Part shown: positions 1 through 64,000 of the stretch, one piece after another
Layout of the letters: each line of letters starts with the position of its first letter
Position numbering within the stretch: position 1 is the stretch's first letter
Assembly (NCBI GenBank): GCA_038063535.1
Contig: JBBTUV010000004.1
Location: 20,530 to 84,529 of the forward strand
Direction of reading: 5' to 3'
DNA: 64,000 nucleotides
From: Patescibacteria group bacterium
Lineage (GTDB): Bacteria > Patescibacteriota > Minisyncoccia > Phycocordibacterales > UBA9973
Notes under the pieces: generated by a model
The model's input: only the letters and a program-made list of their open reading frames with translations
The model's database searches: none
Told to the model about the DNA's origin: nothing
Position numbers and translations under genes: made by a program

Positions 1-69
1 TTGCGCTACAGCCCCGGTGCCCCATATCCTTATGAACTTCGTGAATTATTACCATAATAAAAAAATAAA

Positions 70-672
70 ATGAGTTGCGATACAATTTCTGGACTAAGTG
101 GTGTCATCTGCAGGATCAGCGATGTTCTCGGCGCCCTCCTTCCTTTTCTTGTCGCGCTCGGGGTTATCTACTTTGTTTGGGGAGTAGTCCAGTATTTTAT
201 CGGCGACTCTGACGAGGCGAAGAAGAAGGGGAGAGACCGGATCATATATGGCCTTATCGGCCTTGCGATTATCATTAGCGTCTGGGGGCTTGTCTATATT
301 CTTCAGGATACTTTCGGCTTGACTCAAGATGCGGCTCCGAATGTATCTAATCTAGTTACGACCTCAAGCACGTCCGGCTCCGGCTGTACCCTCCAGTCAA
401 AACTTCAGGGCCTCATAGGCTACGTGATATGCATTATCGGGAGCTCTGTCATACCGCTTATGTTTGCGCTTGCGGTGGTGCTCTTTGTCTGGGGGGCGGT
501 AAAGTACTTCCTGCTCTCCGGGAGCGAGGAACAAAAGAGAAGTGAAGGCAAACAGTTCATGCTCTGGGGTATAATCGCCTTGGCGGTCATGATCTCGATC
601 TGGGGCTTGGTGAAAATTTTGGGCGAAACGTTCAATATCGGTACCAGTACCCTCCCACAAGTGAAGCCCTAG
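70..672 (+). CDS. Double-module T4SS-pilin-like (TrbC/VirB2-like) small membrane protein
   Basis: 200-aa ORF with two copies of one module: hydrophobic helix ending FVWG(V/A)xxYF, a charged loop (DSDEAKKKGR / SEEQKRSEGK), then a second helix ending (V/I)WGLV(Y/K)IL. The same module recurs in the next two genes. A CATAAT -10-like box lies at 53-58. Confidence 0.6.
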   Translation: MSCDTISGLSGVICRISDVLGALLPFLVALGVIYFVWGVVQYFIGDSDEAKKKGRDRIIYGLIGLAIIISVWGLVYILQDTFGLTQDAAPNVSNLVTTSSTSGSGCTLQSKLQGLIGYVICIIGSSVIPLMFALAVVLFVWGAVKYFLLSGSEEQKRSEGKQFMLWGIIALAVMISIWGLVKILGETFNIGTSTLPQVKP

Positions 673-756
673 GTTTCCACAGGCCACTATCTTGACGCGT
701 GGTATAATTAAAAGGTTAAAATTAAGGTCGTTTACATTATCAACAACATTATTATT

Positions 757-1134
757 ATGAAAAAGAAACTTTTGACACTGGGTCTTACACTCTCGCCGCT
801 TGCAGCTTTGGCGCAGGTGACCGGCGGAACACCTAGTGTTTGCGGATCGGGTTCGATCCAGACTGTTCAAGACGTTATCTGCAAGTTGAACGAGATTCTG
901 GGCGCAATCCTCCCGTTCCTGGTTGCCGTCGGCGTTATTCTCTTCGTTTGGGGGGTACTTCAATACGTCATCGGCGGCGATGAAGAAGCCAAGAAAAAGG
1001 GCCGAACCAAGATGATCTACGGCATCATCGGTCTTGCGGTCATCATCGCCCTTTGGGGACTGGTGAAGATCTTGACCAATACCTTCGGGCTAAGGAACGT
1101 CCAGAACATTGAATATCCGACCGTACCGTATTAA
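757..1134 (+). CDS. T4SS-pilin-like small membrane protein with signal peptide
   Basis: 125-aa ORF. N-terminal signal-like MKKKLLTLGLTLSPLAALAQV, then ILPFLVAVGVILFVWGVLQYVIGGDEEAKKKGRTKMIYGIIGLAVIIALWGLVKIL. It is a paralog of module 1 of 70..672. TGGTATAAT lies at 700-708. Confidence 0.65.
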   Translation: MKKKLLTLGLTLSPLAALAQVTGGTPSVCGSGSIQTVQDVICKLNEILGAILPFLVAVGVILFVWGVLQYVIGGDEEAKKKGRTKMIYGIIGLAVIIALWGLVKILTNTFGLRNVQNIEYPTVPY

Positions 1135-1136
1135 GC

Positions 1137-1460
1137 GTGAGTAGGTTCGATACATTTCTCGTTAACTTAAACAGGGAGATCATAAATCCTCTGATACTCC
1201 TTCTCTTTGCGCTGGCGGTCGCCATTTTCCTCTTCGGCATGCTTCAGTTTTTCCTAAGCGCGGCGAATGATGAGAAGAAAACTGCCGGCAAGCAGCACAT
1301 GATTTGGGGAGTGATCGGGATGACGATAATGATGGGGGTGTTCTTTATCTTAAACCTGATACTCGGCACGCTGAATATTTCTAAGGGCGAAATAGATCCG
1401 GCTAACCCGGGCGGCGTGAATCTCAAAGAATACACTCCTCCGCCGTTCCCGCCGCAATAA
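1137..1460 (+). CDS. Divergent T4SS-pilin-like small membrane protein
   Basis: 107-aa ORF with a GTG start 2 nt after the previous stop. It has the same two-helix/charged-loop layout (LLLFALAVAIFLFGMLQFFLSAANDEKKTAGKQHMIWGVIGMTIMMGVFF) and a Pro-rich tail. Confidence 0.5.
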   Translation: MSRFDTFLVNLNREIINPLILLLFALAVAIFLFGMLQFFLSAANDEKKTAGKQHMIWGVIGMTIMMGVFFILNLILGTLNISKGEIDPANPGGVNLKEYTPPPFPPQ

Positions 1461-1471
1461 TCCGTCCTGAA

Positions 1472-1513
1472 ACGAAGAAAGGGAGTCTCGAAGGAGACTC
1501 CCTTTTCGTTTTC
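1472..1513. terminator. Bidirectional intrinsic terminator between convergent genes
   Basis: Perfect 12-bp stem AAAGGGAGTCTC (1478-1489) / GAGACTCCCTTT (1494-1505) with a GAAG loop, extended by ACGA/TCGT. It is flanked by A-run and T-run sequence. It sits between the stop of 1137..1460 (+) and the stop of 1533..1967 (-). Confidence 0.7.
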
Positions 1514-1532
1514 TGTAAACCTCCTTTCCAAT

Positions 1533-1967
1533 TTAGGGCCACATAATGACCTGGACCCCTGTGGCCGAAGGATCTTCAGGGCGCCACTTCCATTTTCCGG
1601 CCGGGCATCCTCGGTCCGGCTGGTCAACACCGGGGGTGTCGACGTACGGTGCGCCGCAAGGCGGTTCAACGTAAACGCTACCGCCCTTCGGATAGATCCA
1701 CACCTTGCGCGGGAGGTTTTTCTCAATCTCCCTCCCGTATTCCGCAAACGTGAAGAGTGAGTCCGTAGGACCCACCTTCACTTGCCGGGTGACTTGCCCG
1801 TACGTCGCCGGAGCGGGCACAGAGTCATGCTGCTGGCCCGTACCGAGATCCGGCGTGTCGTCGCCAGGACGGAAAACGAGGAAACCAGTGAAGATGATTA
1901 TGCCGGCGATAACTGCCGTTACCACCCACACTGCACTCTTCCTGCTTGTTGAAGTTGCCATGGTCAT
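1533..1967 (-). CDS. Hypothetical single-pass membrane protein, downstream partner of the SPFH gene
   Basis: 144-aa ORF with an N-terminal TM helix (VWVVTAVIAGIIIFTGFLVF) followed by a Pro/Gly/Cys-containing soluble domain. Its start overlaps the SPFH stop by 4 nt (1964-1967), which suggests translational coupling. Confidence 0.5.
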   Translation of the reverse strand: MTMATSTSRKSAVWVVTAVIAGIIIFTGFLVFRPGDDTPDLGTGQQHDSVPAPATYGQVTRQVKVGPTDSLFTFAEYGREIEKNLPRKVWIYPKGGSVYVEPPCGAPYVDTPGVDQPDRGCPAGKWKWRPEDPSATGVQVIMWP

Positions 1968-2866
1968 TTTCCCCTTATTCCTGCTGCAAACCTGCCGATG
2001 ATCTCAGCGGCAATAGGGTCCAGCGATATGTCCTTGCGGTCGATGGTCTTCGTGGCTTTCTCCGTCGCGAGCTGGACTTGTTCTAATGCCTGCTCCCGGG
2101 TGAGCCCAGCGCCACCCTCAGCCTTTGGAGCCTGAAGGAGATTGATCATCTCGGCGCCGAACACGATCTCCACCCTCTGTCCTTTCCGCTGATAGGTCTC
2201 TCGCTCTTGAAGAGCTAGATCCTTCGCTACCTCGGGGTCAAGGGTGATCTCCGGCATGATGACTTGCCGAATGGTGACACCCCAGTGCTCCTCGCTTGCT
2301 TCACAGAGAGCTTGTTCCACTTCCTTGCCGAGCTCCTCATGCATGCCCAACACTTCCTCTTGATGTTTTCCCCGGATGCTCTTCCTGAGAATTTGCTTCC
2401 GGGTACTCTCGAGCCACCCGTCAAGGTCATCGGGGACGACGCTGAAGTATGTGTCAGGGTTGGTGATGGCATAGACCACCGATCCACCAATGGTGACGTT
2501 CACGTTGTCCTTCGTGAGAGCCTGAAGGGGGGTGAAGTTGTGGGTTTGCCTTCGGCAATCCGCCGGCTTCTTCGAGAAGGGAAGCGGAGTCCACCACCAC
2601 CCTTCAGTGAAGACAATGCCCGGCACTCGCTGCCCAAAGAGCAGGAGTTGTGCTTTCCAGCCGACTGGTACTTCCTTCCATCCAATGTCGTGCCATGTTC
2701 CCCAGCCCTGCCATGCCCAGGCCACAATCGCCGCCAGCCAAAGCAGGCGTAGAAGGCTGAGGTCTGAGAACACGGCCCAACCCAGGATCAAGAGGACCAC
2801 AACAAAACCAATCCCCAAGATCCGGTTGATACCCAAGTGACCTTCTCTCTCTTCCGTGTGTGACAT
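1964..2866 (-). CDS. SPFH/band-7 (stomatin/prohibitin-like) domain membrane protein
   Basis: An N-terminal Trp-rich double TM region is followed by an SPFH-like core (TKDNVNVTIGGSVVYAITNPDTYF ... WGVTIRQVIMPEITLDPEV). The start is moved to ATG 2866 (MSHTEEREGH) because AAGGAGA lies 7 nt upstream. The 47 extra codons in the track ORF (to 3007) look non-coding. Confidence 0.75.
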   Translation of the reverse strand: MSHTEEREGHLGINRILGIGFVVVLLILGWAVFSDLSLLRLLWLAAIVAWAWQGWGTWHDIGWKEVPVGWKAQLLLFGQRVPGIVFTEGWWWTPLPFSKKPADCRRQTHNFTPLQALTKDNVNVTIGGSVVYAITNPDTYFSVVPDDLDGWLESTRKQILRKSIRGKHQEEVLGMHEELGKEVEQALCEASEEHWGVTIRQVIMPEITLDPEVAKDLALQERETYQRKGQRVEIVFGAEMINLLQAPKAEGGAGLTREQALEQVQLATEKATKTIDRKDISLDPIAAEIIGRFAAGIRGK

Positions 2867-3041
2867 CGTTTCATCTCCTTGCGCCCGAGGCGCGTTTGTG
2901 TGCGCCCCGCTGAGCGCGGGAAATTGTGTGACAGAGTTGTCACGGTTAGCGGGCAAGGGGGTCGAAAGGGGATTGCAACCACTTAGCCCGCCAACCGTCC
3001 AATTCAATTAGAAAGGATTTCAATGTGCTAAATTCTCAAAT

Positions 3042-3070
3042 AGTATATCACAAAAGAAGCCAAAAGTCAA
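3042..3070 (-). promoter_or_regulatory. Sigma70-type promoter (TTGACT-N17-TGaTATACT) upstream of the SPFH operon
   Basis: The minus strand reads TTGACT (3070-3065), a 17-nt spacer, then TATACT (3047-3042) preceded by TGa. This implies a 5' UTR of about 170 nt before ATG 2866. Confidence 0.45.
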
Positions 3071-3121
3071 TCCCGTTTAGAGGCAGAGGGTCGCTGCGAG
3101 CCCTCGCGGCCTCTAACGGGA
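3071..3121 (-). terminator. Long imperfect hairpin downstream of 3180..3941
   Basis: CCCGTT(T)AGAGGC (3072-3084) pairs with GCCTCTAACGGG (3109-3120), with an inner GAGGG/CCCTC pairing. There is no clean U-run, so terminator function is tentative. Confidence 0.35.
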
Positions 3122-3179
3122 CTAGCAAAACCAAAACCTCCCCTGACAAAAGGGGAGGCTAAGGTGGGGTTATCAATAA

Positions 3180-3941
3180 TTACGCGTGCTTGAGTGGCGT
3201 GGAGTGATATTTGTTCTCAAGATAGAGCTTGCGCACAACGATCACTACCAGAAGGACGAGTATCGCGAAGATGAGCCACTGGGTAAGCCCCGAAGGCATG
3301 AGTCCGTAGCTGGAGCCGTAGAGCGCGTTTGATACAAGCTGGCTCGAGGTCGGTTCGTTCTCCTGGCTTGCTCCCATCACCTCGCCGTTTTGCACGGTGC
3401 TTGTCGAGCGGGAAGTCGAGACAGAAGGAGCCTGGTAAGCTGAGGTGGAAGTGCCGGAACTTGCGCCGACCACCTCGAAGCGTACTCCGTTCGAGTATCC
3501 ACCGCCGGGGCCGGGATTATATACCGAGACATACTTTTCGTTAGCGCCGTAGAGGTCCCCAGACTGAAGATACATTACCAAGTGCGACGGGTCGATGAAA
3601 GAAGTCGTGCGGTTCAAACCGTTCCAGCGGGCCTGTGATCTCGAAGTGAAGCCGCTGCCGGTGACGTTTACGGTGAGCGAGCTTCCGCTTATATTTGCGG
3701 ACTTGGGACTCAACGAGCTTACGCTTGGGGACGGATTCTCACTGGCGGTTGTTATGACACCAGTGTCCTCATCGGTGTCCGGCTCGTTGTAAGAGCTGTA
3801 ATAACCCCGATTTGCCGCTGCTGCGCTTCGCGGGATGACCGAGAAGGCGAGGCTCACAACCAATCCGATTGCCAAAAGGATCAATATTCCCAAGCTCAAA
3901 TTCCTATTTACGCTATTTAATTTTGCCTTATTTTTACTCAT
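3180..3941 (-). CDS. Surface protein with IPT/TIG-like Ig-fold domain, N-terminal TM and C-terminal anchor
   Basis: 253-aa ORF. The N-terminal helix is LSLGILILLAIGLVVSLAF. The central segment PKSANISGSSLTVNVTGSGFTSRSQARWNG...SVYNPGPGGGYSNGVRFEVV fits the IPT/TIG pattern. Ser/Thr-rich linkers follow. The C-terminus is LMPSG + WLIFAILVLLVVIVV + RK. Confidence 0.5.
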   Translation of the reverse strand: MSKNKAKLNSVNRNLSLGILILLAIGLVVSLAFSVIPRSAAAANRGYYSSYNEPDTDEDTGVITTASENPSPSVSSLSPKSANISGSSLTVNVTGSGFTSRSQARWNGLNRTTSFIDPSHLVMYLQSGDLYGANEKYVSVYNPGPGGGYSNGVRFEVVGASSGTSTSAYQAPSVSTSRSTSTVQNGEVMGASQENEPTSSQLVSNALYGSSYGLMPSGLTQWLIFAILVLLVVIVVRKLYLENKYHSTPLKHA

Positions 3942-3977
3942 GCTAGTAGTATAGCATATTCCACCTTAAAAGTCAAG

Positions 3978-4061
3978 TGCCGTGGGGGAGATTTGAACTC
4001 CCAAGAGATTACTCTCAATAGCTCCTGAAGCTATCGCGTATACCAATTCCGCCACCACGGC
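3978..4061 (-). tRNA. tRNA-Leu (anticodon CAG)
   Basis: Reverse complement folds as a cloverleaf. Acceptor GCCGTGG/CCACGGC, anticodon stem ATAGC/GCTAT with loop TTCAGGA, long variable arm, T arm GGGAG-TTCAAAT-CTCCC, discriminator A. No encoded CCA. Confidence 0.9.
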
Positions 4062-4065
4062 TCTG

Positions 4066-4147
4066 TGGGCGAGAGAGGACTCGAACCTCCAAGTCTTTCG
4101 ACACGTGCTCCTAAGGCACGCGCGTATACCAATTCCGCCACTCGCCC
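4066..4147 (-). tRNA. tRNA-Leu (anticodon TAG)
   Basis: Acceptor GGGCGAG/CTCGCCC, anticodon stem CGTGC/GCACG with loop CTTAGGA, long variable arm, T loop TTCGAGT. No encoded CCA. Confidence 0.9.
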
Positions 4148-4151
4148 TCTG

Positions 4152-4224
4152 TCCGCCCTGTAGGATTCGAACCTACGACCTTCTCCTTAAGAGGGAGCAG
4201 CTCTACCAGCTGAGCTAAGGGCGG
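4152..4224 (-). tRNA. tRNA-Lys (anticodon CTT)
   Basis: Acceptor CCGCCCT/AGGGCGG, D arm TAGCTCAGCTGGTAGAGC, anticodon loop CTCTTAA, T arm GTAGG-TTCGAAT-CCTAC. Length 73 nt. Confidence 0.85.
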
Positions 4225-4227
4225 ATG

Positions 4228-4309
4228 TGCCCGGGGTGGGCATCGAACCCACATCTCTTGCGAGACACGATCTTAAGTCGTGCGCGTATACCAATTCCGC
4301 CACCCGGGC
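4228..4309 (-). tRNA. tRNA-Leu (anticodon TAA)
   Basis: Acceptor GCCCGGG/CCCGGGC, anticodon stem CACGA/TCGTG with loop CTTAAGA, long variable arm, T arm GTGGG-TTCGATG-CCCAC. Confidence 0.9.
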
Positions 4310-4341
4310 AATATTCTTTTTTCGATCTACATTCTTCTCCG

Positions 4342-4416
4342 TGGAGGCCTAGGTGGGAATCGCACCCACGTATAAGAGTTTTGCAGACTCTTGCCTTACT
4401 ACTTGGCGACTAGGCC
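4342..4416 (-). tRNA. tRNA-Cys (anticodon GCA), CCA encoded
   Basis: Acceptor GGCCTAG/CTAGGCC, anticodon stem AGAGT/ACTCT with loop CTGCAAA, T arm GTGGG-TGCGATT-CCCAC, discriminator T followed by genomic CCA (4344-4342). Confidence 0.9.
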
Positions 4417-4435
4417 ATAAGGAAATTATATCTTA

Positions 4436-4714
4436 TTATTTTTCAATTTCGATTTCAACAAAGGGAACGTTTTTCACCTGCATGTTAGCTTTGAGGTAAT
4501 CGCGCAAGTCACTCCGCTTGCGCCTTGCGAACTCCAGTGCTTCAAGGGCTTGCTCTTCCGGAAGCACGCTTATGTAAACAGTCGCGTTCCGGAGATCCGA
4601 GGACACGTCGGCCCTGGTTACGGTGATGAGCGAGACGGAATTATTCTCGCGCTCGAGGAACACGGCCGCAAGCTCTTTCACCAGGTTCGCCGCTTTTTCA
4701 TCTCGTCTGCCCAT
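4436..4714 (-). CDS. rbfA: Ribosome-binding factor A
   Basis: 92-aa ORF with an RbfA-like core (SLITVTRADVSSDLRNATVYISVL). It lies immediately downstream of infB, as in the conserved infB-rbfA arrangement. Confidence 0.85.
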   Translation of the reverse strand: MGRRDEKAANLVKELAAVFLERENNSVSLITVTRADVSSDLRNATVYISVLPEEQALEALEFARRKRSDLRDYLKANMQVKNVPFVEIEIEK

Positions 4715-4724
4715 GATTTTTGGT

Positions 4725-6203
4725 TTATTTCTGTACCAGGCTGAAAGATTCTATCGCATCTCCCGGGACTACATTGATTTTCGATTCAAGGAGCATGCCG
4801 AATTCTTCGCCTTCCGCGGCGCTCCCTACTTTGTCTTTGTTCTTTTGCATGTTCACGATCCTGCCGCGCCCGATCTCGAAGTCTCTCCGGAGAATTTTGA
4901 CGTTGCTCTCGACGCGGATTTCGCCTTCGAGCACTTTTCCTCCGAGAACTTGCCGCTCTTTTGTCCGGCCGAAGATTTTCAAAATCTTGGCGCGCCCGGT
5001 CGATTCTTCGGTTTCCACGCGCGGCCGGCGTTTCTCAAGCTCTTCCGTGAGCCACTCGGTCATTTTATAAATGATGTCGAAGAGCGATATGGTAATTCCC
5101 CGTGCTTCCGCGATTTCCGCAACGCTTCGATCCGTCTTCACATGAAAGCCGAGCACTATCGCATCTGACGGAGCGTTCTTCGCGTCGCCTTCGCCGATCG
5201 GCCCCACTCCGGAGAGAACCACGCGAAACTCCGCGTTCTCGGCGGAGATTTTCTCTATCTCCCGCTCGATCGCTTCGAGGGAGCCGAGAGTATCGGCCTT
5301 GAGCACGATCGGGATAATTTTCTTGTTCCCGGATTCCTCGTTCCTACTCGGAATATTCTTCACGACCAAGGCAGACTTTGCAAATTCTGCCGCTTCTTCT
5401 TTTTCTATGAAAGCTCGGAAACGGCTACCGACCTTGGGAATTTCATCGAAGCCGACCAGCCGCACCGGGGAAGAAAAAGAAGCCTGCTCGATAGATTTGC
5501 CGAGAAAATCCTCGATGATTTTCACACGACAGATCGCGCCCTCTGCGCCCACAGTCGTTCCTTTTCGGAGCGTGCCGTCCTTTATGATAATGGTAGCCTG
5601 GATGCCGCGGCGCGGATCGAGATTCGTTTCGATCACCGAGCCCTCTGCAGGAGCGTTCGGGTCGCCGGAGAAATTTTCAAGTTCCGCCAGGACCAGTATT
5701 AAAGAAAGAAGTTCGTCTACACCCTCACCGGTCTTGGCGGAGATAAGGGCGAAGGGCACGTTCCCGCCGTAGCCCTCGAGATAAATTCCCGCTTCGGCGA
5801 GTTCGCCCTTTGTTTTCTCCACGTTTGCCTCAGGTTTGTCGATCTTGGCCAGGGCGACGATGAAAGGAGTGCCCGAGGCCGCGATCGTTTTATATGCCTC
5901 GATCGTTTGTGGCTTCACCCCGTCTTCGGCGCTGACGACGAGGATCGCGATGTCGGCGGCTTCTGCGCCACGCTCGCGCATCTTCGAAAACGCTTCATGA
6001 CCGGGAGTATCGAGGAATGTTATTTTCCCAGAGGTGGTTGTGACTTCATACGCGCTGATGTGCTGGGTGATTCCGCCGATCTCACTCTCGACTACGTTCG
6101 TTTTTCGGATATAGTCGAGGAGCGTCGATTTCCCATGATCGATGTGCCCCATTACTACCACTACCGGCGGGCGGCTTATTCGGTTTTCTTTTTGGCTTTC
6201 CAT
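4725..6203 (-). CDS. infB: Translation initiation factor IF-2 (short form)
   Basis: 492 aa. GTPase motifs GHIDHGKST, DTPGHEAF and AKIDK, followed by the IF-2 C-terminal domains. The long N-terminal region of typical bacterial IF-2 is absent. Confidence 0.9.
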   Translation of the reverse strand: MESQKENRISRPPVVVVMGHIDHGKSTLLDYIRKTNVVESEIGGITQHISAYEVTTTSGKITFLDTPGHEAFSKMRERGAEAADIAILVVSAEDGVKPQTIEAYKTIAASGTPFIVALAKIDKPEANVEKTKGELAEAGIYLEGYGGNVPFALISAKTGEGVDELLSLILVLAELENFSGDPNAPAEGSVIETNLDPRRGIQATIIIKDGTLRKGTTVGAEGAICRVKIIEDFLGKSIEQASFSSPVRLVGFDEIPKVGSRFRAFIEKEEAAEFAKSALVVKNIPSRNEESGNKKIIPIVLKADTLGSLEAIEREIEKISAENAEFRVVLSGVGPIGEGDAKNAPSDAIVLGFHVKTDRSVAEIAEARGITISLFDIIYKMTEWLTEELEKRRPRVETEESTGRAKILKIFGRTKERQVLGGKVLEGEIRVESNVKILRRDFEIGRGRIVNMQKNKDKVGSAAEGEEFGMLLESKINVVPGDAIESFSLVQK

Positions 6204-6640
6204 AGTGCTTCTTTTTCCTCTTCGGTAAGTTCGTATTCGGATTTTCCACCCTTCACCGGCTTGGCAAAGACGCTCATTCTCTCCCTGGCATAAAGGGAAG
6301 AAAGCACCACTCCGTCGCCGCCCTCGTCAACCATTCCGATGGCAAAACTCTGGTTCGAGCCCTGGTCCGGAAATGGATTGAAGCGCACCGTCTCAAGGCC
6401 GCGGATGCTCCCGGCGAGTTTCTTGTTCATCACCGCGATCTCGGCCCCTGATTTTTCGTTTGCCGATTTCAAACTCAAAATGTCGCTGGAGAGTTTCTCA
6501 ATGGTCTCCTCGAGGTCCTTTCCCTTTTTCCCGAGGAAGAACTTTTTCAGGCGCTTCTCGGTGCGGAATAGCCAAAAGAGTTCGACAAGAATTACGAGCC
6601 CGGCCAAAACAAAAAAAGCCATCTCAAGCTTGGTGTTCAT
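6176..6640 (-). CDS. DUF4446-like membrane-anchored protein
   Basis: 154 aa. N-terminal TM, a coiled region, then VRFNPFPDQGSNQSFAIGMVDEGGDGVVLSSLYARE, which is typical of the DUF4446 family as recalled. It overlaps the infB start by 28 nt. Confidence 0.55.
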   Translation of the reverse strand: MNTKLEMAFFVLAGLVILVELFWLFRTEKRLKKFFLGKKGKDLEETIEKLSSDILSLKSANEKSGAEIAVMNKKLAGSIRGLETVRFNPFPDQGSNQSFAIGMVDEGGDGVVLSSLYARERMSVFAKPVKGGKSEYELTEEEKEALWKAKKKTE

Positions 6641-6664
6641 GATTTTTCAATATATACTATTTCG

Positions 6665-7753
6665 GTGCGAAAATCAAAGGAAATCTATTTAGATTATGCT
6701 TCAGGTACTGAGCCGAACCCGAGCGCAATACACGAGCTTGGCGTCGGAGAGAAAAAAAAGCTCGAGGTAGCGCGCGAGTGCATTGCGCGAGTTTTTAGAG
6801 CGAGAGCGAGCGAAATAATTTTCACCTCTGGAGGCACCGAGAGCAATAATTTGGCCATTCTTGGGATGCCGAGAGGGCATGTTGTCACCACCAACATAGA
6901 ACATGCTTCAGTGCTCGAAGCTGCAAAGCAGAGGGGCAAGGTGACATTCGTTCCCGTCGAAAAAAATGGCATCGTCGACCCCCGAAAAATCCGAGACGCA
7001 CTTCGGGGTGATACGGTGCTCGTCTCGGTTATGTATGCAAACAACGAGATCGGAACTATCCAACCTATCCGAGAAATTGCAAAAGAGATCCGGCACTGGA
7101 ATAAAAATCACAGCAAAAAAATATATTTCCACACGGACGCAGTCCAGGCGGTGAATTATTTGCCCATCAATGTTGAGAAGCTCGGCGTGGATTTGATGAG
7201 CCTGAATGCTGCAAAAATTTACGGCCCGAAAGGGGTCGGTGCGCTTTACGTCCGGCAGGGTACACCGCTTCACCCGATTATGTTCGGCGGCAATCAGGAA
7301 GGGAAGCTTCGCCCAGGGACGGAAAATGTCGCCGGCGCTGAGGCACTTGCCGAAGCGCTCGAAGAAACAGAAAGAATAAAAGAAAGGGAGATAAAACGCC
7401 TCACCAAACTCCGAGATTATTTTCTCCACCAATTGGCACGGTTTGATTTTGTCGTAAACGGCGACTTGGAAGCAAGGCTTCCAAACAACGTGAATGTCTC
7501 GGTGACCAAAATCCCAAGCGATCTTTTGGTGATTGAACTCTCCGCGCGAGGGATCATGGTTTCCGGCAAGAGTGCCTGCAAATCAGGCGACGAGAAAGCT
7601 TCGCACGTACTTAGAGCGATTCGCGGGCGCGTGGCCGAGAGCGAGGGGTCCTTGCGATTTTCCCTAGGGCGGGGGACGACAAAAAAGGATATCGAGCGGA
7701 CAGTCCAGGTGCTCGCCCAGATATTTGCAAAGCTAGAAAAGTGGTATCATTAA
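6665..7753 (+). CDS. Cysteine desulfurase (class V aminotransferase, NifS/IscS-like)
   Basis: 362 aa with a GTG start. Motifs SGGTESNN, HTDAVQA, the PLP-lysine region AAKIYGPKGVGALYV and the active-site Cys loop SGKSACKSG. Confidence 0.85.
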   Translation: MRKSKEIYLDYASGTEPNPSAIHELGVGEKKKLEVARECIARVFRARASEIIFTSGGTESNNLAILGMPRGHVVTTNIEHASVLEAAKQRGKVTFVPVEKNGIVDPRKIRDALRGDTVLVSVMYANNEIGTIQPIREIAKEIRHWNKNHSKKIYFHTDAVQAVNYLPINVEKLGVDLMSLNAAKIYGPKGVGALYVRQGTPLHPIMFGGNQEGKLRPGTENVAGAEALAEALEETERIKEREIKRLTKLRDYFLHQLARFDFVVNGDLEARLPNNVNVSVTKIPSDLLVIELSARGIMVSGKSACKSGDEKASHVLRAIRGRVAESEGSLRFSLGRGTTKKDIERTVQVLAQIFAKLEKWYH

Positions 7754-7756
7754 GAA

Positions 7757-8176
7757 ATGCACGGCGAGGAGAATGTTATCAAGAAGTTTCATCCTCATCC
7801 TCTGTTTTATCTTGGCTTTTACCTTGGCGGGCCCATTCTCTCCGGGGTGGGATATTATTTCTTCACTCCGCTCGCATGGGCGGGACCCCTCATTATAATT
7901 CTTGGAGAACTCCTCCGCCGCGCGGAGACATACTATGTGACCGAAGATGGCGTGGTCCACGAATTTCATTTTCTCGCCACTCGTAGAGTTTCCGCTGAGT
8001 ATCGGAGGATACAAAACATCGAGGTCACTCAGTCGTTCTTGGAGAATTTGCTGGGGGTGGGGAATATTCACTTCGATACTGCTGGCGCCGACAGGACCGA
8101 AGTTAATTTCCGCGGGGTAAAGAATCCATACCGCATTGAAAAGATCGTCCGCGAAAGAATTGCCAGCTCAGCTTAA
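7757..8176 (+). CDS. Membrane protein with bacterial PH (YdbS/YdbT-like) domain
   Basis: 139 aa. Two N-terminal TM helices, then ETYYVTEDGVVHEFHFLATRRVSAEYRRIQNIEVTQSFLENLLGVGNIHF, a bPH_2-like pattern. Confidence 0.6.
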   Translation: MHGEENVIKKFHPHPLFYLGFYLGGPILSGVGYYFFTPLAWAGPLIIILGELLRRAETYYVTEDGVVHEFHFLATRRVSAEYRRIQNIEVTQSFLENLLGVGNIHFDTAGADRTEVNFRGVKNPYRIEKIVRERIASSA

Positions 8177-8197
8177 ATTTTGTGCTATAATGCGCTT

Positions 8198-8965
8198 ATG
8201 GACATCAAGGACCTGAATAAATCACAGCTCATTCTGCTTACCCTTTTACTTTCCTTCATCACCTCGATCGCAACCGGGATCACTACGGTCACGCTTCTTC
8301 GGGAACCTCCATCAGCCACAACTACTCCGATCAGCCGGGTGATCCGGCAGACCGTGGAGAGAATCGAACAAGTGCAGGGCAAGACCGTGACCGAGACGAT
8401 TGTCGTCAAAGAAGAAGATCTGGTGGTGGACACGATCGCGAACAATCAGTCCGCGGTTTTCTCCGTTTCTAAGGAGGGATTTAACGAGCTCGGAGCTCAA
8501 GCAGAAGTTTCCGCCGGCCGCGGGTTTGCGGTGACTCCCGAGGGAATTGTCGTCGTTGATTCTGCCCAAGTGTTCGAAGGAGGGACGTATTATCTTACGA
8601 ACGCTAGCGGAAAATTCCATGCCGCATTCCTTGCAGCAAATAACGCGGGTTTCAGCCTGCTTGAACTCGGGGCGCCATTTGAGGAAGGAGTAAAGGCAAC
8701 CTTCAGCGTTCCCGTCGCCGGCGATCTCTCTGCGATGAAGCCCGGGCAGAAGGTCATAATCTTGGGTGAGACGATCACTTCTTTCATTCTTGACAGCAAC
8801 CAGAACATGAAGATAAATACCAGCAAGTCAAATGCCGGAGGATTGGTTCTCAATCTTGACGGCCAAGCGCTCGGCATTGCGCTTACAAGCGAGACCGCAT
8901 CCTTTGCTCCAATTTCGGCGATAGACGAGGCAGTCAAGGCTCTTGCCCCTCCCCCAAATCCCTAA
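8198..8965 (+). CDS. Membrane-anchored trypsin-fold (HtrA-like) protein lacking the catalytic triad
   Basis: The start is moved to ATG 8198 because TGcTATAAT (8183-8191) lies 6 nt upstream. An N-terminal TM is followed by an HtrA-like layout, but the His box reads VDSAQV and the GNSGGP box reads SNAGGLV. Confidence 0.5.
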
Positions 8966-8971
8966 AAAAGC

Positions 8972-9000
8972 TTTACAAATTGAAATTTATAGTATATAAT
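8972..9000 (+). promoter_or_regulatory. Near-consensus sigma70 promoter of clpB (TTTACA-N17-TATAAT)
   Basis: TTTACA at 8972-8977, a 17-nt spacer, then TATAAT at 8995-9000. The clpB ATG at 9010 lies 9 nt after the -10 box. Confidence 0.6.
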
Positions 9001-9009
9001 GGCCCGAAA

Positions 9010-11700
9010 ATGCCTCCCCTTAACCGTTTTACAACCAAAGCGAAAGACGCGATCAAGAAAGCTCACGAGCTGGCGATAGAGCGCGGCCAAAACCACGTCT
9101 CTTCGCTTCATCTCTTGGCAGCGCTCTTGCTCCAGGAAGAGAGCATGGTGAACTCGATTCTCGACAAGATCGAGGTGGATACGATGTTGCTTACCGACAA
9201 CGTGCTTGAGGCGATCGAACTCCCAGAAACCCGCAGCACACTCTCGCCTTCCTATCAGATATATTTGAACCCTGACCTCGCGCAAGTGATCGAGGCAAGC
9301 GCGAAGCTCGCTGAATATCTCAAAGACGATTTTGTTTCGACCGAGCACCTTTTCATCGCGATGCTCGAGGTTCCCGGGGAGGCGAAGGAAACTCTCTCCC
9401 GTCACCGTATCGGCAAAGATGGGGTCATGAAGGTGCTTGAGGAACTTCGCCGCGAGAATGTTACTGATGTCTCTGAGCCGAAACGCTTCCGCCTGCTTTT
9501 AAAATACACCCGCAACCTTACCAAACTTGCGAAAGAAGACAAGCTTGACCCGGTGATCGGCCGCGAAAACGAGATCAGCCGGATCATGCAGATCCTTTCC
9601 CGCCGGACGAAGAACAACCCGATTCTAATCGGAGAAGCCGGCACCGGGAAGACCGCGGTGGTAGAAGGTTTGGCTCAGCGGATCTCGAAAAACAGCGTTC
9701 CGGAGTCGCTACGGGATAAGGAACTTGTTTCTCTTGACCTTGGCTCTTTGATCGCCGGCACGAAGTACCGCGGCGAATTCGAGGAGAGGCTCAAGGGCAT
9801 AATGAAAGAGATCGAACGCGCGGAAGGGAAGGTCATTCTTTTTATCGATGAGATTCACACGATTGTCGGCGCCGGAGGCGCGGAGGGGACACTCGATGCC
9901 TCAAACATGCTCAAACCCGCACTCTCGCGCGGAGAGCTTCGCGCGATCGGGGCGACAACTCTGAAAGAATACCAGCGACACATCGAAAAGGATCCCGCGC
10001 TCGCGCGGCGTTTCCAGCCGGTCTACATCGATGAGCCTTCAGTTGAGGACGCGATTGCGATCCTTCGCGGCCTCAAAGAAAAATATGAGCTGTTTCATGG
10101 AGTCCGTATCACCGATGATAGTATCCTCGCGGCGGTAAATCTCTCCGCGCGTTACATCACCAACCGATTCCTGCCGGACAAAGCGGTGGACTTGATCGAC
10201 GAAGCATCTTCCTCTCTGAAAATTGCGCTCGAGAACAAACCCCCGGTGCTTGAAGACGCCCACCAGCGGATCATGCGTCTGGAGATAGAAAAGGAGGCAC
10301 TGAAAAAAGAAACCGAGAATAAAGAAGCCAGGAAGCGTATAAAGGAGATCGACAAGGAGATCGGAAACCTGAACGAAAAAACAAAAGAGCTCGAGCTCAA
10401 GTGGCAGAACGAGCGCAGGGCGGTGATCGAGATCCGTTCGATCAAGAAGGACCTCGAGACGATGCGCCTGGAGGCCGAGAACGCGGAGGCCCGGGCGGAC
10501 CTCGCGCGCGCAGCAGAGATCCGCTACGGAAAGATCCCGGAAGCGAAGAAAGAACTGGAGACGAAACTTACACGCTTGAAAAAACTGCAAAAGTCGCGCC
10601 GCATCCTCAAAGAAGAAATTACCGCCGAGGATATTGCCGAAGTTGTTTCTCGCTGGACCGGGATACCGCTTACCAAGATGCTGGAGGAAGAGCGGGCGAA
10701 ACTCGAACGGATGGAGGAGGAACTCCGGAAGCGCGTGGTTGGCCAAGATGAGGCGATCAAGCGGGTGGCGGATGTTATTCGCCGCTCCCGCGCGGGCATT
10801 TCCGATCCCTCGCGGCCGATCGGCTCGTTCATATTCTTGGGGCCGACCGGTGTTGGGAAAACAGAGCTTACCAAAGCGCTCGGGCAGTTCATGTTCAACT
10901 CTGACTTAGCCGTCATTCGCGTGGATATGAGTGAGTACATGGAGCGACATAGCATTTCGAAATTAATTGGCTCGCCCCCAGGCTATGTCGGATACGAAGA
11001 AGCGGGTCAGCTGACCGAAGCGGTGCGGCACCGGCCGTATGCAGTTGTCCTTTTCGACGAAGTGGAGAAGGCGCATCCGGAAGTTTTCAATATGCTCCTT
11101 CAGGTGATCGACGAGGGCAGGCTCACCGACGGCAAAGGCCGGGTGGTCAATTTCAAGAACACCATTATTATTCTCACTTCGAACATCGGTTCGCAATTCG
11201 TTGAGAAAATGGAATCGATCGGGTTTTCCAATAATTCGGATATGCAGGATTACGGCCGAACCAAGGAGAAAGTGCTCGAGGCATTGAAGGACCACTTCCG
11301 CCCGGAATTCTTAAACCGACTAGACGAGATCATTGTCTTCGATATTCTCTCGCCTGCGGCGATCAGGGAGATCGTGGATCTGCGCGTTCAAGTGGTGAAA
11401 GACAGGCTCGAGGGCAAAGGCATCGCTTTCAAAATTTCGGAGGAAGCGCTCCTCTTCCTGGCGCAGGCTGGCTATGACCCGCATTACGGCGCGCGGCCCT
11501 TGAATCGCCTGATCCAGAACAAGATATTAAATCCTGTCGCCACTCATATCATCTCAAACGAAGTAAAGAAAGGGGACACGGTAGTGGTTTCCGCTAAAGC
11601 GGGCGAGCTCGTCATCCAAACTCAAAAAGGCGGCCCCGCCAAAGGACGGGCAGGTAGCGTTAAAAGCCCGATCCGCGTCCAGCCGAAATCTTCAGCCTAG
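9010..11700 (+). CDS. clpB: ATP-dependent chaperone ClpB
   Basis: Clp N-domain repeats, two AAA+ modules ([18 protein letters not shown]) and a long coiled-coil middle domain. The start is set at ATG 9010 (MPPLNRFT) because the track start at 8980 falls inside the promoter. Confidence 0.9.
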
Positions 11701-11943
11701 AACGTACACCTCCGAGCCTTCTGGAGACTTCTGGGAGAGCTTGACCGCAACCTCTTGGCCCTTCTTACCTGCTTTTATCACCTGATGATCAAGCTGTATT
11801 GACTCCACGGTGTCTTCAAATTCTTGCTCACCGTGCCTGACCATAACTTTGTCTCCCACCCCCAAAGCACCGGAGAGTTTGATTACCCCGACGCTTATTT
11901 TGTCGTACCAGTGGACGACTTTTCCAACCAATTTTTCCGCCAT
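11692..11943 (-). CDS. Small beta-barrel protein (translation-factor domain-2-like)
   Basis: 83-aa [32 protein letters not shown]...GQEVAVKL. The pattern resembles the EF-Tu domain-2 fold. Function is unknown. Confidence 0.4.
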
Positions 11944-12011
11944 ATTTTTATCGACGTTTAACTACGACCTTTTTTATAGACTATTACAAACTGCCCAATA
12001 AGTCCAATTTG

Positions 12012-12094
12012 TGCGCCGGGAGGGATTCGAACCCCCGTAGCCCGAAGGCGATTGGTTTACAGCCAATTGCAATTGACCACTCTGCCACCGACGC
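12012..12094 (-). tRNA. tRNA-Tyr (anticodon GTA)
   Basis: Acceptor GCGTCGG/CCGGCGC, anticodon stem ATTGG/CCAAT with loop CTGTAAA, long variable arm (bacterial Tyr type), T arm GGGGG-TTCGAAT-CCCTC. Confidence 0.9.
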
Positions 12095-12194
12095 ATGCCT
12101 ATAAAATAACACAAAAAAACCCTTCGCGCATCTTTTTTGTTGTTATTTCTGTAAAATATGTTATTATTTCAAAAAGCCCCCGGGCTTTTTTTAT

Positions 12195-14006
12195 ATGGAA
12201 ATTAGAAATATAGCTATAATCGCCCATGTGGACCATGGCAAGACCACTCTAACCGATGCTCTAATGAAGCAAAATGGAATACTCTTGGATGAGGGAGTGT
12301 CTATGGACTCAAACGCTCTGGAAAAAGAGCGCGGTATTACTATATATTCCAAAAACACATCAATCTATTACAAGGGTACAAAGATAAACATCGTAGATAC
12401 TCCTGGCCACGCGGATTTCGGAAGCGAAGTGGAACGCGTTTTGCGAGCCATTGATTCGGTACTTCTTTTAGTGGACGCCGTTGAAGGTCCCATGCCTCAA
12501 ACCAGGTTCGTTCTGAAAAAATCTTTAGAGCTGGGACTCCAGCCGATTGTGGTTATAAATAAGATAGACAAGTCAGCTTCAGATCCGCACCGAGTGCACG
12601 ATGAAATTCTGGGATTGTTTTTTGAACTGGGTGCTTCTGAAGAGCAAGCAAATTTTGAGACGATTTATGCTATTGGGCGAGAGGGGAAAGCCTTTAAAAA
12701 TCTTGGTGATACGTCGGCAGACCTGTCTCCACTGCTAGACTTGATTCTAGAAAAAGTTCCACCAGCTTCAAAGAAAGAAAATGAAAAGATGTCGGCACAG
12801 GTTTTCAACTTAGCTTATGACAATTTCCTAGGCAGAATGGCAGTCGCGCGAATTTATTCGGGTCAAATGAAATCCCCCGCCGCTGTTTTTGTGAAGGGCG
12901 AGAAGGGAAGTCGTGCAGGTAAGATCACGAAACTTTTTACCTTCGAGGGAATAAGCAGGAAAGAAGTCGAGAAAGCTTTATCGGGCGACATAGTGCTCTT
13001 GGCTGGTATTCCAGACATATATATCGGTGAGACCATTTGTGAAGATGAAACGGTAGAGGAAATGCCACACATTGCTATCGACGAGCCGACGCTCTCACTC
13101 AATTTTTTGGTTAACGACTCTCCATTTGCTGGTCGGGAAGGAAAGTTTGTAACTTCAAGACAGCTTAAAGAAAGATTAGAAAAAGAACTTGAGATAAATG
13201 TCGGTCTTAGAATCAATTTTTCACCGGATCAGGGTGAAAAAATGGGGCCGAGCTTTTTTAAAGTTTACGGTCGCGGTGAATTACACATTGCTATCCTTCT
13301 CGAAAATATGCGACGCGAAGGATTTGAAATGCAGGTTTCGGAACCAGAAGTAATTATCAAAGAGAATGATGGCGAGCTTGTCGAACCATATGAAGAACTA
13401 GTTATTGACGTACCTGTAGAATCAAGCGGAAGCGTTATTGAAAAAATTGGCAAGCGTAGAGGCATCATGAAAGACATGGTAGAGAAAGAGGGCATAGCTC
13501 GAGTTATTTTTGATATCCCAACTCGCGGACTTCTGGGGTATCGTAGTGAGTTTATCATCGACACCAAAGGGGAAGGTATCATGTCTTCTCGTGTCACTGG
13601 CTTTCGAAAGTACGCAGGGGATATAAATAAGCGCGAATTCGGCTCGATGGTTTCGATGGTGTCCGGCAAGGCAGTCACCTTCTCCCTTGCAAATTTACAA
13701 GAACGTGGTATTATGTATATCGAGCACGGAGCCGAGGTATATGAGGGCATGGTCATAGGGAACGTGTTAAAAGGGGAGGATATGTCAGTAAACCCTACCA
13801 AAGGCAAGCAGCTTACCAACATGCGTGCTTCCGGTACCGATGAGGCTTTGTTTTTAAAGCCTGCTTTTACTTTAAACATAGAAAGGGGCCTAGAAGTTAT
13901 GAATAGAGAAGAATATCTCGAAATCACTCCCGAGTCCGTGAGACTTCGCAAAAAGTACCTCACCGAACTAGATCGGACAAGGCAGGGGAGGCAAAGCAAG
14001 AGATAG
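12195..14006 (+). CDS. typA: Translational GTPase TypA/BipA
   Basis: 603 aa. [31 protein letters not shown] and a BipA-type C-terminal domain. Confidence 0.9.
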
Positions 14007-14011
14007 TAGAT

Positions 14012-14039
14012 TTGACACTGGGCCGGCATTGTGTATAAT
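14012..14039 (+). promoter_or_regulatory. Consensus sigma70 promoter (TTGACA-N16-TATAAT)
   Basis: TTGACA at 14012-14017, a 16-nt spacer, then TATAAT at 14034-14039. It lies 24 nt upstream of ATG 14064. Confidence 0.6.
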
Positions 14040-14063
14040 TAAGGGGTAGACTTTCTCAAATTT

Positions 14064-15095
14064 ATGGCAAAGGTATCCTTCAAACCCAAGCAAGTCACCA
14101 AAAGAATCACTTCCCATCTTCATGACCGAGCGAACGATGTTATCATGAGCCGCTTCGGTCTCACTCCGGACGCGGTCCGGAAGACTCTCGAGGAGATCGG
14201 CAAGCGTTACAACATTACCCGCGAGCGAGTCCGTCAGATCGAAGACGCGGCCATCGCGCTTATCAAAAAGTCCGAAGCCTACAAACGGGAACAGGTAGCC
14301 TTCGATGAACTCAAAGAGCTGATCGTCTCACTCGGTTCGATCGTCGCCGAGCACGAGTTGCTTTCGCACATAAGCGATGATAAAGCGACCCAGAACCATA
14401 TTCATTTTTATCTTGTCTTGGGCGATACTTTCAAAAAACATCGTGAGGACGAGCATTTTCATGCGCGTTGGAGCGTGAACGACGCGGTGGCGGAGAAAGT
14501 ACACGACGCACTGAAGCGTCTTTATGCCTCCCTCTCGGACGAAGATCTTGTCCCGGAGTCTGAGATGATTAAAAGATTCCTCGAGCATTTGAAGGACGCC
14601 TCGGATCATTATCGGGACGAGGAGATTGCCCGCAGATGGCTGCGTATCTCAAAGACCATCAAGAAGAATCCCTTGGGCGACTGGGGCAAGGCGAGCTCTC
14701 CGAACGTCCACACTCGTGGCGTGAAAGATTACGCGTTCCTGGTGATGCGCAAGCACGGCTCGCCGATGCATTTCCGGGAAGTTGCCGACGCGATCTCGAA
14801 AACTTTCGGGAAGAAGACTCACTACGCCACTTGCCACAACGAACTGATCAAAGACCCGCGCTTCGTCTTGGTGGGGCGGGGGATCTATGCGCTCGCCGAG
14901 TGGGGCTACAAGCCCGGCATCGCTCGCGAAGTCATCAGGGATATCCTCAAGCGCGAAGGTCCGATGAACAAGGACGACGTCATCGAGCGGGTGATGAAAG
15001 AGCGCTACTTCAAGAAAAATACTATTCTCGTCAACCTGGTGAACCCGAAGTATTTCAAGAAAAACAAGAACGGCCTCTATTCGCTCGCCGCATAG
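14064..15095 (+). CDS. Sigma-70 region-4-like HTH fused to a HARE-HTH-like domain
   Basis: 343 aa. The N-terminus RFGLTPDAVRKTLEEIGKRYNITRERVRQIEDAAI matches the sigma70 region 4 pattern. The C-terminal part DYAFLVMRKHGSPMHFREVADAI...FVLVGRGIYALAEWGY matches the HARE-HTH (RpoE-delta N-terminal-like) pattern. Confidence 0.6.
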   Translation: MAKVSFKPKQVTKRITSHLHDRANDVIMSRFGLTPDAVRKTLEEIGKRYNITRERVRQIEDAAIALIKKSEAYKREQVAFDELKELIVSLGSIVAEHELLSHISDDKATQNHIHFYLVLGDTFKKHREDEHFHARWSVNDAVAEKVHDALKRLYASLSDEDLVPESEMIKRFLEHLKDASDHYRDEEIARRWLRISKTIKKNPLGDWGKASSPNVHTRGVKDYAFLVMRKHGSPMHFREVADAISKTFGKKTHYATCHNELIKDPRFVLVGRGIYALAEWGYKPGIAREVIRDILKREGPMNKDDVIERVMKERYFKKNTILVNLVNPKYFKKNKNGLYSLAA

Positions 15096-15107
15096 TAAAA
15101 TATAGAA

Positions 15108-15284
15108 ATGCCCATTTTCCCCATAGTTTTCATGCTCTTCGTCCTCCCGTTCCTGATCATCCAGGAGGGGTATAAGATGCTCAAGGGTGCTCTCTCCCGC
15201 CCGGGTTTCGCCAGGAATTTTCTCTATATTTTGGTGCTCTTGCTTGCGCTAGTCGGCATCTCTCTCTTTCTCGCCGGCTTCTAG
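15108..15284 (+). CDS. Possible 58-aa two-helix membrane mini-protein (below ORF-track cutoff)
   Basis: The ORF from ATG 15108 to TAG 15282-15284 was hand-translated as MPIFPIVFMLFVLPFLIIQEGYKMLKGALSRPGFARNFLYILVLLLALVGISLFLAGF. It fills an otherwise empty 200-nt gap. Confidence 0.35.
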   Translation: MPIFPIVFMLFVLPFLIIQEGYKMLKGALSRPGFARNFLYILVLLLALVGISLFLAGF

Positions 15285-15313
15285 ATTTCCTCTTTTTATA
15301 CTAAAATATAGGC

Positions 15314-16666
15314 ATGGACGAGCTTTTTGATTTCCTCGAGCATCATCTCCCCAAGATCCTCCTGGTCGTTATCGTCGCATTCCTTGCCTGGGTGCTTTTC
15401 CGAGCCGAACTTCTTTTTCCGCTTCTGGGTACGATTATCCTCGGCTGGATCGGCTGGAAGGTATGGGTGCATTACGTCCAGCAAGACTTCATCTCCGGCA
15501 TCGAGTGGGTGCTCCTTGAGATAGTGCCACCGCGGGAGGTCATGCGCTCTCCGAAAGCGATGGAGCTTTTTATCACCAACGCTCTCTATCACCTTTCTTT
15601 CAAAGGGGGCAAAGAAGAGTTCTGGCAGGGCGCGGTCTGGTTCTGGCATTCGCTCGAGATCGCTTCGATCGAGGGGCAGGTGCATTTTTATGTCCGCAGT
15701 CCGTCGCGCCTCCGGGGCCTCATTGAAACACAGTTGTACGCGCAGTACCCCCAGGCGCAGGTGCGGGTGGCGGAAGATTACACGCTCGCCGTGCCGGAAA
15801 TTTCCCAAAATAGTGAATGGAACGGCTGGGGTTGTGAATTCAATCTTGTAAAAAGCGAGGCTTACCCGATCAAGACCTACACCGATTTCGGTTTGGACAA
15901 AGATCCCAAAGAAGAATACAAAGTGGACCCGATCTCTCCGGTGATCGAGTTCTTCGGCGCACTCGGCAAGAATGAGCAGGCGTGGCTCCAGTTTGTGATC
16001 AAGCCCGCGGGAGCCACCGGCGGCACGAAACATAAACGGGATTGGGTGAACCAGGCGAACGACACCATGAAAGATTTGCTCCGGCCCTACACTCGTACGC
16101 AAAGAGGCATAGAAGAGGGAGAAACTGCACTCGAGATCCGCGCGCCGAAATTCTACGACAACGTTATCACCGCTATGAACATGAAGACAGGCAAGCTCGG
16201 TTTCGAAACGGGCATCCGGCTCGTCTACGTGGCCAAGAAAGAACACTTCAGCATGAACAATCGCCGCGACATCCGTCTTATTTTCCGCCAATACGCCAAG
16301 CCCGATTGCAACGAGCTCCTGCGCATAAATTCCGCGCAGGCGGACCGCTACAGCGGCGTCTTTTCCGCCTCGCCGAAGACCGTCATGATGCTCGCAAACA
16401 GGATGGTGCATGAATTCCGCGACCGGGCATTCTTTCACCTCCCACTCCGGCACCACATTTTCTCCCAAAAGTATTGGAGCTGGCCCTTTCCGACGTTTAT
16501 CTCCATAGACGGCATCATCAAGGCTTACATTCATCACCATACCTTTATCCTGAACACCGAAGAGCTCGCGACCCTCTGGCATTTCCCGGGCCAGATCCTG
16601 AAAGTCCCGTCCCTCGAGCGCATCGAATCGAAAGAAGCTTCTCCGCCTCCAAACTTGCCGACATGA
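15314..16666 (+). CDS. Hypothetical membrane-anchored protein (CPR-type, resembles N-terminal domain of CPR VirD4/TraG-like proteins)
   Basis: 450 aa. Two N-terminal TM helices, then LLEIVPPREVMRSPKAMELFITNALYHL ... SLEIASIEGQVHFYVRSPSRLRGLIETQLYAQYPQAQV. No Walker A motif was found. Its stop overlaps the mltG start (ATGA at 16663-16666). Confidence 0.5.
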   Translation: MDELFDFLEHHLPKILLVVIVAFLAWVLFRAELLFPLLGTIILGWIGWKVWVHYVQQDFISGIEWVLLEIVPPREVMRSPKAMELFITNALYHLSFKGGKEEFWQGAVWFWHSLEIASIEGQVHFYVRSPSRLRGLIETQLYAQYPQAQVRVAEDYTLAVPEISQNSEWNGWGCEFNLVKSEAYPIKTYTDFGLDKDPKEEYKVDPISPVIEFFGALGKNEQAWLQFVIKPAGATGGTKHKRDWVNQANDTMKDLLRPYTRTQRGIEEGETALEIRAPKFYDNVITAMNMKTGKLGFETGIRLVYVAKKEHFSMNNRRDIRLIFRQYAKPDCNELLRINSAQADRYSGVFSASPKTVMMLANRMVHEFRDRAFFHLPLRHHIFSQKYWSWPFPTFISIDGIIKAYIHHHTFILNTEELATLWHFPGQILKVPSLERIESKEASPPPNLPT

Positions 16667-17544
16667 TTTTTTACCAGAAAGCATTTCCGCTTGCGCTCGG
16701 CGCTGTTTTACTCATCGCGGGCGTGAATTATTTTCTCATCTCTCCGCCCGGCGATTTTCCGGAGGGGCGCATTGTTTCTCTCGAGCAGGGGATGAGCCTG
16801 CGAGCCGTATCGGCCAAGCTCAAAGAGGAAAATTTTATCCGCTCGCGAGTGGCGTTCGAAGCGTTCGTCATCATCTACGCCGGTGAGCGGCATGCCGTCG
16901 CGGCCGATTACTATTTCGAAAAGAAACTGCCGGCTTTTGAAGTTGCGCGCCGGGTCGCATTCGGCAAAAGCGCTCTGGCGCCGATCCGCTTCACCATCCC
17001 CGAGGGCTTCACCAACCAAGAGATCGCCGCCTCCGCCGCGCGCCTGCTCCCGAACTTCGTTCCGGAAATATTTCTCAAGGACGCGAGCGACAAAGAGGGT
17101 TACCTTTTTCCCGACACTTATTTTTTTATTTTCCGCGCAAGTTCGGAGGACGTGCTCGGGGCTCTGGAGAAAAATTATGAGAAGAAAATAGTACCGCTCC
17201 GGCCGGAGATTGCTGAATCCGGGAAAAGTGAAGACTCGATAATCACCATGGCCTCGCTCATCGAGCGCGAGGCCAAAGGCCTCGAGCGCGCTGTAATCTC
17301 GGGAATTTTGTGGAAACGCCTTGCGCTCGGCCGAGCGCTCGAGGTTGATGCTGCGCCGGACACTTACCAAAAGCGGGGTTTGCCGGAAGCCCCCATAGCC
17401 AACCCCGGCCTAGCTTCGATCAAAGCGGCCATCCACCCCGAGAACTCGCCCTATCTTTACTACCTGCACGACTCGGAAGGCAATATTCATTACGCCCGCA
17501 CTTTCGAGGAGCACAAGAAGAATAAAGCGCTGTATTTAAAATAA
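16663..17544 (+). CDS. mltG: Endolytic murein transglycosylase MltG (YceG-like)
   Basis: The start is set at ATG 16663 (MIFYQKAFPLALGAVLLIAG), giving an N-terminal TM. YceG motifs are LEKNYEKK, ITMASLIEREA and EGNIHYARTFEEH. The upstream 63 codons of the track ORF overlap the previous gene. Confidence 0.8.
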   Translation: MIFYQKAFPLALGAVLLIAGVNYFLISPPGDFPEGRIVSLEQGMSLRAVSAKLKEENFIRSRVAFEAFVIIYAGERHAVAADYYFEKKLPAFEVARRVAFGKSALAPIRFTIPEGFTNQEIAASAARLLPNFVPEIFLKDASDKEGYLFPDTYFFIFRASSEDVLGALEKNYEKKIVPLRPEIAESGKSEDSIITMASLIEREAKGLERAVISGILWKRLALGRALEVDAAPDTYQKRGLPEAPIANPGLASIKAAIHPENSPYLYYLHDSEGNIHYARTFEEHKKNKALYLK

Positions 17545-17546
17545 GC

Positions 17547-18074
17547 ATGAAGAAACTCAACCTCGCTTTCATAGATATGGAGATGACCGGGCTAAACCCA
17601 ACCGAACACGAGATCCTCGAGCTTGCAGCCATCATAACCTCGCCGAATTTGAAAGTCCTCGACGAGTTCGAGGTGAAAGTAAAGCCCGAGCATATCGAGA
17701 CCGCGGACCAGACATCGCTTAAGATCTCAAATTATAGCGCGAAAGAGTGGGGGAGCGCCGTCTCACTTCGCGAAGCGATGGAAACTCTGAACGCAAAGGC
17801 GAAAGATTGCGTCATGATCGCTCACAATGTCGCTTTCGACTCGCTTTTCATTGAAGCCGCGTTTGCGAAGCTCGGTATCGCAAACGCTCTGCACTATCAC
17901 AAGCTCGACACTGTCTCGGTCGCCTGGGCGAAACTCCACCGCGAGCCAGATCTCGAGCATTTTTCCCTGCGCGAACTGTGCCTGCGCTTCGGCATCGAAA
18001 ACCCGAAAGCGCACACTGCTCTCTCCGACGCCCGCGCCACTTACGCGCTTTACAAGAAACTCATGGAGCTCTGA
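17547..18074 (+). CDS. DEDDh 3'-5' exonuclease (DnaQ/epsilon-like)
   Basis: 175 aa. Exo I FIDMEMTGL, Exo II IAHNVAFDSLF, Exo III HTALSDARAT. Confidence 0.8.
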   Translation: MKKLNLAFIDMEMTGLNPTEHEILELAAIITSPNLKVLDEFEVKVKPEHIETADQTSLKISNYSAKEWGSAVSLREAMETLNAKAKDCVMIAHNVAFDSLFIEAAFAKLGIANALHYHKLDTVSVAWAKLHREPDLEHFSLRELCLRFGIENPKAHTALSDARATYALYKKLMEL

Positions 18075-18094
18075 CGTAGTATAATTAGGAAGTT

Positions 18095-18454
18095 ATGTCG
18101 GAAGGACCACCGAAAAATCCGAGAGATCGAATTCTCCATGAAAAGGAGCTCGCAAGGCATGGTGTCATCAGAGATCCTTTCAATGACTGGGCCGCAGTTT
18201 TAATGTTTGCTCGCCCCGGTTCGGACTCAGGTCTTCTTGCAGCGATCCCCACTTACGAAGCGAGCGTTCGCGCCCATCCTCTTTTTGCGCCGCATGCCGA
18301 TTTTATTCTTGAGGCGAGCGATCCGGAGAAAGTCCGTAAGTACAACGAACTTGCGGCAATTTACAACCAGGAACTTCCTGCCATCAAAAGATCAAAGGAC
18401 TATAAGCGGGCGAACGAGTTGGCACACGAAGCCATGGCACTTATCAAGCTCTAA
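18095..18454 (+). CDS. Hypothetical protein
   Basis: 119-aa ORF. TATAAT at 18080-18085 lies 9 nt upstream. No family was recognised. Confidence 0.45.
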   Translation: MSEGPPKNPRDRILHEKELARHGVIRDPFNDWAAVLMFARPGSDSGLLAAIPTYEASVRAHPLFAPHADFILEASDPEKVRKYNELAAIYNQELPAIKRSKDYKRANELAHEAMALIKL

Positions 18455-18617
18455 AATTAAAATTCATGCCCGAGCGATTCAATTTTTTCAAAAACCCGAA
18501 CGGCGCCTCGCGCCTAGTGGGTTATACTATGATGTAAGTAATCGACCTGTCCCGTATGAGGCTTCGCCTTCGTTCGGGACTACGTAATACTTTAAGTAAA
18601 TGTTATAATATATTCCT

Positions 18618-19013
18618 ATGAGCACAGCATCTCTCCTCTATCTCTTCGGGACACTAGGCGCGCTCGACACCCTTTATCTTATATATCACAAGATCCGGGG
18701 GACTGATGTTGCCTGCCCTTTCTTTCCGAAAGAGTGGTGTCGGACGGTGCAATACAGCCCCCAGAGTAAAACGCTCGGTATTCCCAATTCGTTTCTCGGC
18801 TTTGGCATGTATGTTGCGATTCTCGCGCTCACCTATCTCCATGCCGGCGGGGCAGTGGCCTTTTGGCCGATTCAGGCGATCGTAACTTTCGGCTTTTTGT
18901 TTTCCCTCTACTTTACTTACGTGCAGGCCTTTGTGCTTCGGGCGTTCTGCACCTGGTGCGTCATTTCCGCGATAAATTTCACAATCATGTTTCTCGCGGT
19001 CTGGTTTTCATAA
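18618..19013 (+). CDS. Vitamin K epoxide reductase (VKOR) family membrane protein
   Basis: 131 aa with four TM helices, the Cys pair CPFFPKEWC and the redox motif CTWCVISA near the last helix. TGtTATAAT lies at 18601-18609. Confidence 0.7.
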   Translation: MSTASLLYLFGTLGALDTLYLIYHKIRGTDVACPFFPKEWCRTVQYSPQSKTLGIPNSFLGFGMYVAILALTYLHAGGAVAFWPIQAIVTFGFLFSLYFTYVQAFVLRAFCTWCVISAINFTIMFLAVWFS

Positions 19014-19022
19014 CTGCGAACA

Positions 19023-19292
19023 ATGCCTGATCCGATAGAACATATCGATAAGACGCTGCGCGACGCGCAAGAGATGGCAGGGAAGTATACTCAGCCGGTC
19101 CTTAGGCGCTATCCGTTACTTTTCGCTCTTCTCCTTGCCTTCGGCGCGGCGGCTCTTTTTACCGGCTTTCACCTCTGGGCCGAGACGGTTCCACTTTTTC
19201 ACGAACGGCCCGCGATTCTCATTTTCATCGGTGTAATCGTCCTTTTCCTCACCGGCACTCTCTACAAAACCCTCGACAAAGGCCCCCACTAA
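19023..19292 (+). CDS. Hypothetical two-helix membrane protein
   Basis: 89-aa ORF with two hydrophobic helices. No family was recognised. Confidence 0.4.
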   Translation: MPDPIEHIDKTLRDAQEMAGKYTQPVLRRYPLLFALLLAFGAAALFTGFHLWAETVPLFHERPAILIFIGVIVLFLTGTLYKTLDKGPH

Positions 19293-19390
19293 CCCTACAT
19301 CCCTACAAACTGGAGTTTGTTAGGATGTTGTTGCACTCTTGATATGTTACAATCTTCCGTTTTTCCACTTTTAAATGATATAATCCCGGT

Positions 19391-19594
19391 ATGAAAGGTT
19401 ATGTGGACAATATCGAGAAGCTCGCGCTTGCGAACGACAATTTTCGCAAGGTCCTTATCGTAAACGGGAGGGCGGAGCCGATGAAGCTCTATACTCTCTA
19501 TATGCCCCCGCACCACAGAGACGGGGTTGTCCACAAGACGAAGGCGGAAGCCGAAGCGGACACCGAGCACTGGCAGGGAGAGACGACCGAATAA
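19391..19594 (+). CDS. Cupin-like remnant (N- and C-terminal ends present, barrel core missing)
   Basis: 67 aa. GYVDNIEKLALANDNFRKVL resembles the N-terminus of small cupin_2 proteins, and MKLYTLYMPPHHRDGVVHKTKAEA resembles their C-terminus. The metal-binding core of about 45 aa between them is absent. TGaTATAAT at 19376-19384 lies 6 nt upstream. Confidence 0.4.
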   Translation: MKGYVDNIEKLALANDNFRKVLIVNGRAEPMKLYTLYMPPHHRDGVVHKTKAEAEADTEHWQGETTE

Positions 19595-19597
19595 CCG

Positions 19598-20536
19598 ATG
19601 ATTAAAACCGCTGAATTTGTGAGCCCGAAGCATCCTGATAAGCTCTGCGATTTTATCGCCGATTCGATCCTTGACGTGTATCTTGCGAAGGACAAAGAAA
19701 GCCGCGGAGCGATCGAGGTGATGGGCGGGCACGGCTTGCTCACGATAAACGGAGAAGTTCGGAGCGGCGAGCGTCCAGATGTCGAGAAAATAGTGAAAAG
19801 GATAGTCGGCGAGGCTTATAAGGTGATAGTCAATATTGCTATCCAAAGCCCGGAAATCGCGCGCGGAGTGGATGCGGGCGGCGCGGGCGATCAGGGTATA
19901 ATGCGCGGGTACGCCACGGCCGAGACCGCGAGCATGATGCCGCTTGAGTACGAACTTGCGCGGAACTTATGCATGAAGATTTTCGAGCGTTATCCTTACG
20001 ACGGAAAAACACAGGTGACGGTCGAGAACGGCAAGGCCAAGATAGTGGTCGCGAGTTTTCAGAACACAAAGAACACCGAGCTTCTGCCCTATGTAAAAAG
20101 TATTATCGAAGCGGAGGAATATTTAATTAATCCCGCCGGCGAGTGGTCGCTCGGGGGGTTTGACGCTGATGCGGGGCTCTCCGGCAGAAAAATAATCGTG
20201 GATAATTACGGGCCGGAAGTTCCGGCGGGCGGCGGGTCTTTTTCCGGGAAAGATTACACGAAAGTCGATCGCTCCGGCGCGTATATGGCAAGGAAGATCG
20301 CGGTGGATTACCTCAAAAAATTCAATGCGAAGAAAGTCAAAACCGCGCTTGCCTACGCGATCGGGAAAGCCGAGCCGGTCGCGGCCGTCGCGAGAGTGGA
20401 CGGAAAAGAGATCCCGATCGAGGGCTATGATCTCTCGCCTCTGGGGATCAAGCGGTTTCTCAAGCTTGATCAGGTGAAATTTGCGGAAACTGCGAACTGG
20501 GGCCACTTCGGGAGAGGATTTTCTTGGGATAAATAA
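19598..20536 (+). CDS. metK: S-adenosylmethionine synthetase (compact form)
   Basis: 312 aa. HPDKLCD, GAGDQGIM, GLSGRKIIVDNYG, GGGSFSGKDYTKVDRSGAYMAR and WGHFGR. It is shorter than the roughly 384-aa canonical MetK. Confidence 0.85.
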   Translation: MIKTAEFVSPKHPDKLCDFIADSILDVYLAKDKESRGAIEVMGGHGLLTINGEVRSGERPDVEKIVKRIVGEAYKVIVNIAIQSPEIARGVDAGGAGDQGIMRGYATAETASMMPLEYELARNLCMKIFERYPYDGKTQVTVENGKAKIVVASFQNTKNTELLPYVKSIIEAEEYLINPAGEWSLGGFDADAGLSGRKIIVDNYGPEVPAGGGSFSGKDYTKVDRSGAYMARKIAVDYLKKFNAKKVKTALAYAIGKAEPVAAVARVDGKEIPIEGYDLSPLGIKRFLKLDQVKFAETANWGHFGRGFSWDK

Positions 20537-20554
20537 CTCTGGTATAATCTCGGG

Positions 20555-21610
20555 GTGAAAAAGGTGGTTTTTGTAGGATTATCCGGCGGGGTTGATAGTG
20601 CCGTTTCGGCGGCGCTCTTGAAACAGAAAGGCTACGAAGTAGTCGGGGTCTTTATGCAGACTTGGCATCCGGAATTTTTGGAATGCAACGAGGAGGAAGA
20701 GCGCCGCGACGCTATGCGCGTCGCGGCTGCGCTCGACATCCCGTTCCTTACTTTCGATTTTGAAAAAGTTTATAAAAAAGAAGTGGCGGACTATATGATA
20801 GCCGAGTACCGCGCAGGACGGACGCCGAACCCGGATGTGATGTGCAACAAGGAAGTGAAGTTCGGCGCGTTTTTGCGCAAGGCGCTCGCGATGGGGGCTG
20901 ACTATGTTGCGACGGGGCATTACGCCAAGCTACGCAAATATAGCAAAAATTCGCCTTTGCTACACTTGCTGCGCGGGCGCGACGGCGCCAAGGACCAAAG
21001 CTATTTTCTTTGGACGCTCACGCAAAAACAGTTAAGTAAAATCTTGTTTCCCGTGGGGGATCTGAAAAAGAGCGAAGTGCGCAGGCTCGCGAAGAAGCTC
21101 GGGCTTCCGGTCTCGGAGAAAAAGGACAGCCAAGGCATCTGCTTCCTCGGCGAAGTTGATCTCAAAAAATTTCTTAAGCATTACATCAAAGAAAAAAAAG
21201 GAAAAGTTGTGAGCGATATGGGGGAGGTGATCGGCCGGCACGACGGAGTCTTTTTTCATACGCTCGGGGAGCGGCGCGGTTTTACTATCACCAAGAAAAG
21301 TCCAAAGGACAGGCCTTACTATATCGTCGGTAAGAATGTAAAAAAGAATATTTTAGTCGTTTCACAGAGATTTCCCCCTGACAAGGGGGAAGCAAAAGGG
21401 GTTCTGGAACTTAAAAATATTAATTGGATTTCGGGAGTTCCCAAAGAAAATAAAAAGTATACAGCGCAAGTCAGGTACCACGGGGAAAAAGTCCCATGCA
21501 AAATAAGCGGGAGGGGAGTCGTCTTCGAAAAGCCGGTCCTTGCGGCCGCGGGGCAGTCGGCGGTGATCTATGACGGGGATGTTTGCCTGGGCGGGGGAGT
21601 TATCATATAA
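20555..21610 (+). CDS. mnmA: tRNA 2-thiouridine(34) synthase MnmA
   Basis: 351 aa with a GTG start. PP-loop GLSGGVDSAV, NPDVMCNKEVKF and ATGHYA. Confidence 0.9.
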   Translation: MKKVVFVGLSGGVDSAVSAALLKQKGYEVVGVFMQTWHPEFLECNEEEERRDAMRVAAALDIPFLTFDFEKVYKKEVADYMIAEYRAGRTPNPDVMCNKEVKFGAFLRKALAMGADYVATGHYAKLRKYSKNSPLLHLLRGRDGAKDQSYFLWTLTQKQLSKILFPVGDLKKSEVRRLAKKLGLPVSEKKDSQGICFLGEVDLKKFLKHYIKEKKGKVVSDMGEVIGRHDGVFFHTLGERRGFTITKKSPKDRPYYIVGKNVKKNILVVSQRFPPDKGEAKGVLELKNINWISGVPKENKKYTAQVRYHGEKVPCKISGRGVVFEKPVLAAAGQSAVIYDGDVCLGGGVII

Positions 21611-21617
21611 TTAGACA

Positions 21618-22061
21618 ATGGAACAATTTTTCTCTATCGACGGCGATATAGTTCTCCGACTCGTGGTTGCGCTCGCGCTCGGCATGGTGATCGGCGCGGA
21701 GCGGTATCTCGTGCATAAAGAAGCGGGAGTAAAGACGCATGCGCTCATCTCGCTCGGCTCGGCGATCTTCGTGATCATCGGCCTCGCCGGGCCGGAGCCG
21801 GCGCGTGTCGCTTCGCAAATCATCGTCGGCATCGGATTTCTCGGAGCCGGCTCGATCATTTTCCAAGGTTCACGCTTGACCGGGCTTACTACGGCTGTGG
21901 GCTTTTGGGTTACCGCCGGCATCGGCATGGCGGCGGGGTTTAAATTCTATTCGCTTGCCGTTTTGGCGACAATCCTTACGCTTTTCGTGCTCGTCGCCGG
22001 CAATTTTATAGAGAAACCGATCAGAAAAATTTCAGAAGAGGCAGATCAAAACAAGGTTTAG
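21618..22061 (+). CDS. MgtC/SapB family membrane protein
   Basis: 147 aa. RLVVALALGMVIGAERYLVHKEAGVKTH...GIGFLGAGSI...GLTTAVGFWVTAGIGMAAG. Confidence 0.75.
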   Translation: MEQFFSIDGDIVLRLVVALALGMVIGAERYLVHKEAGVKTHALISLGSAIFVIIGLAGPEPARVASQIIVGIGFLGAGSIIFQGSRLTGLTTAVGFWVTAGIGMAAGFKFYSLAVLATILTLFVLVAGNFIEKPIRKISEEADQNKV

Positions 22062-22062
22062 C

Positions 22063-23673
22063 ATGGATGCAAATGAGGTCAGAGATAAGTTCCTAAAGTT
22101 TTTCGAAAAGAGAGGTCATAAAATAATTCCTTCTTCTTCACTTGTGCCGGAAAACGACCCGTCGGTGCTTTTTACCACCGCCGGCATGCAGCAATTCAAG
22201 CCCTACTACACGGCGCCCGAGAACGCGGTCCGTGATTTCGGCGCGAAGAACGTCGCCTCGGCGCAGAAATGTGTCCGTACCTCGGACATCGACGAAGTCG
22301 GCGACGACACTCATCTGACATTTTTCGAAATGCTCGGGAATTTCTCTTTCGGCGGATATTGGAAAGAAGAAGCAATAAAATACGCGCACGAATTTATCAC
22401 CAAAGAGCTCGGGCTCAGGATAGATTACGTTTCTGTTTTCGAAGGAGATGCAGAAACTTCTGCCGACGAAGAATCGCGAGCAATTTGGGCGGAAATCGAT
22501 TCGAGCCTGGAAATCAAGAATCACAATCGAGCAGATAATTTCTGGGGTCCGACCGGGGAGGAAGGCCCCTGCGGTCCGACGACGGAGATATACGTAAATG
22601 GAGTGGAAATTTGGAATCTTGTTTTCAACGAATTTTATAAAACCAAAGACGGAAAGTATGAAAATCTAGAAACAAAAGGAGTAGATACAGGCATGGGTCT
22701 AGAGCGTCTCTTGGTGCAGATCCAAAAGAAAACTAATGTCTATGAGACCGATCTCTTTGGCGGAGAGAAAACGAGGGAAGAAAGAATTATCGCCGACCAT
22801 GTAAAGGCATCACTTTTTTTAATAGCTGACGGCGTGAGGCCTTCGAACACCGGTGCGGGCTACGTGCTTCGCCGTCTGATACGTCGAGCAGTCCGGCTTT
22901 CTGAAAGACCGCTGGCGGAGGCCGCGAACAAAATAAAAAATATATATTTAAATATATACGATCTTGATGACGAGGGAGTTATCGAGAAAGAAGAAAAAAA
23001 ATTCCGGGAAACACTCGCGAAGGGGCTCAAGGAGTTCGAGCGCGGCACGGACCCCTTCGTTCTTTTCACGACCTACGGCTTTCCGATCGAGCTTACGCTT
23101 GAGCTTGCAAAAGAAAAAGGAAAAATAATCAACCTCGAGAGTTTCGAGCAAAAAATGGTGGAGCATCAGAAGCTCTCGCAAACCTCGAGTGCCGGCATGT
23201 TCAAAGGGGGGCTTGCCAACAGCGAACCGAAAACCATTCGCAATCATACTGCGCATCACCTGCTCCTCGCTGCGCTTCAAGCAATTCTAGGGAAAAGCGT
23301 AAAACAGCGCGGCTCAAACATAAACGAAGAGCGCTTGCGGATGGATTTTTCATACGAGCGCAAATTGAGCGATGAAGAAAAGAAAAAAGTCGAAGACTGG
23401 GTAAACGACAAGGTCAAGCGGGGTTTAAAAGTAGAGAGGCGGGAGATGCCGCGCGAAGAAGCTGAGAAGCTCGGCGCGGAGATGGAATTCGGCGCGAAAT
23501 ATCCGGCGATTGTGTCCATATATATGATACTCGACGAGAAAGGTAACCCTCTTTCGAAAGAATTCTGCGGCGGACCGCATGTCGGAAACACCCGGGAGCT
23601 TGGAGAGTTCAAGATCCAAAAAGAAGAGGCGGTCTCGGCCGGGATTCGCAGGATAAAGGCTATTTTGCTATAA
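22063..23673 (+). CDS. alaS: Alanine--tRNA ligase, compact (no C-Ala domain)
   Basis: 536 aa. The class II core is FTTAGMQQFKPYY, FFEMLGNFSFG and VDTGMGLERL. The editing-domain His motifs are HTAHHLL and CGGPHV. The protein ends right after the editing domain. Confidence 0.85.
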   Translation: MDANEVRDKFLKFFEKRGHKIIPSSSLVPENDPSVLFTTAGMQQFKPYYTAPENAVRDFGAKNVASAQKCVRTSDIDEVGDDTHLTFFEMLGNFSFGGYWKEEAIKYAHEFITKELGLRIDYVSVFEGDAETSADEESRAIWAEIDSSLEIKNHNRADNFWGPTGEEGPCGPTTEIYVNGVEIWNLVFNEFYKTKDGKYENLETKGVDTGMGLERLLVQIQKKTNVYETDLFGGEKTREERIIADHVKASLFLIADGVRPSNTGAGYVLRRLIRRAVRLSERPLAEAANKIKNIYLNIYDLDDEGVIEKEEKKFRETLAKGLKEFERGTDPFVLFTTYGFPIELTLELAKEKGKIINLESFEQKMVEHQKLSQTSSAGMFKGGLANSEPKTIRNHTAHHLLLAALQAILGKSVKQRGSNINEERLRMDFSYERKLSDEEKKKVEDWVNDKVKRGLKVERREMPREEAEKLGAEMEFGAKYPAIVSIYMILDEKGNPLSKEFCGGPHVGNTRELGEFKIQKEEAVSAGIRRIKAILL

Positions 23674-23684
23674 TAAAAGGGATT

Positions 23685-24851
23685 ATGGGAATTTTTTCTC
23701 GCGGGAGTAAAAAGACATTGGCGGCGGTTTTTGACATTGGTTCGTCTTCCGTCGGGGGAGCGCTAGTCGCGCTTTCGAAAGGTAAGGCGCCGGAGATACT
23801 CTTTGCCGCGCGTGAGCCGATACTCGTTCTTCCTGAACTTGACCCGGATCAATTCCTTTCGCTTACCCTGAAATCTCTCGAGGCCGTGGCGGCGGCTGTC
23901 GCGGCCAGTAAAGCAGGAGCACCGGAGAAAATTTTCGCTGTCCTCGGTTCACCCTGGTACAGCTCGCAGACTCGGATGATCCGGATGGAGAAGAACAGCG
24001 AATTTGCTTTTTCCGCGAAGTTGGCGGACGAACTGGTCGCCAAGGAACTTACTCAATTTAGAGAGGAGCACGAGCTCAAATATCTCGCTGACGAGGAAAA
24101 GGTTGTGCCGATCGAACTGAAAAACATGAGGATCGCCTTAAACGGATATGTTACGCCCGAGCCGATCGGCAAACGCGCTTCAAAGCTCGAGATGACGATA
24201 TTCGTTTCAATGAGCGGCCGGCAATTTCTCAACAAAGTGAGAGAAACGATGGGAAAACATTTTCACCGGGACGAGGTTAAGTTCTCGTCTTTCCTTATGG
24301 CGTCTTTCACCGCGGTGCGTGATCTTTATCCAGCTTCGCAGTTTCTCCTCTTAGATGGGGGAGGCGAGCTGACCACGGTTTCGCTCGTGAAAGGGGATAT
24401 TCTCTCCGAGTCGGGCACCTTTGCCATTGGGCACAACTTTATTATCCGGGAAACAGCACGGGAGCTGGGAAAGACCCTTCCCGACGCGAAGACACTTTTC
24501 ATGCTTTTCAAAGAGGGGCATGAGAGCGAACGGCAGAAAGTGAAGCTTGAGAATGCGATCGGCGCAGCGCGGGCCAAATGGCTCGAAGCTTTCCAGAAGT
24601 CGCTTGCCACTCTCTCGGGAGATATCTCCATTCCCTCGGATGTTTATGTGACGGCAGACCCGGACTTCGCCGAATTTTTCGCCGATGCGATCAAGGGCGA
24701 GCAACTCTCGCAGTACACGCTGACCGATTCGAAACTCCAGGTCCATCTCTTCAATCCGGATTCGATCACCGGCAAAATGTCGTTTTCGGCGAACGCCCGG
24801 CATGACCCGATCCTCTCGCTTGAGTCGGTTTATATTAATCGCTATCTTTGA
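23685..24851 (+). CDS. Actin-fold ATPase-like protein (FtsA/PilM-like)
   Basis: 388 aa. The phosphate-1-like motif is AAVFDIGSSSVGGALV and the phosphate-2-like motif is LLLDGGGELTTVSLV. TGcTATAAT (23666-23674) overlaps the alaS stop. Confidence 0.5.
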   Translation: MGIFSRGSKKTLAAVFDIGSSSVGGALVALSKGKAPEILFAAREPILVLPELDPDQFLSLTLKSLEAVAAAVAASKAGAPEKIFAVLGSPWYSSQTRMIRMEKNSEFAFSAKLADELVAKELTQFREEHELKYLADEEKVVPIELKNMRIALNGYVTPEPIGKRASKLEMTIFVSMSGRQFLNKVRETMGKHFHRDEVKFSSFLMASFTAVRDLYPASQFLLLDGGGELTTVSLVKGDILSESGTFAIGHNFIIRETARELGKTLPDAKTLFMLFKEGHESERQKVKLENAIGAARAKWLEAFQKSLATLSGDISIPSDVYVTADPDFAEFFADAIKGEQLSQYTLTDSKLQVHLFNPDSITGKMSFSANARHDPILSLESVYINRYL

Positions 24852-24863
24852 TAAAATATACCA

Positions 24864-26147
24864 ATGCCTAAAAATTTGCTTCAAGACTTCCGAATGAAAA
24901 AGGGTTCCCCCGAGGAAAAAGCCCCGCCACTCTCTCCGACTCCGCCAGCGAGGAATACGGAAAGCTATGAAAACTATTCCGACTTTTCCTACTCAGGAGA
25001 GGAGCCCGCTCCAGGCAGCCGGTCCAAGTACGGTCTCTGGGTTGTGGCGCTGGTTTCAGTCGGTTTTCTTCTCTTCGCCCTCTCCTTTTTATTTACGAAG
25101 GCGAAAGTCGTAGTTGTTCCGAAAAGCTTCGATGAAAATTTGAGCTTGAACCTTTCTGCGACGAAAGATTCGGCGGATCCCACCGCACTTTCTTACGATT
25201 TGGTAGTGCTTGAGGGCATCGAAGAAAAAAGCGTGGCGGCTGGTACGGAGGAAGATGTCCGCGTGCCTGCGACCGGACGAGTGGTGATTTACAATGCTTT
25301 CAGTACGGCTCCGCAGCTACTGGCGATCGAGACGCGTCTCGAGGGCTCGAATGGGAAAATTTACAAAACCGATACCAAGCTCACAGTCCCTGGCATGAAA
25401 GGAAGCTCCCCGGGCTCGATCGAAGTCGGCGTCTACGCAGCCGAAGCCGGGCCGGATTACAATTCCGAGCCGCTTGATTTTAAGATATTCGGATTCAAAG
25501 GAACACCGAAGTATACGAAGTTCTACGCGCGAGGGAAGGGCGAGATCTCAGGAGGATTCATCGGCAAGCGTACGGTGGTCGCTCCGGCGGACCGCGATCG
25601 GGCGGTAGCTGAGCTCAGGATCGGCCTCCAATCAAAACTTTACAAGAAGGCAGCGGATCAATTGCCCGCCGGATTTATTCTTTTCAAGGGCGCAACGGTG
25701 CTCGATGTGCCTGAATCAGGAATTTCCGCGGAGCCAGACGCGAGCGGTGGAACAACGCTCTCGATCAGGGGCACTCTCTCCGGAGTTCTTTTTGACGAGA
25801 AGAAACTCGCGAAGAAAATTGCGGAGAATACCGTCCCGAAATACAACCAGGAAGATGTTTTTATTCCGAACTTCGGCTTGCTCGACTTTTCCCTGACCGG
25901 ACTTGTCGGGGCGCTGGCGGAAGCGAACAACGTGGTTTTCAATCTCACCGGCCCGGCCAAGATCGTTTATGGGCTAGATCAGAAGAAAATAGCCGAAGAT
26001 CTTGCCGGAAAGGCGAAAAAAGAATACAATGCGATTCTCTCCACTTACCCCGTCGTCTCCGCCGAGCTCGTCCTGCGACCTTTCTGGAAAACCTCTTTCC
26101 CCGAGAAACCGGAAGACATCGAGATCAAGGTGAACTACCCGCAGTAA
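24864..26147 (+). CDS. Hypothetical single-pass membrane protein
   Basis: 427 aa. A disordered N-terminus, one TM (LWVVALVSVGFLLFALSFLF) and a large beta-rich ectodomain. TGaTAAAAT at 24849-24857 lies 6 nt upstream of the ATG. Confidence 0.45.
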   Translation: MPKNLLQDFRMKKGSPEEKAPPLSPTPPARNTESYENYSDFSYSGEEPAPGSRSKYGLWVVALVSVGFLLFALSFLFTKAKVVVVPKSFDENLSLNLSATKDSADPTALSYDLVVLEGIEEKSVAAGTEEDVRVPATGRVVIYNAFSTAPQLLAIETRLEGSNGKIYKTDTKLTVPGMKGSSPGSIEVGVYAAEAGPDYNSEPLDFKIFGFKGTPKYTKFYARGKGEISGGFIGKRTVVAPADRDRAVAELRIGLQSKLYKKAADQLPAGFILFKGATVLDVPESGISAEPDASGGTTLSIRGTLSGVLFDEKKLAKKIAENTVPKYNQEDVFIPNFGLLDFSLTGLVGALAEANNVVFNLTGPAKIVYGLDQKKIAEDLAGKAKKEYNAILSTYPVVSAELVLRPFWKTSFPEKPEDIEIKVNYPQ

Positions 26148-26156
26148 ATATTTATA

Positions 26157-26381
26157 ATGAACGAACGCAAAAATGAAATGACGGTGCGGGGAGTGGTGAC
26201 CGAAGCTCTACCTTCGACTTTGTTCCGGGTAAAAACCGGGAACGGCGGTGAAGAGAAAGAAATTTTGGCGTACCTCTCAGGGAAAATGCGGATGCACCGG
26301 ATCAAGGTACTGATCGGCGACGCGGTCGAGATAGTACTTGACCAATACGGGGGAAAGGGCCGAATAGTGAAAAGGCTTTAG
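26157..26381 (+). CDS. infA: Translation initiation factor IF-1
   Basis: 74 aa. S1-like VRGVVTEALPSTLFRVK...AYLSGKMRMHRIKVLIGDAVEI. An alternative start at ATG 26178 is possible. Confidence 0.9.
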   Translation: MNERKNEMTVRGVVTEALPSTLFRVKTGNGGEEKEILAYLSGKMRMHRIKVLIGDAVEIVLDQYGGKGRIVKRL

Positions 26382-26495
26382 TCAAGATTGTAATAATTAT
26401 AGGGATAGTGTATAATACCGGGGCAGTATAAACGAATAGTTATACGTTGAAAAATAAGGGTCTTTCCCTTGTTTTTCTCTTACACTGATTGAGTT

Positions 26496-26606
26496 ATGAA
26501 AATTAGGTCGGCCGTGCAAAAAATTTGCGAGAATTGCAAGATCGTCAGACGCAAAAGACACTTGTGGGTCATTTGCACGAACCCCAAACACAAACAAAAG
26601 CAATAA
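26496..26606 (+). CDS. rpmJ: 50S ribosomal protein L36 (missed by ORF track, 36 aa)
   Basis: Hand translation gives [36 protein letters not shown] with the zinc-ribbon Cys/His pattern. The stop TAA (26604-26606) overlaps the rpsM ATG by 1 nt. Confidence 0.85.
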
Positions 26607-26986
26607 TGAGAATATCGGGCATCACAGTTCCAGATGACAAGCGTCTTCTAATCGGTCTCACCGCTTTTTACGGCATCGGCAGATCAAAAGCAAGGCAAAT
26701 TTTAACGACTGCCGGGGTTTCTCCAAGCAAGCGCGCCAAGGAGCTTACTCCGGAGGAAGAGAGCAAGATCCGCGTGATCGTGGAAGCTACTTCGATCGAG
26801 GGAAATTTGAAAAGAGAGATCGCCGCGAACGTGAAGCGCTTGAAGGACATTAAAAGTTACCGCGGCATTCGGCATCTGCGCCGCCTGCCGGTGCGGGGTC
26901 AGCGAACCAAGACTAATTCCCGAACAGTAAGAGGGAACGTCCGAAAGACGATGGCCTCGGGAAGACGCAAGGAGAGCAAAACATAA
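26606..26986 (+). CDS. rpsM: 30S ribosomal protein S13
   Basis: [29 protein letters not shown]... The start is set at ATG 26606, the in-frame Met of track ORF 26525..26986. Confidence 0.9.
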   Translation: MRISGITVPDDKRLLIGLTAFYGIGRSKARQILTTAGVSPSKRAKELTPEEESKIRVIVEATSIEGNLKREIAANVKRLKDIKSYRGIRHLRRLPVRGQRTKTNSRTVRGNVRKTMASGRRKESKT

Positions 26987-26992
26987 TTAGCG

Positions 26993-27430
26993 ATGGGTAA
27001 AACAAAGATCGTAGAAGAAAAAAAAGAAGCGGAAGGAAACGCGAAACCGGAAGCAAAAACTTCAGCAAAAAGCTCGAAGAAGAAAATAACCTCCGGGGTC
27101 GTTTACATTGATGCCACTTTTAATAACACGAAAGTTCTCTTCACGGATAAAATCGGTAACACGATTTTTTGGTCTACCGCCGGGGCACTTGGATTCCGTG
27201 GAGCAAAGAAAGGAACACCTTTTGCCGCCGGTAAAGTGGGTGATCTGGTCGGCGGAAAAATGGCCGCGGCCGGGGTGGCGAATGCGGATGTAGTTGTGCG
27301 CGGAGTCGGATCTGGCCGGGAACCGGCGATCCGCTCGGTATCGGCGCACGGGATCGAAATAACTTCGATCCGAGATGCAACCCCGATCCCGCATAACGGT
27401 CCGAAACCCAAAAAGCCAAGGAGAGTATAG
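26993..27430 (+). CDS. rpsK: 30S ribosomal protein S11
   Basis: 145 aa. GVVYIDATFNNTKVLFTD...GFRGAKKGTPFAA...DATPIPHNGPKPKKPRRV. Confidence 0.9.
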   Translation: MGKTKIVEEKKEAEGNAKPEAKTSAKSSKKKITSGVVYIDATFNNTKVLFTDKIGNTIFWSTAGALGFRGAKKGTPFAAGKVGDLVGGKMAAAGVANADVVVRGVGSGREPAIRSVSAHGIEITSIRDATPIPHNGPKPKKPRRV

Positions 27431-27432
27431 AT

Positions 27433-28035
27433 ATGATAAAGAAACCGAAATATAAAATCGCAAGAAGGTTGGGAGCAGGCGTTTTTGACAAGACACAGAC
27501 TCCGAAATTTTCCGCTGTTTCCGGGCAATTCACGCGCGGCGGCAAGCGTCCGAAAGCGCTTTCCGAATACGCCAGCCAGCTCCTGGAGAAACAGAAGATC
27601 CGATTTTCTTACGGTATCACCGAGCGGCAACTCTCAAACTATGTTAAAAAAGCCACCGAAAAAGCGGGCACTCAAGCGGCGGTCAAATTCTATGAAGAAC
27701 TCGAATCGCGCCTCGATAATGTCCTATATCGGATGGGGCTTGCGCCCTCCCGCCGAGCGGCAAGGCAGATGGTTTCCCACGGGCATTTTACAGTCGGCGG
27801 AAAGAGAGTGACCGTTCCTTCCTACCGAGTACGGCCGGGAGATGCCATCCGAGTCCGTGAAGGATCGAAAGGAAAGAAGATTTTCGAGGGTCTCGCGGAG
27901 AGACTCAAAGAATACAATTTTCCTACGTGGCTTTCGTTCGATCCGGGAAAGATGGAAGGGGAAGTAAAAGCTGCCCCGGAGAACACACAGACATTTATCG
28001 ATATCGAATCAGTGCTTGAATTTTATAGTCGTTAA
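27433..28035 (+). CDS. rpsD: 30S ribosomal protein S4
   Basis: 200 aa. YGITERQLSNY, the S4 RNA-binding domain RLDNVLYRMGLAPSRRAARQMVSHGHF, and GGAGAG upstream. Confidence 0.9.
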   Translation: MIKKPKYKIARRLGAGVFDKTQTPKFSAVSGQFTRGGKRPKALSEYASQLLEKQKIRFSYGITERQLSNYVKKATEKAGTQAAVKFYEELESRLDNVLYRMGLAPSRRAARQMVSHGHFTVGGKRVTVPSYRVRPGDAIRVREGSKGKKIFEGLAERLKEYNFPTWLSFDPGKMEGEVKAAPENTQTFIDIESVLEFYSR

Positions 28036-28075
28036 CTTTTAGCTTTATAAACTTTATAACTTTTAACTAACAATT

Positions 28076-29062
28076 ATGCCTGAATATAAAATCATTTTAC
28101 CATCGAAGCCGAGAATTGTGAGCGAAGAGGGGAATAAGGGAGTCTACGAAATAGACGGCCTTTACCCGGGCTACGGGCACACTCTCGGAAATTCGCTCCG
28201 CCGGATCGTCCTCTCATCTTTGCCGGGAGCTTCGATCACTTCGATCAAAATCGACGGCGTAAGCCACGAGTTCCAGGCGCTTGACGGCATCCGCGAAGAC
28301 GTAGTGGTGATGATACTCAATTTGAAAAAAGTCAGGTTTAAAATGCTCTCGGACGAGCCGCAAACGGTTACGCTTTCGGTCAAAGGTCCCCGAACGGTCA
28401 CCGGGGGCGATATAGAGATCGGCGGTCAGGTGGAAGTGCTCAATCCGGAGCAGTATATCGTTGAAGTTACCGGCAAGGTCAATTTGAACGTCGAAATGCG
28501 GGTGGAGAAAGGTTTGGGCTTCATCCCGAAAGAAGTTATGCAGAAAGAAAAAGTGGATATCGGTACGATCGCGGTTGACGCGATCTTCACCCCGATCCGC
28601 CGGGTTTCTTATGAAGTCGAGAACATGCGCGTCGGCGACAAGACTAACCACAACCGGCTTCGGATCGTGATCGAGACGGACGGCACGCTCTCACCGCGTG
28701 AAGCGCTTTCTGAATCTATTACGATAATGATCCGGCAGCTCTCCGCGGTCGTGGATTTCAAAGAGGCTGAGCCGGAAACCGAAGCGGCTCCGACGGCCCA
28801 GGAACTTGGACTCCCGAGCACTCCGATGGCACCTTCGGGGGAGGCAGGGAGAGATTTCACTGATGTACTGAAGACCCGTACCGACAGCTTGGAACTTTCC
28901 ACTCGAACGATGAACGCGCTCGTGGCTGCCGGAGTACGGACGCTTGGGGGCCTTGCCAGGAAGAAAAGGGAAGACCTACTTGAAATAGAAGGGATAGGGG
29001 AGAAGGGAATCACCGAGATAAAAAAGGTGCTCAATTCCTTCAGCCTTAATTTGAAAGAATAA
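28076..29062 (+). CDS. rpoA: DNA-directed RNA polymerase subunit alpha
   Basis: 328 aa. GYGHTLGNSLRRIVLSSLPGASITSIKIDGV in the N-terminal domain, and a C-terminal domain with LELSTRTMNAL...LEIEGIGEKG. Confidence 0.9.
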   Translation: MPEYKIILPSKPRIVSEEGNKGVYEIDGLYPGYGHTLGNSLRRIVLSSLPGASITSIKIDGVSHEFQALDGIREDVVVMILNLKKVRFKMLSDEPQTVTLSVKGPRTVTGGDIEIGGQVEVLNPEQYIVEVTGKVNLNVEMRVEKGLGFIPKEVMQKEKVDIGTIAVDAIFTPIRRVSYEVENMRVGDKTNHNRLRIVIETDGTLSPREALSESITIMIRQLSAVVDFKEAEPETEAAPTAQELGLPSTPMAPSGEAGRDFTDVLKTRTDSLELSTRTMNALVAAGVRTLGGLARKKREDLLEIEGIGEKGITEIKKVLNSFSLNLKE

Positions 29063-29063
29063 A

Positions 29064-29414
29064 ATGCGGCACCATAACGTCAATCGAAAATTCGGACGAG
29101 TACGCAAGCAAAGGAAAGCACTTCTTTCCTCGCTGGCTCTCAATCTCATGGTGCGCGGGAAAATAAGAACAACGGAAGCGAAAGCGAAAGAACTCCGGCC
29201 ATTCGTGGAGAAGCTAGTAACCCTCGCGAAAAGCGGCTCGCTCGCGTCGCGGCGGCTTATCATCTCACGGCTTTCGAACCGGAGCCGAGAGACAGGGAAG
29301 CTCTTTACTCTTGCGGAACAATACAAAGAAAGAAAAGGCGGCTATACACGAATATTGAAACTTGGAAGGCGGGTGTCCGACAGCGCGAAGATGGCGATAA
29401 TAGAATTTGTATGA
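29064..29414 (+). CDS. rplQ: 50S ribosomal protein L17
   Basis: 116 aa. MRHHNVNRKFGRVRKQRKALL...GGYTRILKLGRR. Confidence 0.9.
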   Translation: MRHHNVNRKFGRVRKQRKALLSSLALNLMVRGKIRTTEAKAKELRPFVEKLVTLAKSGSLASRRLIISRLSNRSRETGKLFTLAEQYKERKGGYTRILKLGRRVSDSAKMAIIEFV

Positions 29415-29752
29415 AAAAGATCGATGCAAAAGGAAGAACCCTTGGCAGAGTCGCCTCCGAAGCGGCGGTAATTCTTATGGGGAAGGACAAAGCGAAATTC
29501 GAACGCAATGTTTATTCCGGTGAAGCGGTAGAAATCATAAATTCTTCGAAAATAAGGATTACCGCAAAAAAACTTGACCAAATCATGCACTTGCGCTATT
29601 CCGGTTATCCAGGGGGATTACGAAGGATGAAGGGGACGGAAGTGCGGGAAAAGAAAGGCATGAAGGAGCTCCTCTCTCATGCAATATACCAGATGCTTCC
29701 TTCCAACAAACTGCGAAGAGAAATGATGAAAAATCTAAAGATAGAAGAATAA
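29411..29752 (+). CDS. rplM: 50S ribosomal protein L13 (short)
   Basis: 113 aa. GRTLGRVASEAAVILMGKDKAKF...YSGYPGGLR...MLPSNKL. There is a 4-nt overlap with rplQ. Confidence 0.85.
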   Translation: MKKIDAKGRTLGRVASEAAVILMGKDKAKFERNVYSGEAVEIINSSKIRITAKKLDQIMHLRYSGYPGGLRRMKGTEVREKKGMKELLSHAIYQMLPSNKLRREMMKNLKIEE

Positions 29753-29753
29753 T

Positions 29754-30152
29754 ATGGCCACAAATCAGACAAAATATTGGGAGGCGATCGGGCGAAGGAA
29801 AACTTCGACTGCTCGCGTGCGGATTTCTTCAAGCACGAAAAATTCACTTACGGTAAATGGGCGAGAAGTGAAAGATTATTTCAAGACAGATTCGGAGAAG
29901 AAAATAGTGAACGCGCCTCTTACTTCTCTCGAAACAAAATGGAATGTCTCTGTGAAAGTCTCCGGCGGAGGGACGCACTCGCAGGCGGAAGCTGTGCGGC
30001 ACGGCCTCGCCCGGGCGCTTTCTCTCTTCGACCAGGCGCTGCGCCCGCCGCTTAAATCTCTTGGATATCTCAAACGCGACCCGCGAGCCAAAGAGCGCAG
30101 AAAATTCGGACTGAAGAAAGCCAGGAAAGCGCCGAAGTGGAGCAAGAGATAA
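29754..30152 (+). CDS. rpsI: 30S ribosomal protein S9
   Basis: 132 aa. GRRKTSTARV...SGGGTHSQAEAVRHGLARAL...LKRDPRAKERRKFGLKKARKAPKWSKR. Confidence 0.9.
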   Translation: MATNQTKYWEAIGRRKTSTARVRISSSTKNSLTVNGREVKDYFKTDSEKKIVNAPLTSLETKWNVSVKVSGGGTHSQAEAVRHGLARALSLFDQALRPPLKSLGYLKRDPRAKERRKFGLKKARKAPKWSKR

Positions 30153-30172
30153 TTCTGTGTTAGTATAAAATT

Positions 30173-30751
30173 ATGGCTGACGAACCCAGACAAAACGACG
30201 AAACAGCGCCGGAGGAGGATGACGTTGTCGAATTTGAATTTAACGAGGATGGGGAAGAGGATCTGAAGAAAACCTTGAAGAAACTGCGGGCGGACCTCAA
30301 GCAGACGAAAAAAGAAAAAGAAGAATACTTGACCGGTTGGCAGAAGGAGCGGGCGGATTTTATCAATTACAAAAAGGAGGAGGATAATCGCAAGGCGCTT
30401 TTCTCGGAAGCGGTGCGCGAGCGCATACTTACTCGTTTTCTTTCTATCATAGACAACTTCAATATGGCTATGGGCGATCGGGCGGCCTGGGAGAAGGTGG
30501 ACAAGAATTGGCGCGTGGGGATTGAGCACATATATTCAGAGCTCGGTAAAATTTTCGAAGAATATGGAGTCAAAGCAATTGGCGAAGTCGGAGAAATTTT
30601 CGACCCGAGCATTCATCAGTCTATTGACGTTGTGCCGACTCCCGATAAAGAAAATGATCACAAAGTCGCCGATGTCATCCAGAGGGGCTACCGCCTCGGC
30701 GAGCGCATCCTCCGCCCCGCGCGAGTGAACGTATATGAGCACAAAGGGTAA
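30173..30751 (+). CDS. grpE: Nucleotide exchange factor GrpE
   Basis: 192 aa. An acidic N-terminus, a coiled region with RADFINYKKE, and a C-terminal beta domain with FDPSIHQSI...VIQRGYRLGERILRPARV. Confidence 0.85.
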   Translation: MADEPRQNDETAPEEDDVVEFEFNEDGEEDLKKTLKKLRADLKQTKKEKEEYLTGWQKERADFINYKKEEDNRKALFSEAVRERILTRFLSIIDNFNMAMGDRAAWEKVDKNWRVGIEHIYSELGKIFEEYGVKAIGEVGEIFDPSIHQSIDVVPTPDKENDHKVADVIQRGYRLGERILRPARVNVYEHKG

Positions 30752-31511
30752 ATCCAAGAGACCCAAAGCGATCGTGATGTCCGGGTACGGGCTTAATTGC
30801 GAGGAGGAGACGGCGTTCGCATTTGGGCGTGCCGGTGGAGGAGTGGATATTGTGCATATCAATGACTTAATAAAGAAGCCTAAAATGCTCGCAGGTTACG
30901 ATATTCTCGCTTTCCCGGGCGGCTTTGCCTACGGCGACGATACGGGGAGTGGCAAGGCCTATGCGCTCAAATTCAGGAACCATTTGGCGAAGGAGCTAAA
31001 GGCGTTCCTCGCGCGCGACACTCTTATCATCGGCATTTGCAACGGCTTTCAGATAGTCACGAATCTCGGCATTCTCCCCGGCGCGCTTACTTACAATAAA
31101 AATCCTATCTACATGGACAGATGGGTGGATCTCAAGGTTGTCGGAAAGTCCCCGTGGCTTACCGGCATAAAAAATATTTCATTACCGATTGCTCACGGGG
31201 AGGGCAGGTATGTGGTAGGTAGAGGCAAGAAACCATCTGTCGCTTTAAAATATGTTAAAGGAGAGATTTGTAAATTCCAGAGTCTCGAACCGAACCCGAA
31301 CGGCTCGGAGAGTGCGATTGCAGGGGTTCTCGGTTATAATGGAAGAGTGCTCGGCCTTATGCCGCATCCCGAGCGGGCGATGTTTTTCCACCACTCGCCG
31401 CTCTGGCAATTGAAGAAGGAAAAATTAAAAAGGGGAGCCGCGAAAATTCCGGAGGATGGCGACGGAATTCTTTTATTTAAAAACGCAGTAAACTATTTTG
31501 TCGGAGCTTAA
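30735..31511 (+). CDS. purQ: FGAM synthase glutamine amidotransferase subunit (PurQ-type)
   Basis: 258 aa. FPGGFAYGDD, the nucleophile elbow GICNGFQI and the catalytic-dyad region LMPHPER. Confidence 0.75.
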   Translation: MSTKGKSKRPKAIVMSGYGLNCEEETAFAFGRAGGGVDIVHINDLIKKPKMLAGYDILAFPGGFAYGDDTGSGKAYALKFRNHLAKELKAFLARDTLIIGICNGFQIVTNLGILPGALTYNKNPIYMDRWVDLKVVGKSPWLTGIKNISLPIAHGEGRYVVGRGKKPSVALKYVKGEICKFQSLEPNPNGSESAIAGVLGYNGRVLGLMPHPERAMFFHHSPLWQLKKEKLKRGAAKIPEDGDGILLFKNAVNYFVGA

Positions 31512-32922
31512 AGAAAAATGCGGAATAGTTGGAATTTACGCTCCGGGTCGGCCGGTTTCCCGCCTATGCTTTTTCGGTCTCTTCGCGCTCCAGCACCGTG
31601 GGCAAGAAGCTTCGGGGATTACTACGAATGCGGATGACAAACTGAAAACCCACATCGGGGCGGGTCTCGTAGGGCAAGTTTATAAAGAAGAAGATATTGA
31701 TAATCTCTCTGGCTACATCGGCATCGGGCATAATCGATATTCAACTTCGGGCGGGAGCGTCTTCAAGCACGCCCAGCCAGTTTTAAATGATGACGAAACG
31801 TTCGCTCTGGCTCACAACGGAAATCTCCCGAGCGTTACAGCCCTCAAAGATTTTTTGAAATCCGAGCGAGCGCTCAAGGAGGACAGGAACGACTCGGAAC
31901 TTATCTCGGACGCCGTAGATGTTTATCTCAAGAAGGGAATGCGGCTCGAGGGTGCGGTGGAGAAAGTTTTCCCCCTTCTTACCGGCGCATATGCGCTGGT
32001 GATGATGACGCGTGACACGCTTGTGGCCCTACGCGACCCGTTTGGCATGCGGCCGCTTTGTATGGGAAGTCTAGGTTCTTCAGGGGAAGGTTTTGTGGTC
32101 GCATCGGAGACCTGCGCTCTGAAGACGATCGAGGCCGGCTTTATTCAGGAGATTCTACCCGGTGAGATGGTGGTGATAAACCAGGAAGGACTTAAGTGCC
32201 ACACCCTCGCCCCCGCGACGCCTAAGCATGATATTTTCGAATACGTTTACTTCGCCCGGCCGGATTCCGTGATGAACGGAAAGCTTATATACAGTGTCCG
32301 CAAGGACTTCGGCAAAGCCCTGGCCCGGGAATTTATAAAGAAGCACGGTAAAAAGTTCGAGATAGACGCTGTCGTGCCCGTGCCCGACACTTCCATGCCT
32401 GTGGCGATCGGCTTTTCCGAAGCGAGCGGGATACCGCTCGAGCTTGCGCTCGTCAAGAACCGCTACGTACACCGGACATTTCTCGAGCCGGACCAGGAGT
32501 CGCGCCGTGCGAGCGTTGCCCTCAAGCTCATACCTCAGCCTGAAGTACTCGCAGGCAAACGCATCGCTGTGATAGACGACTCCATCGTGCGCGGCCATAC
32601 TTCAAGGAAATTGGTGCAGAGGCTCTATGAGAACGGCGCCAAAGAAGTGCACCTGGTCATCTCTTCGCCACCGATAAGATATCCGGATTTTTACGGCATC
32701 GACACGCCGAAGCAGACGGAACTGATAGCGGCCGGTAAGACTGTGGAAGAAATGCGGGAATGGCTTGGCGTGACCTCGCTTATGTTTCTCTCGCTCGAAG
32801 GCTTAGTGGAGGGGGTAGGCATACCGAAAGAAAATCTCTGCACCTCGTTTTTCACCGGCGAGTACCCTATAGACTTGAAAGAGCGCAAAAGTGAGGTCAG
32901 CTACGATGTCCCAAAAGATTAA
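31498..32922 (+). CDS. purF: Amidophosphoribosyltransferase
   Basis: 474 aa. The Ntn Cys in KCGIVGIYA, RGQEASGI and the PRPP loop VIDDSIVRGHTS. The start is a non-ATG codon at 31498. Confidence 0.9.
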   Translation: MSELKEKCGIVGIYAPGRPVSRLCFFGLFALQHRGQEASGITTNADDKLKTHIGAGLVGQVYKEEDIDNLSGYIGIGHNRYSTSGGSVFKHAQPVLNDDETFALAHNGNLPSVTALKDFLKSERALKEDRNDSELISDAVDVYLKKGMRLEGAVEKVFPLLTGAYALVMMTRDTLVALRDPFGMRPLCMGSLGSSGEGFVVASETCALKTIEAGFIQEILPGEMVVINQEGLKCHTLAPATPKHDIFEYVYFARPDSVMNGKLIYSVRKDFGKALAREFIKKHGKKFEIDAVVPVPDTSMPVAIGFSEASGIPLELALVKNRYVHRTFLEPDQESRRASVALKLIPQPEVLAGKRIAVIDDSIVRGHTSRKLVQRLYENGAKEVHLVISSPPIRYPDFYGIDTPKQTELIAAGKTVEEMREWLGVTSLMFLSLEGLVEGVGIPKENLCTSFFTGEYPIDLKERKSEVSYDVPKD

Positions 32923-33438
32923 ATTGGCATTGCTGGTTCACGCAGGAGGAACCCAAACAAACTTGAAAGCGATACAAGAAGCCGTCCAGAAAGAGCGGGT
33001 CAATGCCGAAATTGCCGCCGTAGTTTCGGACGCGGAAGCTGTCTTGCCTGCGCTCACAGAAGCATCGCCCGACTATATCTGCCTGGCGGGGTGGAAAAAA
33101 ATTATTCCCGATGAATTAGTCCAAAAATATCAGAATCGAATTTTGAATATTCATCCGGGTTTAATTCCGGATAAAATGGACGGGCAAGTCTTGAATCCCG
33201 ACGGGACGTATGCTCTCTGGAACAAAGGCATGTATGGCGAGAGAGCGATCCAGAATTTTCTCGACAAGAAAGCAACCTATGCTGGCTCCTCAATCCATTT
33301 TTTGACTACAGAATTTGATTTCGGGCCAGTCCTAGGCAGAACATTTGAGAAAATTGAAGAGGGAGACACGGTAGAAACTTTGTATACTCGTCTGAAGAAA
33401 AAAGAAAATGAATTGTATGTAGAGGTGCTGGAAAAATT

Positions 33439-33451
<13 letters not shown>
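32906..33451 (+). CDS. purN: Phosphoribosylglycinamide formyltransferase
   Basis: YICLAGWKKIIP and ILNIHPGLIPD motifs. The start is placed at ATG 32906 (MSQKIKL), and GTG 32891 is also possible. Confidence 0.75.
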
Positions 33452-38688
<5,237 letters not shown>

Positions 38689-38689
38689 T

Positions 38690-40138
38690 ATGGAGAAGAA
38701 AAAAATCAAAACGGCGCTGATTTCGGTTTTTAATAAAGAGGGTCTTACGCCCGTTACCGAGCTCCTCAAAAAAAACGGCGTAAAAATTATTTCTACCGGC
38801 GGCACGGCGGAATTTATACGGAAGCTCGGTGCAGATGTCACAGAAGTGGAAAGCCTAACAAATTTTCCTTCAGTTTTCGGCGGGCGAGTGAAGACATTGC
38901 ACCCAGCGATCTTCGGGGGGATCTTGAATCGCCGAGATAATCCTGAAGACCAAAAATCCAAATATGCCCATAAAATAGAGGATATTGACTTGGTTATTGT
39001 GGATTTGTATCCATTCGAAGAGAAACCAGAGATCGAGACTATAGACATCGGCGGGGTGTCGCTTATCCGCGCGGCGGCAAAGAATTATGAGGATGTGGTG
39101 GTAATCTCTTCTCGCGAGCAATACAAAGACCTAAAAATCGAAACGACGCTCGAAGAAAGGAAAAAACTGGCAGGGGAGGCGTTTGCGCGGACTTCAAGTT
39201 ATGATTTTGCTATCCGAGAATATTTCCAGAGTATACCGCTTCGTTACGGCGAGAACCCGCACCAGAACGCGAGCTTTGTCGGCGACTTAACCGAAAGTTT
39301 TTCGCAACTTCATGGCAAAGAACTCTCTTACAACAACCTCCTCGACACCGAAGCGGTGATTGCCGTAATAAATGATTTCAAAGAGCCAGCTTTTGCGATC
39401 GTAAAGCACATGAATACTTGCGGGCTTGCGGTACGGCCGGAAGGGAAACTTTTGGAAGCATATCAGGCCGCGTATGCAGCTGATCCGGTTTCGGCATTTG
39501 GCGGGATTCTTGCGGCGAATCGTGAGATAGGGGAGGATGTTGCCAAACTCATCCGCGAGCAGAAACTTTTTGTAGAAGTCGTAATCGCGCCCGGTTTTTC
39601 CGAGGAGGCGCTTAAAATTTTAGAACAGAAGAAAGATTGCCGTATTTTACTTTGGCACGAGCCCCAACTACCCAAGAAACAAATTCGCAGTTCTTTTACT
39701 GGAATGCTCGTGCAAGATCGGGATATGCATGTTGAAACTGAAAAAGATTTGAAAGTTGTAACAACGAGAGCGCCGACAGAAAGAGAAAAAGAAGACTTGC
39801 TTGTGGCAGCTGTCGCCGTGAAGCATTTGAAATCAAACGCTATCGCGCTTGTCAAAGACAAAACACTTATCTCGATGGGCTGCGGACAGACTGCGCGCGT
39901 GGACGCGCTCAAACAGGCGATAGAGAAAGCTAAGAATTTCGGCTTACTACTCGAGGGCGCGGTAATGGCATCGGAGGCGTTTTTTCCTTTCCCGGATTGC
40001 GTGGAAATTGCCGGCGGGGCTGGTATCAGTGCCGTCATCCAGCCAGGTGGCTCCAAGAATGATCAAGCCTCAATTGACATGGCAAACAAGCTCGGTATGG
40101 CTATGGCCACCACAGGATATAGGCATTTTAAGCATTAA
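38690..40138 (+). CDS. purH: Bifunctional AICAR transformylase / IMP cyclohydrolase
   Basis: 482 aa. ALISVFNKEGL, GGRVKTLHP, YPFEE, and the C-terminus ends in TGYRHFKH. Confidence 0.9.
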   Translation: MEKKKIKTALISVFNKEGLTPVTELLKKNGVKIISTGGTAEFIRKLGADVTEVESLTNFPSVFGGRVKTLHPAIFGGILNRRDNPEDQKSKYAHKIEDIDLVIVDLYPFEEKPEIETIDIGGVSLIRAAAKNYEDVVVISSREQYKDLKIETTLEERKKLAGEAFARTSSYDFAIREYFQSIPLRYGENPHQNASFVGDLTESFSQLHGKELSYNNLLDTEAVIAVINDFKEPAFAIVKHMNTCGLAVRPEGKLLEAYQAAYAADPVSAFGGILAANREIGEDVAKLIREQKLFVEVVIAPGFSEEALKILEQKKDCRILLWHEPQLPKKQIRSSFTGMLVQDRDMHVETEKDLKVVTTRAPTEREKEDLLVAAVAVKHLKSNAIALVKDKTLISMGCGQTARVDALKQAIEKAKNFGLLLEGAVMASEAFFPFPDCVEIAGGAGISAVIQPGGSKNDQASIDMANKLGMAMATTGYRHFKH

Positions 40139-40155
40139 TATGGTAGGATATTTTC

Positions 40156-40680
40156 ATGATATCCAAAAATCCGCTGGTGGGCATAATCATGGGCTCGGAT
40201 TCGGATTTGGAGGTGTTCGCCGAGGCGGCTAAGGTTCTCGAAGAATTCGGCATCTCTTATGACATGACGGTGGGCTCCGCGCACCGCTCGCCGGAGCGAG
40301 TGCAAAAATATGCTGGAGGAGCAGCGGGGCGCGGTATCAAAGTTCTCATTGCCGGCGCCGGAGGCGCCGCGCACCTAGCAGGGGTCATCGCTGCGCACAC
40401 GACCCTCCCCGTCGTGGGCCTCCCGGTCAAAGCAAAGTCGCTCGACGGACTTGATTCGCTCCTCTCAACCGTTAACATGCCGCCGGGTGTGCCGGTCGCG
40501 ACTGTGGGTATCAATGCCGGCAGAAACGCCGGATTACTTGCAGTACAGATTCTCGCCCTCTCTGACGCGATCCTTGTAGACAAACTTTCCTCATACAAGG
40601 AAAAAATGGCGCGCGAAAATGAAGAAAAAGGCAAAAAAATGAGCGAACTCGGCTATAAAAAATACCTCGATAATAAATAA
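40156..40680 (+). CDS. purE: AIR carboxylase / N5-CAIR mutase catalytic subunit
   Basis: 174 aa. VGIIMGSDSD, SAHRSP, AGGAAHLAGV and VGLPV. Class I versus class II cannot be decided by eye. Confidence 0.9.
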   Translation: MISKNPLVGIIMGSDSDLEVFAEAAKVLEEFGISYDMTVGSAHRSPERVQKYAGGAAGRGIKVLIAGAGGAAHLAGVIAAHTTLPVVGLPVKAKSLDGLDSLLSTVNMPPGVPVATVGINAGRNAGLLAVQILALSDAILVDKLSSYKEKMARENEEKGKKMSELGYKKYLDNK

Positions 40681-41684
40681 TGAAGAGCGATTATGCACAA
40701 GCTGGAGTGGACATAGATAAAGGGGAAGAAGTAGTGCGAAGAATAAAGAAATACCTGCCCGATATAGGAAGCTTCGGCGGGCTTTTTGATTTAAGTGGAA
40801 TTTTGAAATCCTACAAACGTCCCTTCTTGGTGCAGAGTATCGACGGCGTCGGTACCAAGCTCACCGTGGCCAAGATGATGAATAAATACGATACGGTCGG
40901 CGAGGATATCGTAAACCACAGCGCCAATGACATTGTGGCTATGGGCGCGCGGTCCCTCACGTTCCTCGATTATGTCGCCAATGAAAAACTGGAGCCCGAT
41001 GTGATGGAGCAAATTGTCGCGGGTATGGTCCGGGCTTGCAAAGAGGCGGGCATAGCTCTCGTCGGCGGAGAAACCGCGGAGATGCCGGGGACTTATGCGC
41101 CGGGCGAGCACGACATCGCCGGCTGCATCACCGGCATCGTTGAGAAAGATAAAATTATTACCGGGGAAAAAATTAAAGAAGGTGACGTAATTTTTGGATT
41201 TCCTTCTTCGGGTCTGCATACCAACGGCTATTCTCTTGCCCGCAAATTACTTTTCGATGTTGCTGGGCATGATGTAAGCACGCAAGTTCCCGAACTCGGC
41301 GAATCGGTGGGCGAGGCTCTGCTTCACGTCCACACAAATTACAGCGGGCCTGTCCTCTCGCTCCTTGGTGCTGGCGTGGACGTAAGAGGTATTGCGCATA
41401 TTACCGGTGGGGGATTTATCGAGAATATTCCTAGGGTTCTGCCAAAAAATTTGGACGCGGAAATCAGAAAGGGAACCTGGCCGATACTTCCGATATTTTC
41501 ACTTCTGCAAGAAATTGGCAAAGTTCCCGATTCGGAGATGTATAGAACATTTAATATGGGGATTGGGCTTGTTTTTGTAGTTGCTCCGGCGGATAAGGAA
41601 AGGGTTGAAAAAATGCTTAAAGGTTATAAAATTTACGGGATTGGTAAAATTATCAGGGGGGAGAAGAGAGTTAAATTTATATGA
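40680..41684 (+). CDS. purM: Phosphoribosylformylglycinamidine cyclo-ligase (AIR synthase)
   Basis: 334 aa. YAQAGVDID, DGVGTK, GGETAEMPG and GLHTNGYSL. The ATG overlaps the purE stop by 1 nt. Confidence 0.9.
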   Translation: MKSDYAQAGVDIDKGEEVVRRIKKYLPDIGSFGGLFDLSGILKSYKRPFLVQSIDGVGTKLTVAKMMNKYDTVGEDIVNHSANDIVAMGARSLTFLDYVANEKLEPDVMEQIVAGMVRACKEAGIALVGGETAEMPGTYAPGEHDIAGCITGIVEKDKIITGEKIKEGDVIFGFPSSGLHTNGYSLARKLLFDVAGHDVSTQVPELGESVGEALLHVHTNYSGPVLSLLGAGVDVRGIAHITGGGFIENIPRVLPKNLDAEIRKGTWPILPIFSLLQEIGKVPDSEMYRTFNMGIGLVFVVAPADKERVEKMLKGYKIYGIGKIIRGEKRVKFI

Positions 41685-42649
41685 TCGACATCGAAACAAT
41701 AAAAAAACACATCGGGGACGTGGTAAGGGAAACGGATTTTCCGTTTCTCGGCGAGAAAAAGGTCGGCAAGGTGCGGGACGCTTATGCCAAGCCCGATCGC
41801 ATCACTCTTGTCTCTACTGACCGGCATTCTTCCTTCGACCGCATTATCGCGCATATTCCCTTCAAGGGAGAAGTTCTCAACCGAACGAGTCTTTTTTGGT
41901 TTGATAAAACCAAAGATATTATTCAGAACCACGTTATTTCCTCACCCGACCCGAATGTAGTGATGGTGAAAAAGTGTAAAGTGATCCCTGTCGAGATGGT
42001 AGTGCGTGGATATATTACTGGCGTAACTTCCACAAGTCTTTGGACGCACTACGCGGCGGGCGAGCGCGATTTCGGGGATTTTGTGCTTCCGGATGGAATG
42101 AAAAAGAACGAGAAATTAATTGAGCCGGTGTTAACGCCCACCACCAAGAGCGAGGACCATGACCGGCCGCTCACCTCGAAAAAAATCTTGGAAGAGGGAA
42201 TAGTTGAGAAAGATTTATGGGAGAAGATGGCAGATACCGCACTCAAACTTTTTAGGCGCGGACAGGAGATAGCGTTTCGGCAAGGACTCATCTTGGTGGA
42301 CACCAAGTATGAATTCGGCTTGGATGAGAAGGGGGAGCTGACATTAATCGACGAAATTCACACCCCGGATTCTTCGCGCTGGTGGAAGGCAGTTTCCTAC
42401 GAAGGGCGCTTCAACGCCGGCGAAGAACCGGAATATTTTGATAAAGAATTTTTGCGACTCTGGTTCAAGGACCACTCCGATCCCTACAAGGACAAAGTTC
42501 TGCCGCCCGCGCCGCCGGAGCTAGTAGCGGAACTCTCCCGGCGATATATCGAAATATATGAGATGCTCACCGGCAAGAATTTCGACCACGATCTCTCGCA
42601 GACGACTCTTGAGCGCATTGCCAAGAATTTAAAAAACTATGTCGCTTAA
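41681..42649 (+). CDS. purC: SAICAR synthase (long form)
   Basis: 322 aa. GKVRDAY, STDRHSSFD, VVRGYITG, LILVDTKYEFG and HTPDSSRWW. Confidence 0.85.
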   Translation: MIDIETIKKHIGDVVRETDFPFLGEKKVGKVRDAYAKPDRITLVSTDRHSSFDRIIAHIPFKGEVLNRTSLFWFDKTKDIIQNHVISSPDPNVVMVKKCKVIPVEMVVRGYITGVTSTSLWTHYAAGERDFGDFVLPDGMKKNEKLIEPVLTPTTKSEDHDRPLTSKKILEEGIVEKDLWEKMADTALKLFRRGQEIAFRQGLILVDTKYEFGLDEKGELTLIDEIHTPDSSRWWKAVSYEGRFNAGEEPEYFDKEFLRLWFKDHSDPYKDKVLPPAPPELVAELSRRYIEIYEMLTGKNFDHDLSQTTLERIAKNLKNYVA

Positions 42650-43994
42650 TTCCAGCTTAAATTCTCTGTCGCCGATAGACGGAAGGTACAGGAAGTTCAG
42701 CGAAGTTCTGGCGCCGTATTTCAGCGAGCGAGCGCTTATGCGCCATAGGATCATAGTGGAAGGGGAGTATCTGATCGCGCTTTCGGAAGCAAGAGGAGTT
42801 AACCTCCGTAGGCTCTCGACCAAAGAGAAGAAATTTATTCGTGGGCTATATAACCTCAAGGAAAAAGATGCGGAGCGAATCTCGGAGCTGGAAAAGACAA
42901 CCGATCATGACGTCAAAGCGCTCGAATACTATATGAAAGAGAAGTTAACACGGACGTCGCTTAAAGATGTCTCCGAATGGCTCCATTTCGCGCTTACCTC
43001 CGAGGACACGAACAATATCGCTTACGCGCTCATGCTCTCGGAATCGCTCGAGAAAGTTATGGTCGCGAAAATAGAAGAGATTGCCAAGGTACTTAACAAT
43101 CTTGCAAAACGATACAAGAGTCTCCCGATGCTTGCACGCACCCACGGCCAGCCGGCCAGCCCCACCACCTTCGGCAAGGAGATGAAAGTTTTTGCCGGGC
43201 GGCTCGAGAAGCAACTAAGTGTTTTACGAAATACTAAAATAGAAGCTAAGTTGAACGGCGCCACGGGAAACTGGAATGCGCATGTGATCGCATATCCAAA
43301 AGTAAACTGGATTAAATTCTCTGAAAATTTTATCCGAAAGCTCAAACTTGAGCCCAACTCGATAACTACCCAAATCGAATCACACGATAGCTATATTGCA
43401 GTCTTCGACACATTACGCCGGATAAATACGATCCTAATCGGATTCAATCAAGATATCTGGCGCTACATTTCAGATGATTGGATAGGGCAGACTTCAATTG
43501 GCTCGGTTGGTTCCTCCACCATGCCGCACAAGATTAATCCGATTAAATTCGAGAACAGCGAGGGGAATCTCGGTGTCGCGAACGCACTCTTTGAATTCTT
43601 CGCCCGCAAGCTCCCAATTTCGCGTCTGCAGCGCGACCTTTCCGATTCAACCGTCGAGCGGAATTTCGGAGTCGCTTTTTCTCATTCGCTAATTGCTTAC
43701 GAGTATTTACTGAAAGGCCTAAGCACGATAAAAGTAAATGAGAAAAAGGTAAAAGAAGACTTAAATAATCATCCGGAAGTTATCGCCGAGGCGATACAGA
43801 CAATTCTGCGACGCGAAGGCGCAAGGATGCCGTATGAAGAGTTGAAAGCCCTGACCCGCGGGAAAAAAGTTACCCTCGAAGATTTCCGAAAATTCATCGA
43901 TAATTTGGATGTCTCCGAAAAAGTCAAAAAAGAATTACGTAAAATTACTCCCGCGAACTACACTGGGCTCGCTTCTCGTTTGACTTCTCCCTAG
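42639..43994 (+). CDS. purB: Adenylosuccinate lyase
   Basis: 451 aa. LSPIDGRY, TSEDTNN, and the signature GSSTMPHKINP. Confidence 0.9.
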   Translation: MSLNSSLNSLSPIDGRYRKFSEVLAPYFSERALMRHRIIVEGEYLIALSEARGVNLRRLSTKEKKFIRGLYNLKEKDAERISELEKTTDHDVKALEYYMKEKLTRTSLKDVSEWLHFALTSEDTNNIAYALMLSESLEKVMVAKIEEIAKVLNNLAKRYKSLPMLARTHGQPASPTTFGKEMKVFAGRLEKQLSVLRNTKIEAKLNGATGNWNAHVIAYPKVNWIKFSENFIRKLKLEPNSITTQIESHDSYIAVFDTLRRINTILIGFNQDIWRYISDDWIGQTSIGSVGSSTMPHKINPIKFENSEGNLGVANALFEFFARKLPISRLQRDLSDSTVERNFGVAFSHSLIAYEYLLKGLSTIKVNEKKVKEDLNNHPEVIAEAIQTILRREGARMPYEELKALTRGKKVTLEDFRKFIDNLDVSEKVKKELRKITPANYTGLASRLTSP

Positions 43995-44095
43995 GCATCT
44001 AACTTCTTCACTTTAGTAAACTAGAGTACTTTACTTGGATAAAGTCAACAGGTTGGACCATCGCGGGGCTTCTTGTTTTATGGTAAAATATTTAC

Positions 44096-44455
44096 ATGAA
44101 GAAGTTGGCAATAATTTTTCTCCTGGTGGCAATTGTAATTCCCGCCATTTCTTTTGCTCAAAGCGGTGATACGGTAGATCGAGCCGGGGATCCGAACCCC
44201 GACGTGCCGACGAGCTATATACGAAGTTCGGAGATACGAAATATCCAAACGATAGTCGGCGAGAAAACTCCTGATTTCATTAAAAAGCCGATAATAGCCT
44301 CGATAACCTGGCTTGAGAATTTTCGCCTTACCGGAGCAGAGAGGAGCGAAGGCCAGTTCTACCATTTCGTTTTCGCAAACGTATACGTCTTCTACGGCAT
44401 ATTTATCGTGATCGTCCTTTTGGTGCTCCGCACGATTTGGCGTATAATTTTTTAA
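44096..44455 (+). CDS. Hypothetical secreted/membrane protein
   Basis: 119 aa with a signal peptide (MKKLAIIFLLVAIVIPAISFA) and a C-terminal TM. TGgTAAAAT at 44081-44089 lies 6 nt upstream of the ATG. Confidence 0.4.
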   Translation: MKKLAIIFLLVAIVIPAISFAQSGDTVDRAGDPNPDVPTSYIRSSEIRNIQTIVGEKTPDFIKKPIIASITWLENFRLTGAERSEGQFYHFVFANVYVFYGIFIVIVLLVLRTIWRIIF

Positions 44456-44724
44456 TGGCCCGGCGGATCGCGTTCTCCCTAATACTTCTTACCTCGGTAC
44501 TCTTTTTTCCTTTCTGGCTCTCGGTTATTTTAGCCTTATTCGGTATGATTTATTTCCGGCTTTATCTCGAAGCAATCACAGTTTTCTTCGTCTCCGACCT
44601 TCTTTTTGGAGTTCCGCAGGCGAGATTTGGGGGCATCACTTTTCTCTCCGCGCTCGTTTCTGCAGTTGTTCTCTTTTTAATAGAATTCATTAAAAGGCGT
44701 TCAATCTTATCTGCAAAGCAATGA
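44437..44724 (+). CDS. Hypothetical three-helix membrane protein (position suggests MreD-like role)
   Basis: 95-aa hydrophobic ORF that overlaps both neighbours and lies directly upstream of the PBP2 gene. The MreD assignment rests on position only. Confidence 0.35.
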   Translation: MAYNFLMARRIAFSLILLTSVLFFPFWLSVILALFGMIYFRLYLEAITVFFVSDLLFGVPQARFGGITFLSALVSAVVLFLIEFIKRRSILSAKQ

Positions 44725-46394
44725 TTCGAAAATTTTTTACGAAAAGGAAAGTCAAGGAAGCAAATTTTTTCGTTGAGCCGGACGAGATATTTCTCGATTC
44801 CAAGAACATCGGCAATTTCGACCGCCAGCAATTCGAGGGCAGGCTTGAAAAATCCATTTCGAAAAATACCGTTCTCTTTCTCGGGCTAGCATTCCTTCTT
44901 GCCACTTTTATTTTCGGAACACGCCTAGGGTACCTCCAAATCGTGAAAGGAAACGCCTATCTCCTACGCAGTGAGAAAAATGTTCTCTCCCAAGACATAA
45001 TTTTCGCCGACCGGGGAATCATCTACGATCGCAATAGAGTAGAACTTGCCTGGAACAAGGAATCGACCCGCGCCTATTTTTCGCCCGGATTCTCCCACGT
45101 TCTAGGCTATGTGAGCTACCCGGCGCGAGACTCAAGCGGGGTCTGGTGGCAGACGGAATTTATCGGGCGTGACGGCCTTGAGAAAGAATACAACGACAAG
45201 TTGAATGGAGTGAACGGTTCGAAAATAGTGGAAGTCGACGCGGCCGGAGAAGTGCACTCGGAAAACATCGTGAACGCTCCGGTGCGAGGGGAGGACTTGG
45301 TTACCACTCTCGATTCGCGTCTCTCGAGTGAGCTTTACCGCTTGATCAAGGGTCTCGCGGAAGGCAACGCGTTCACCGGGGGCGCGGGAGTGATCCTCGA
45401 TGCGAGAAACGGGGAAGTGCTCGCCGCGACCAGTTTTCCGGAATACGACTCGGAAGTGCTTTCTCGCGGAGAGGATTCAAATCTGATCGATGGCTACATT
45501 TCTGACAAGAGAAAAGTTTTCCTTGATCGTACCATCTCTGGGCTTTACACTCCGGGCTCGATCGTAAAGCCGTTCCTCGCGCTTGGGGCGCTCGCGGAAA
45601 AAATTATCGACCCAGCCAAGAAAATCCTCTCAACCGGATCGATAGCGATACCGAACCCATATGACAAGACCAAAGAAACCATCTTCAGGGACTGGAAAGC
45701 CCACGGCTGGACTGACATGCGCCAGGCGCTTGCCGTGTCTTCGGACGTTTATTTTTATACGATTGGCGGCGGGTTTAAAGACCAGAGGGGTCTAGGAATT
45801 TTAAACATTAAAAAATATCTAGAGCTCTTCGGGATCGGGCAGAAATCTGGCGTGGACTTGCCTGACGAGAAGGGCGGGACGATCCCAAGCCCGGAGTGGA
45901 AGATAAAAAATTTCCCCGGCGACCCTTGGCGAGTAGGCGACACCTACAATACTGCGATTGGGCAGTACGGATTCCAAGTTACGCCTATGGAAATGGCTCG
46001 CGCTTCTGCTACGATCGCGAATTACGGAAAGTTAGTGACACCGCATTTCCTCGCGGGAGATAAAGCGAAAGAGGAGGTGGTCGTTGACCTAGGACTTCCG
46101 CAGGAATATTTCAAGGTGGTGTATGAAGGAATGCGAGGGTCAGCCACCTATGGCACTGCCAGTATTCTTAATGTCCCGTATGTTGAAGTTGCGGCAAAGA
46201 CCGGAACTGCGGAGCTCGGCGCCGCCAAGAACCGCATCAACTCTTGGATAGTAGGGTTTTTTCCTTACGAGGATCCCAAGTACGCCTTTACTGTCCTGAT
46301 GGAATCGGGCCCGACCGGCGCCTCCGGCGCCTCCGGCGTCATGCGCGGACTTCTCGACTGGATGAGCATAAATACCCCGGAGTATTTCGAGTAA
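44721..46394 (+). CDS. mrdA: Penicillin-binding protein 2 (elongation transpeptidase)
   Basis: 557 aa. An N-terminal TM, a PBP dimerisation domain, SxxK (PGSIVKP), SxD (SSDVYF) and KTG (AKTGTAE). Confidence 0.85.
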   Translation: MIRKFFTKRKVKEANFFVEPDEIFLDSKNIGNFDRQQFEGRLEKSISKNTVLFLGLAFLLATFIFGTRLGYLQIVKGNAYLLRSEKNVLSQDIIFADRGIIYDRNRVELAWNKESTRAYFSPGFSHVLGYVSYPARDSSGVWWQTEFIGRDGLEKEYNDKLNGVNGSKIVEVDAAGEVHSENIVNAPVRGEDLVTTLDSRLSSELYRLIKGLAEGNAFTGGAGVILDARNGEVLAATSFPEYDSEVLSRGEDSNLIDGYISDKRKVFLDRTISGLYTPGSIVKPFLALGALAEKIIDPAKKILSTGSIAIPNPYDKTKETIFRDWKAHGWTDMRQALAVSSDVYFYTIGGGFKDQRGLGILNIKKYLELFGIGQKSGVDLPDEKGGTIPSPEWKIKNFPGDPWRVGDTYNTAIGQYGFQVTPMEMARASATIANYGKLVTPHFLAGDKAKEEVVVDLGLPQEYFKVVYEGMRGSATYGTASILNVPYVEVAAKTGTAELGAAKNRINSWIVGFFPYEDPKYAFTVLMESGPTGASGASGVMRGLLDWMSINTPEYFE

Positions 46395-46416
46395 TTGATA
46401 AATATGAGTCAATATC

Positions 46417-47400
46417 CTAAATTTCTAGGCTACTTTCAAATTTTTTCTTCAGAGTGCCGAGTTTCATTCCCGCATTAAGAAGATGACCTATTGATACTTT
46501 GGTTAAAAACGCTTCAGATAACTTTTTCTGTATATAGAACTCTACGCCATGAAGTACGATGCCGAAAATGTAACAATGCATTGCTCCTAATAAAGCAGAT
46601 TTTTCTTCTTTGCCTAATTCTCTGACGGTCATATATCCTTTATATAAACTTCGTAGCTTTGCGAAATCAAACCTCCCATTACTGTATCCGAACCAAACAA
46701 GCGCGCCCCCTAGATCAAGCACGAGAGGCCCCTTGTATGAGTTATCAAAATCCACCACCCCAGTAAGTTTCTTGCCAGAGAATAGAACATTGCTGGGACT
46801 AATATCTAGGTGCATTGCACCATTTGGCAAACTACGGGGCAATTTGTATTTAAATGCGTCTCTCTTTATGAGAGATATGGCTTTTTTTATCTTTTGATTA
46901 GAAATATTTTTCCCGGCCTTTACGGTATAATTTATTTTTTTCTCGGTAATGGAGTACAACTTCACTCTGCTGATTTTTGAATTAAAATTTTCTGTTTGTA
47001 TATGCAATTTACCCAAAAACACCCCAATTTCATATGCCATTTTCTCATCAATATTATCAGCTATATATCCTTGCAAATATTTATAAAGCATCGTTTGGTG
47101 TTTTTCGTAAAGAACTAGATATCTATCGTTTTGAGCCTTTATTAGTTTAGGTGTCGGAAGTTTTTTTATTTTATTTAGGAGTTCGACTTCGTATTTAACA
47201 CGATGAGGGTTGTTTCTGACAGCAATTTTCAAAATGAAATACCCTTTTGTTGTTTTCACTTTATAGGCATAGTTTGCCACCCCTCCCTCAAGTTTTTTGA
47301 AATTTATTAATCTGCCAAGCCCAGGATATTGCCTTAAATGCTTTTTGAGTGTTTCAAAAGTAAAAGCTGGTGCTTTAAGAATGTTCTCTCGAATCTTCAT
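46417..47400 (-). CDS. Aminoglycoside-phosphotransferase/homoserine-kinase-II family kinase
   Basis: 327 aa. A Gly-rich loop region (LEGGVANYAYKV), FILKI, the catalytic HLDISPSNVLF and VVDFDNS. It is clearly more AT-rich than the flanking genes. Confidence 0.65.
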   Translation of the reverse strand: MKIRENILKAPAFTFETLKKHLRQYPGLGRLINFKKLEGGVANYAYKVKTTKGYFILKIAVRNNPHRVKYEVELLNKIKKLPTPKLIKAQNDRYLVLYEKHQTMLYKYLQGYIADNIDEKMAYEIGVFLGKLHIQTENFNSKISRVKLYSITEKKINYTVKAGKNISNQKIKKAISLIKRDAFKYKLPRSLPNGAMHLDISPSNVLFSGKKLTGVVDFDNSYKGPLVLDLGGALVWFGYSNGRFDFAKLRSLYKGYMTVRELGKEEKSALLGAMHCYIFGIVLHGVEFYIQKKLSEAFLTKVSIGHLLNAGMKLGTLKKKFESSLEI

Positions 47401-47403
47401 TTC

Positions 47404-48006
47404 TTATTGCCTATTTTTTAGCGCGTTTCGGAGGGTTTCGTTGTCCGAGTACTCGAGCTCGGTGCCGGTCGAGAGGCCGCGGCCCAATGAAGAAATCTTG
47501 AAAGAGATTTTTGCGCTGGCTTCTTTCAATTCGCTCCGCACATATTGGTCAGTGTGTTCTCCGTGGGGATTCAGGGAAAATGCGAGAATCACTTCTTTCG
47601 GTTTCTCTTTTTGAATTTTCTTTTTTAATGCTTCTATGCGAACTTGCTGTTTGGTGTTTTTTTCCACGATCGGGACAGTTCCGCCCAAAATAAAGTATTT
47701 TCCGTGGTAGGTTCCGCTCTTCCGTACGCTTTCGAGATCCGAATCTTTTTCAACCACCATGAGCGTTTTGCCCTCGATATTCGGGTCGGCGCAGATCTCG
47801 CAAACCTGCCCTTTTTTTGATATAAAAAATCTGTAACACTCTCTGCATTGGGCGACCTCCTTTTTTAATTCAGCGATTAATCGGGTTAAATTTTCCGCGT
47901 AAACATCGCCACGAGACATGAGATAATAAACAAACCGCCGAGCCTGCCGCTCGCCGATGCCAGGAAATTCCTTGAAGATCTCTGAGAGCTTATCTATGAT
48001 ATCCAT
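47404..48006 (-). CDS. recR: Recombination protein RecR
   Basis: 200 aa. The HhH motif is FPGIGERQARRF, the zinc finger is CRECYRF...CEIC, and a Toprim region follows. Confidence 0.9.
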   Translation of the reverse strand: MDIIDKLSEIFKEFPGIGERQARRFVYYLMSRGDVYAENLTRLIAELKKEVAQCRECYRFFISKKGQVCEICADPNIEGKTLMVVEKDSDLESVRKSGTYHGKYFILGGTVPIVEKNTKQQVRIEALKKKIQKEKPKEVILAFSLNPHGEHTDQYVRSELKEASAKISFKISSLGRGLSTGTELEYSDNETLRNALKNRQ

Positions 48007-48021
48007 CCCGTTAGAAAATTC

Positions 48022-49434
48022 CTAAAATTCATCCAGTTCGCCGCCGGTTTTCGAAGGCGCGAATTCCGAGAGGGTGCTTTTTTCGAGGTTCAGGAATGTA
48101 GTCGTCTTCTCGTTGAAATAAAGTTCCACCTGCCCGACCGGCCCGTTTCGGTGTTTGGCGACGAGGAGCTCCGCGATGTTCGTCTTTTCCGATTCATCGC
48201 GCACCTTGTCTTCGCGGTGAATGAAGATAACCACGTCTGCGTCCTGCTCGATCGAGCCGGAATCTCGGAGGTCTGAAAGGCGGGGCTTGCCGCCGCGCGA
48301 CTCGATTGCGCGGGAGAGCTGAGAGAGGGCGAGGACCGGCACGTTCAATTCTTTGGCGAGGGCTTTCAAGGAACGGGAAATTTCTGTCACTTGGTTCACC
48401 ATCGAATCGTAATTTTTATTCGTGGTCATGAGCTGGAGGTAATCGACGACGATTAGGTCTAGCCCTTTTTCGACCTTAAGCCTGCGCGCAAGCGCTTTCA
48501 TTCGGACGATGGTATTGCCGGGTTGATCATCGATGAAGATCTTTGCCTTTGCGAGCTTGTCGAGCGAGTCACGGAGCTGGGAGAATTCCCGGTCAGAAGA
48601 AAGGCGGCCGGTGCGGAGGTTCCAGGCGTTCACTTTCGATTCGGCAGAAAGCATCCGGTCCACCAGCTGCTGCGAGGACATTTCCAGGGAGAAAACGAGC
48701 ACCGATTTGTCGTCGCGGGTGGCGGAGAGGCGCGCCATATCAAGTGCCAGCGTGGTTTTTCCCATCGAGGGGCGTGCCGCCAGTATAATCAGGTCGGCTT
48801 TCTGAAGACCGGAAAGAAGGGTATCGAGGTCGCGAAAGCCGGTGGAGAGCCCGCGAAGCATGCCTTTGTGTTCGTGCAGTTTCTCGAGGCGCTCCCAGGC
48901 TTCCGGCAGAGCGTCCTTCAAACTCGTGTATTTCTGATTTTTCGGGCTGGAGATGACGCTGAAGATTTTTTTCTCGGCGTGATCGAGAACTTCGGCGATA
49001 CTCTCATCACCTTCTTCGAAAGCAAGCTCGGAAACGTAATCGGCCGCCTCGATCAGGGAACGCAGCACGTATTTTTTCTGGACTATTTCCGCATAATGCC
49101 GGGCGTTGGTGGAAGAGGGAACTTCGTTCACAAGTTCGGTGAGGTACGAGTTTCCGCCGACCCGTTCGAGGTTCTTCTGCTCGGTGAGCTTGGCGGAGAG
49201 GGAAAGCATATCGATCGGCTCGCTTTGGGCGGACAGATCCAGCATCGCCCGGAAGATTATCTTATGTTTTTCGGCGTAAAAAGAGTCCGGTGTGAGCACG
49301 TCCTCTACCTCGTGCATCGCGTCTCTCCGAAGCATGATAGAGCCGAGCACGGCGCGCTCGGCTTCAAGATTTTGAGGCGGGATCCGGAGCTCGGTCCGGG
49401 AGGGAGTATTCCTCTTTGCCTTTTCCTTGGCCAT
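48022..49434 (-). CDS. dnaB: Replicative DNA helicase DnaB
   Basis: 470 aa. IPPQNLEAERAVLGS, the Walker A motif ARPSMGKTT, VVDYLQLM and SQLSRAIESR. TGcTAGAAT (minus strand; hexamer at 49446-49441) lies 6 nt upstream of the ATG. Confidence 0.9.
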   Translation of the reverse strand: MAKEKAKRNTPSRTELRIPPQNLEAERAVLGSIMLRRDAMHEVEDVLTPDSFYAEKHKIIFRAMLDLSAQSEPIDMLSLSAKLTEQKNLERVGGNSYLTELVNEVPSSTNARHYAEIVQKKYVLRSLIEAADYVSELAFEEGDESIAEVLDHAEKKIFSVISSPKNQKYTSLKDALPEAWERLEKLHEHKGMLRGLSTGFRDLDTLLSGLQKADLIILAARPSMGKTTLALDMARLSATRDDKSVLVFSLEMSSQQLVDRMLSAESKVNAWNLRTGRLSSDREFSQLRDSLDKLAKAKIFIDDQPGNTIVRMKALARRLKVEKGLDLIVVDYLQLMTTNKNYDSMVNQVTEISRSLKALAKELNVPVLALSQLSRAIESRGGKPRLSDLRDSGSIEQDADVVIFIHREDKVRDESEKTNIAELLVAKHRNGPVGQVELYFNEKTTTFLNLEKSTLSEFAPSKTGGELDEF

Positions 49435-49517
49435 GGAGCCATTCTAGCACAAACGTATCGGGGCGAAAGTTCCATTCTTGGAAAATATGTTATTAAAATG
49501 TTAATATAATAAAGACG

Positions 49518-50465
49518 ATGAAAAAAGTGTTTTTATCGGGGATTCAGCCCTCCGGCAAGCCGCATATCGGCAATTATTTCGGAATGATAAAGCAACTTCT
49601 TGAGGCACAGGGAGAGTATGATGTCTATGCCTTAGTCGTTGACTACCACGCGCTCAAGTCGATACAGAGCCTCGAGGAGATGAAACAAAACATCATTGAT
49701 GTCACGCTCGACTACCTGGCGCTTGGCCTCGACCCAAAAAGAGCGATATTTTTCAAGCAGAGCGACGTGTCCGAGCATACCGAGCTGGCCTGGATTTTCG
49801 ATACCATTACCACCATGCCGTACCTCATGCGGGCGCATGCTTTCAAAGACGCGGAAGCCAAAAATAAAGAAATAGATGTTGGCACCTTCAATTATCCTAT
49901 GCTTATGGCCGCGGATATCCTGCTCTATGCTCCCGACGTAGTGCCGGTCGGCGCTGATCAAAAACAGCATATCGAGATCGCCCGCGACACTGCTCTTAAG
50001 TTCAACAGAATCTATGGAGAGACTTTTAAAATTCCGGAGGCAATGATCCTCGAGAATGTGGCAGTAGTGCCTGGCACGGACGGGCGTAAGATGTCGAAGA
50101 GCTACGGCAACACGATTCCGCTATTTGCCGAGTATGAAGAGATAAAAAAATGCGTGATGAGCATCGTTACCGACTCAGGAGAGGGAATCCCGAAGAATGT
50201 TTTTGAGATTCATAAATTGTTCCGTACAGAAAGTGAATTAAAAAAGATTTATGAGAGCAAAGCAGGGAAGTATCAAGAACTAAAAGAGGCGCTCATAGAA
50301 GACATCGAAAAATTTGTCGCACCAATGCGGGAGAAGAGAAAAAAACTTGAGAAAGACATACCTGTAGCGTTAGCAGTACTAAAGGAAGGAGGCAAAAAGG
50401 CCAAAACCGTCGCTTCGGCCAAAATGGATGAAGTTCGCAAAAAAATCGGGGTGCACGTTTACTAA
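49518..50465 (+). CDS. trpS: Tryptophan--tRNA ligase
   Basis: 315 aa. The HIGH motif reads GKPHIGNY, GADQKQHIE is present, and the KMSKS motif reads KMSKS. Confidence 0.9.
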   Translation: MKKVFLSGIQPSGKPHIGNYFGMIKQLLEAQGEYDVYALVVDYHALKSIQSLEEMKQNIIDVTLDYLALGLDPKRAIFFKQSDVSEHTELAWIFDTITTMPYLMRAHAFKDAEAKNKEIDVGTFNYPMLMAADILLYAPDVVPVGADQKQHIEIARDTALKFNRIYGETFKIPEAMILENVAVVPGTDGRKMSKSYGNTIPLFAEYEEIKKCVMSIVTDSGEGIPKNVFEIHKLFRTESELKKIYESKAGKYQELKEALIEDIEKFVAPMREKRKKLEKDIPVALAVLKEGGKKAKTVASAKMDEVRKKIGVHVY

Positions 50466-50466
50466 T

Positions 50467-50757
50467 ATGAAAAGTAATTCGAAAGAATATAAAAAGGAAA
50501 TCGTGGAGGTCCTTTCCAGGGTAGGGGATAAGAGGGCCTTAATGCGGGATTTCATTGAGGACCTTTTAACTCCGCATGAATTTGAGAACATTGGTTTTCG
50601 CTGGCAAATAGTGAAGCGTTTAGCGAAAGGAGAAACTCATCAATCTATCGCAGAAGATCTGCGCCTTGGCGTAAGCACGGTGACTCGGGGTTCTCGAGAG
50701 ATGCGTAACAAGGAAGGGGGCTTTCATAAAGTTCTCCGGCTTCTCAAGCTGGAATAG
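50467..50757 (+). CDS. TrpR-related YerC/YecD-family DNA-binding protein
   Basis: FIEDLLTPHEFENIGFRWQIVKRLAKGETHQSIAEDLRLGVSTVTRGSREMRN matches the Trp-repressor-like HTH pattern. The start is set at ATG 50467, 1 nt after the trpS stop (the track ORF starts at 50428 inside trpS). Confidence 0.7.
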   Translation: MKSNSKEYKKEIVEVLSRVGDKRALMRDFIEDLLTPHEFENIGFRWQIVKRLAKGETHQSIAEDLRLGVSTVTRGSREMRNKEGGFHKVLRLLKLE

Positions 50758-50833
50758 GTAGAAAAAGAAAGGGCAAGGGAACAGCGAGGTTATCCACACC
50801 TTGCTTTTTCTGCCCTTGACTTCTCCCACTATT

Positions 50834-50855
50834 CCATACTAGTATACTAGTATGG
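50834..50855. promoter_or_regulatory. 22-bp perfect palindrome, trp-operator-like (ACTAGT-N2-ACTAGT)
   Basis: CCATACTAGTA|TACTAGTATGG is its own reverse complement. TTGACT lies at 50816-50821, 18 nt upstream of the embedded TAGTAT. Operator function is inferred. Confidence 0.5.
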
Positions 50856-51045
50856 CAAGGATAGAAAGAAACGGAACGGAAATAAGTTCTAAAGGGAAGT
50901 GGTGGAGCGCAAACACACTTGTTTTTGCGTCTATCTTTTGATTTCTCTTTATTTTCTAAACTAAAAAAGGAATCCAAAAATCGGCGCATGAGCGTCGATT
51001 TTGTTCTTTAACAGTATACATAAACCTAAACAAAAAGGAGAAGAC

Positions 51046-52482
51046 ATGAAAATAGTTTCAGTTGGTGGACGCATTAAGTCAGCAAGTGTGGGACTTGATG
51101 TGTTCGTGCCGGGGAATGATAATTTCCAGACGCAGATGAAGCAGGCGCGAGACAACCCTCCGATGCCAATCTTGAGCGCATTCTTTCCTTCAGACAAAAA
51201 CCGTATGAAGCAAATGATGCAGGGTATCGGCTTCTATCGCCCGATGCTCAAGACAGATCAAGGAATGGGCGGAAACTTTCTCCCGTTCTACGTAGACCCA
51301 GTTCTAAGGACAACAGACCTCTCGCCCCGGCAGATCGTCCGAGAAGAGGGTTTGATCATCCCTGAACTCTACCTGGAGCATGACCCAGGGACACTTCAAG
51401 AACTTCGGGAAACGTTCCAAAGATTAGATCTATGGAACGCTGACCGGATTCTCACTCCACTACTCACGCAGTCCCGCGAAGCGGAGAAAGGAAGAACACC
51501 GTTCTTCTTTATCCGCCCAGCCTTGCTTTCGTCACCAATTGTGTTTGGTGATGACATCGTGAAGAAGGTCAACGAAGTTGTAGGACAGTTGCTGAAAACA
51601 GTTGAAGACCATGCGACCGGAAAGGCGGGCTTCAACCAAACAGGCAACTATCTCTACTTTCTCGCGGACGTATTCGTGACGACTGAAGGCGAGGTGGTAG
51701 TCGAGAAACTCCACTTCCCCGATGTCGGATTCTTCATGAGTGAGTTGGAGCTCAAGGACTCGATCGCTTTCGAAACTCAAGGTGTAGTACGCCAGATTCT
51801 AGATCAAGTTTTCGGACGGGTTCTAGGTATGGTCAACTCTCGGGTGGTCTACATAATCACTCGAGATGAAGTACTACAACGAAACGAGGATGTTTTGGAA
51901 ATCTTCGAGATACGAAGCATCTCTCGTAAGTTCTGTGAGGCGGGCATTCAGGTAGAAGTACGAAGTGTCAGCCAGGCGGGAGAAATTCCTTCTGGAGCAA
52001 CCTGTCTGCTTCTCAACATAGCCGAACACGGCTCTGTACTCCTAGAGCGCTACGGACGCGGAGAACTCGTCTGCTATCCGAGCCCGTATCTCCAGTTGGC
52101 ATCACGTGAGTTGACGGGGCTGAGAGAAAGCGTCGTTCCCCGCCAGTTCATGAGCAAGTTCATCAGTCTCATCGACTGTAGTCCGAAAGAACATGAGGAT
52201 GCCGAGACCGTAGTGTCAAAAATCAACGTTATACTTTCAAAAGATGGAGTTGTCTCGGAGCTACTTCATGTTGAAGTTGACGGCGAAACTGTTCCTGTCC
52301 ACCGAAGGATTCACCACTCGTGGAAGCAGTTGGTGAAAAGAGTTCACAGACATAGGGGTGATAAACCTCTTGAAGATGTAGCTCTCAAAATCCGCGAGCT
52401 TCCACTCACGCATCGGAACAGTATGGTAACAAGTACCACTGGTCCAAGGCTCCATGTGTTCAGGTTTACGTTTACTGCTTAG
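51046..52482 (+). CDS. Orphan 478-aa hypothetical protein (possible ATP-grasp-like fold)
   Basis: The start is set at ATG 51046 (MKIVSVGG) with AAAGGAG 5 nt upstream. No TM was seen. The segment YLYFLADVFVTTEGEVVVEKLHFPDVGFF loosely resembles the xDxxxxxxGxxxxxExNxxP strand of ATP-grasp/GSP-synthetase-like enzymes. Codon usage is unlike neighbouring genes. Confidence 0.5.
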   Translation: MKIVSVGGRIKSASVGLDVFVPGNDNFQTQMKQARDNPPMPILSAFFPSDKNRMKQMMQGIGFYRPMLKTDQGMGGNFLPFYVDPVLRTTDLSPRQIVREEGLIIPELYLEHDPGTLQELRETFQRLDLWNADRILTPLLTQSREAEKGRTPFFFIRPALLSSPIVFGDDIVKKVNEVVGQLLKTVEDHATGKAGFNQTGNYLYFLADVFVTTEGEVVVEKLHFPDVGFFMSELELKDSIAFETQGVVRQILDQVFGRVLGMVNSRVVYIITRDEVLQRNEDVLEIFEIRSISRKFCEAGIQVEVRSVSQAGEIPSGATCLLLNIAEHGSVLLERYGRGELVCYPSPYLQLASRELTGLRESVVPRQFMSKFISLIDCSPKEHEDAETVVSKINVILSKDGVVSELLHVEVDGETVPVHRRIHHSWKQLVKRVHRHRGDKPLEDVALKIRELPLTHRNSMVTSTTGPRLHVFRFTFTA

Positions 52483-52525
52483 TCTCCGATTAAATTATGG
52501 AGACAGAAAAGGAGGTATCAAGGAC

Positions 52526-52560
52526 GGGGGCTCGTTCATTGCAACAGCCCCCAACCTTTT
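52526..52560 (+). terminator. Intrinsic terminator after the 478-aa gene
   Basis: GGGGGCT (52526-52532) pairs with AGCCCCC (52546-52552) across a 13-nt loop, followed by AACCTTTTTA. Confidence 0.5.
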
Positions 52561-52599
52561 TATGTTAAAATTAACAATGAGTAAATTTAAATATAAAAA

Positions 52600-53010
52600 A
52601 TGAAAAATCTTGCGGAAATAAAAAAAGAAAACATGTGGCGCGCAGTAATGTCTCAAATTTACAAAGCAAAAAAGGAAATTTTAGCCACTATGGATATAGC
52701 TGAAGAGCTAAAAAATCCTTTACCTAAAAAATATTTTTCTTTATTATATAAAAAACACAAAGAAGGTATTAAAATTAAACGAGTAATTTTTGGTTCCACA
52801 AAACAATATAAACATTTATTAAAAGAAGCTGTAGATAAGAATTTGTTTTTTATAGGCAAACATACAAAATCAACAAATTATAAAAGGATGATTCTTATTG
52901 ACCGAAGCAAACTTTTTTTCTCCAGGGGGCATGGAGGTAAAAAAAAGTTTTATTTCACAACTGATGAGATCTATCTGAAGGAATATCTGGATTATTTTAA
53001 TGAGATATAG
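52600..53010 (+). CDS. Hypothetical 136-aa Lys-rich protein, very AT-rich gene
   Basis: This is the only long ORF in this stretch. There is a weak resemblance to TrmB C-terminal/PLD-like domains (KRMILIDRSKLFF). No HTH was seen. Confidence 0.4.
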   Translation: MKNLAEIKKENMWRAVMSQIYKAKKEILATMDIAEELKNPLPKKYFSLLYKKHKEGIKIKRVIFGSTKQYKHLLKEAVDKNLFFIGKHTKSTNYKRMILIDRSKLFFSRGHGGKKKFYFTTDEIYLKEYLDYFNEI

Positions 53011-53061
53011 AGTTTTCCGCAGGTGCTTGTCAAAAAATGAAATAACTGATACAGTTAAAGA

Positions 53062-53612
53062 GTGAGTAAAAGTACACAGCCGAAGAATGTTATCCTTGCC
53101 AGCCTTTAATCTAGAAGGCTGATCTTTGCGCTGTAAAAATCTCTCAACACTTACAACCCAAACACCAGCCTTCTAAACCTAGAGGCTGGTGTTCTCGTTT
53201 ACGAGAATAGTTGTTCTTCCCAAGCTCCGAAAGAGAGACAATAATGCCCAAGTCGTCCAGTTTGGAAGAGTGGTTCGTAGGGGCAATCAGATCGGGGAGA
53301 GACTTTCTGACTGTGCCTCCCCACATCACGGAACTTCCGTGCGGGCATCGACGAGCCCGCACTGATAGACCCTTCGAATTACGAAGGATACTGTTCCAGC
53401 TGGTTTGGGCCCACCACAACAGAGAACACCAGGGTCAGGGTTGTTTCTTGCCTCTGTCTTCAATTCTTCGGGAGAGCAATCTCCCGGAGAGAACAGACCA
53501 GCAGGAACGACCCCGTTACATGGCCGACGTTGGACGACCACGCTGAGTTCCGCCAGTGCAAGCAGTATGCGGAACACGGGGGGCTGTCGCGCGCGACAGC
53601 CCCCCTATTATT
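53062..53612 (+). ncRNA. Candidate structured non-coding RNA of unknown class
   Basis: There is no credible CDS here. The sequence is GC-rich with at least 8 local hairpins, including an 11-bp GCAA-tetraloop helix (53465-53490). A long-range helix is possible between 53252-53260 and 53530-53538. A promoter-like TTGTCA-N17-TGaTACAGT lies at 53027-53055. The stretch ends at the 53578-53605 terminator. The 5' end is uncertain; an alternative start is near 53252. Confidence 0.4.
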
Positions 53613-53619
53613 TTTTATT
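53578..53619 (+). terminator. Strong intrinsic terminator
   Basis: GGGGGGCTGTCGCG/CGCGACAGCCCCCC is a perfect 28-nt inverted repeat at 53578-53605, followed by TATTATTTTTTATT. The T-run is on the plus strand only. Confidence 0.75.
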
Positions 53620-53649
53620 CCGCTTTTTTTATGCTAAAATACTTTTACC

Positions 53650-55071
53650 GTGAAAAAAAGGATTTATATAAAAGATTTGAAAGACAATGTCGGCAAAGAA
53701 ATCACCATCGCCGGGTGGGTGGATGTCAGGCGCGATCAGGGCAAAATGGTATTTTTCGATATGCGGGATATGACGGGTAAGGTGCAGTGTGTGGCACTAC
53801 CAAGCCATGCCGAAGTAATTGAAACGGCGAAGGAGATAAGGCCGGAGTGGGTTTTGAAGATCATCGGGAAGGTAAACAAACGGCCGGAGAAAAATGTAAA
53901 CAAAGAAGTGCTAAATGGCGACATTGAACTTGAGATTACCAGCATCGAAGTTTTAAATAAATCTGAAACGCCGCCGTTTCCGATTGATGCTGACACTCGC
54001 GAAGTGGATGAAGATTTGCGTCTGAAGTACAGATATCTTGATCTAAGGAGCGACAGGATGCAGAAAAATGTCCGCATGCGCGACAAGGTTATTTCTTTTT
54101 TCCGCGACCACATGCACCAGAACGGCTTTGTCGAGATAGAAACCCCGATACTTATGCGCGGTACGCCTGAAGGCGCGCGCGAGTACGTAGTGCCCTCGAG
54201 GGTGTGGCAGGGAAAGTTCTATGCTCTGCCGCAATCGCCCCAGCAGTTCAAGCAGCTCTCGATGGTTGCCGGCTTTGAAAAATATTTCCAGATTGCTCGC
54301 TGCATGCGCGATGAGGACACAAGAGGGGACAGGCAGCCGGAATTCACCCAGCTCGACTATGAGATGTCATTCGTCGAGCGCGATGAGGTCCTGGAATACA
54401 CTGAAGGTATGTTCATTAAATTGATTGAAAAAGTTTATCCGGAAAAGAAAATTTCACAAATTCCGTTCCCGCGGCTCACTCACGCTGAATCAATGGAAAA
54501 ATACGGTTCGGACAAGCCGGACTTGCGTAAAGATAAAAACAATCCCGACGAGCTTGCATTTCTCTGGGTTGTTGATTTCCCGATGTTTGAAAAGACTGAT
54601 GAGGGAGACCCCGCAACGCAGGCTAACGGGGCAAGATTACAAGCGGTGCACCACCCTTTCTGCTCGATTCACCCGGAGGACAAGGAGAAATTCATGAAAG
54701 GCAAGGACATTTTCTCTATCCGCGCGAATGCTTATGACTTGGTCTTAAACGGCTACGAACTTTCTTCCGGCTCGATCCGCATCCACGACAGCGCCGAGCA
54801 AAAGAGGGTTTTTGATTTGCTGGAAATCAGCGAAGAAACTCAAGCAGCGAAATTCGGCCACATGCTCGAGGCTTTCAAATACGGCGCGCCGCCGCATGGC
54901 GGTTTTGCGCCCGGCATCGACCGCATTGTCATGATTCTTCAAAATGAACCGAATATCCGCGAAGTGATTCCTTTTGCCAAAACCGGCGAAGGCAAGGACC
55001 TCCTCATGGGCTCGCCGGCTGAAATTTCCGATAAGCAATTGAAAGAGTTGGGAATAAAATTAGGCAAATGA
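53650..55071 (+). CDS. aspS: Aspartate--tRNA ligase lacking the GAD insertion domain
   Basis: 473 aa with a GTG start. An OB-fold N-domain, the motif 2 region FYALPQSPQQFKQL...FQIARCMRDEDTRGDRQPEFTQLD, and motif 3 GGFAPGIDR. DKPDLRKDKNNPDELAFLWVVDFPMFE joins directly where bacterial enzymes carry about 130 aa. TGcTAAAAT lies at 53632-53640. Confidence 0.9.
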   Translation: MKKRIYIKDLKDNVGKEITIAGWVDVRRDQGKMVFFDMRDMTGKVQCVALPSHAEVIETAKEIRPEWVLKIIGKVNKRPEKNVNKEVLNGDIELEITSIEVLNKSETPPFPIDADTREVDEDLRLKYRYLDLRSDRMQKNVRMRDKVISFFRDHMHQNGFVEIETPILMRGTPEGAREYVVPSRVWQGKFYALPQSPQQFKQLSMVAGFEKYFQIARCMRDEDTRGDRQPEFTQLDYEMSFVERDEVLEYTEGMFIKLIEKVYPEKKISQIPFPRLTHAESMEKYGSDKPDLRKDKNNPDELAFLWVVDFPMFEKTDEGDPATQANGARLQAVHHPFCSIHPEDKEKFMKGKDIFSIRANAYDLVLNGYELSSGSIRIHDSAEQKRVFDLLEISEETQAAKFGHMLEAFKYGAPPHGGFAPGIDRIVMILQNEPNIREVIPFAKTGEGKDLLMGSPAEISDKQLKELGIKLGK

Positions 55072-55376
55072 TTCGCGACATTGTCAGAAAGGGCAGGGGA
55101 TACGGTAAGAAGATTGGATACCCGACGATAAATATAAATAATAAATCTAAGATTAAACACGGAGTATATGCGGGAGTTGTGCGGCTCGGTAAAAGAAATT
55201 ATCGAGCTGGGATAGTGATAGGGGAAAATGCGGAAGCGTATTTGGTGGGGTATAGAGGTAATGCATATGGAAGAACGGCAACAATGGAAGTGGGCAAATT
55301 CATCCGCAAATTTAAAAAATTTAAAACCGAAAAAGAATTAATCGCACAAATTAAAAAAGATCTAGAGAATGTCTAA
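55068..55376 (+). CDS. Stand-alone riboflavin-kinase-like domain protein
   Basis: 102 aa. GRGYGKKIGYPTININ...HGVYAGVV...EAYLVGYRGNAYGR...FIRKFKKFKTEKELIAQIKKD fits the RibF C-terminal kinase pattern. The ATG overlaps the aspS stop (ATGA). Confidence 0.6.
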   Translation: MIRDIVRKGRGYGKKIGYPTININNKSKIKHGVYAGVVRLGKRNYRAGIVIGENAEAYLVGYRGNAYGRTATMEVGKFIRKFKKFKTEKELIAQIKKDLENV

Positions 55377-56265
55377 CTACTCCGGCCCAATTTTCATTAT
55401 CACTGCGGCGCTTCTCTGGGCCTTTGACGGGCTTATCCGCCAGCATCTTTACACCCTGCCGCCTATCACTATCATATTCTTTGAGCATCTCTTCGGGCTT
55501 GTCATCCTTTTCCCGTTTGTCGTAAAGCTGGTTCTCCGGACCCGATTCACGAAGCGAGAATTCTGGCTACTCGTTTTGATTTCCGTTCTCTCTGGACTTC
55601 TGGGAACACTTTGGTTTACCACGGCGCTTGGAAAAGTGCATTTCATCTCGCTTTCGGTCGTATTTCTTCTCCAAAAACTCCAGCCGATTTTTGCGATCTC
55701 ATCTGCGTCACTTCTCCTGAAAGAGAAATTCGAGAGGGGATACATTCCTTGGGCGGTGCTCGCGCTTGTGGCTGCATACTTTGTCACTTTCCCGACAGGC
55801 AAAGTTGACCTCGCAACCGGCGCAGGTACCGCAGTAGCCGCGCTTTATGCGCTCGGTGCAGCATTCGCCTGGGGAACCTCTACCACGTTTTCAAAAATGC
55901 TCCTCGGAAAAGTTGAAGCAAAAGCGAGCACTTTTTTCAGATTTCTTTTTACTCTCATTATCGCGCTTTCCGTCCTCTTGATTTTCGGCTACGGCTCATC
56001 GCTTTCGGCCCCAACCACCACACAATTCGGATTTCTCGCGCTCATCGCCGTCTCAACTGGCATGGTCGCGCTTCTAATTTATTACAAAGGTCTTGCCAAG
56101 ACTCCCGTCCACATTTCAACGATTCTTGAGCTTACGTTTCCATTTATCGCGATTATCCTGGATAAAATAGTTAATGGCACAAGCCTAAATGCCGTTCAGT
56201 GGGTTGCAGCACTGGTTCTCGTCTATAGCATTTATAAAATTTCTAAACTGCGCGAGGGAGTTTAA
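55369..56265 (+). CDS. EamA/DMT-family transporter
   Basis: 298 aa with about 10 TM helices in two EamA-like halves. Confidence 0.75.
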   Translation: MSNYSGPIFIITAALLWAFDGLIRQHLYTLPPITIIFFEHLFGLVILFPFVVKLVLRTRFTKREFWLLVLISVLSGLLGTLWFTTALGKVHFISLSVVFLLQKLQPIFAISSASLLLKEKFERGYIPWAVLALVAAYFVTFPTGKVDLATGAGTAVAALYALGAAFAWGTSTTFSKMLLGKVEAKASTFFRFLFTLIIALSVLLIFGYGSSLSAPTTTQFGFLALIAVSTGMVALLIYYKGLAKTPVHISTILELTFPFIAIILDKIVNGTSLNAVQWVAALVLVYSIYKISKLREGV

Positions 56266-57022
56266 GGATTTTTACGCCTTTTATTTTTTGTGGAATCGAA
56301 TCAGTCACGAAAAGTTCTCCGCAGTTTCTTTTTATTTTGTCAGCCATACTAGGTATAGCGAAAACCCCATGCGTCGCCCCGACGATTATTTTCTTCGCGC
56401 CGAGTCGCTTCAGGTGCTTGATCGCGTGGAGGATGGTGCCGCCGGTCGAGATGATGTCGTCCAGGATGCAGACGTTTTTGCCGCGGGCGTCCACCTTACT
56501 TTCCATCTTATGGATCTCGTGCGCATCCTTGCGAGTTTTCTTAAAGGCATGTTCGGACATATATGCGGTGCCGTGGTCCGGGGAGATGATCAGAAATTCT
56601 TCCTTTCCGAAAAATTTTTTCGCGTGAGCGCGAAGTAGCGGTCCGGCGGAGCGATTCTCGATTAGAAGCCCCGTCCGCACGAACCTGCCGGGGCGGGGGA
56701 GGAAGTGGCAGTCGTAAGTGATTAATCTCTTAACTCCGGCACTTTTGAGAAGTCTGCACAGCACGTCTGCACTTACTGCTTCGCCTTTTTTGTTTTCCTT
56801 ATCCTGCCGGGCGTAGGGGAGATAGGGGACGAGGACGGATATCTTGCGCGTCGATTTTCTAACTGCGGAAAGAGTAAGCAGAAGCTCGAAAATATTTTTC
56901 TCGGGGTCGGGGTAGAGCCTTTTGAACAGAGTGACTTTTTTGTTCTTTAGAGAACTTACGTTTGCGACCCGAATATAAGATTCGCCGTCTGGGAAAAGCT
57001 TCGATAAAATAATCGGGCGCAT
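56243..57022 (-). CDS. prs: Ribose-phosphate pyrophosphokinase (short form)
   Basis: 259 aa. FPDGESYIRV, PYLPYARQDK, and the PRPP loop ILDDIISTGGT. Confidence 0.8.
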   Translation of the reverse strand: MRPIILSKLFPDGESYIRVANVSSLKNKKVTLFKRLYPDPEKNIFELLLTLSAVRKSTRKISVLVPYLPYARQDKENKKGEAVSADVLCRLLKSAGVKRLITYDCHFLPRPGRFVRTGLLIENRSAGPLLRAHAKKFFGKEEFLIISPDHGTAYMSEHAFKKTRKDAHEIHKMESKVDARGKNVCILDDIISTGGTILHAIKHLKRLGAKKIIVGATHGVFAIPSMADKIKRNCGELFVTDSIPQKIKGVKILKLPRAV

Positions 57023-57039
57023 TGTGTTACTATTATAAT

Positions 57040-57366
57040 ATGGATTTGCTTAAGAAAAAATGTATTCCTTGCGAAGCTGGAGCTGAACCACTGGGCGAGA
57101 AGCAGGCGAAGGATTATTTGGTAGAGGCGCCAGGCTGGACGCTCGATGAGAACTATAGAAGAATTTCCAAAGAATACAAATTTAAGGATTTCATCGGCGC
57201 GATGAATTTCGTGCAGCGTGTAGCAGACCTCGCCGAAGAAGAGGGCCACCATCCGGACATCCATATTCATTACAACAAAGTTAGGCTAGAACTCTGGACG
57301 CACGCCATCGGCGGCCTCTCCGAGAACGATTTCATCCTCGCCGCCAAAATCGACGCCAGTAAATAA
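57040..57366 (+). CDS. Pterin-4-alpha-carbinolamine dehydratase (PCD/DCoH-like)
   Basis: MDLLKKKCIPC...WTLDENYRRISKEYKFKDFIGAMNFVQRVADLAEEEGHHPDIHIHYNKVRLELWTH. The start is set at ATG 57040. Confidence 0.75.
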   Translation: MDLLKKKCIPCEAGAEPLGEKQAKDYLVEAPGWTLDENYRRISKEYKFKDFIGAMNFVQRVADLAEEEGHHPDIHIHYNKVRLELWTHAIGGLSENDFILAAKIDASK

Positions 57367-57402
57367 CTTTGCCTTTTCTCAAAAAATCTATATAATATAA
57401 GT

Positions 57403-58776
57403 ATGAAATTTGCTTTTATTAAAGTCCAAAAAGAAGCGCCGAAGGACGCTCTTTTGGTGTCGGTGGGAACTAAAAACAACGATGAAATAATTAGGGAAGA
57501 CAGGGTAAAGACCCTATACCTGAAATCCGACGAGAAAATGAACCTCCGGAAGCTATATTTGCTGGCGCGGAAAATGGTTGCGCTTGCGAAAGGCGCGAAA
57601 GCGAGCAAAATCGCTTTTGATTTTAATGATTGGAAATTGGCAAAAGCCTCTGATGCCGAGCTTGGCGAGCTCATCGGCACTCAGCTTGACTTTGCGAATT
57701 ATGAATTTACCGAATATAAAACTCCGCCGGAAGAAGGATTCTCTTTTATAAGAGAAGTTTATGTTACCGGCGCAGGCCTCGTAGCCCGAAAAGCGATGTT
57801 AAGAGGCCATGCTATCGCAGAAGAAGTTAACAAGACTCGCTCGCTTGCGAACACGCCCGGCGGAGATATGACTCCGACTATACTTGCCCAAAGGGCAAGA
57901 GAAGCAGTCAAGGGACTGCCTGTAAAAGTCACGATCCTCGGCGAGAAAGAGATGGAGAAGCAAAAGATGCACGCAATACTTTCTGTGGGCAAGGGAAGCG
58001 ACGAAGAATCGAAGTTCATCATCATGGAGTATTGGGGGACCTCGAAAAAAGTTAAACTGATAGTTCTCGTAGGCAAGGGCGTCACCTTCGACACCGGCGG
58101 AATCAACTTAAAGCCGACACCGTCACTCCTTGGCATGAATATGGATATGTCCGGAGGTGCGGCTGTCATCCATACTGTCGCGCTAGCCGCCCGCATGAAA
58201 CTCAAAAAAAATATTATTGCCCTTGTGCCTTCGGTAGAGAATATGGCTTCAGGCAAAAGTTACCGCCCCGGCGACGTAATTCGCTCGCTCTCCGGCAAAA
58301 CTATCGAAGTTTTGAATACCGACGCGGAAGGACGGGTCATCCTCGCGGACGCGCTTACCTATGCCGAGCGTTACAAGCCGGAAGTAGTGATAGACACGGC
58401 GACACTCACCGGTGCGGCGGCGGTCGCGCTTGGCGAGCGTGCCAGCGCGCTTTTTACTCCAGATGATACTCTGGCAAAAGCCCTTGAAAATGCTGGTGAA
58501 GAAATGGGAGAATATGTATGGCGCTTGCCGCTTTGGGAGGAATATGAGGCGGACATAAAGGGCAACCTAGGCGACTGGGCCAACATACACAACAAAGATT
58601 CCAAATACGGCGGGGCGATTCACGGGGCGATGTTCTTATACCAGTTTGCCAAGAATTACAAATGGGCGCACATCGATATTGCTCCAAGGATGACATCGAT
58701 TCCAGGCGAATATTTAGCTCCGGGCTCGATCGGGACGCCTGTCCGACTTCTCCTTAAATTTATCGAAGAGAATTAG
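57403..58776 (+). CDS. pepA: Leucyl aminopeptidase (M17)
   Basis: 457 aa. VGKGVTFDTGG, MDMSGGAAV and the signature NTDAEGRVILADAL. Confidence 0.85.
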   Translation: MKFAFIKVQKEAPKDALLVSVGTKNNDEIIREDRVKTLYLKSDEKMNLRKLYLLARKMVALAKGAKASKIAFDFNDWKLAKASDAELGELIGTQLDFANYEFTEYKTPPEEGFSFIREVYVTGAGLVARKAMLRGHAIAEEVNKTRSLANTPGGDMTPTILAQRAREAVKGLPVKVTILGEKEMEKQKMHAILSVGKGSDEESKFIIMEYWGTSKKVKLIVLVGKGVTFDTGGINLKPTPSLLGMNMDMSGGAAVIHTVALAARMKLKKNIIALVPSVENMASGKSYRPGDVIRSLSGKTIEVLNTDAEGRVILADALTYAERYKPEVVIDTATLTGAAAVALGERASALFTPDDTLAKALENAGEEMGEYVWRLPLWEEYEADIKGNLGDWANIHNKDSKYGGAIHGAMFLYQFAKNYKWAHIDIAPRMTSIPGEYLAPGSIGTPVRLLLKFIEEN

Positions 58777-59481
58777 ATGGAAACGGCATACAAGGTGAAG
58801 ACCCGGGTATTTGAAGGGCCTTTCGGTCTACTTCTCGACCTGGTGGAGAAGAGAAAGCTTTTCATCAACGATGTCTCGCTTGCGGAAGTGACCGAAGACT
58901 ACCTGGCCTATGTAAAGACCGCGCCACCCGCGGAAATTTCGAGTTTCATCGTCGTCGCGGCCACGCTCATCCTCATTAAATCAAAGTCGCTCCTGCCGTC
59001 ACTTGATCTCTCGAGCGAGGAAGAGGGAGACATCCGAAGTCTCGAGGAGCGCCTACGGCTCTACGAACTTTTTCGCCGGCTCTCGGCCGGGGTGAAGAAA
59101 AGATTCGGGCAGGATATGATCTTTCACGCCGAAGAAAGAAAAAACGAAATGGTGGTATTCTTGCCCGATGAGCAGATCACCCGGGAGCGCATGATGGAGC
59201 TTGCGCGAGGCGTGATCGGCGCGATGCCGAAAGTTACAGCGCTTCCGGAAGTGCCGGTAAAAAAAATAGTGACGATCGAGGAGATGATAAAACGGCTCAC
59301 TGAGCGGATAGAAAAATCGATAAAAGTGAGCTTCAGAGATTTTACCCGCGGAGGCAAGGGGAAAGAAGGGAAAATCAGCACAATCGTGGGGTTCCTGGCG
59401 ATGCTCGAGCTCGTGCGGCAAGGACTGCTTCGTGCGGAGCAGGAGGGAAATTTTGAAGAGATAATGATAGAAAAAGCATGA
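58777..59481 (+). CDS. scpA: Segregation and condensation protein A
   Basis: 234 aa. FEGPFGLLLDLVEKRKLFINDVSLAEVTEDYL. Confidence 0.85.
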   Translation: METAYKVKTRVFEGPFGLLLDLVEKRKLFINDVSLAEVTEDYLAYVKTAPPAEISSFIVVAATLILIKSKSLLPSLDLSSEEEGDIRSLEERLRLYELFRRLSAGVKKRFGQDMIFHAEERKNEMVVFLPDEQITRERMMELARGVIGAMPKVTALPEVPVKKIVTIEEMIKRLTERIEKSIKVSFRDFTRGGKGKEGKISTIVGFLAMLELVRQGLLRAEQEGNFEEIMIEKA

Positions 59482-60026
59482 CCCTGGAAACTAAACTAGA
59501 AGCGATATTGTTCTTTAAAAATGAACCGCTCTCGATTAAAAAATTGGCGGAGATCTTGAAGGCTAAGGAAGGGGAAGTCAAAGATGCGATCTTCAATCTT
59601 AAACGGAATCTCGAGGGAAGGGGGATAGTCTTACAGGAGAAAGATGACGAGATCTCTCTCGGAACCGCCCGGGAGTATTCGGCCCTTATTGAAAATTTAC
59701 AAAAAGAGGAACTCTCCAAGGAGCTTTCGAAGGCATCACTTGAGGCGCTCTCCATCGTACTTTACAAAGGGGGAGCGAACCGCGCCGAGATCGACTATAT
59801 CCGAGGGGTTAATTCGAGCTTTACCTTGCGAGCGCTCTCGGTGCGAGGGCTCGTCGAGCGGATAACCGATCCCAGAGACGCTCGACGTTTCTTCTACCGG
59901 CCGAGTTTTGGTCTCTTGTCGTACCTCGGAATAAAATCAATCGAAGAGCTTCCAGAATTCGCTGAAGTGAACAAGGAACTTCTTGGCGCGGAGGAACAGG
60001 CGAAAGAGGCAGGAAAGGATGAATGA
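59478..60026 (+). CDS. scpB: Segregation and condensation protein B
   Basis: 182 aa. LEAILFFKNEPLSIKKLAEIL...SKASLEALSIVLYKGGANRAEIDYIRGV. Confidence 0.85.
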   Translation: MTLETKLEAILFFKNEPLSIKKLAEILKAKEGEVKDAIFNLKRNLEGRGIVLQEKDDEISLGTAREYSALIENLQKEELSKELSKASLEALSIVLYKGGANRAEIDYIRGVNSSFTLRALSVRGLVERITDPRDARRFFYRPSFGLLSYLGIKSIEELPEFAEVNKELLGAEEQAKEAGKDE

Positions 60027-60888
60027 TGATGCGGACAATCGTTTTCTCGTTTTTCTTTTGGCGTTTTTTCTTCTCGTAGCAGGATTGTTCTCAGCGGGCA
60101 ATTTCAAATCAAACGGAATAATTCGTTTGGAGGACATCCAAGCGATGCAAGCTGAAAGATCCCTTGCCGGGCTCGCACTCGAAGCAAAAGCAGTTTCGGT
60201 TTACGATTTCACCGCGAATAAAAAAATTTACGGGGGGGGCGACGAGCTGCCGCTTGCGATGGCGTCGCTTGCAAAGTCGATGACGGTTACGCTTGCGCTC
60301 AATGTTTTGGGTGAGGATGGTGCGGTACGCATTTCCAAAGAAGCGGTTTCTCAATCGGGGGATTTCGGGCTTACGGTCGGCGAGAGCTGGCGAGCGGGGG
60401 AGCTTGCGAAGCTTACCCTTATCGCTTCCGCGAACGACGGCGCTTATGCTCTGGCAGAGGCAGCCGGAGGAAATTTCTTGGATAAGATGAATGAGAAAAC
60501 GCGGAAAATAGGCATGGAGCACGCGGTCTTTCTCTCCGTGACCGGACTCGATGAATTGGAAGAGGGCGTCCCGGTCCTTGCCAGCGGGTTCGCATCAGCC
60601 TCAGACTTGAACACTCTCGCGTATTACGCCCTCCGCTCGCATCCGGAAGTTTTTACGGCTACAACCTCCGAAGGAGCCTATGGTTTTCAGAATACCAACC
60701 CCGCCGCGGGGAAAATCCCGAATCTTCTTTTTTCCAAAACCGGCTTCACTGATCTCGCCGGCGGGAACCTCTCGATAATTTTTAAAAATCGCGACGAGCA
60801 CATTATCGCCGTCACGATCCTCGGCTCCAGCTACGAGGGACGATTTTCCGACATGGAAAAGATCGTGAGCGTGTTGTATAGTGAGTAA
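60019..60888 (+). CDS. D-alanyl-D-alanine carboxypeptidase (S11, PBP5/DacB-like)
   Basis: The start is set at ATG 60019 (GGAAAGG upstream), with an N-terminal TM. SxxK (ASLAKSMT), SxN (ASANDGA) and KTG (SKTGFTD) are present. Confidence 0.75.
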   Translation: MNDDADNRFLVFLLAFFLLVAGLFSAGNFKSNGIIRLEDIQAMQAERSLAGLALEAKAVSVYDFTANKKIYGGGDELPLAMASLAKSMTVTLALNVLGEDGAVRISKEAVSQSGDFGLTVGESWRAGELAKLTLIASANDGAYALAEAAGGNFLDKMNEKTRKIGMEHAVFLSVTGLDELEEGVPVLASGFASASDLNTLAYYALRSHPEVFTATTSEGAYGFQNTNPAAGKIPNLLFSKTGFTDLAGGNLSIIFKNRDEHIIAVTILGSSYEGRFSDMEKIVSVLYSE

Positions 60889-60890
60889 AT

Positions 60891-62627
60891 ATGGAGGCAC
60901 AAACTAGAAAGTGCCAGAATTGTAAGCACGACTTCACTATCGAGCCCAACGATTTCGGTTTCTATGAAAAAATAAAAGTTCCCCCGCCGACATTTTGCCC
61001 TGATTGCCGAAGGCAAAGGCGTTGGGCTTGGAGAAACAATGTTTCGCTTTACAATCGCAAGTGCAATCTCTGTGAAAAATCTGTTATCTCGATCTATGCG
61101 CCTGATTCAGGGCTTACTATTTATTGCAATAAATGCTGGTGGAGCGACAAATGGGATCCGAAATCCTACGGCGTTGACTATGATTTTTCTAAACCTTTTT
61201 TCACGCAATTTCGAGAACTTTTACAAAAAGTTCCGCAAATGGCAATTGTAAATGACGACGGAATTGCATCGCTCAATTGCGAATACACGCATGATTGGTG
61301 GTTTTCTAAAAATTGCTACATGTGTATCTCGGGGTGGCACACAGAAAATACTATGTATAGTCACTTTATACTTGCAGGCAAAAATATGGTGGATTGTAAT
61401 ATTATTCGATCAGAGAGCGAATGGCTTTATGAATGTTTTATGTGTTCACATTGTTATCAAGTTAAAAACTCTGAATACAATCTTGCGTGCATAGATTCAC
61501 AATTCATTTTTGACTGCAGGGATTGCTCAAATTGTTTTATGTCATATGGGCTTCGTGGAAAAAAATATCATTTTAAAAATAAACTTTATTCTAAAGAACA
61601 GTACGAAGAGATTATAAAAAATTATAATTTAGATACTTGGGTTGGGGTTGAACAAGCTCAAAAAGAATTTGATTTATTTCTTCTTTCTTATCCTCGCAGA
61701 TTTACTCAAATTTTTCAGAGTCTCAACTGCACGGGCAACCTCATTTCTCAAGCAAAAAACTCAAAAAATTGCTTTATAGTAAAAAACGCAGAAAATTGCA
61801 GCTATTGTGATTATGTGGGAGACACTACAAAAACCACAAAGGATTGCTATGACCTTACGACCTCGGGGGGCTTGTCAGAAAGTTATGAGGGAATGGTTTT
61901 GGATCATTCCCAGCTAAATCTATTTGGAGTTTTTTCGGTCAAAAGCCAAGATATTCAATATACCCAGCATTGCCACAATGTGAAGCACGCGATTGGTTGC
62001 GTGGGGGTTCGGAGTTCAAATTATTGCATTTTCAATAAGCAATACACAAAAGAGGAGTATCAGAGACTTTTACCGAAAATTATAGAGCACATGAATGAGA
62101 TGCCATACACAGATAAGCAGGGGATAGAATATAAATATGGCGAATTTTACCCGATTGAACATTCGCCGTTTGGTTATAGCGAAACATTTGCACAAACACT
62201 TGTGCCATTAAAAAGAGAGGAAGCGCTAAAGAGGGGATACAAGTGGCAGGATAATATCCAGCGCACGACAGGGAAGGAAACTTTGAAGCCTAAGGATATT
62301 CCCGAATCAATCAATGACGTGAAAGACGATATATTAGAAGAAGTACTCGCCTGCATCGATTGCGGAAGAAATTACAAAATTGTCGTGAACGAACTCAATT
62401 TTTACCGAAAAATGAACATCCCGATCCCGCGCCGCTGTTTTCACTGCCGGCACGCCACGCGCCTGGCGCGGCAGAACCCGCTCAAGCTCTGGCACCGGCA
62501 GTGTATGTGCACCCTAGAAACTCATGACCACAGGGATAAATGCCCAAATGAATTTGAGACCAGCTACGCACCCGACCGACCAGAGATGGTTTACTGCGAA
62601 AAGTGCTACCAGAAGGAGGTATATTAA
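60891..62627 (+). CDS. Cys-rich protein with duplicated terminal zinc-ribbon modules and a Cys-repeat core
   Basis: 578 aa with more than 45 Cys. The N-terminal module (CQNC...FYEKIKVPPPTFCPDCRRQRRWAWRN...YAPD...IYCNKC) is homologous to the C-terminal module (CIDC...FYRKMNIPIPRRCFHCRHATRLARQN...YAPD...VYCEKC). The centre carries about 12 xNC/xDC repeats. The gene is AT-rich. Confidence 0.6.
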   Translation: MEAQTRKCQNCKHDFTIEPNDFGFYEKIKVPPPTFCPDCRRQRRWAWRNNVSLYNRKCNLCEKSVISIYAPDSGLTIYCNKCWWSDKWDPKSYGVDYDFSKPFFTQFRELLQKVPQMAIVNDDGIASLNCEYTHDWWFSKNCYMCISGWHTENTMYSHFILAGKNMVDCNIIRSESEWLYECFMCSHCYQVKNSEYNLACIDSQFIFDCRDCSNCFMSYGLRGKKYHFKNKLYSKEQYEEIIKNYNLDTWVGVEQAQKEFDLFLLSYPRRFTQIFQSLNCTGNLISQAKNSKNCFIVKNAENCSYCDYVGDTTKTTKDCYDLTTSGGLSESYEGMVLDHSQLNLFGVFSVKSQDIQYTQHCHNVKHAIGCVGVRSSNYCIFNKQYTKEEYQRLLPKIIEHMNEMPYTDKQGIEYKYGEFYPIEHSPFGYSETFAQTLVPLKREEALKRGYKWQDNIQRTTGKETLKPKDIPESINDVKDDILEEVLACIDCGRNYKIVVNELNFYRKMNIPIPRRCFHCRHATRLARQNPLKLWHRQCMCTLETHDHRDKCPNEFETSYAPDRPEMVYCEKCYQKEVY

Positions 62628-62651
62628 ACTCTAATCTGTTATAATTTCTAG

Positions 62652-63707
62652 ATGGATTTCATGAACCTGGTGAAGATATTTTTGCCTACGGCGGTGGCGT
62701 TCTTTCTAGGCCTCGCCTTTACGCCGATTGCGACACATTTTTTCTACAAATACAAGATGTGGAAAAAATACTCCAGGAACGGCGCGGTAGATGCGCCGGA
62801 TTTTCCCAGGATTCACGACGAGGTGAGGGAACTCAACACTCCGCGCATCGGAGGCATAATCGTCTGGACCTCGGCGCTCCTCACCACTTGCCTTTTTTCT
62901 TCGATTGCCGTACTTTGGCCTAATCCAGTCACCGAGAAGCTCAATTTTCTCTCACGTAGCCAGACCCTCATCCCATATTTTACCCTCCTTCTGGGGGCGA
63001 TGCTTGGCCTCTGGGAAGACCTGGCGCAGATCTATGGCGATGGGAAACTTGCCCGGGACGATTCCTCTTGGCGCAAATGGAAGGTGTTGCTTGTTTTTAT
63101 TCTCGCCCTTCTGGTCGGGGTCTGGTTTTTCTATAAGCTCGAGCTCACCGGATTTCACATTCCCTGGGGCGGTGAAATCGAGCTAGGTCTTTTGATCATC
63201 CCGTTTTTCGTATTGGTCGCGCTCTTCACTTGGTCTGGGTCCGTGATCGACGGCATCGACGGCCTCGGGGGCGGGGTGCTCGCATCCATCTTCGGTGCAT
63301 ACTCGGCGATTGCCTTTGCCAACAATCAGATCGATCTGGCCGCTTTCTCCGGAGTTATCACCGGGGCGCTTCTCGCATTCCTTTGGTTCAATATCCCGCC
63401 GGCGCGCTTCTATATGGGGGAGACGGGCATGATGGGGCTTACCATCACCCTGGCCACGCTCGCGTTCCTGACCGACTCGGTGCTCATCCTTCCGATCGTA
63501 TCTTTTGTTCTGGTGATTACGTCGCTTTCGGTGATCCTTCAGTTTTTTTCAAAAAAGTTCCGCGGCAAGAGGTTGTTTCGGCTGGCGCCACTCCATCACC
63601 ACTTCGAGGCGATCGGTTGGCCGCCGTACAAAGTGACAATGCGTTTCTGGGTGCTCTCTGTCGTTTTTGCGATTATCGGCATAATCTTAGCCATAATCAG
63701 CCGATAA
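62652..63707 (+). CDS. mraY: Phospho-N-acetylmuramoyl-pentapeptide transferase
   Basis: 351 aa and polytopic. DGIDGLGGG, FYMGETG and LAPLHHHFE. TGtTATAAT at 62637-62645 lies 6 nt upstream of the ATG. Confidence 0.9.
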   Translation: MDFMNLVKIFLPTAVAFFLGLAFTPIATHFFYKYKMWKKYSRNGAVDAPDFPRIHDEVRELNTPRIGGIIVWTSALLTTCLFSSIAVLWPNPVTEKLNFLSRSQTLIPYFTLLLGAMLGLWEDLAQIYGDGKLARDDSSWRKWKVLLVFILALLVGVWFFYKLELTGFHIPWGGEIELGLLIIPFFVLVALFTWSGSVIDGIDGLGGGVLASIFGAYSAIAFANNQIDLAAFSGVITGALLAFLWFNIPPARFYMGETGMMGLTITLATLAFLTDSVLILPIVSFVLVITSLSVILQFFSKKFRGKRLFRLAPLHHHFEAIGWPPYKVTMRFWVLSVVFAIIGIILAIISR

Positions 63708-63708
63708 A

Positions 63709-64000
63709 ATGAGGCACGCAAGGAGCGAAAGGAAAAAGAAGGTAGACAAATTTTTTCTGACCGTGGTCTTGCTCTTGGCGGGAATCGGGATCGCGATCTT
63801 TATCTCCGCCTCGCTCGGAGTGCTGGCCCGAAGTAAGGACACTTTTTATCAGGTCCTTATAAGCCAGATCGGGCTTGGGATTGGGCTCGGAATCGTCGCG
63901 ATGTATTTCACGAGTAGGATAAACTACAAATTCTGGCGCAAGTCCGCCCTGTTTATTTTTATCGGCACGCTCTTTCTCACCGCGGCGGTTTTTATCCCAT
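63709..64000 (+). CDS. FtsW/RodA/SpoVE-family glycosyltransferase (5' part, runs off window)
   Basis: The frame from ATG 63709 stays open to the window end: MRHARSERKKKVDKFFLTVVLLLAGIGIAIFISASLGVL...QIGLGIGLGIVAMYF. This is a SEDS-type N-terminus, and the gene follows mraY. Confidence 0.7.
   Translation, partial: MRHARSERKKKVDKFFLTVVLLLAGIGIAIFISASLGVLARSKDTFYQVLISQIGLGIGLGIVAMYFTSRINYKFWRKSALFIFIGTLFLTAAVFIP

Follow-up and report, generated by a model that had tools for sequence, protein, structure and literature searches.

Gene X, at 51046..52482 on the forward strand of the 64-kb stretch of DNA analyzed here (the window), begins with an ATG and encodes a 478-residue protein whose predicted fold resembles that of ATP-grasp ligases and of the LanB glutamylation domain. 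On the best reading of our analysis, X supplies the catalytic activity of X-Y, a conserved module of two proteins whose second member is encoded just downstream. On balance, we consider it probable that X-Y is a ligase module that is induced by tryptophan starvation, acts on tryptophan or tRNA-Trp, and belongs to a starvation regulon of Patescibacteria. Our results suggest that these tiny symbiotic bacteria carry out an as yet undescribed reaction linked to tryptophan or tRNA-Trp. The apparent control by a TrpR operator and a Trp-codon leader is here applied to two unnamed proteins, not to tryptophan biosynthesis. X-Y raises the question of how an ultra-small bacterium responds to the exhaustion of tryptophan or of charged tRNA-Trp. 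In what follows, the candidate enzyme, its partner, and the regulatory elements are mapped at base resolution.

X was first described as an orphan protein devoid of transmembrane helices and of a P-loop. The latter two points hold, as the peak 19-residue hydropathy is 1.21, indicating a soluble protein with no transmembrane helix, and the sequence has no P-loop. The term "orphan" does not: one search returned 73 homologous clusters and an exhaustive one 82 representatives. These relatives, about 80 in all, come largely from Patescibacteria and are all unnamed. X and its relatives have no match in Pfam, NCBIfam, or any PDB sequence in single-sequence and profile searches, and a search of X with 69 relatives yielded no Pfam or NCBIfam match at E values up to 1. 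A profile made from a 63-sequence alignment and run against 5.8 billion proteins recovered members of the family alone, none of them annotated in Pfam. There is no support for assigning X or Y to known defence or phage proteins, as neither matched anything in PADLOC, PHROGs, Pfam, NCBIfam, or PDB sequences. The family spans lengths of 478-580 residues and diverges to 23% identity. Its alignment shows R65, Q72, D208, D226, D282, E285, N324, and R473 to be invariant, and R9, K11, D71, G73, G76, E107, R150, and R273 to be nearly so.

The AlphaFold2 model of X (pLDDT 94.4, pTM 0.93) has a complete two-lobed ligase architecture, and a Foldseek search with it matched human glutathione synthetase (E 9e-6) and NisB (E 1e-5). 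Judged by three-dimensional fold, the modeled protein falls in the GSP-synthetase/eukaryotic glutathione-synthetase branch of the ATP-grasp ligases, and it likewise has the fold of the tRNA-dependent glutamylation domain of LanB. About 80% of X superposes on this domain of the LanB dehydratases, in which the ATP-grasp core is elaborated in the same manner; by published homology, this elaboration extends to the PEARL peptide-aminoacyl-tRNA ligases. An ATP-grasp fold had been hinted at in the original prediction on the basis of one segment. That segment does hold the invariant D208 and P225-D226 and the mostly conserved E220. According to the model, however, the top structural match is a LanB/PEARL-type aminoacyl-tRNA-dependent domain, a class that the prediction had overlooked. 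At the level of sequence profiles, hhalign comparisons (global and local) of X with E. coli YgiC, YjfC, and Gss gave probabilities below 1%, and the Pfam Lant_dehydr_N/C families matched neither X nor its 69 relatives.

The Mg-ATP ligands of the ATP-grasp branch form the constellation R-x-D ... E-x-N, with Lys/Arg residues for the phosphates. The X family has partial candidates for it: D208 and D226 never vary, E220 and N/H223 are kept in most members, and R9, K11, K69, and R473 are conserved. By analogy to known motifs, D208, E220, N/H223, and D226 may ligate Mg, and R9, K11, K69, and R473 may contact phosphates. The arginine of the ATP-grasp R-x-D motif is absent or unconserved at the corresponding position, and the use of ATP by X is thus unproven. 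Alternatively, X might be an ATP-independent, LanB-like transferase, shuttling the aminoacyl moiety of Trp-tRNA-Trp to (or from) an acceptor that offers a hydroxyl or an amine, with Y presenting that acceptor or the tRNA. We regard this scheme as unlikely. The higher Z to LanB might seem to favor it, but neither fold search had a solved PEARL structure among its matches, and the score is thus non-discriminating. Further, a Mg-nucleotide site would be expected to show just such features as the invariant D208, D226, D282, E285, and N324, several invariant Arg/Lys residues, and a Gly-rich loop, and the X locus has neither an elimination domain nor an elimination partner.

The genetic context of X links it to tryptophan. 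The local Trp cluster begins with trpS, encoding tryptophanyl-tRNA synthetase (49518..50465, forward strand; 278 bits to NCBIfam TIGR00233, cutoff 176.75), followed by a gene for a TrpR-like repressor (50467..50757, forward; 54.9 bits to Pfam Trp_repressor, PF01371, gathering score 27). The latter protein attains 42.7 bits to NCBIfam TIGR01321, under the equivalog cutoff of 67.25. Mechanical ORF calling puts its start at 50428, but in locus L001 the homologue begins at the residue aligned with the ATG at 50467. A terminator-like hairpin with a T-run (50783..50805, forward; consensus scan) ends the trpS-trpR unit. The gene order trpS-trpR-X-Y recurs in L001 and L006.

A consensus scan also located a promoter-like site (TTGACT, an 18-nt spacer, TAGTAT) at 50816..50845 of the forward strand; L001 has the same -35 sequence, TTGACT, and its -10 element lies within the operator. 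From this site, the putative 5' UTR of X measures about 194 nt, in good agreement with the approximately 190 nt proposed before. Overlapping both the -10 box and the ATG of a leader ORF is a perfect 22-bp palindrome, CCATACTAGTATACTAGTATGG (ACTAGT-AT-ACTAGT; 50834..50855), that is presumably akin to the E. coli trp operator and would serve TrpR. It is the sole match to ACTAGTNNACTAGT with two or fewer mismatches in the 64 kb, and TACTAGTA cores 5' of X or of trpR were found solely where a TrpR-like gene is also present (five lineages). The Shine-Dalgarno sequence of X, AAAGGAG (51034..51040, forward), is placed 5 nt ahead of the ATG. It had been called strong and atypical for this DNA, and it is both: 52 of the 63 long ORFs in the window lack a match of at least 4 nt, and matches of at least 6 nt precede just 3 of them.

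The leader ORF (MARIERNGTEISSKGKWWSANTLVFASIF, then a stop codon; 50852..50941, forward) has tandem Trp codons at 50900-50905. Directly 3' of these codons is hairpin P1 (GAGCGCAAAC...GUUUUUGCGUC; 50906..50931, forward), which appears in the RNAfold prediction and in the consensus structure of nine leaders. The 5' arm of the next helix, P2 (GAUUUCU / AGGAAUC; 50940..50974, forward), takes in the last two nucleotides of the leader ORF's stop codon, and all seven of its pairs are retained in nearly all of the nine related leaders (RNAalifold). The third element, P3, is a terminator-like hairpin (AAAAUCGGCGC / GCGUCGAUUUU; 50977..51009, forward) that is followed by UUUUGUUCUUU; this candidate attenuator terminator appears in the scan, RNAfold, and RNAalifold alike. 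In L001, the P3 stem is preserved by a two-sided change from G-C to A-U. Inspection of the L018 leader by eye shows a clear, mutually exclusive antiterminator candidate, as the 3' arm of its first hairpin and the 5' arm of its terminator hairpin are exact complements; the antiterminator pairing in the window's leader is an imperfect, moderately convincing 11 bp that constrained MFE folding did not select. Of the 28 lineages compared, 8 have an equivalent leader ORF with WW or WWW located 5' of X, against a background of 2% per 300-nt window (binomial P ~2e-8). Searches of Rfam produced no match at E<=0.1 over 16 kb, noise alone at E<=10 over the 5' UTR of X, and, with gathering thresholds, nothing 5' of X in the related loci; a T-box or other known riboswitch in this 5' UTR was therefore rejected. 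Together, the promoter and operator, the Trp-codon leader, and the terminators strongly support the earlier contention that X is separately regulated.

The small upstream ORFs invite another explanation, namely that the WW-containing peptide is the precursor or scaffold of a RiPP/"pearlin"-type pathway in which X, as a miniature PEARL/LanB, modifies or extends it with Trp-tRNA from the neighboring TrpRS. LanB enzymes are indeed the top fold matches of X, a small ORF occurs just 5' of X in eight lineages, trpS and tRNA-Trp adjoin X-Y in several lineages, and known PEARLs include some that attach Trp, taken from Trp-tRNA, to the C-terminus of a peptide (PMC11962472). Nevertheless, we judge this explanation to be highly improbable. 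Across lineages, the peptides have WW(W) codons in common but differ in length, in their C-termini, and in the position of the WW; WW(W) codons are all that they share. The ORFs overlap hairpins, are followed by U-run terminators, and co-occur with TrpR and its operator. Moreover, no recurrent cyclase, protease, transporter, export, or tailoring genes were present near X in the neighborhoods examined, the local TrpRS looks like a housekeeping enzyme, and the scarcity of Trp in X and Y befits starvation proteins.

The stop codon of X is followed by a hairpin with a T-run (GGGGGCU...AGCCCCC; 52521..52561, forward) in the X/Y intergenic region, in keeping with the previous assertion that the gene has its own terminator. 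Its loop, CUCGUUCAUUGCAACAG, is nearly invariant, its fold z-score is -4.2, and its stem is preserved in L006 through the paired changes GAGAG/UCCUC in the alignment. Beyond it lies Y (52600..53010, forward; GC 27.5%), encoding a 136-residue protein. A Y gene is found directly 3' of X in 21 of the 22 lineages with enough downstream sequence; in a single lineage (L010/L027/L045), a methyltransferase occupies this position. Structure prediction, performed with database sequences only, assigns Y the fold of a single domain of the phospholipase D (PLD) superfamily. The catalytic HxKx4D motif is absent; Y instead has the degenerate Y94-x-R96-x4-D101, with Tyr for His and Arg for Lys. In a 25-sequence alignment, Y94 and D101 are invariant and R96 is nearly so, and the motif was present in all eight further partners that were read. 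The protein is basic (pI 9-10) at 14 of 19 loci and acidic or neutral at the other 5, which weakens the case for a universal role in RNA binding.

The structures nearest to that of Y belong to pseudo-enzymes and ligand-binding domains (FAM83, TrmB). This fact, along with the apparently tight co-regulation of X-Y with trpS and trpR, could be accommodated by a regulatory, non-enzymatic function: without performing any ligation, X-Y might sense or buffer tryptophan or uncharged tRNA-Trp, or modulate TrpRS or TrpR in an anti-TRAP-like fashion. We find this quite unlikely, given that the charged residues of X remain invariant at merely 23% identity, as is typical of an active site, and that X, a large protein of 478-580 residues, retains the whole two-lobed architecture of a ligase.

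The census of tryptophan-related features covered 28 lineages that carry X. A TrpR-like gene is present in six of these lineages, and the co-occurrence of X and trpR-like genes is thus real. TrpRS is encoded within 2.5 kb of X-Y in five, and directly 3' of Y in three (L013, L019/L024, and L064). In L019 and L024, a tRNA-Trp(CCA) gene ends a few nt 5' of the X start codon. Thirteen of the 28 lineages have no Trp-linked feature in the available sequence. Trp-free proteins are common in both families (34 of 63 for X, 22 of 25 for Y); Trp makes up 0.82% of the window's proteome. Two further candidates were discarded: upstream ORFs of 90-102 codons in L002, L017, and L018, considered as hidden TrpR homologues, had no family matches, and the tRNA-Trp beside X carries G73, which sets it apart from the archaeal-type A73 tRNA described by Mukai et al.

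Genes for AstE/AspA-like hydrolases are close to X-Y in at least four lineages. They raise the notion of an ordinary amide ligase (e.g., peptide-polyamine or N-acyl-amino-acid) that is unrelated to tryptophan and works with an AstE/AspA-type deacylase, the Trp-related neighbors being inherited synteny. The RefSeq annotation of YgiC and YjfC as peptide-spermidine ligases and the 13 lineages without a Trp feature are consistent with it. We nonetheless deem it very unlikely, as four kinds of Trp-linked element (TrpR with its operator, WW leaders, trpS, and tRNA-Trp) recur in separate lineages, in varied arrangements and on both sides of X-Y (rough binomial P 2e-5 to 2e-8), and both X and Y are depleted of Trp.

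X had also been proposed to be horizontally acquired, with a foreign codon signature. Its base composition and codon bias are ordinary: GC is 0.489-0.495 compared to 0.496 for the window, and its excess codon-usage divergence ranks 15th among 63 ORFs. Foreignness by either measure was therefore rejected. TCA, CTA, and TTA make up 3.35% of its codons (median 1.9%; rank 10 of 63). Oligonucleotide statistics, along with phylogenetic incongruence, rescue part of the claim. The tetranucleotide correlation of X with the window is 0.35-0.38, making it the second-lowest region (sliding-window mean 0.78, sd 0.11), and its dinucleotide odds are likewise outlying (e.g., AC/GT 1.02 vs 0.69 in the window; GC 0.74 vs 1.14). 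The antisense frames are chopped, as was observed earlier; no more than 88 codons stay open in a row (a fraction of 0.18 compared to a median of 0.45, the second lowest of 63). The gene order trpS-trpR-X-Y-aspS recurs in relatives that are about 70% identical. The X proteins of the window and L005 are 94% identical but their adjacent TrpR proteins only 62%, and the TrpR proteins of L005 and L006 are 85% identical. These sequence identities indicate that the leader and X were probably exchanged as a cassette among related genomes. Horizontal acquisition is thus half supported: the native-like GC and codons and the common synteny speak against it, the atypical oligonucleotide signature and the signs of cassette exchange between relatives for it.

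Under the favored reading of a starvation-induced ligase, Trp-bound TrpR would repress the transcription of X-Y, and transcription would be attenuated unless ribosomes stalled because charged tRNA-Trp was short. X-Y would accordingly be made at low tryptophan, which fits the near-absence of Trp in both proteins. Going by the chemistry of its fold relatives, X would most likely use ATP to form an acyl-phosphate on a carboxylate, followed by coupling to an amine or hydroxyl nucleophile. Either tryptophan or the 3' terminus of (Trp-)tRNA-Trp may be one of its substrates, and Y would be a non-catalytic subunit that binds substrate or RNA. Counting against this reading is that the benefit of an enzyme that consumes Trp-tRNA being made during a shortage of Trp is not obvious.

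A more specific and more tentative proposal, possible but in our view doubtful, is that X-Y is related to the PEARL/LanB enzymes but serves primary metabolism, acting directly on tRNA-Trp in tryptophan starvation, with the PLD-fold Y holding the tRNA. It might, for example, (re-)charge or transfer tryptophan by ATP-grasp acyl-phosphate chemistry; alternatively, Trp-tRNA-Trp might be used to build a starvation-specific product. PEARLs and LanBs derive from the GSP-/glutathione-synthetase branch of the ATP-grasp proteins, and PEARLs use ATP and aminoacyl-tRNAs, including Trp-tRNA (PMC11117183, PMC11962472). The origin of LanB/PEARL in that branch was traced as late as 2024, and an ATP-grasp-to-PEARL intermediate was postulated (PMC11117183). 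If the proposal is true, X would be a living example of that intermediate and the first tRNA-linked enzyme of its fold outside of natural-product biosynthesis. Structurally, the X family stands between the glutathionylspermidine/glutathione-synthetase ligases and the LanB/PEARL enzymes, i.e., as an evolutionary bridge, and a compact protein such as X, encoded among translation genes, could reveal how tRNA use arose.

The E. coli trp operon is controlled by a TrpR operator and the trpL attenuator. X-Y shares with this textbook system a repressor of the TrpR family, an operator-like palindrome (ACTAGT-NN-ACTAGT) across the -10 box, and a leader peptide with tandem Trp codons that is followed by a terminator. 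Unlike in E. coli, the genes controlled are X and Y, not those of Trp biosynthesis, the leader RNA has three helices, and the leader ATG is at the predicted transcription start; the leader may thus be leaderless. In a narrow literature search, we found no report of a control region combining a TrpR operator with a Trp-codon leader in Patescibacteria; Mukai et al. (2017; PMC5370408) noted operons headed by a trp repressor but did not describe leaders. These authors reported tRNA-Trp(A73)-ORF1-TrpRS-A1 operons in other CPR bacteria and interpreted them as regulated by Trp availability. X-Y occupies the same slot, that of an accessory two-gene module after a gene for tRNA-Trp or a trp repressor and before a bacterial trpS. 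The proteins of those operons lack Trp, and X and Y are similarly Trp-poor. The components differ: an archaeal-type TrpRS and a helical ORF1 in one case, an ATP-grasp/LanB-like X and a PLD-fold Y in the other, and the tRNA-Trp beside X (L019, L024) has the bacterial G73 discriminator instead of A73.

Compared to the pseudo-PLD proteins (the DUF1669 of FAM83 and the ligand-binding domain of TrmB/TrmBL2) and the Nuc/NucT/Zucchini nucleases, Y has YxRx4D in place of HxKx4D and is a stand-alone protein of 105-150 residues encoded beside X. X, at 478 residues, is about half the size of the PEARLs (TglB, BhaB_C-Trp, AmmB2) and LanBs (NisB, MibB, MadB, TbtB, GodF), which have approximately 800-1000. 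It lacks an elimination domain, is not recognizably similar to them in sequence, and has an obligate PLD-fold partner; it is found amid housekeeping translation genes under Trp control, whereas they reside in natural-product gene clusters. The LanBs have lost the use of ATP. The "short PEARL-like" proteins of PMC11117183 are set apart from the X family by search route, having come from BLAST with a PEARL query, by which the X family is unreachable. X also shows no profile-level similarity to Gss, YgiC, YjfC, trypanothione synthetase, or eukaryotic-type glutathione synthetase. It differs from the GSP-synthetase family in missing the Arg of R-x-D and in bearing the extra C-terminal elements that it has in common with LanB, and the partner protein and regulation by Trp are unique to the X family when it is compared to the GSP-synthetase/glutathione-synthetase family.

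X, a 478-aa protein, is encoded at 51046..52482 on the + strand from an ATG start and possesses neither a Walker P-loop nor a hydrophobic stretch able to cross a membrane; in these respects the original prediction is confirmed. Its description of X as an orphan, on the other hand, is refuted. One search of 5.8 billion proteins returned 73 homologous clusters, and 82 relatives emerged when 1.84 billion representatives were scanned exhaustively with HMMER, all of them unnamed "hypothetical proteins". The genome-derived relatives are labelled Patescibacteria, Saccharibacteria, Nealsonbacteria, Uhrbacteria, Parcubacteria or Gottesmanbacteria, and a few others come from MAGs labelled Legionellales, Gammaproteobacteria or Bdellovibrionales. 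No member of the family matched Pfam, NCBIfam or the PDB sequences, and a 63-sequence X profile recovered the X family alone. At identities down to 23%, P48, R65, Q72, D208, P225, D226, F230, D282, L284, E285, N324, P347 and R473 are invariant, and R9, K11, D71, G73, G76, E107, R150 and R273 are nearly so. This set of residues looks like an active site. The invariant charged residues also weigh against a regulatory or non-enzymatic role for X and its partner Y, a reading that we disfavor.

The AlphaFold2 model of X (69-sequence alignment; pLDDT 94.4, pTM 0.93) establishes its fold relationships. The best structural match is the glutamylation domain of lantibiotic dehydratases (LanBs), and ATP-grasp ligases of the glutathionylspermidine-synthetase and eukaryotic glutathione-synthetase (GS) types rank next (YgiC 11.8, GspS 10.8, trypanothione synthetase 10.2, yeast GS 9.7). 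Foldseek searches with the model agree (human GS, E 9e-6; NisB, E 1e-5). X could be an ATP-independent, LanB-like transferase, but we consider this less likely than an ATP-dependent ligase. A 2024 proposal derives both LanBs and the peptide aminoacyl-tRNA ligases (PEARLs) from the glutathionylspermidine-/glutathione-synthetase branch of ATP-grasp enzymes; in PEARL chemistry, ATP phosphorylates a peptide carboxylate, which is then coupled to the amine of an aminoacyl-tRNA, and one characterized PEARL uses Trp-tRNA (PMC11117183, PMC11962472). The dual structural likeness of X fits this proposed descent. The segment in which an ATP-grasp resemblance had been predicted, NYLYFLADVFVTTEGEVVVEKLHFPDVGFF, contains D208, E220, D226 and H223, a position at which most relatives have Asn. 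Set beside YgiC (R-L-D...E-N-N-A-D-T-P), it looks like a candidate Mg-binding motif, though single residues are inserted and the Arg is missing. hhalign detected no profile similarity to YgiC, YjfC or Gss. X belongs to a real, conserved and uncharacterized family, a variant of the ATP-grasp/LanB-PEARL superfamily whose obligate partner is new.

That partner, Y, is a 136-aa protein of the phospholipase-D (PLD) fold encoded at 52600..53010 (+). A Y homolog lies immediately 3' of the X homolog in 21 of the 22 lineages whose sequence continues for 500 nt or more downstream, often overlapping X or falling within 10 nt of it, which demonstrates the pairing. In the exception (L010/L027/L045, with a Legionellales label in one genome record), the gene right after X encodes a SAM-dependent methyltransferase in place of the PLD-fold partner. 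Fourteen of 19 loci encode a basic Y. The GC content of Y in the window is 27.5%, compared to 49.5% for X and a window mean of 49.6%. In a comparison of the window with L001, L005, L006, L009, L013 and L017, this large drop recurs (0.51 to 0.23 in L001; 0.43 to 0.20 in L006); the low GC of Y is a persistent feature, not a recent insertion. Between X and Y, a hairpin at 52521-52561 has a near-invariant 16-nt loop, CUCGUUCAUUGCAACAG, and a stem preserved in L006 through paired changes. Because this conservation exceeds what a plain terminator needs, the hairpin may be bound by a protein or RNA, or may serve as a processing site. In the 640 nt between Y and aspS (53011-53649), the ORFs on the two strands are all short and overlap; Rfam gave no match, and the stretch ends in a terminator-like hairpin whose GC-rich stem has 12 bp (53578-53605). 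AstE/AspA-family deacylases (zinc hydrolases) are encoded close to X-Y in at least four lineages, on the same strand in L008 (4390-5235), L017 (9231-10166), L025 (2361-3008) and L028 (7725-8498); L028 also has a GNAT acetyltransferase and a class II aaRS nearby. The recurring deacylase may point to an amide product that is hydrolyzed later.

Upstream of X lie trpS and a TrpR-family gene (Pfam, 54.9 bits). A terminator-like hairpin follows trpR, and then a promoter-like TTGACT-18-TAGTAT, whose -10 box is enclosed by a perfect 22-bp palindrome, CCATACTAGTATACTAGTATGG (50834-50855), the single such site in 64 kb. The palindrome is nearly identical to the E. coli trp operator (ACTAGT-NN-ACTAGT). 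At its edge begins a leader ORF (50852-50941) encoding MARIERNGTEISSKGKWWSANTLVFASIF. Directly after its two Trp codons comes a hairpin. The next helix, also conserved, shares bases of its 5' arm with the stop codon of the leader; beyond it lie a terminator hairpin and its U-run, the Shine-Dalgarno sequence and X, in that order. Rfam searches of this region found no known RNA family. The leader ATG (50852-50854) directly abuts the right operator half-site (ACTAGT-ATG), as it does in L001 (2634-2636). Since it lies about 7 nt past the -10 box, the mRNA from which the leader peptide is translated may be leaderless.

These elements recur. We surveyed 64 related loci from genomes and metagenomes which, with the window, represent 28 lineages; the binomial P values given here are rough. 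ORFs encoding WW or WWW occur within 350 nt 5' of X in 8 of the 28 (P ~2e-8, given a background of 2% per 300-nt window), for example MKSWWSANTLVFASIF, MKHLSFLSWWKILDDRTRW, MSLKTQTIELFWWWRSK, MQKTDLTSVIRFFWWHC and MTRISKNIVWWNAD. One could suppose that such an ORF encodes a RiPP precursor or pearlin, the substrate of X. We disfavor this notion: these peptides have nothing but Trp codons in common, their ORFs lie within terminator structures, and genes for tailoring or export do not recur. TrpR-like genes, whose co-occurrence with X had been proposed as a check, are present in 6 of the 28 lineages (P ~2e-8), and the operator core TACTAGTA 5' of X or trpR is restricted to lineages carrying one. 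L001 has four copies of the core in longer palindromes (TCAGCATACTAGTATGCTGA), before trpR (2159), twice before X (2534, 2627) and before a ribF-like gene downstream of aspS (7851), which hints at a small TrpR regulon. trpS is found within 2.5 kb of X-Y in five lineages (P ~2e-5 for at least four), upstream in the window's clade and directly 3' of Y in L013, L019/L024 and L064; the match in L044 is weaker and on the opposite strand. In L019 (6133-6207) and L024 (4308-4380), the gene for tRNA-Trp(CCA, G73) stops a few nucleotides short of the X start codon; the order is tRNA-Trp-X-Y-trpS, and tRNA 3' processing would leave an X-Y-trpS message starting almost at its AUG. A terminator-like hairpin and T-run, read by eye, precede this tRNA gene. 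In all, 15 of the 28 lineages have at least one Trp-linked feature. Both proteins also avoid tryptophan, which is absent from 34 of the 63 X and 22 of the 25 Y sequences (window proteome, 0.82% Trp). The signs that tryptophan starvation controls the X-Y family are clear, and four independent kinds of Trp-linked neighbor, in differing arrangements, speak against a small-molecule ligase with no tryptophan connection, which we likewise disfavor.

The original prediction also viewed X as foreign and horizontally acquired. Its Shine-Dalgarno sequence (AAAGGAG, 5 bases 5' of the start) is indeed atypical: X is one of just 3 of the window's 63 long ORFs with a match of at least 6 nt, and because 52 have no Shine-Dalgarno-like sequence at all within 20 nt of the start, the organism seems to initiate translation mostly without one. 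The antisense frames of X are chopped as predicted (the longest open run covers 88 codons, and relative to gene length only one of the 63 ORFs has a shorter one). The foreign codon signature holds in part. GC content (0.49 versus a window mean of 0.496), excess codon-usage divergence (rank 15 of 63) and the share of TCA+CTA+TTA codons (3.35% versus a median of 1.9%) are ordinary, but the dinucleotide odds differ from the window's, and the tetranucleotide profile correlates with the window at only 0.35-0.38 (sliding-window mean 0.78, sd 0.11). The sole other region with so atypical a tetranucleotide profile is 1400-3000 (ORF 1964-3007, minus strand; 0.29-0.36). Other low-GC ORFs in this 0.50-GC window are 46417-47400 (-; 0.35), whose codon-usage deviation is second only to that of Y, 55068-55376 (+; 0.38), 60891-62627 (+; 0.40) and 12195-14006 (+; 0.44). 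X is no recent arrival in the window's clade, given the synteny trpS-trpR-X-Y-...-aspS common to the window, L001 and L006, with X ~70% identical. Acquisition in another sense survives: relatives have evidently swapped a leader+X(+Y) cassette, judging from three comparisons. GC stays steady for X (~0.43-0.51) and Y (~0.20-0.28) in loci ranging from 0.36 to 0.50; the window and L005 share 94% identity in X but 62% in the adjoining TrpR, and the TrpR of L005 is 85% identical to that of L006; and L005 (875-1176) has a recombination breakpoint between an L006-like operator region and a leader and X near-identical to the window's.

We propose that Trp-bound TrpR represses the X-Y promoter and that transcription is attenuated in the leader except when ribosomes stall over the Trp codons. 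A shortage of Trp or of charged tRNA-Trp would then induce X-Y. X would be an ATP-dependent ligase forming an acyl-phosphate, with tryptophan itself or the (Trp-)tRNA-Trp 3' end as one substrate, and Y a non-catalytic adaptor. A tryptophan-linked ligase module is the best explanation of X-Y, but our confidence is only moderate because the benefit of a reaction consuming Trp-tRNA during starvation is not obvious.

Other CPR bacteria have a different accessory pair, ORF1 and an archaeal-type TrpRS (Mukai et al., PMC5370408). It sits in the same slot as X-Y, with tRNA-Trp or a trp repressor at the head and the bacterial trpS after, and is also Trp-free, as X-Y tends to be. This "Trp slot" thus houses alternative modules, X-Y in some genomes and ORF1 with the archaeal-type TrpRS in others.

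Follow-up and report, generated by a model that had tools for sequence, protein, structure and literature searches.

T-boxes (RF00230) are 5' leaders of 200-300 nt with mutually exclusive terminator and antiterminator helices, placed upstream of genes for aminoacyl-tRNA synthetases and amino-acid biosynthesis. The leader-peptide attenuators of the enterobacterial trp, leu and pheA operons rely on 1:2, 2:3 and 3:4 pairings that overlap and close with an intrinsic terminator immediately ahead of the regulated gene, and protein-dependent attenuators (PyrR, the BglG/SacY RAT, ANTAR targets, the L10 leader) combine an anti-antiterminator, an antiterminator and a terminator. Repeated elements of other kinds include sRNA families such as Qrr, PrrF and LhrC, whose multiple copies share a regulator box, and the VCR-type attC repeats carried by chromosomal integron cassettes. 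Patescibacteria are candidate phyla with tiny genomes that cannot be grown alone, and to our knowledge their gene regulation is almost unexplored.

The locus described here lies between trpS and aspS in the window, which is the whole 64,000-nucleotide stretch of Patescibacteria DNA that was analysed. A sequence-only reading had proposed that a GC-rich, hairpin-dense stretch at this place is a candidate large structured RNA. We consider the stretch to be composite, because nhmmer matches in relatives fall into two independent parts; leader and ORF each occur there without the other. It is almost certainly a compact gene cassette, with a promoter, a putative RNA switch of ~160 nt, a small protein gene and a terminator (Table 1), and not one large RNA. 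The proposal of a structured RNA stands, and this RNA has no Rfam match, but its size is smaller: ~160 nt (53062-53221), not ~560 nt. Several other elements of the initial description were recovered. All the hairpins listed are where they were placed, and so are the promoter-like TTGTCA-N17-TGATACAGT, conserved in about 100 homologues, the terminator with 14-bp arms and the separate aspS box. The unit is indeed an independent one on the + strand, with its own promoter and its own terminator. The abrupt switch to GC-rich composition proved modest (55.8% GC in the ORF against 49.6% in the whole window), the real outlier being the gene upstream of the cassette, at 27.5%.

Table 1. Positions of the cassette elements and of the adjacent aspS start, in window coordinates
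Feature	Position	Strand	Basis or remark
DnaA-box-like motif TTTTCCGCA	53013-53021	+	One mismatch to TTWTCCACA; immediately 5' of the -35
Sigma-70-type promoter: -35 TTGTCA (53027-32), extended -10 TGATACAGT (53047-55)	53027-53055	+	Consensus scan
Leader RNA, ~160 nt, start near GTGAGTAAAAG, tail end UUGUUCUUCC	53062-53221	+	Covariance model, nhmmer, fold z
Segment 0, CACAGCCGAAGAA	53077-53089	+	Pairs with segment 2-ext: outer stem of 5' hairpin (anti-antiterminator); in MFE fold
Segment 1, CAGCCTT	53100-53106	+	Pairs with AAGGCTG (53115-21): inner stem of 5' hairpin; in sequence and MFE fold
Segment 2 and 2-ext, TAGAAGGCTGATCTTTGCGCTGTAA	53112-53136	+	Shared strand: pairs with segments 0 and 1, or with segment 3; inverted repeat I1
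Segment 3-ext and 3, TTACAACCCAAACACCAGCCTTCTA	53151-53175	+	Pairs with segment 2 (antiterminator) or, via 53161-71, with segment 4 (terminator)
Segment 4, AGGCTGGTGTT, 3' arm of terminator hairpin 53161-53193	53183-53193	+	Perfect 11-bp inverted repeat I5
Optional extra hairpin TTCTCG-TTTA-CGAGAA, inserted in terminator 3' side	53192-53207	+	Terminator scan
Conserved tail GTTGTTCTTCCCA (family consensus TTGTTCTTT); TTG closes terminator stem, UUCUU is the U-rich tail	53209-53221	+	Alignments
Gene for p100, 100 aa, very probably coding	53244-53546	+	ATG at 53244; upstream GAGAGA (53233-38) is a weak, unscored ribosome-binding match
Post-ORF hairpin GTTCCGC...GCGGAAC	53547-53575	+	Read in sequence; nearly unchanged after the orthologous ORF in L203
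Cassette intrinsic terminator GGGGGGCTGTCGCG/CGCGACAGCCCCCC and T-run	53578-53619	+	Terminator scan; inverted repeat I3; conserved in L203
aspS extended -10, TGCTAAAAT	53632-53640	+	Read in sequence; outside cassette
aspS GTG start	53650 (context feature 53632-53652)	+	Read in sequence; outside cassette

The leader very likely represents a family of conserved structured RNAs on the + strand. Our covariance model, R1, scores the window leader at 129.6 bits (E 3e-27) and finds it only once within the 64 kb. A nhmmer search collected 130 strong copies, from genomes of Patescibacteria and from metagenomes of groundwater or soil, a covariance-model search gave 111 matches (40-154 bits) and a pattern scan of metagenomes returned at least 119 stretches; the pattern was absent from viral contigs. 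Since the pattern by which metagenome copies were gathered fixed the bases CTGAT..TTGYGYT and AAACACCAGC, their invariance, including one A.C pair, is partly by construction, and the covariation evidence is carried only by positions outside the pattern. The leader sequence alone folds at z = -6.6 relative to shuffles. Rfam 15 has no match for it (window and 20 homologous loci at gathering score; 52900-53750, both strands, at E <= 10), the only hits being tRNAs and chance matches. Of the models that had been suggested for a first check, RNase P, T-box, tmRNA, 6S, OLE, ROOL, GOLLD and HEARO gave nothing even at E <= 10, ARAGORN found no tmRNA, and our literature search found no description of the element.

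The promoter matches the sigma-70 consensus at 9 of 12 positions, plus the TG, with a 17-nt spacing, and a family version of it, TTGCAT-N17-TGCTATAAT, is kept at the same distance in about 100 homologues. About one third of the copies also carry a DnaA-box-like motif: a perfect TTWTNCACA occurs 107-132 nt 5' of the anchor in 35 of the 96 homologous copies, against a background of 0.015 per 170 nt. DnaA might additionally be tied to transcription initiation through this box, at about -50.

Two mutually exclusive folds are found in the leader, and compensatory changes occur in both. The first, State T, consists of the 5' hairpin and the terminator; the second, State A, is a 26-bp antiterminator helix. 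For State T, 83-85% of the alignment cells are paired, against 31-47% when the strands are slid, and for State A 79.6-79.9% against 32-43%. Double-change cells number 34-54 in State T (12-16 in shuffles, 0/500) and 78-80 in State A (about 38-44 in shuffles, 0/500), shuffle-based figures that may be inflated by the relatedness of the sequences. The covariation of State A also holds on an alignment that was not fitted to the 2:3 helix, and explicit compensatory variants of State T include TTTGTGC/GCACAAA, GTTGATA/TATCAAC and GCTTG/CAAGC.

Individual helices differ in how well they are kept. The 3:4 terminator stem is paired in ~91% of family cells, with compensatory changes, and is followed by a U-rich tail in 87 of 94 copies. 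RNAduplex recovers the 0:2-ext pairing family-wide, with compensatory variants and ~60 G.U cells on the + strand. The 1:2 pairing is poorly conserved (380 Watson-Crick cells of 712 ungapped). Only some members have the extra hairpin at 53192-53207, in forms such as CTCG/CGAG, TTCG/CGGAA and CCCG/CGGG. The antiterminator contains fixed mismatches, mostly A.C, with 354 A.C cells against 53 G.U (an A.C cell is a G.U on the minus strand). The minimum free energy (MFE) fold of the window leader is State T, at -51.2 kcal/mol, with ACAAC paired to GUUGU, and enforcing each state in turn gives energies about 1 kcal/mol apart. When all copies were forced into the aligned State T pairs, the energies were unreliable, segment 0 being misaligned in many rows.

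Judging from these pairings, the leader is probably a cis-acting terminator/antiterminator switch that works by transcription attenuation. Transcription would start near 53062 from the conserved sigma-70 promoter. In State T, the 'off' state, segments 0 and 1 would bind segment 2 and leave segment 3 free for segment 4, yielding a 12-bp-class hairpin followed by UUGUUCUU, that is, an intrinsic terminator ahead of the gene. In State A, the 'on' state, segments 2 and 3 would form the 26-bp imperfect helix and sequester the 5' arm of the terminator; RNA polymerase would then read through into the 100-aa gene at 53244-53546, and the second terminator, a strong one at 53578-53619, would close the unit. 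We infer that termination and read-through both take place, and that some factor shifts the balance between the two states. The 5' hairpin presumably forms first, which would make 'off' the default, a point that we word with caution because, of 96 family copies folded singly to their MFE, 55 show the terminator and 22 the antiterminator.

Is the terminated product simply a by-product of this switch? The ~160-nt RNA could also act in trans, and in a stronger version of this idea it would be a multicopy trans-acting sRNA with its own regulated promoter, the downstream ORFs being expressed only by incidental read-through. The strong, conserved promoter with a possible regulator box would suit such an sRNA, as would a conserved part that ends in a terminator-like hairpin and U-tail and a sequence that stays nearly constant whatever gene follows. 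Like Qrr, PrrF and LhrC, the leader exists in many near-identical copies that share a promoter and an upstream box, and some are in tandem; 17 loci hold two copies. However, a trans-acting sRNA needs no antiterminator fold, yet the 2:3 helix has compensatory change and appears to be under selection; and most copies are followed, about 45-115 nt further on, by a Shine-Dalgarno sequence and ATG, which fits a 5' UTR and is unlike the known multicopy sRNAs. We therefore regard the sRNA as an unlikely alternative to the cis-acting switch.

Most of the genes downstream of the leader are diverse small ORFs to which no function is assigned. The others are pheA, ilvE, leuA, tyrS, a class-I (I/L/M/V-type) synthetase gene and pheS, with the Pfam families PDT, Aminotran_4, LeuA and tRNA-synt_1, 1b and 2d; both class-I and class-II tRNA synthetases are thus represented. 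At the leuA loci a separate Leu-rich leader peptide lies 3' of the leader. The downstream gene set as a whole is not coherent enough to suggest a ligand.

Because the leader is nearly constant whatever gene follows, we would expect the switch to answer to a global rather than a gene-specific signal. More speculatively, it may be a new riboswitch-like sensor class specific to Patescibacteria (CPR). In each lineage, one global signal would then gate dozens of transcription units, for tRNA synthetases, the biosynthesis of amino acids and many small Cys-rich proteins; this broader view is tentative and, as it stands, rather doubtful. One candidate signal is uncharged tRNA: the CACCA in segment 3 mimics the 3' end of a tRNA and, with UGGUG in segment 4, a free tRNA end could compete for the latter segment. 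Another is pH, as several of the antiterminator's A.C mismatches could form protonated A+.C pairs. An alarmone is a further candidate, and so is a protein that melts RNA at the U-rich bulge of the 5' hairpin. That one conserved 160-nt putative switch and one promoter type stand before many unrelated genes, essential tRNA synthetases and amino-acid pathway genes among them, points to a common point of control in these organisms, and the clear on and off structures make the leader a testable riboswitch or attenuator candidate. The same leader also precedes diverse small proteins, some with probable zinc sites.

The surroundings of the cassette vary among relatives. In L004 and L012, aspS directly follows trpS and the cassette is absent, and in other relatives the junction is filled differently. 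In L203, an orthologue of p100 sits in an identical cassette, whose leader and terminator look nearly identical to ours in a by-eye comparison, with a protein only 55% identical; the aspS -10 box is the same there, and L005 has a similar one, TGTTAGAAT. The cassette terminator has 12 counted pairs, 10 of them G-C, 14-nt arms that are 100% complementary and the tail TATTATTTTT, all as in an intrinsic terminator. Taken together, 53013-53619 on the + strand would be a single self-contained expression cassette, inserted at a variable spot between trpS and aspS.

Alternatively, the conserved element could be no RNA regulator but a DNA-level recombination site or miniature mobile element (attC-, VCR- or MITE-like) flanking small cassettes in a variable hotspot. 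The differently filled trpS-aspS junction would suit this reading. The element is an imperfect dyad of about 125 bp, and as in integron cassette arrays, similar repeats separate small diverse ORFs, with tandem units at intervals of 350-630 bp that each hold a different one; the flanks shared with L203 look, by eye, far more conserved than the ORF between them, and the biased A.C cells, read on the bottom strand, would be G.T. However, the promoter, the start region, the + strand G.U pairs, the U-tail and the ORF with its Shine-Dalgarno sequence point to a transcribed + strand RNA. Reading the sequence revealed no RYYYAAC/GTTRRRY boxes, terminal inverted repeats or target duplications, and the outer arms of the leader, TTAGAAGG and CCTTCTAA, do not follow the R''/R' box pattern of attC (RYYYAAC ... 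GTTRRRY). Neighbouring ORFs and proteins gave no Pfam match to an integrase, transposase or other recombinase. Unlike attC, the element lies 5' of each ORF and comes with a promoter, and its copies are scattered singly among housekeeping genes, with one copy in our 64 kb. We rejected attC and MITE on the missing boxes, repeats and recombinase, and consider a DNA element improbable as an explanation of what we read as a transcribed leader.

Between leader and terminator lies the ORF at 53244-53546, which we have little doubt is coding on the strength of its homologues: it is its conservation at the protein level that identifies it as a gene. The sequence-only reading had seen here only overlapping ORFs without start context, a pattern that it took as non-coding, and had itself named protein-level conservation of one of them as evidence against its view; the + strand ORF starting at ATG 53244 shows exactly this. 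BLASTP matches p100 to two paralogous ORFs of L005 (E 2e-17 and 6e-10), which tblastn also matches, and the homology to the latter paralogue comes without detectable DNA similarity. A word-indexed protein search with p100 gave no match, and an exhaustive phmmer search found 22 family representatives among 1.84 billion proteins (best E 3.8e-19, 55% identity). Residues W10, C33, G34, F44, W55, H57 and C67 are invariant in the family and position 35 is C or H (pattern W, C-G-(C/H), F, W-H, C), which suggests, from C33, C/H35, H57 and C67, a small zinc-binding protein. The AF2 model reaches a pLDDT of 80; p100 has no structural relative in PDB, and neither it nor the neighbours searched match a Pfam, NCBIfam, PHROG or PADLOC family.

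What then of the idea that the whole of 53027-53619 forms a single large structured RNA, non-coding and perhaps a divergent form of RNase P RNA? Folding energy is indeed very low over the entire stretch, far beyond chance relative to shuffled controls (53056-53619, z = -9.3 on the + strand and -7.4 on the minus strand); none of 54 background windows (mean -0.18, sd 1.19, minimum -3.5) is as structured as the ORF part alone (z = -4.0 to -4.9), and the public collection's gene callers annotated no gene there. However, the closest homologue does not keep the hairpins (z = -0.97 for its ORF), and z across the family ranges between +0.65 and -4.9; on this ground we rejected a conserved RNA structure inside the ORF. 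Most of the listed hairpins (53294-53490) lie within the protein-coding gene, and so do the complementary 9-mers of the supposed domain-closing helix, at 53252-60 and 53530-38, which are where they were reported. The likeness to RNase P RNA (RF00010/RF00011) is refuted, since it comes down to three short word similarities (53264, 53416, 53493), and these are codons in the frame of the conserved protein; one stretch, GGAAGAGTGGTTCGTAGGGGCA, encodes EEWFVGA, the most conserved motif of the p100 family. There is no RNase P match at gathering score or at E <= 10, no P4 helix and, as had been conceded, no CR-I sequence GGAAAGUCC. With homology at the protein level, invariant residues and the independent occurrence of leader and ORF, a single large RNA is highly improbable. 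A stretch may be dense in hairpins, fold well and nonetheless be a protein gene; here the RNA-level signal is confined to the first quarter of the flagged region.

Equally far-fetched is a long hairpin working in a minus-strand transcript antisense to the leader. RNAalifold on five copies favours that strand (-30.7 kcal/mol; plus strand, -18.9), the 2:3 helix has more A.C mismatches than G.U pairs and a promoter-like TTTACA-N18-TAGATT exists on the minus strand, but its -10 is not conserved in the family (TAAGAC and TAAGGG forms) and it transcribes away from the hairpin, the + strand G.U cells of the 0:2-ext helix would be A.C on the minus strand and all other signals are on the + strand, so that we rejected it on the G.U pairs and the non-conserved -10.

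How does the leader, read as a cis-acting switch, compare with known attenuators? With leader-peptide attenuators it shares the overlapping pairings and the intrinsic terminator just before the gene. Unlike them, the family has no conserved leader peptide: an 11-codon ORF without Shine-Dalgarno sequence exists in one subfamily only (MFSFSALKLES-type; MLSLPAFNLEG in the window, 53089-53124), and the larger subfamily has ATAGTT where the other has TAATGTT. Leader-peptide attenuation was rejected on this non-conserved ATG. The resemblance to T-boxes is twofold, in the mutually exclusive helices and in the synthetase and amino-acid biosynthesis genes that follow some copies. However, the leader is shorter, at about 160 nt, has no RF00230 match (window at E <= 10; 20 homologous loci at gathering score), and lacks Stem I, the specifier loop and the T-box sequence. 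It is also nearly constant whatever amino acid the downstream gene relates to, and most of its downstream genes are small ORFs. No specifier triplet tracking the amino acid was seen by eye before pheA, ilvE, leuA, tyrS or pheS, nor does the leader show a specifier-like variable element or an obvious aptamer junction.

Protein-dependent attenuators follow the same three-part logic as the leader, which differs from them in having no Rfam match (PyrR, RF00515, included) and a gene set that is not pyrimidine- or sugar-related. By analogy with these systems, the leader's strongly conserved helix, whose internal mismatches are fixed, could be where a protein binds. With metabolite riboswitches, finally, the leader has in common a conserved structured 5' UTR joined to an expression platform.

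A reading from sequence only had taken the stretch upstream of aspS as one large structured non-coding RNA weakly resembling RNase P RNA. The window derives from a groundwater genome of Patescibacteria (Paceibacteria / Nomurabacteria-like). Used as a query against 80 aspS loci of relatives, the region is divided in two by its matches: ~53060-53215 is matched in loci L007, L008 (two copies) and L057, and ~53260-53640 in L005 only, with changes at third codon positions. The large-RNA and RNase P readings are ruled out, since a protein-coding gene, p100, occupies the 3' part. Within this gene lie the hairpins at 53294-53490, the helix supposed to close a domain, and all three words that resemble RNase P RNA; one of these words, GGAAGAGTGGTTCGTAGGGGCA, codes for the p100 family motif EEWFVGA. 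Rfam 15 found six tRNAs and nothing else in the whole window at the gathering score, and nothing relevant at E <= 10 on both strands of 52900-53750 (no match to RNase P, T-box, tmRNA, 6S, OLE, ROOL, GOLLD, HEARO or raiA). ARAGORN detected no tmRNA, and Rfam gave tRNAs only in 20 loci with leader copies.

The individual features of the sequence-only reading are present where it placed them: eight local hairpins (sequence check and inverted-repeat search), the 9-mer pair 53252-60/53530-38, the aspS box, and the promoter-like site and 14-bp-arm terminator, both also reported independently by a consensus scan. Comparison with shuffled controls showed that the stretch is much better folded than dinucleotide shuffles. 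The abrupt switch to GC-rich composition is a real shift, but a modest one (ORF 55.8% GC, window average 49.6%, upstream gene 27.5%).

Features of the cassette and its surroundings (window positions), with pairings and fold z-scores against dinucleotide shuffles
Feature	Position	Strand	Pairing or fold z
493-aa ORF	51001-52482
136-aa ORF	52600-53010
DnaA-box-like motif TTTTCCGCA	53013-53021
Promoter-like TTGTCA-N17-TGATACAGT	53027-55
Composite stretch	53056-53619	+	z = -9.3
Composite stretch	53056-53619	-	z = -7.4
Leader	53062-53222	+	z = -6.6
State T, segment 0 : segment 2-ext	53077-89 : 53122-36		paired
State T, segment 1 : segment 2			paired
State T, segment 3 : segment 4	53161-71 : 53183-93		paired
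State A, segment 2 plus ext : segment 3-ext plus 3	53112-36 : 53151-75		26 bp
Mini-ORF	53089-53124
p100 ORF	53244-53546	+	z = -4.0 to -4.9
14-bp-arm terminator	53578-53619
aspS box TGCTAAAAT	53632-40
54 background windows, 303 nt each		+	z mean -0.18, sd 1.19, min -3.5
Most structured sampled background window (57% GC)	1401-1703		z = -3.5

The L005 locus has two tandem ORFs ahead of aspS to which BLASTP aligns the p100 ORF (100 aa, from ATG 53244), the first with E 2e-17 across 90 residues, the second with E 6e-10 across 59; the second match is not detectable as DNA similarity. One of these two ORFs has a good Shine-Dalgarno. A word-indexed protein search gave no match, and exhaustive phmmer against 1.84 billion representatives gave 22 homologues of 84-134 aa (best E 3.8e-19, 55% identity). 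W10, C33, G34, F44, W55, H57 and C67 are invariant in the family alignment, with either C or H at position 35, a pattern which may mark a four-ligand zinc site. The AlphaFold model is a small alpha/beta domain predicted with confidence (pLDDT 80), with no significant relative in a PDB structure search and no family in Pfam, NCBIfam, PHROG or PADLOC. The cassette of the closest homologue, P0001 in L203, is identical in layout (leader, ORF, post-ORF hairpin, terminator, TGCTAAAAT box); by eye, its flanks are nearly identical to those in the window, while the protein is merely 55% identical. The foldability of the p100 ORF exceeds that of all 54 background windows. It is real and is not conserved, family ORFs ranging from +0.65 to -4.9, with -0.97 for the closest homologue and strong folding in the paralogues of L005 (-4.1) and L187 (-4.9). 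Part of the mRNA pairing sets Gly/Arg/Trp codons opposite Pro codons.

In L004 (2980-3001) and L012 (2965-3001), aspS directly follows trpS, with ~20-35 nt between the genes. The same gap measures 2.5-3.2 kb in the window (50466-53649), L005, L007 and L008, with differing gene sets: a TrpR-like gene, 493-aa and 136-aa genes without assigned function, prs and leader cassettes. Since it is empty in two loci and variously filled in the others, the cassette lies in a variable hotspot. The 493-aa ORF of the inserted block (478 aa in public assemblies) matches nothing in Pfam, NCBIfam, PHROG or PADLOC; the very AT-rich 136-aa ORF (27.5% GC), without family match, has a 137-aa homologue in L125, likewise directly upstream of a leader copy. 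With its own TGCTAAAAT box, aspS is not regulated by the leader. Its GTG start lies just ~10 nt past this extended -10 box, without Shine-Dalgarno (53632-53652), and the aspS mRNA may have little or no 5' UTR.

The 5' part of the region is a widespread leader without Rfam match. A pattern derived from five genomic copies, CTGATNNTTGYGYTN{15,45}AAACACCAGC, occurs in at least 119 metagenome stretches, its fixed bases being invariant by construction and the family sample biased by it; viral contigs contained none. nhmmer retrieved 130 strong copies spanning the whole element, and a covariance model from 96 copies gave 111 matches (40-154 bits) in the loci collected and a single copy in the window (53053-53213, 129.6 bits). 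Almost every copy carries TTGCAT-N17-TGCTATAAT, with GTGAAYAAAAATATACAGGCAAATAG 6-7 nt further on; this conservation supports the promoter proposed earlier, with + strand transcription starting near 53062. In 35/96 copies a perfect DnaA-box consensus (TTWTNCACA) precedes the -35 at a constant spacing, against a background rate of 0.015 per 170 nt; in homologous copies (L084-L202) the DnaA-box-like motif precedes the CTGAT anchor by 107-132 nt. GTGAAYAA at the transcript start reads TTRTTCAC on the opposite strand and resembles a second, inverted DnaA box. An 11-codon mini-ORF (MLSLPAFNLEG) without Shine-Dalgarno overlaps segments 1 and 2 and stops within the invariant GGCUGA; one subfamily (L114, L104, L160, L119 and others) conserves it as MFSFSALKLES, and the larger subfamily lacks it.

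The leader can adopt two mutually exclusive folds, State T (5' hairpin and terminator, the proposed off state) and State A (antiterminator, the proposed on state). State T is the MFE fold of the leader in the window, and enforcing either fold leaves them ~1 kcal/mol apart. In the MAFFT alignment, State T pairs 83.0% of cells (31-47% with the partner slid), with 34 double-change cells versus 12.4 +/- 3.0 in shuffles (0/500), and in a model-fitted alignment 85.4%, with double changes in 14/21 pairs and 54 cells versus 16.1 +/- 3.4, shuffle statistics that kinship among copies can inflate. Compensations include TTTGTGC/GCACAAA, GTTGATA/TATCAAC, GCTTG/CAAGC and CCAACC/GGTTGG. At least 5 T occur in the 8 nt after the 3:4 hairpin in 79/94 copies, and a TTGTTCTTT-like tail in a further 8. 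With the same caution about kinship, State A pairs 79.6% of cells (32-43% slid), with 80 double-change cells versus 37.8 +/- 4.7 (0/500), or 79.9% and 78 versus 43.7 +/- 4.6 in an alignment not fitted to the 2:3 helix. Its outer pairs vary (TTAG/CTAA, CTCG/CGAG, TTTG/CAAA, TTGG/CCAA, TTCG/CGAA).

Most copies are followed, 45-115 nt past segment 3, by a strong SD and ATG. The downstream ORFs are diverse and for the most part small (40-130 aa), and many are Cys-rich; a p100 family ORF follows about ten copies. Larger genes directly after the leader encode prephenate dehydratase (two loci), class IV aminotransferase (three), LeuA, and TyrRS-type, class-I I/L/M/V-type and PheS-like synthetases. 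The PheS-like protein (L157 1912-3050) joins tRNA-synt_2d and a C-terminal FDX-ACB in one 379-aa chain, a layout resembling the single-chain mitochondrial type of PheRS. Between leader and leuA (L091 ~4050-4200 minus strand; L089 ~200-370; L121, L202, L126) lies a Leu-rich leader peptide (MKHQISKFNTTLTLLLLTQKYL and MNNQKLKFNINLNLLLLTQNNL), followed by the hairpin CACCAGCCTCGAA...TTCGAGGCTG; the whole arrangement resembles a classical leu attenuator placed after the new leader. L123, L116, L181 and L182 share a second conserved, apparently structured stretch, AAATACGCCAA..GGAGGGTTC..GGCGTATTTGCA..GAGCCCTCCAAT, ~60-200 nt downstream of the leader and before the next gene, with no Rfam match.

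Is the leader a regulator of the gene that follows it? Alternative structures, a terminator tail and a 5'-UTR position are all present, and its best reading would be a cis-acting transcription-attenuation switch. We infer termination at the leader, read-through, and a default state. By-eye reading revealed no gene-specific variable element within it, and the effector is probably a global signal. The main rival is a multicopy sRNA acting in trans; two copies lie 350-630 nt apart in 17 loci. An RNA from the minus strand is unlikely: RNAalifold on five copies prefers that strand and the 2:3 helix holds 354 A.C cells versus 53 G.U, but the 0:2-ext helix, read on the + strand, has ~60 G.U cells, every transcription and translation signal lies on the + strand, and the -10 of a promoter-like site on the minus strand is not conserved, which together assign the leader RNA to the + strand. 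The fixed 2:3 mismatches may deliberately weaken this helix in its competition with the terminator, or else may form a recognition site. That the element serves DNA recombination is also unlikely.

As a cis-acting switch, the leader would work like T-box, leader-peptide or protein-dependent attenuators, whereas it lacks, as far as testable, the defining features of each of these families.
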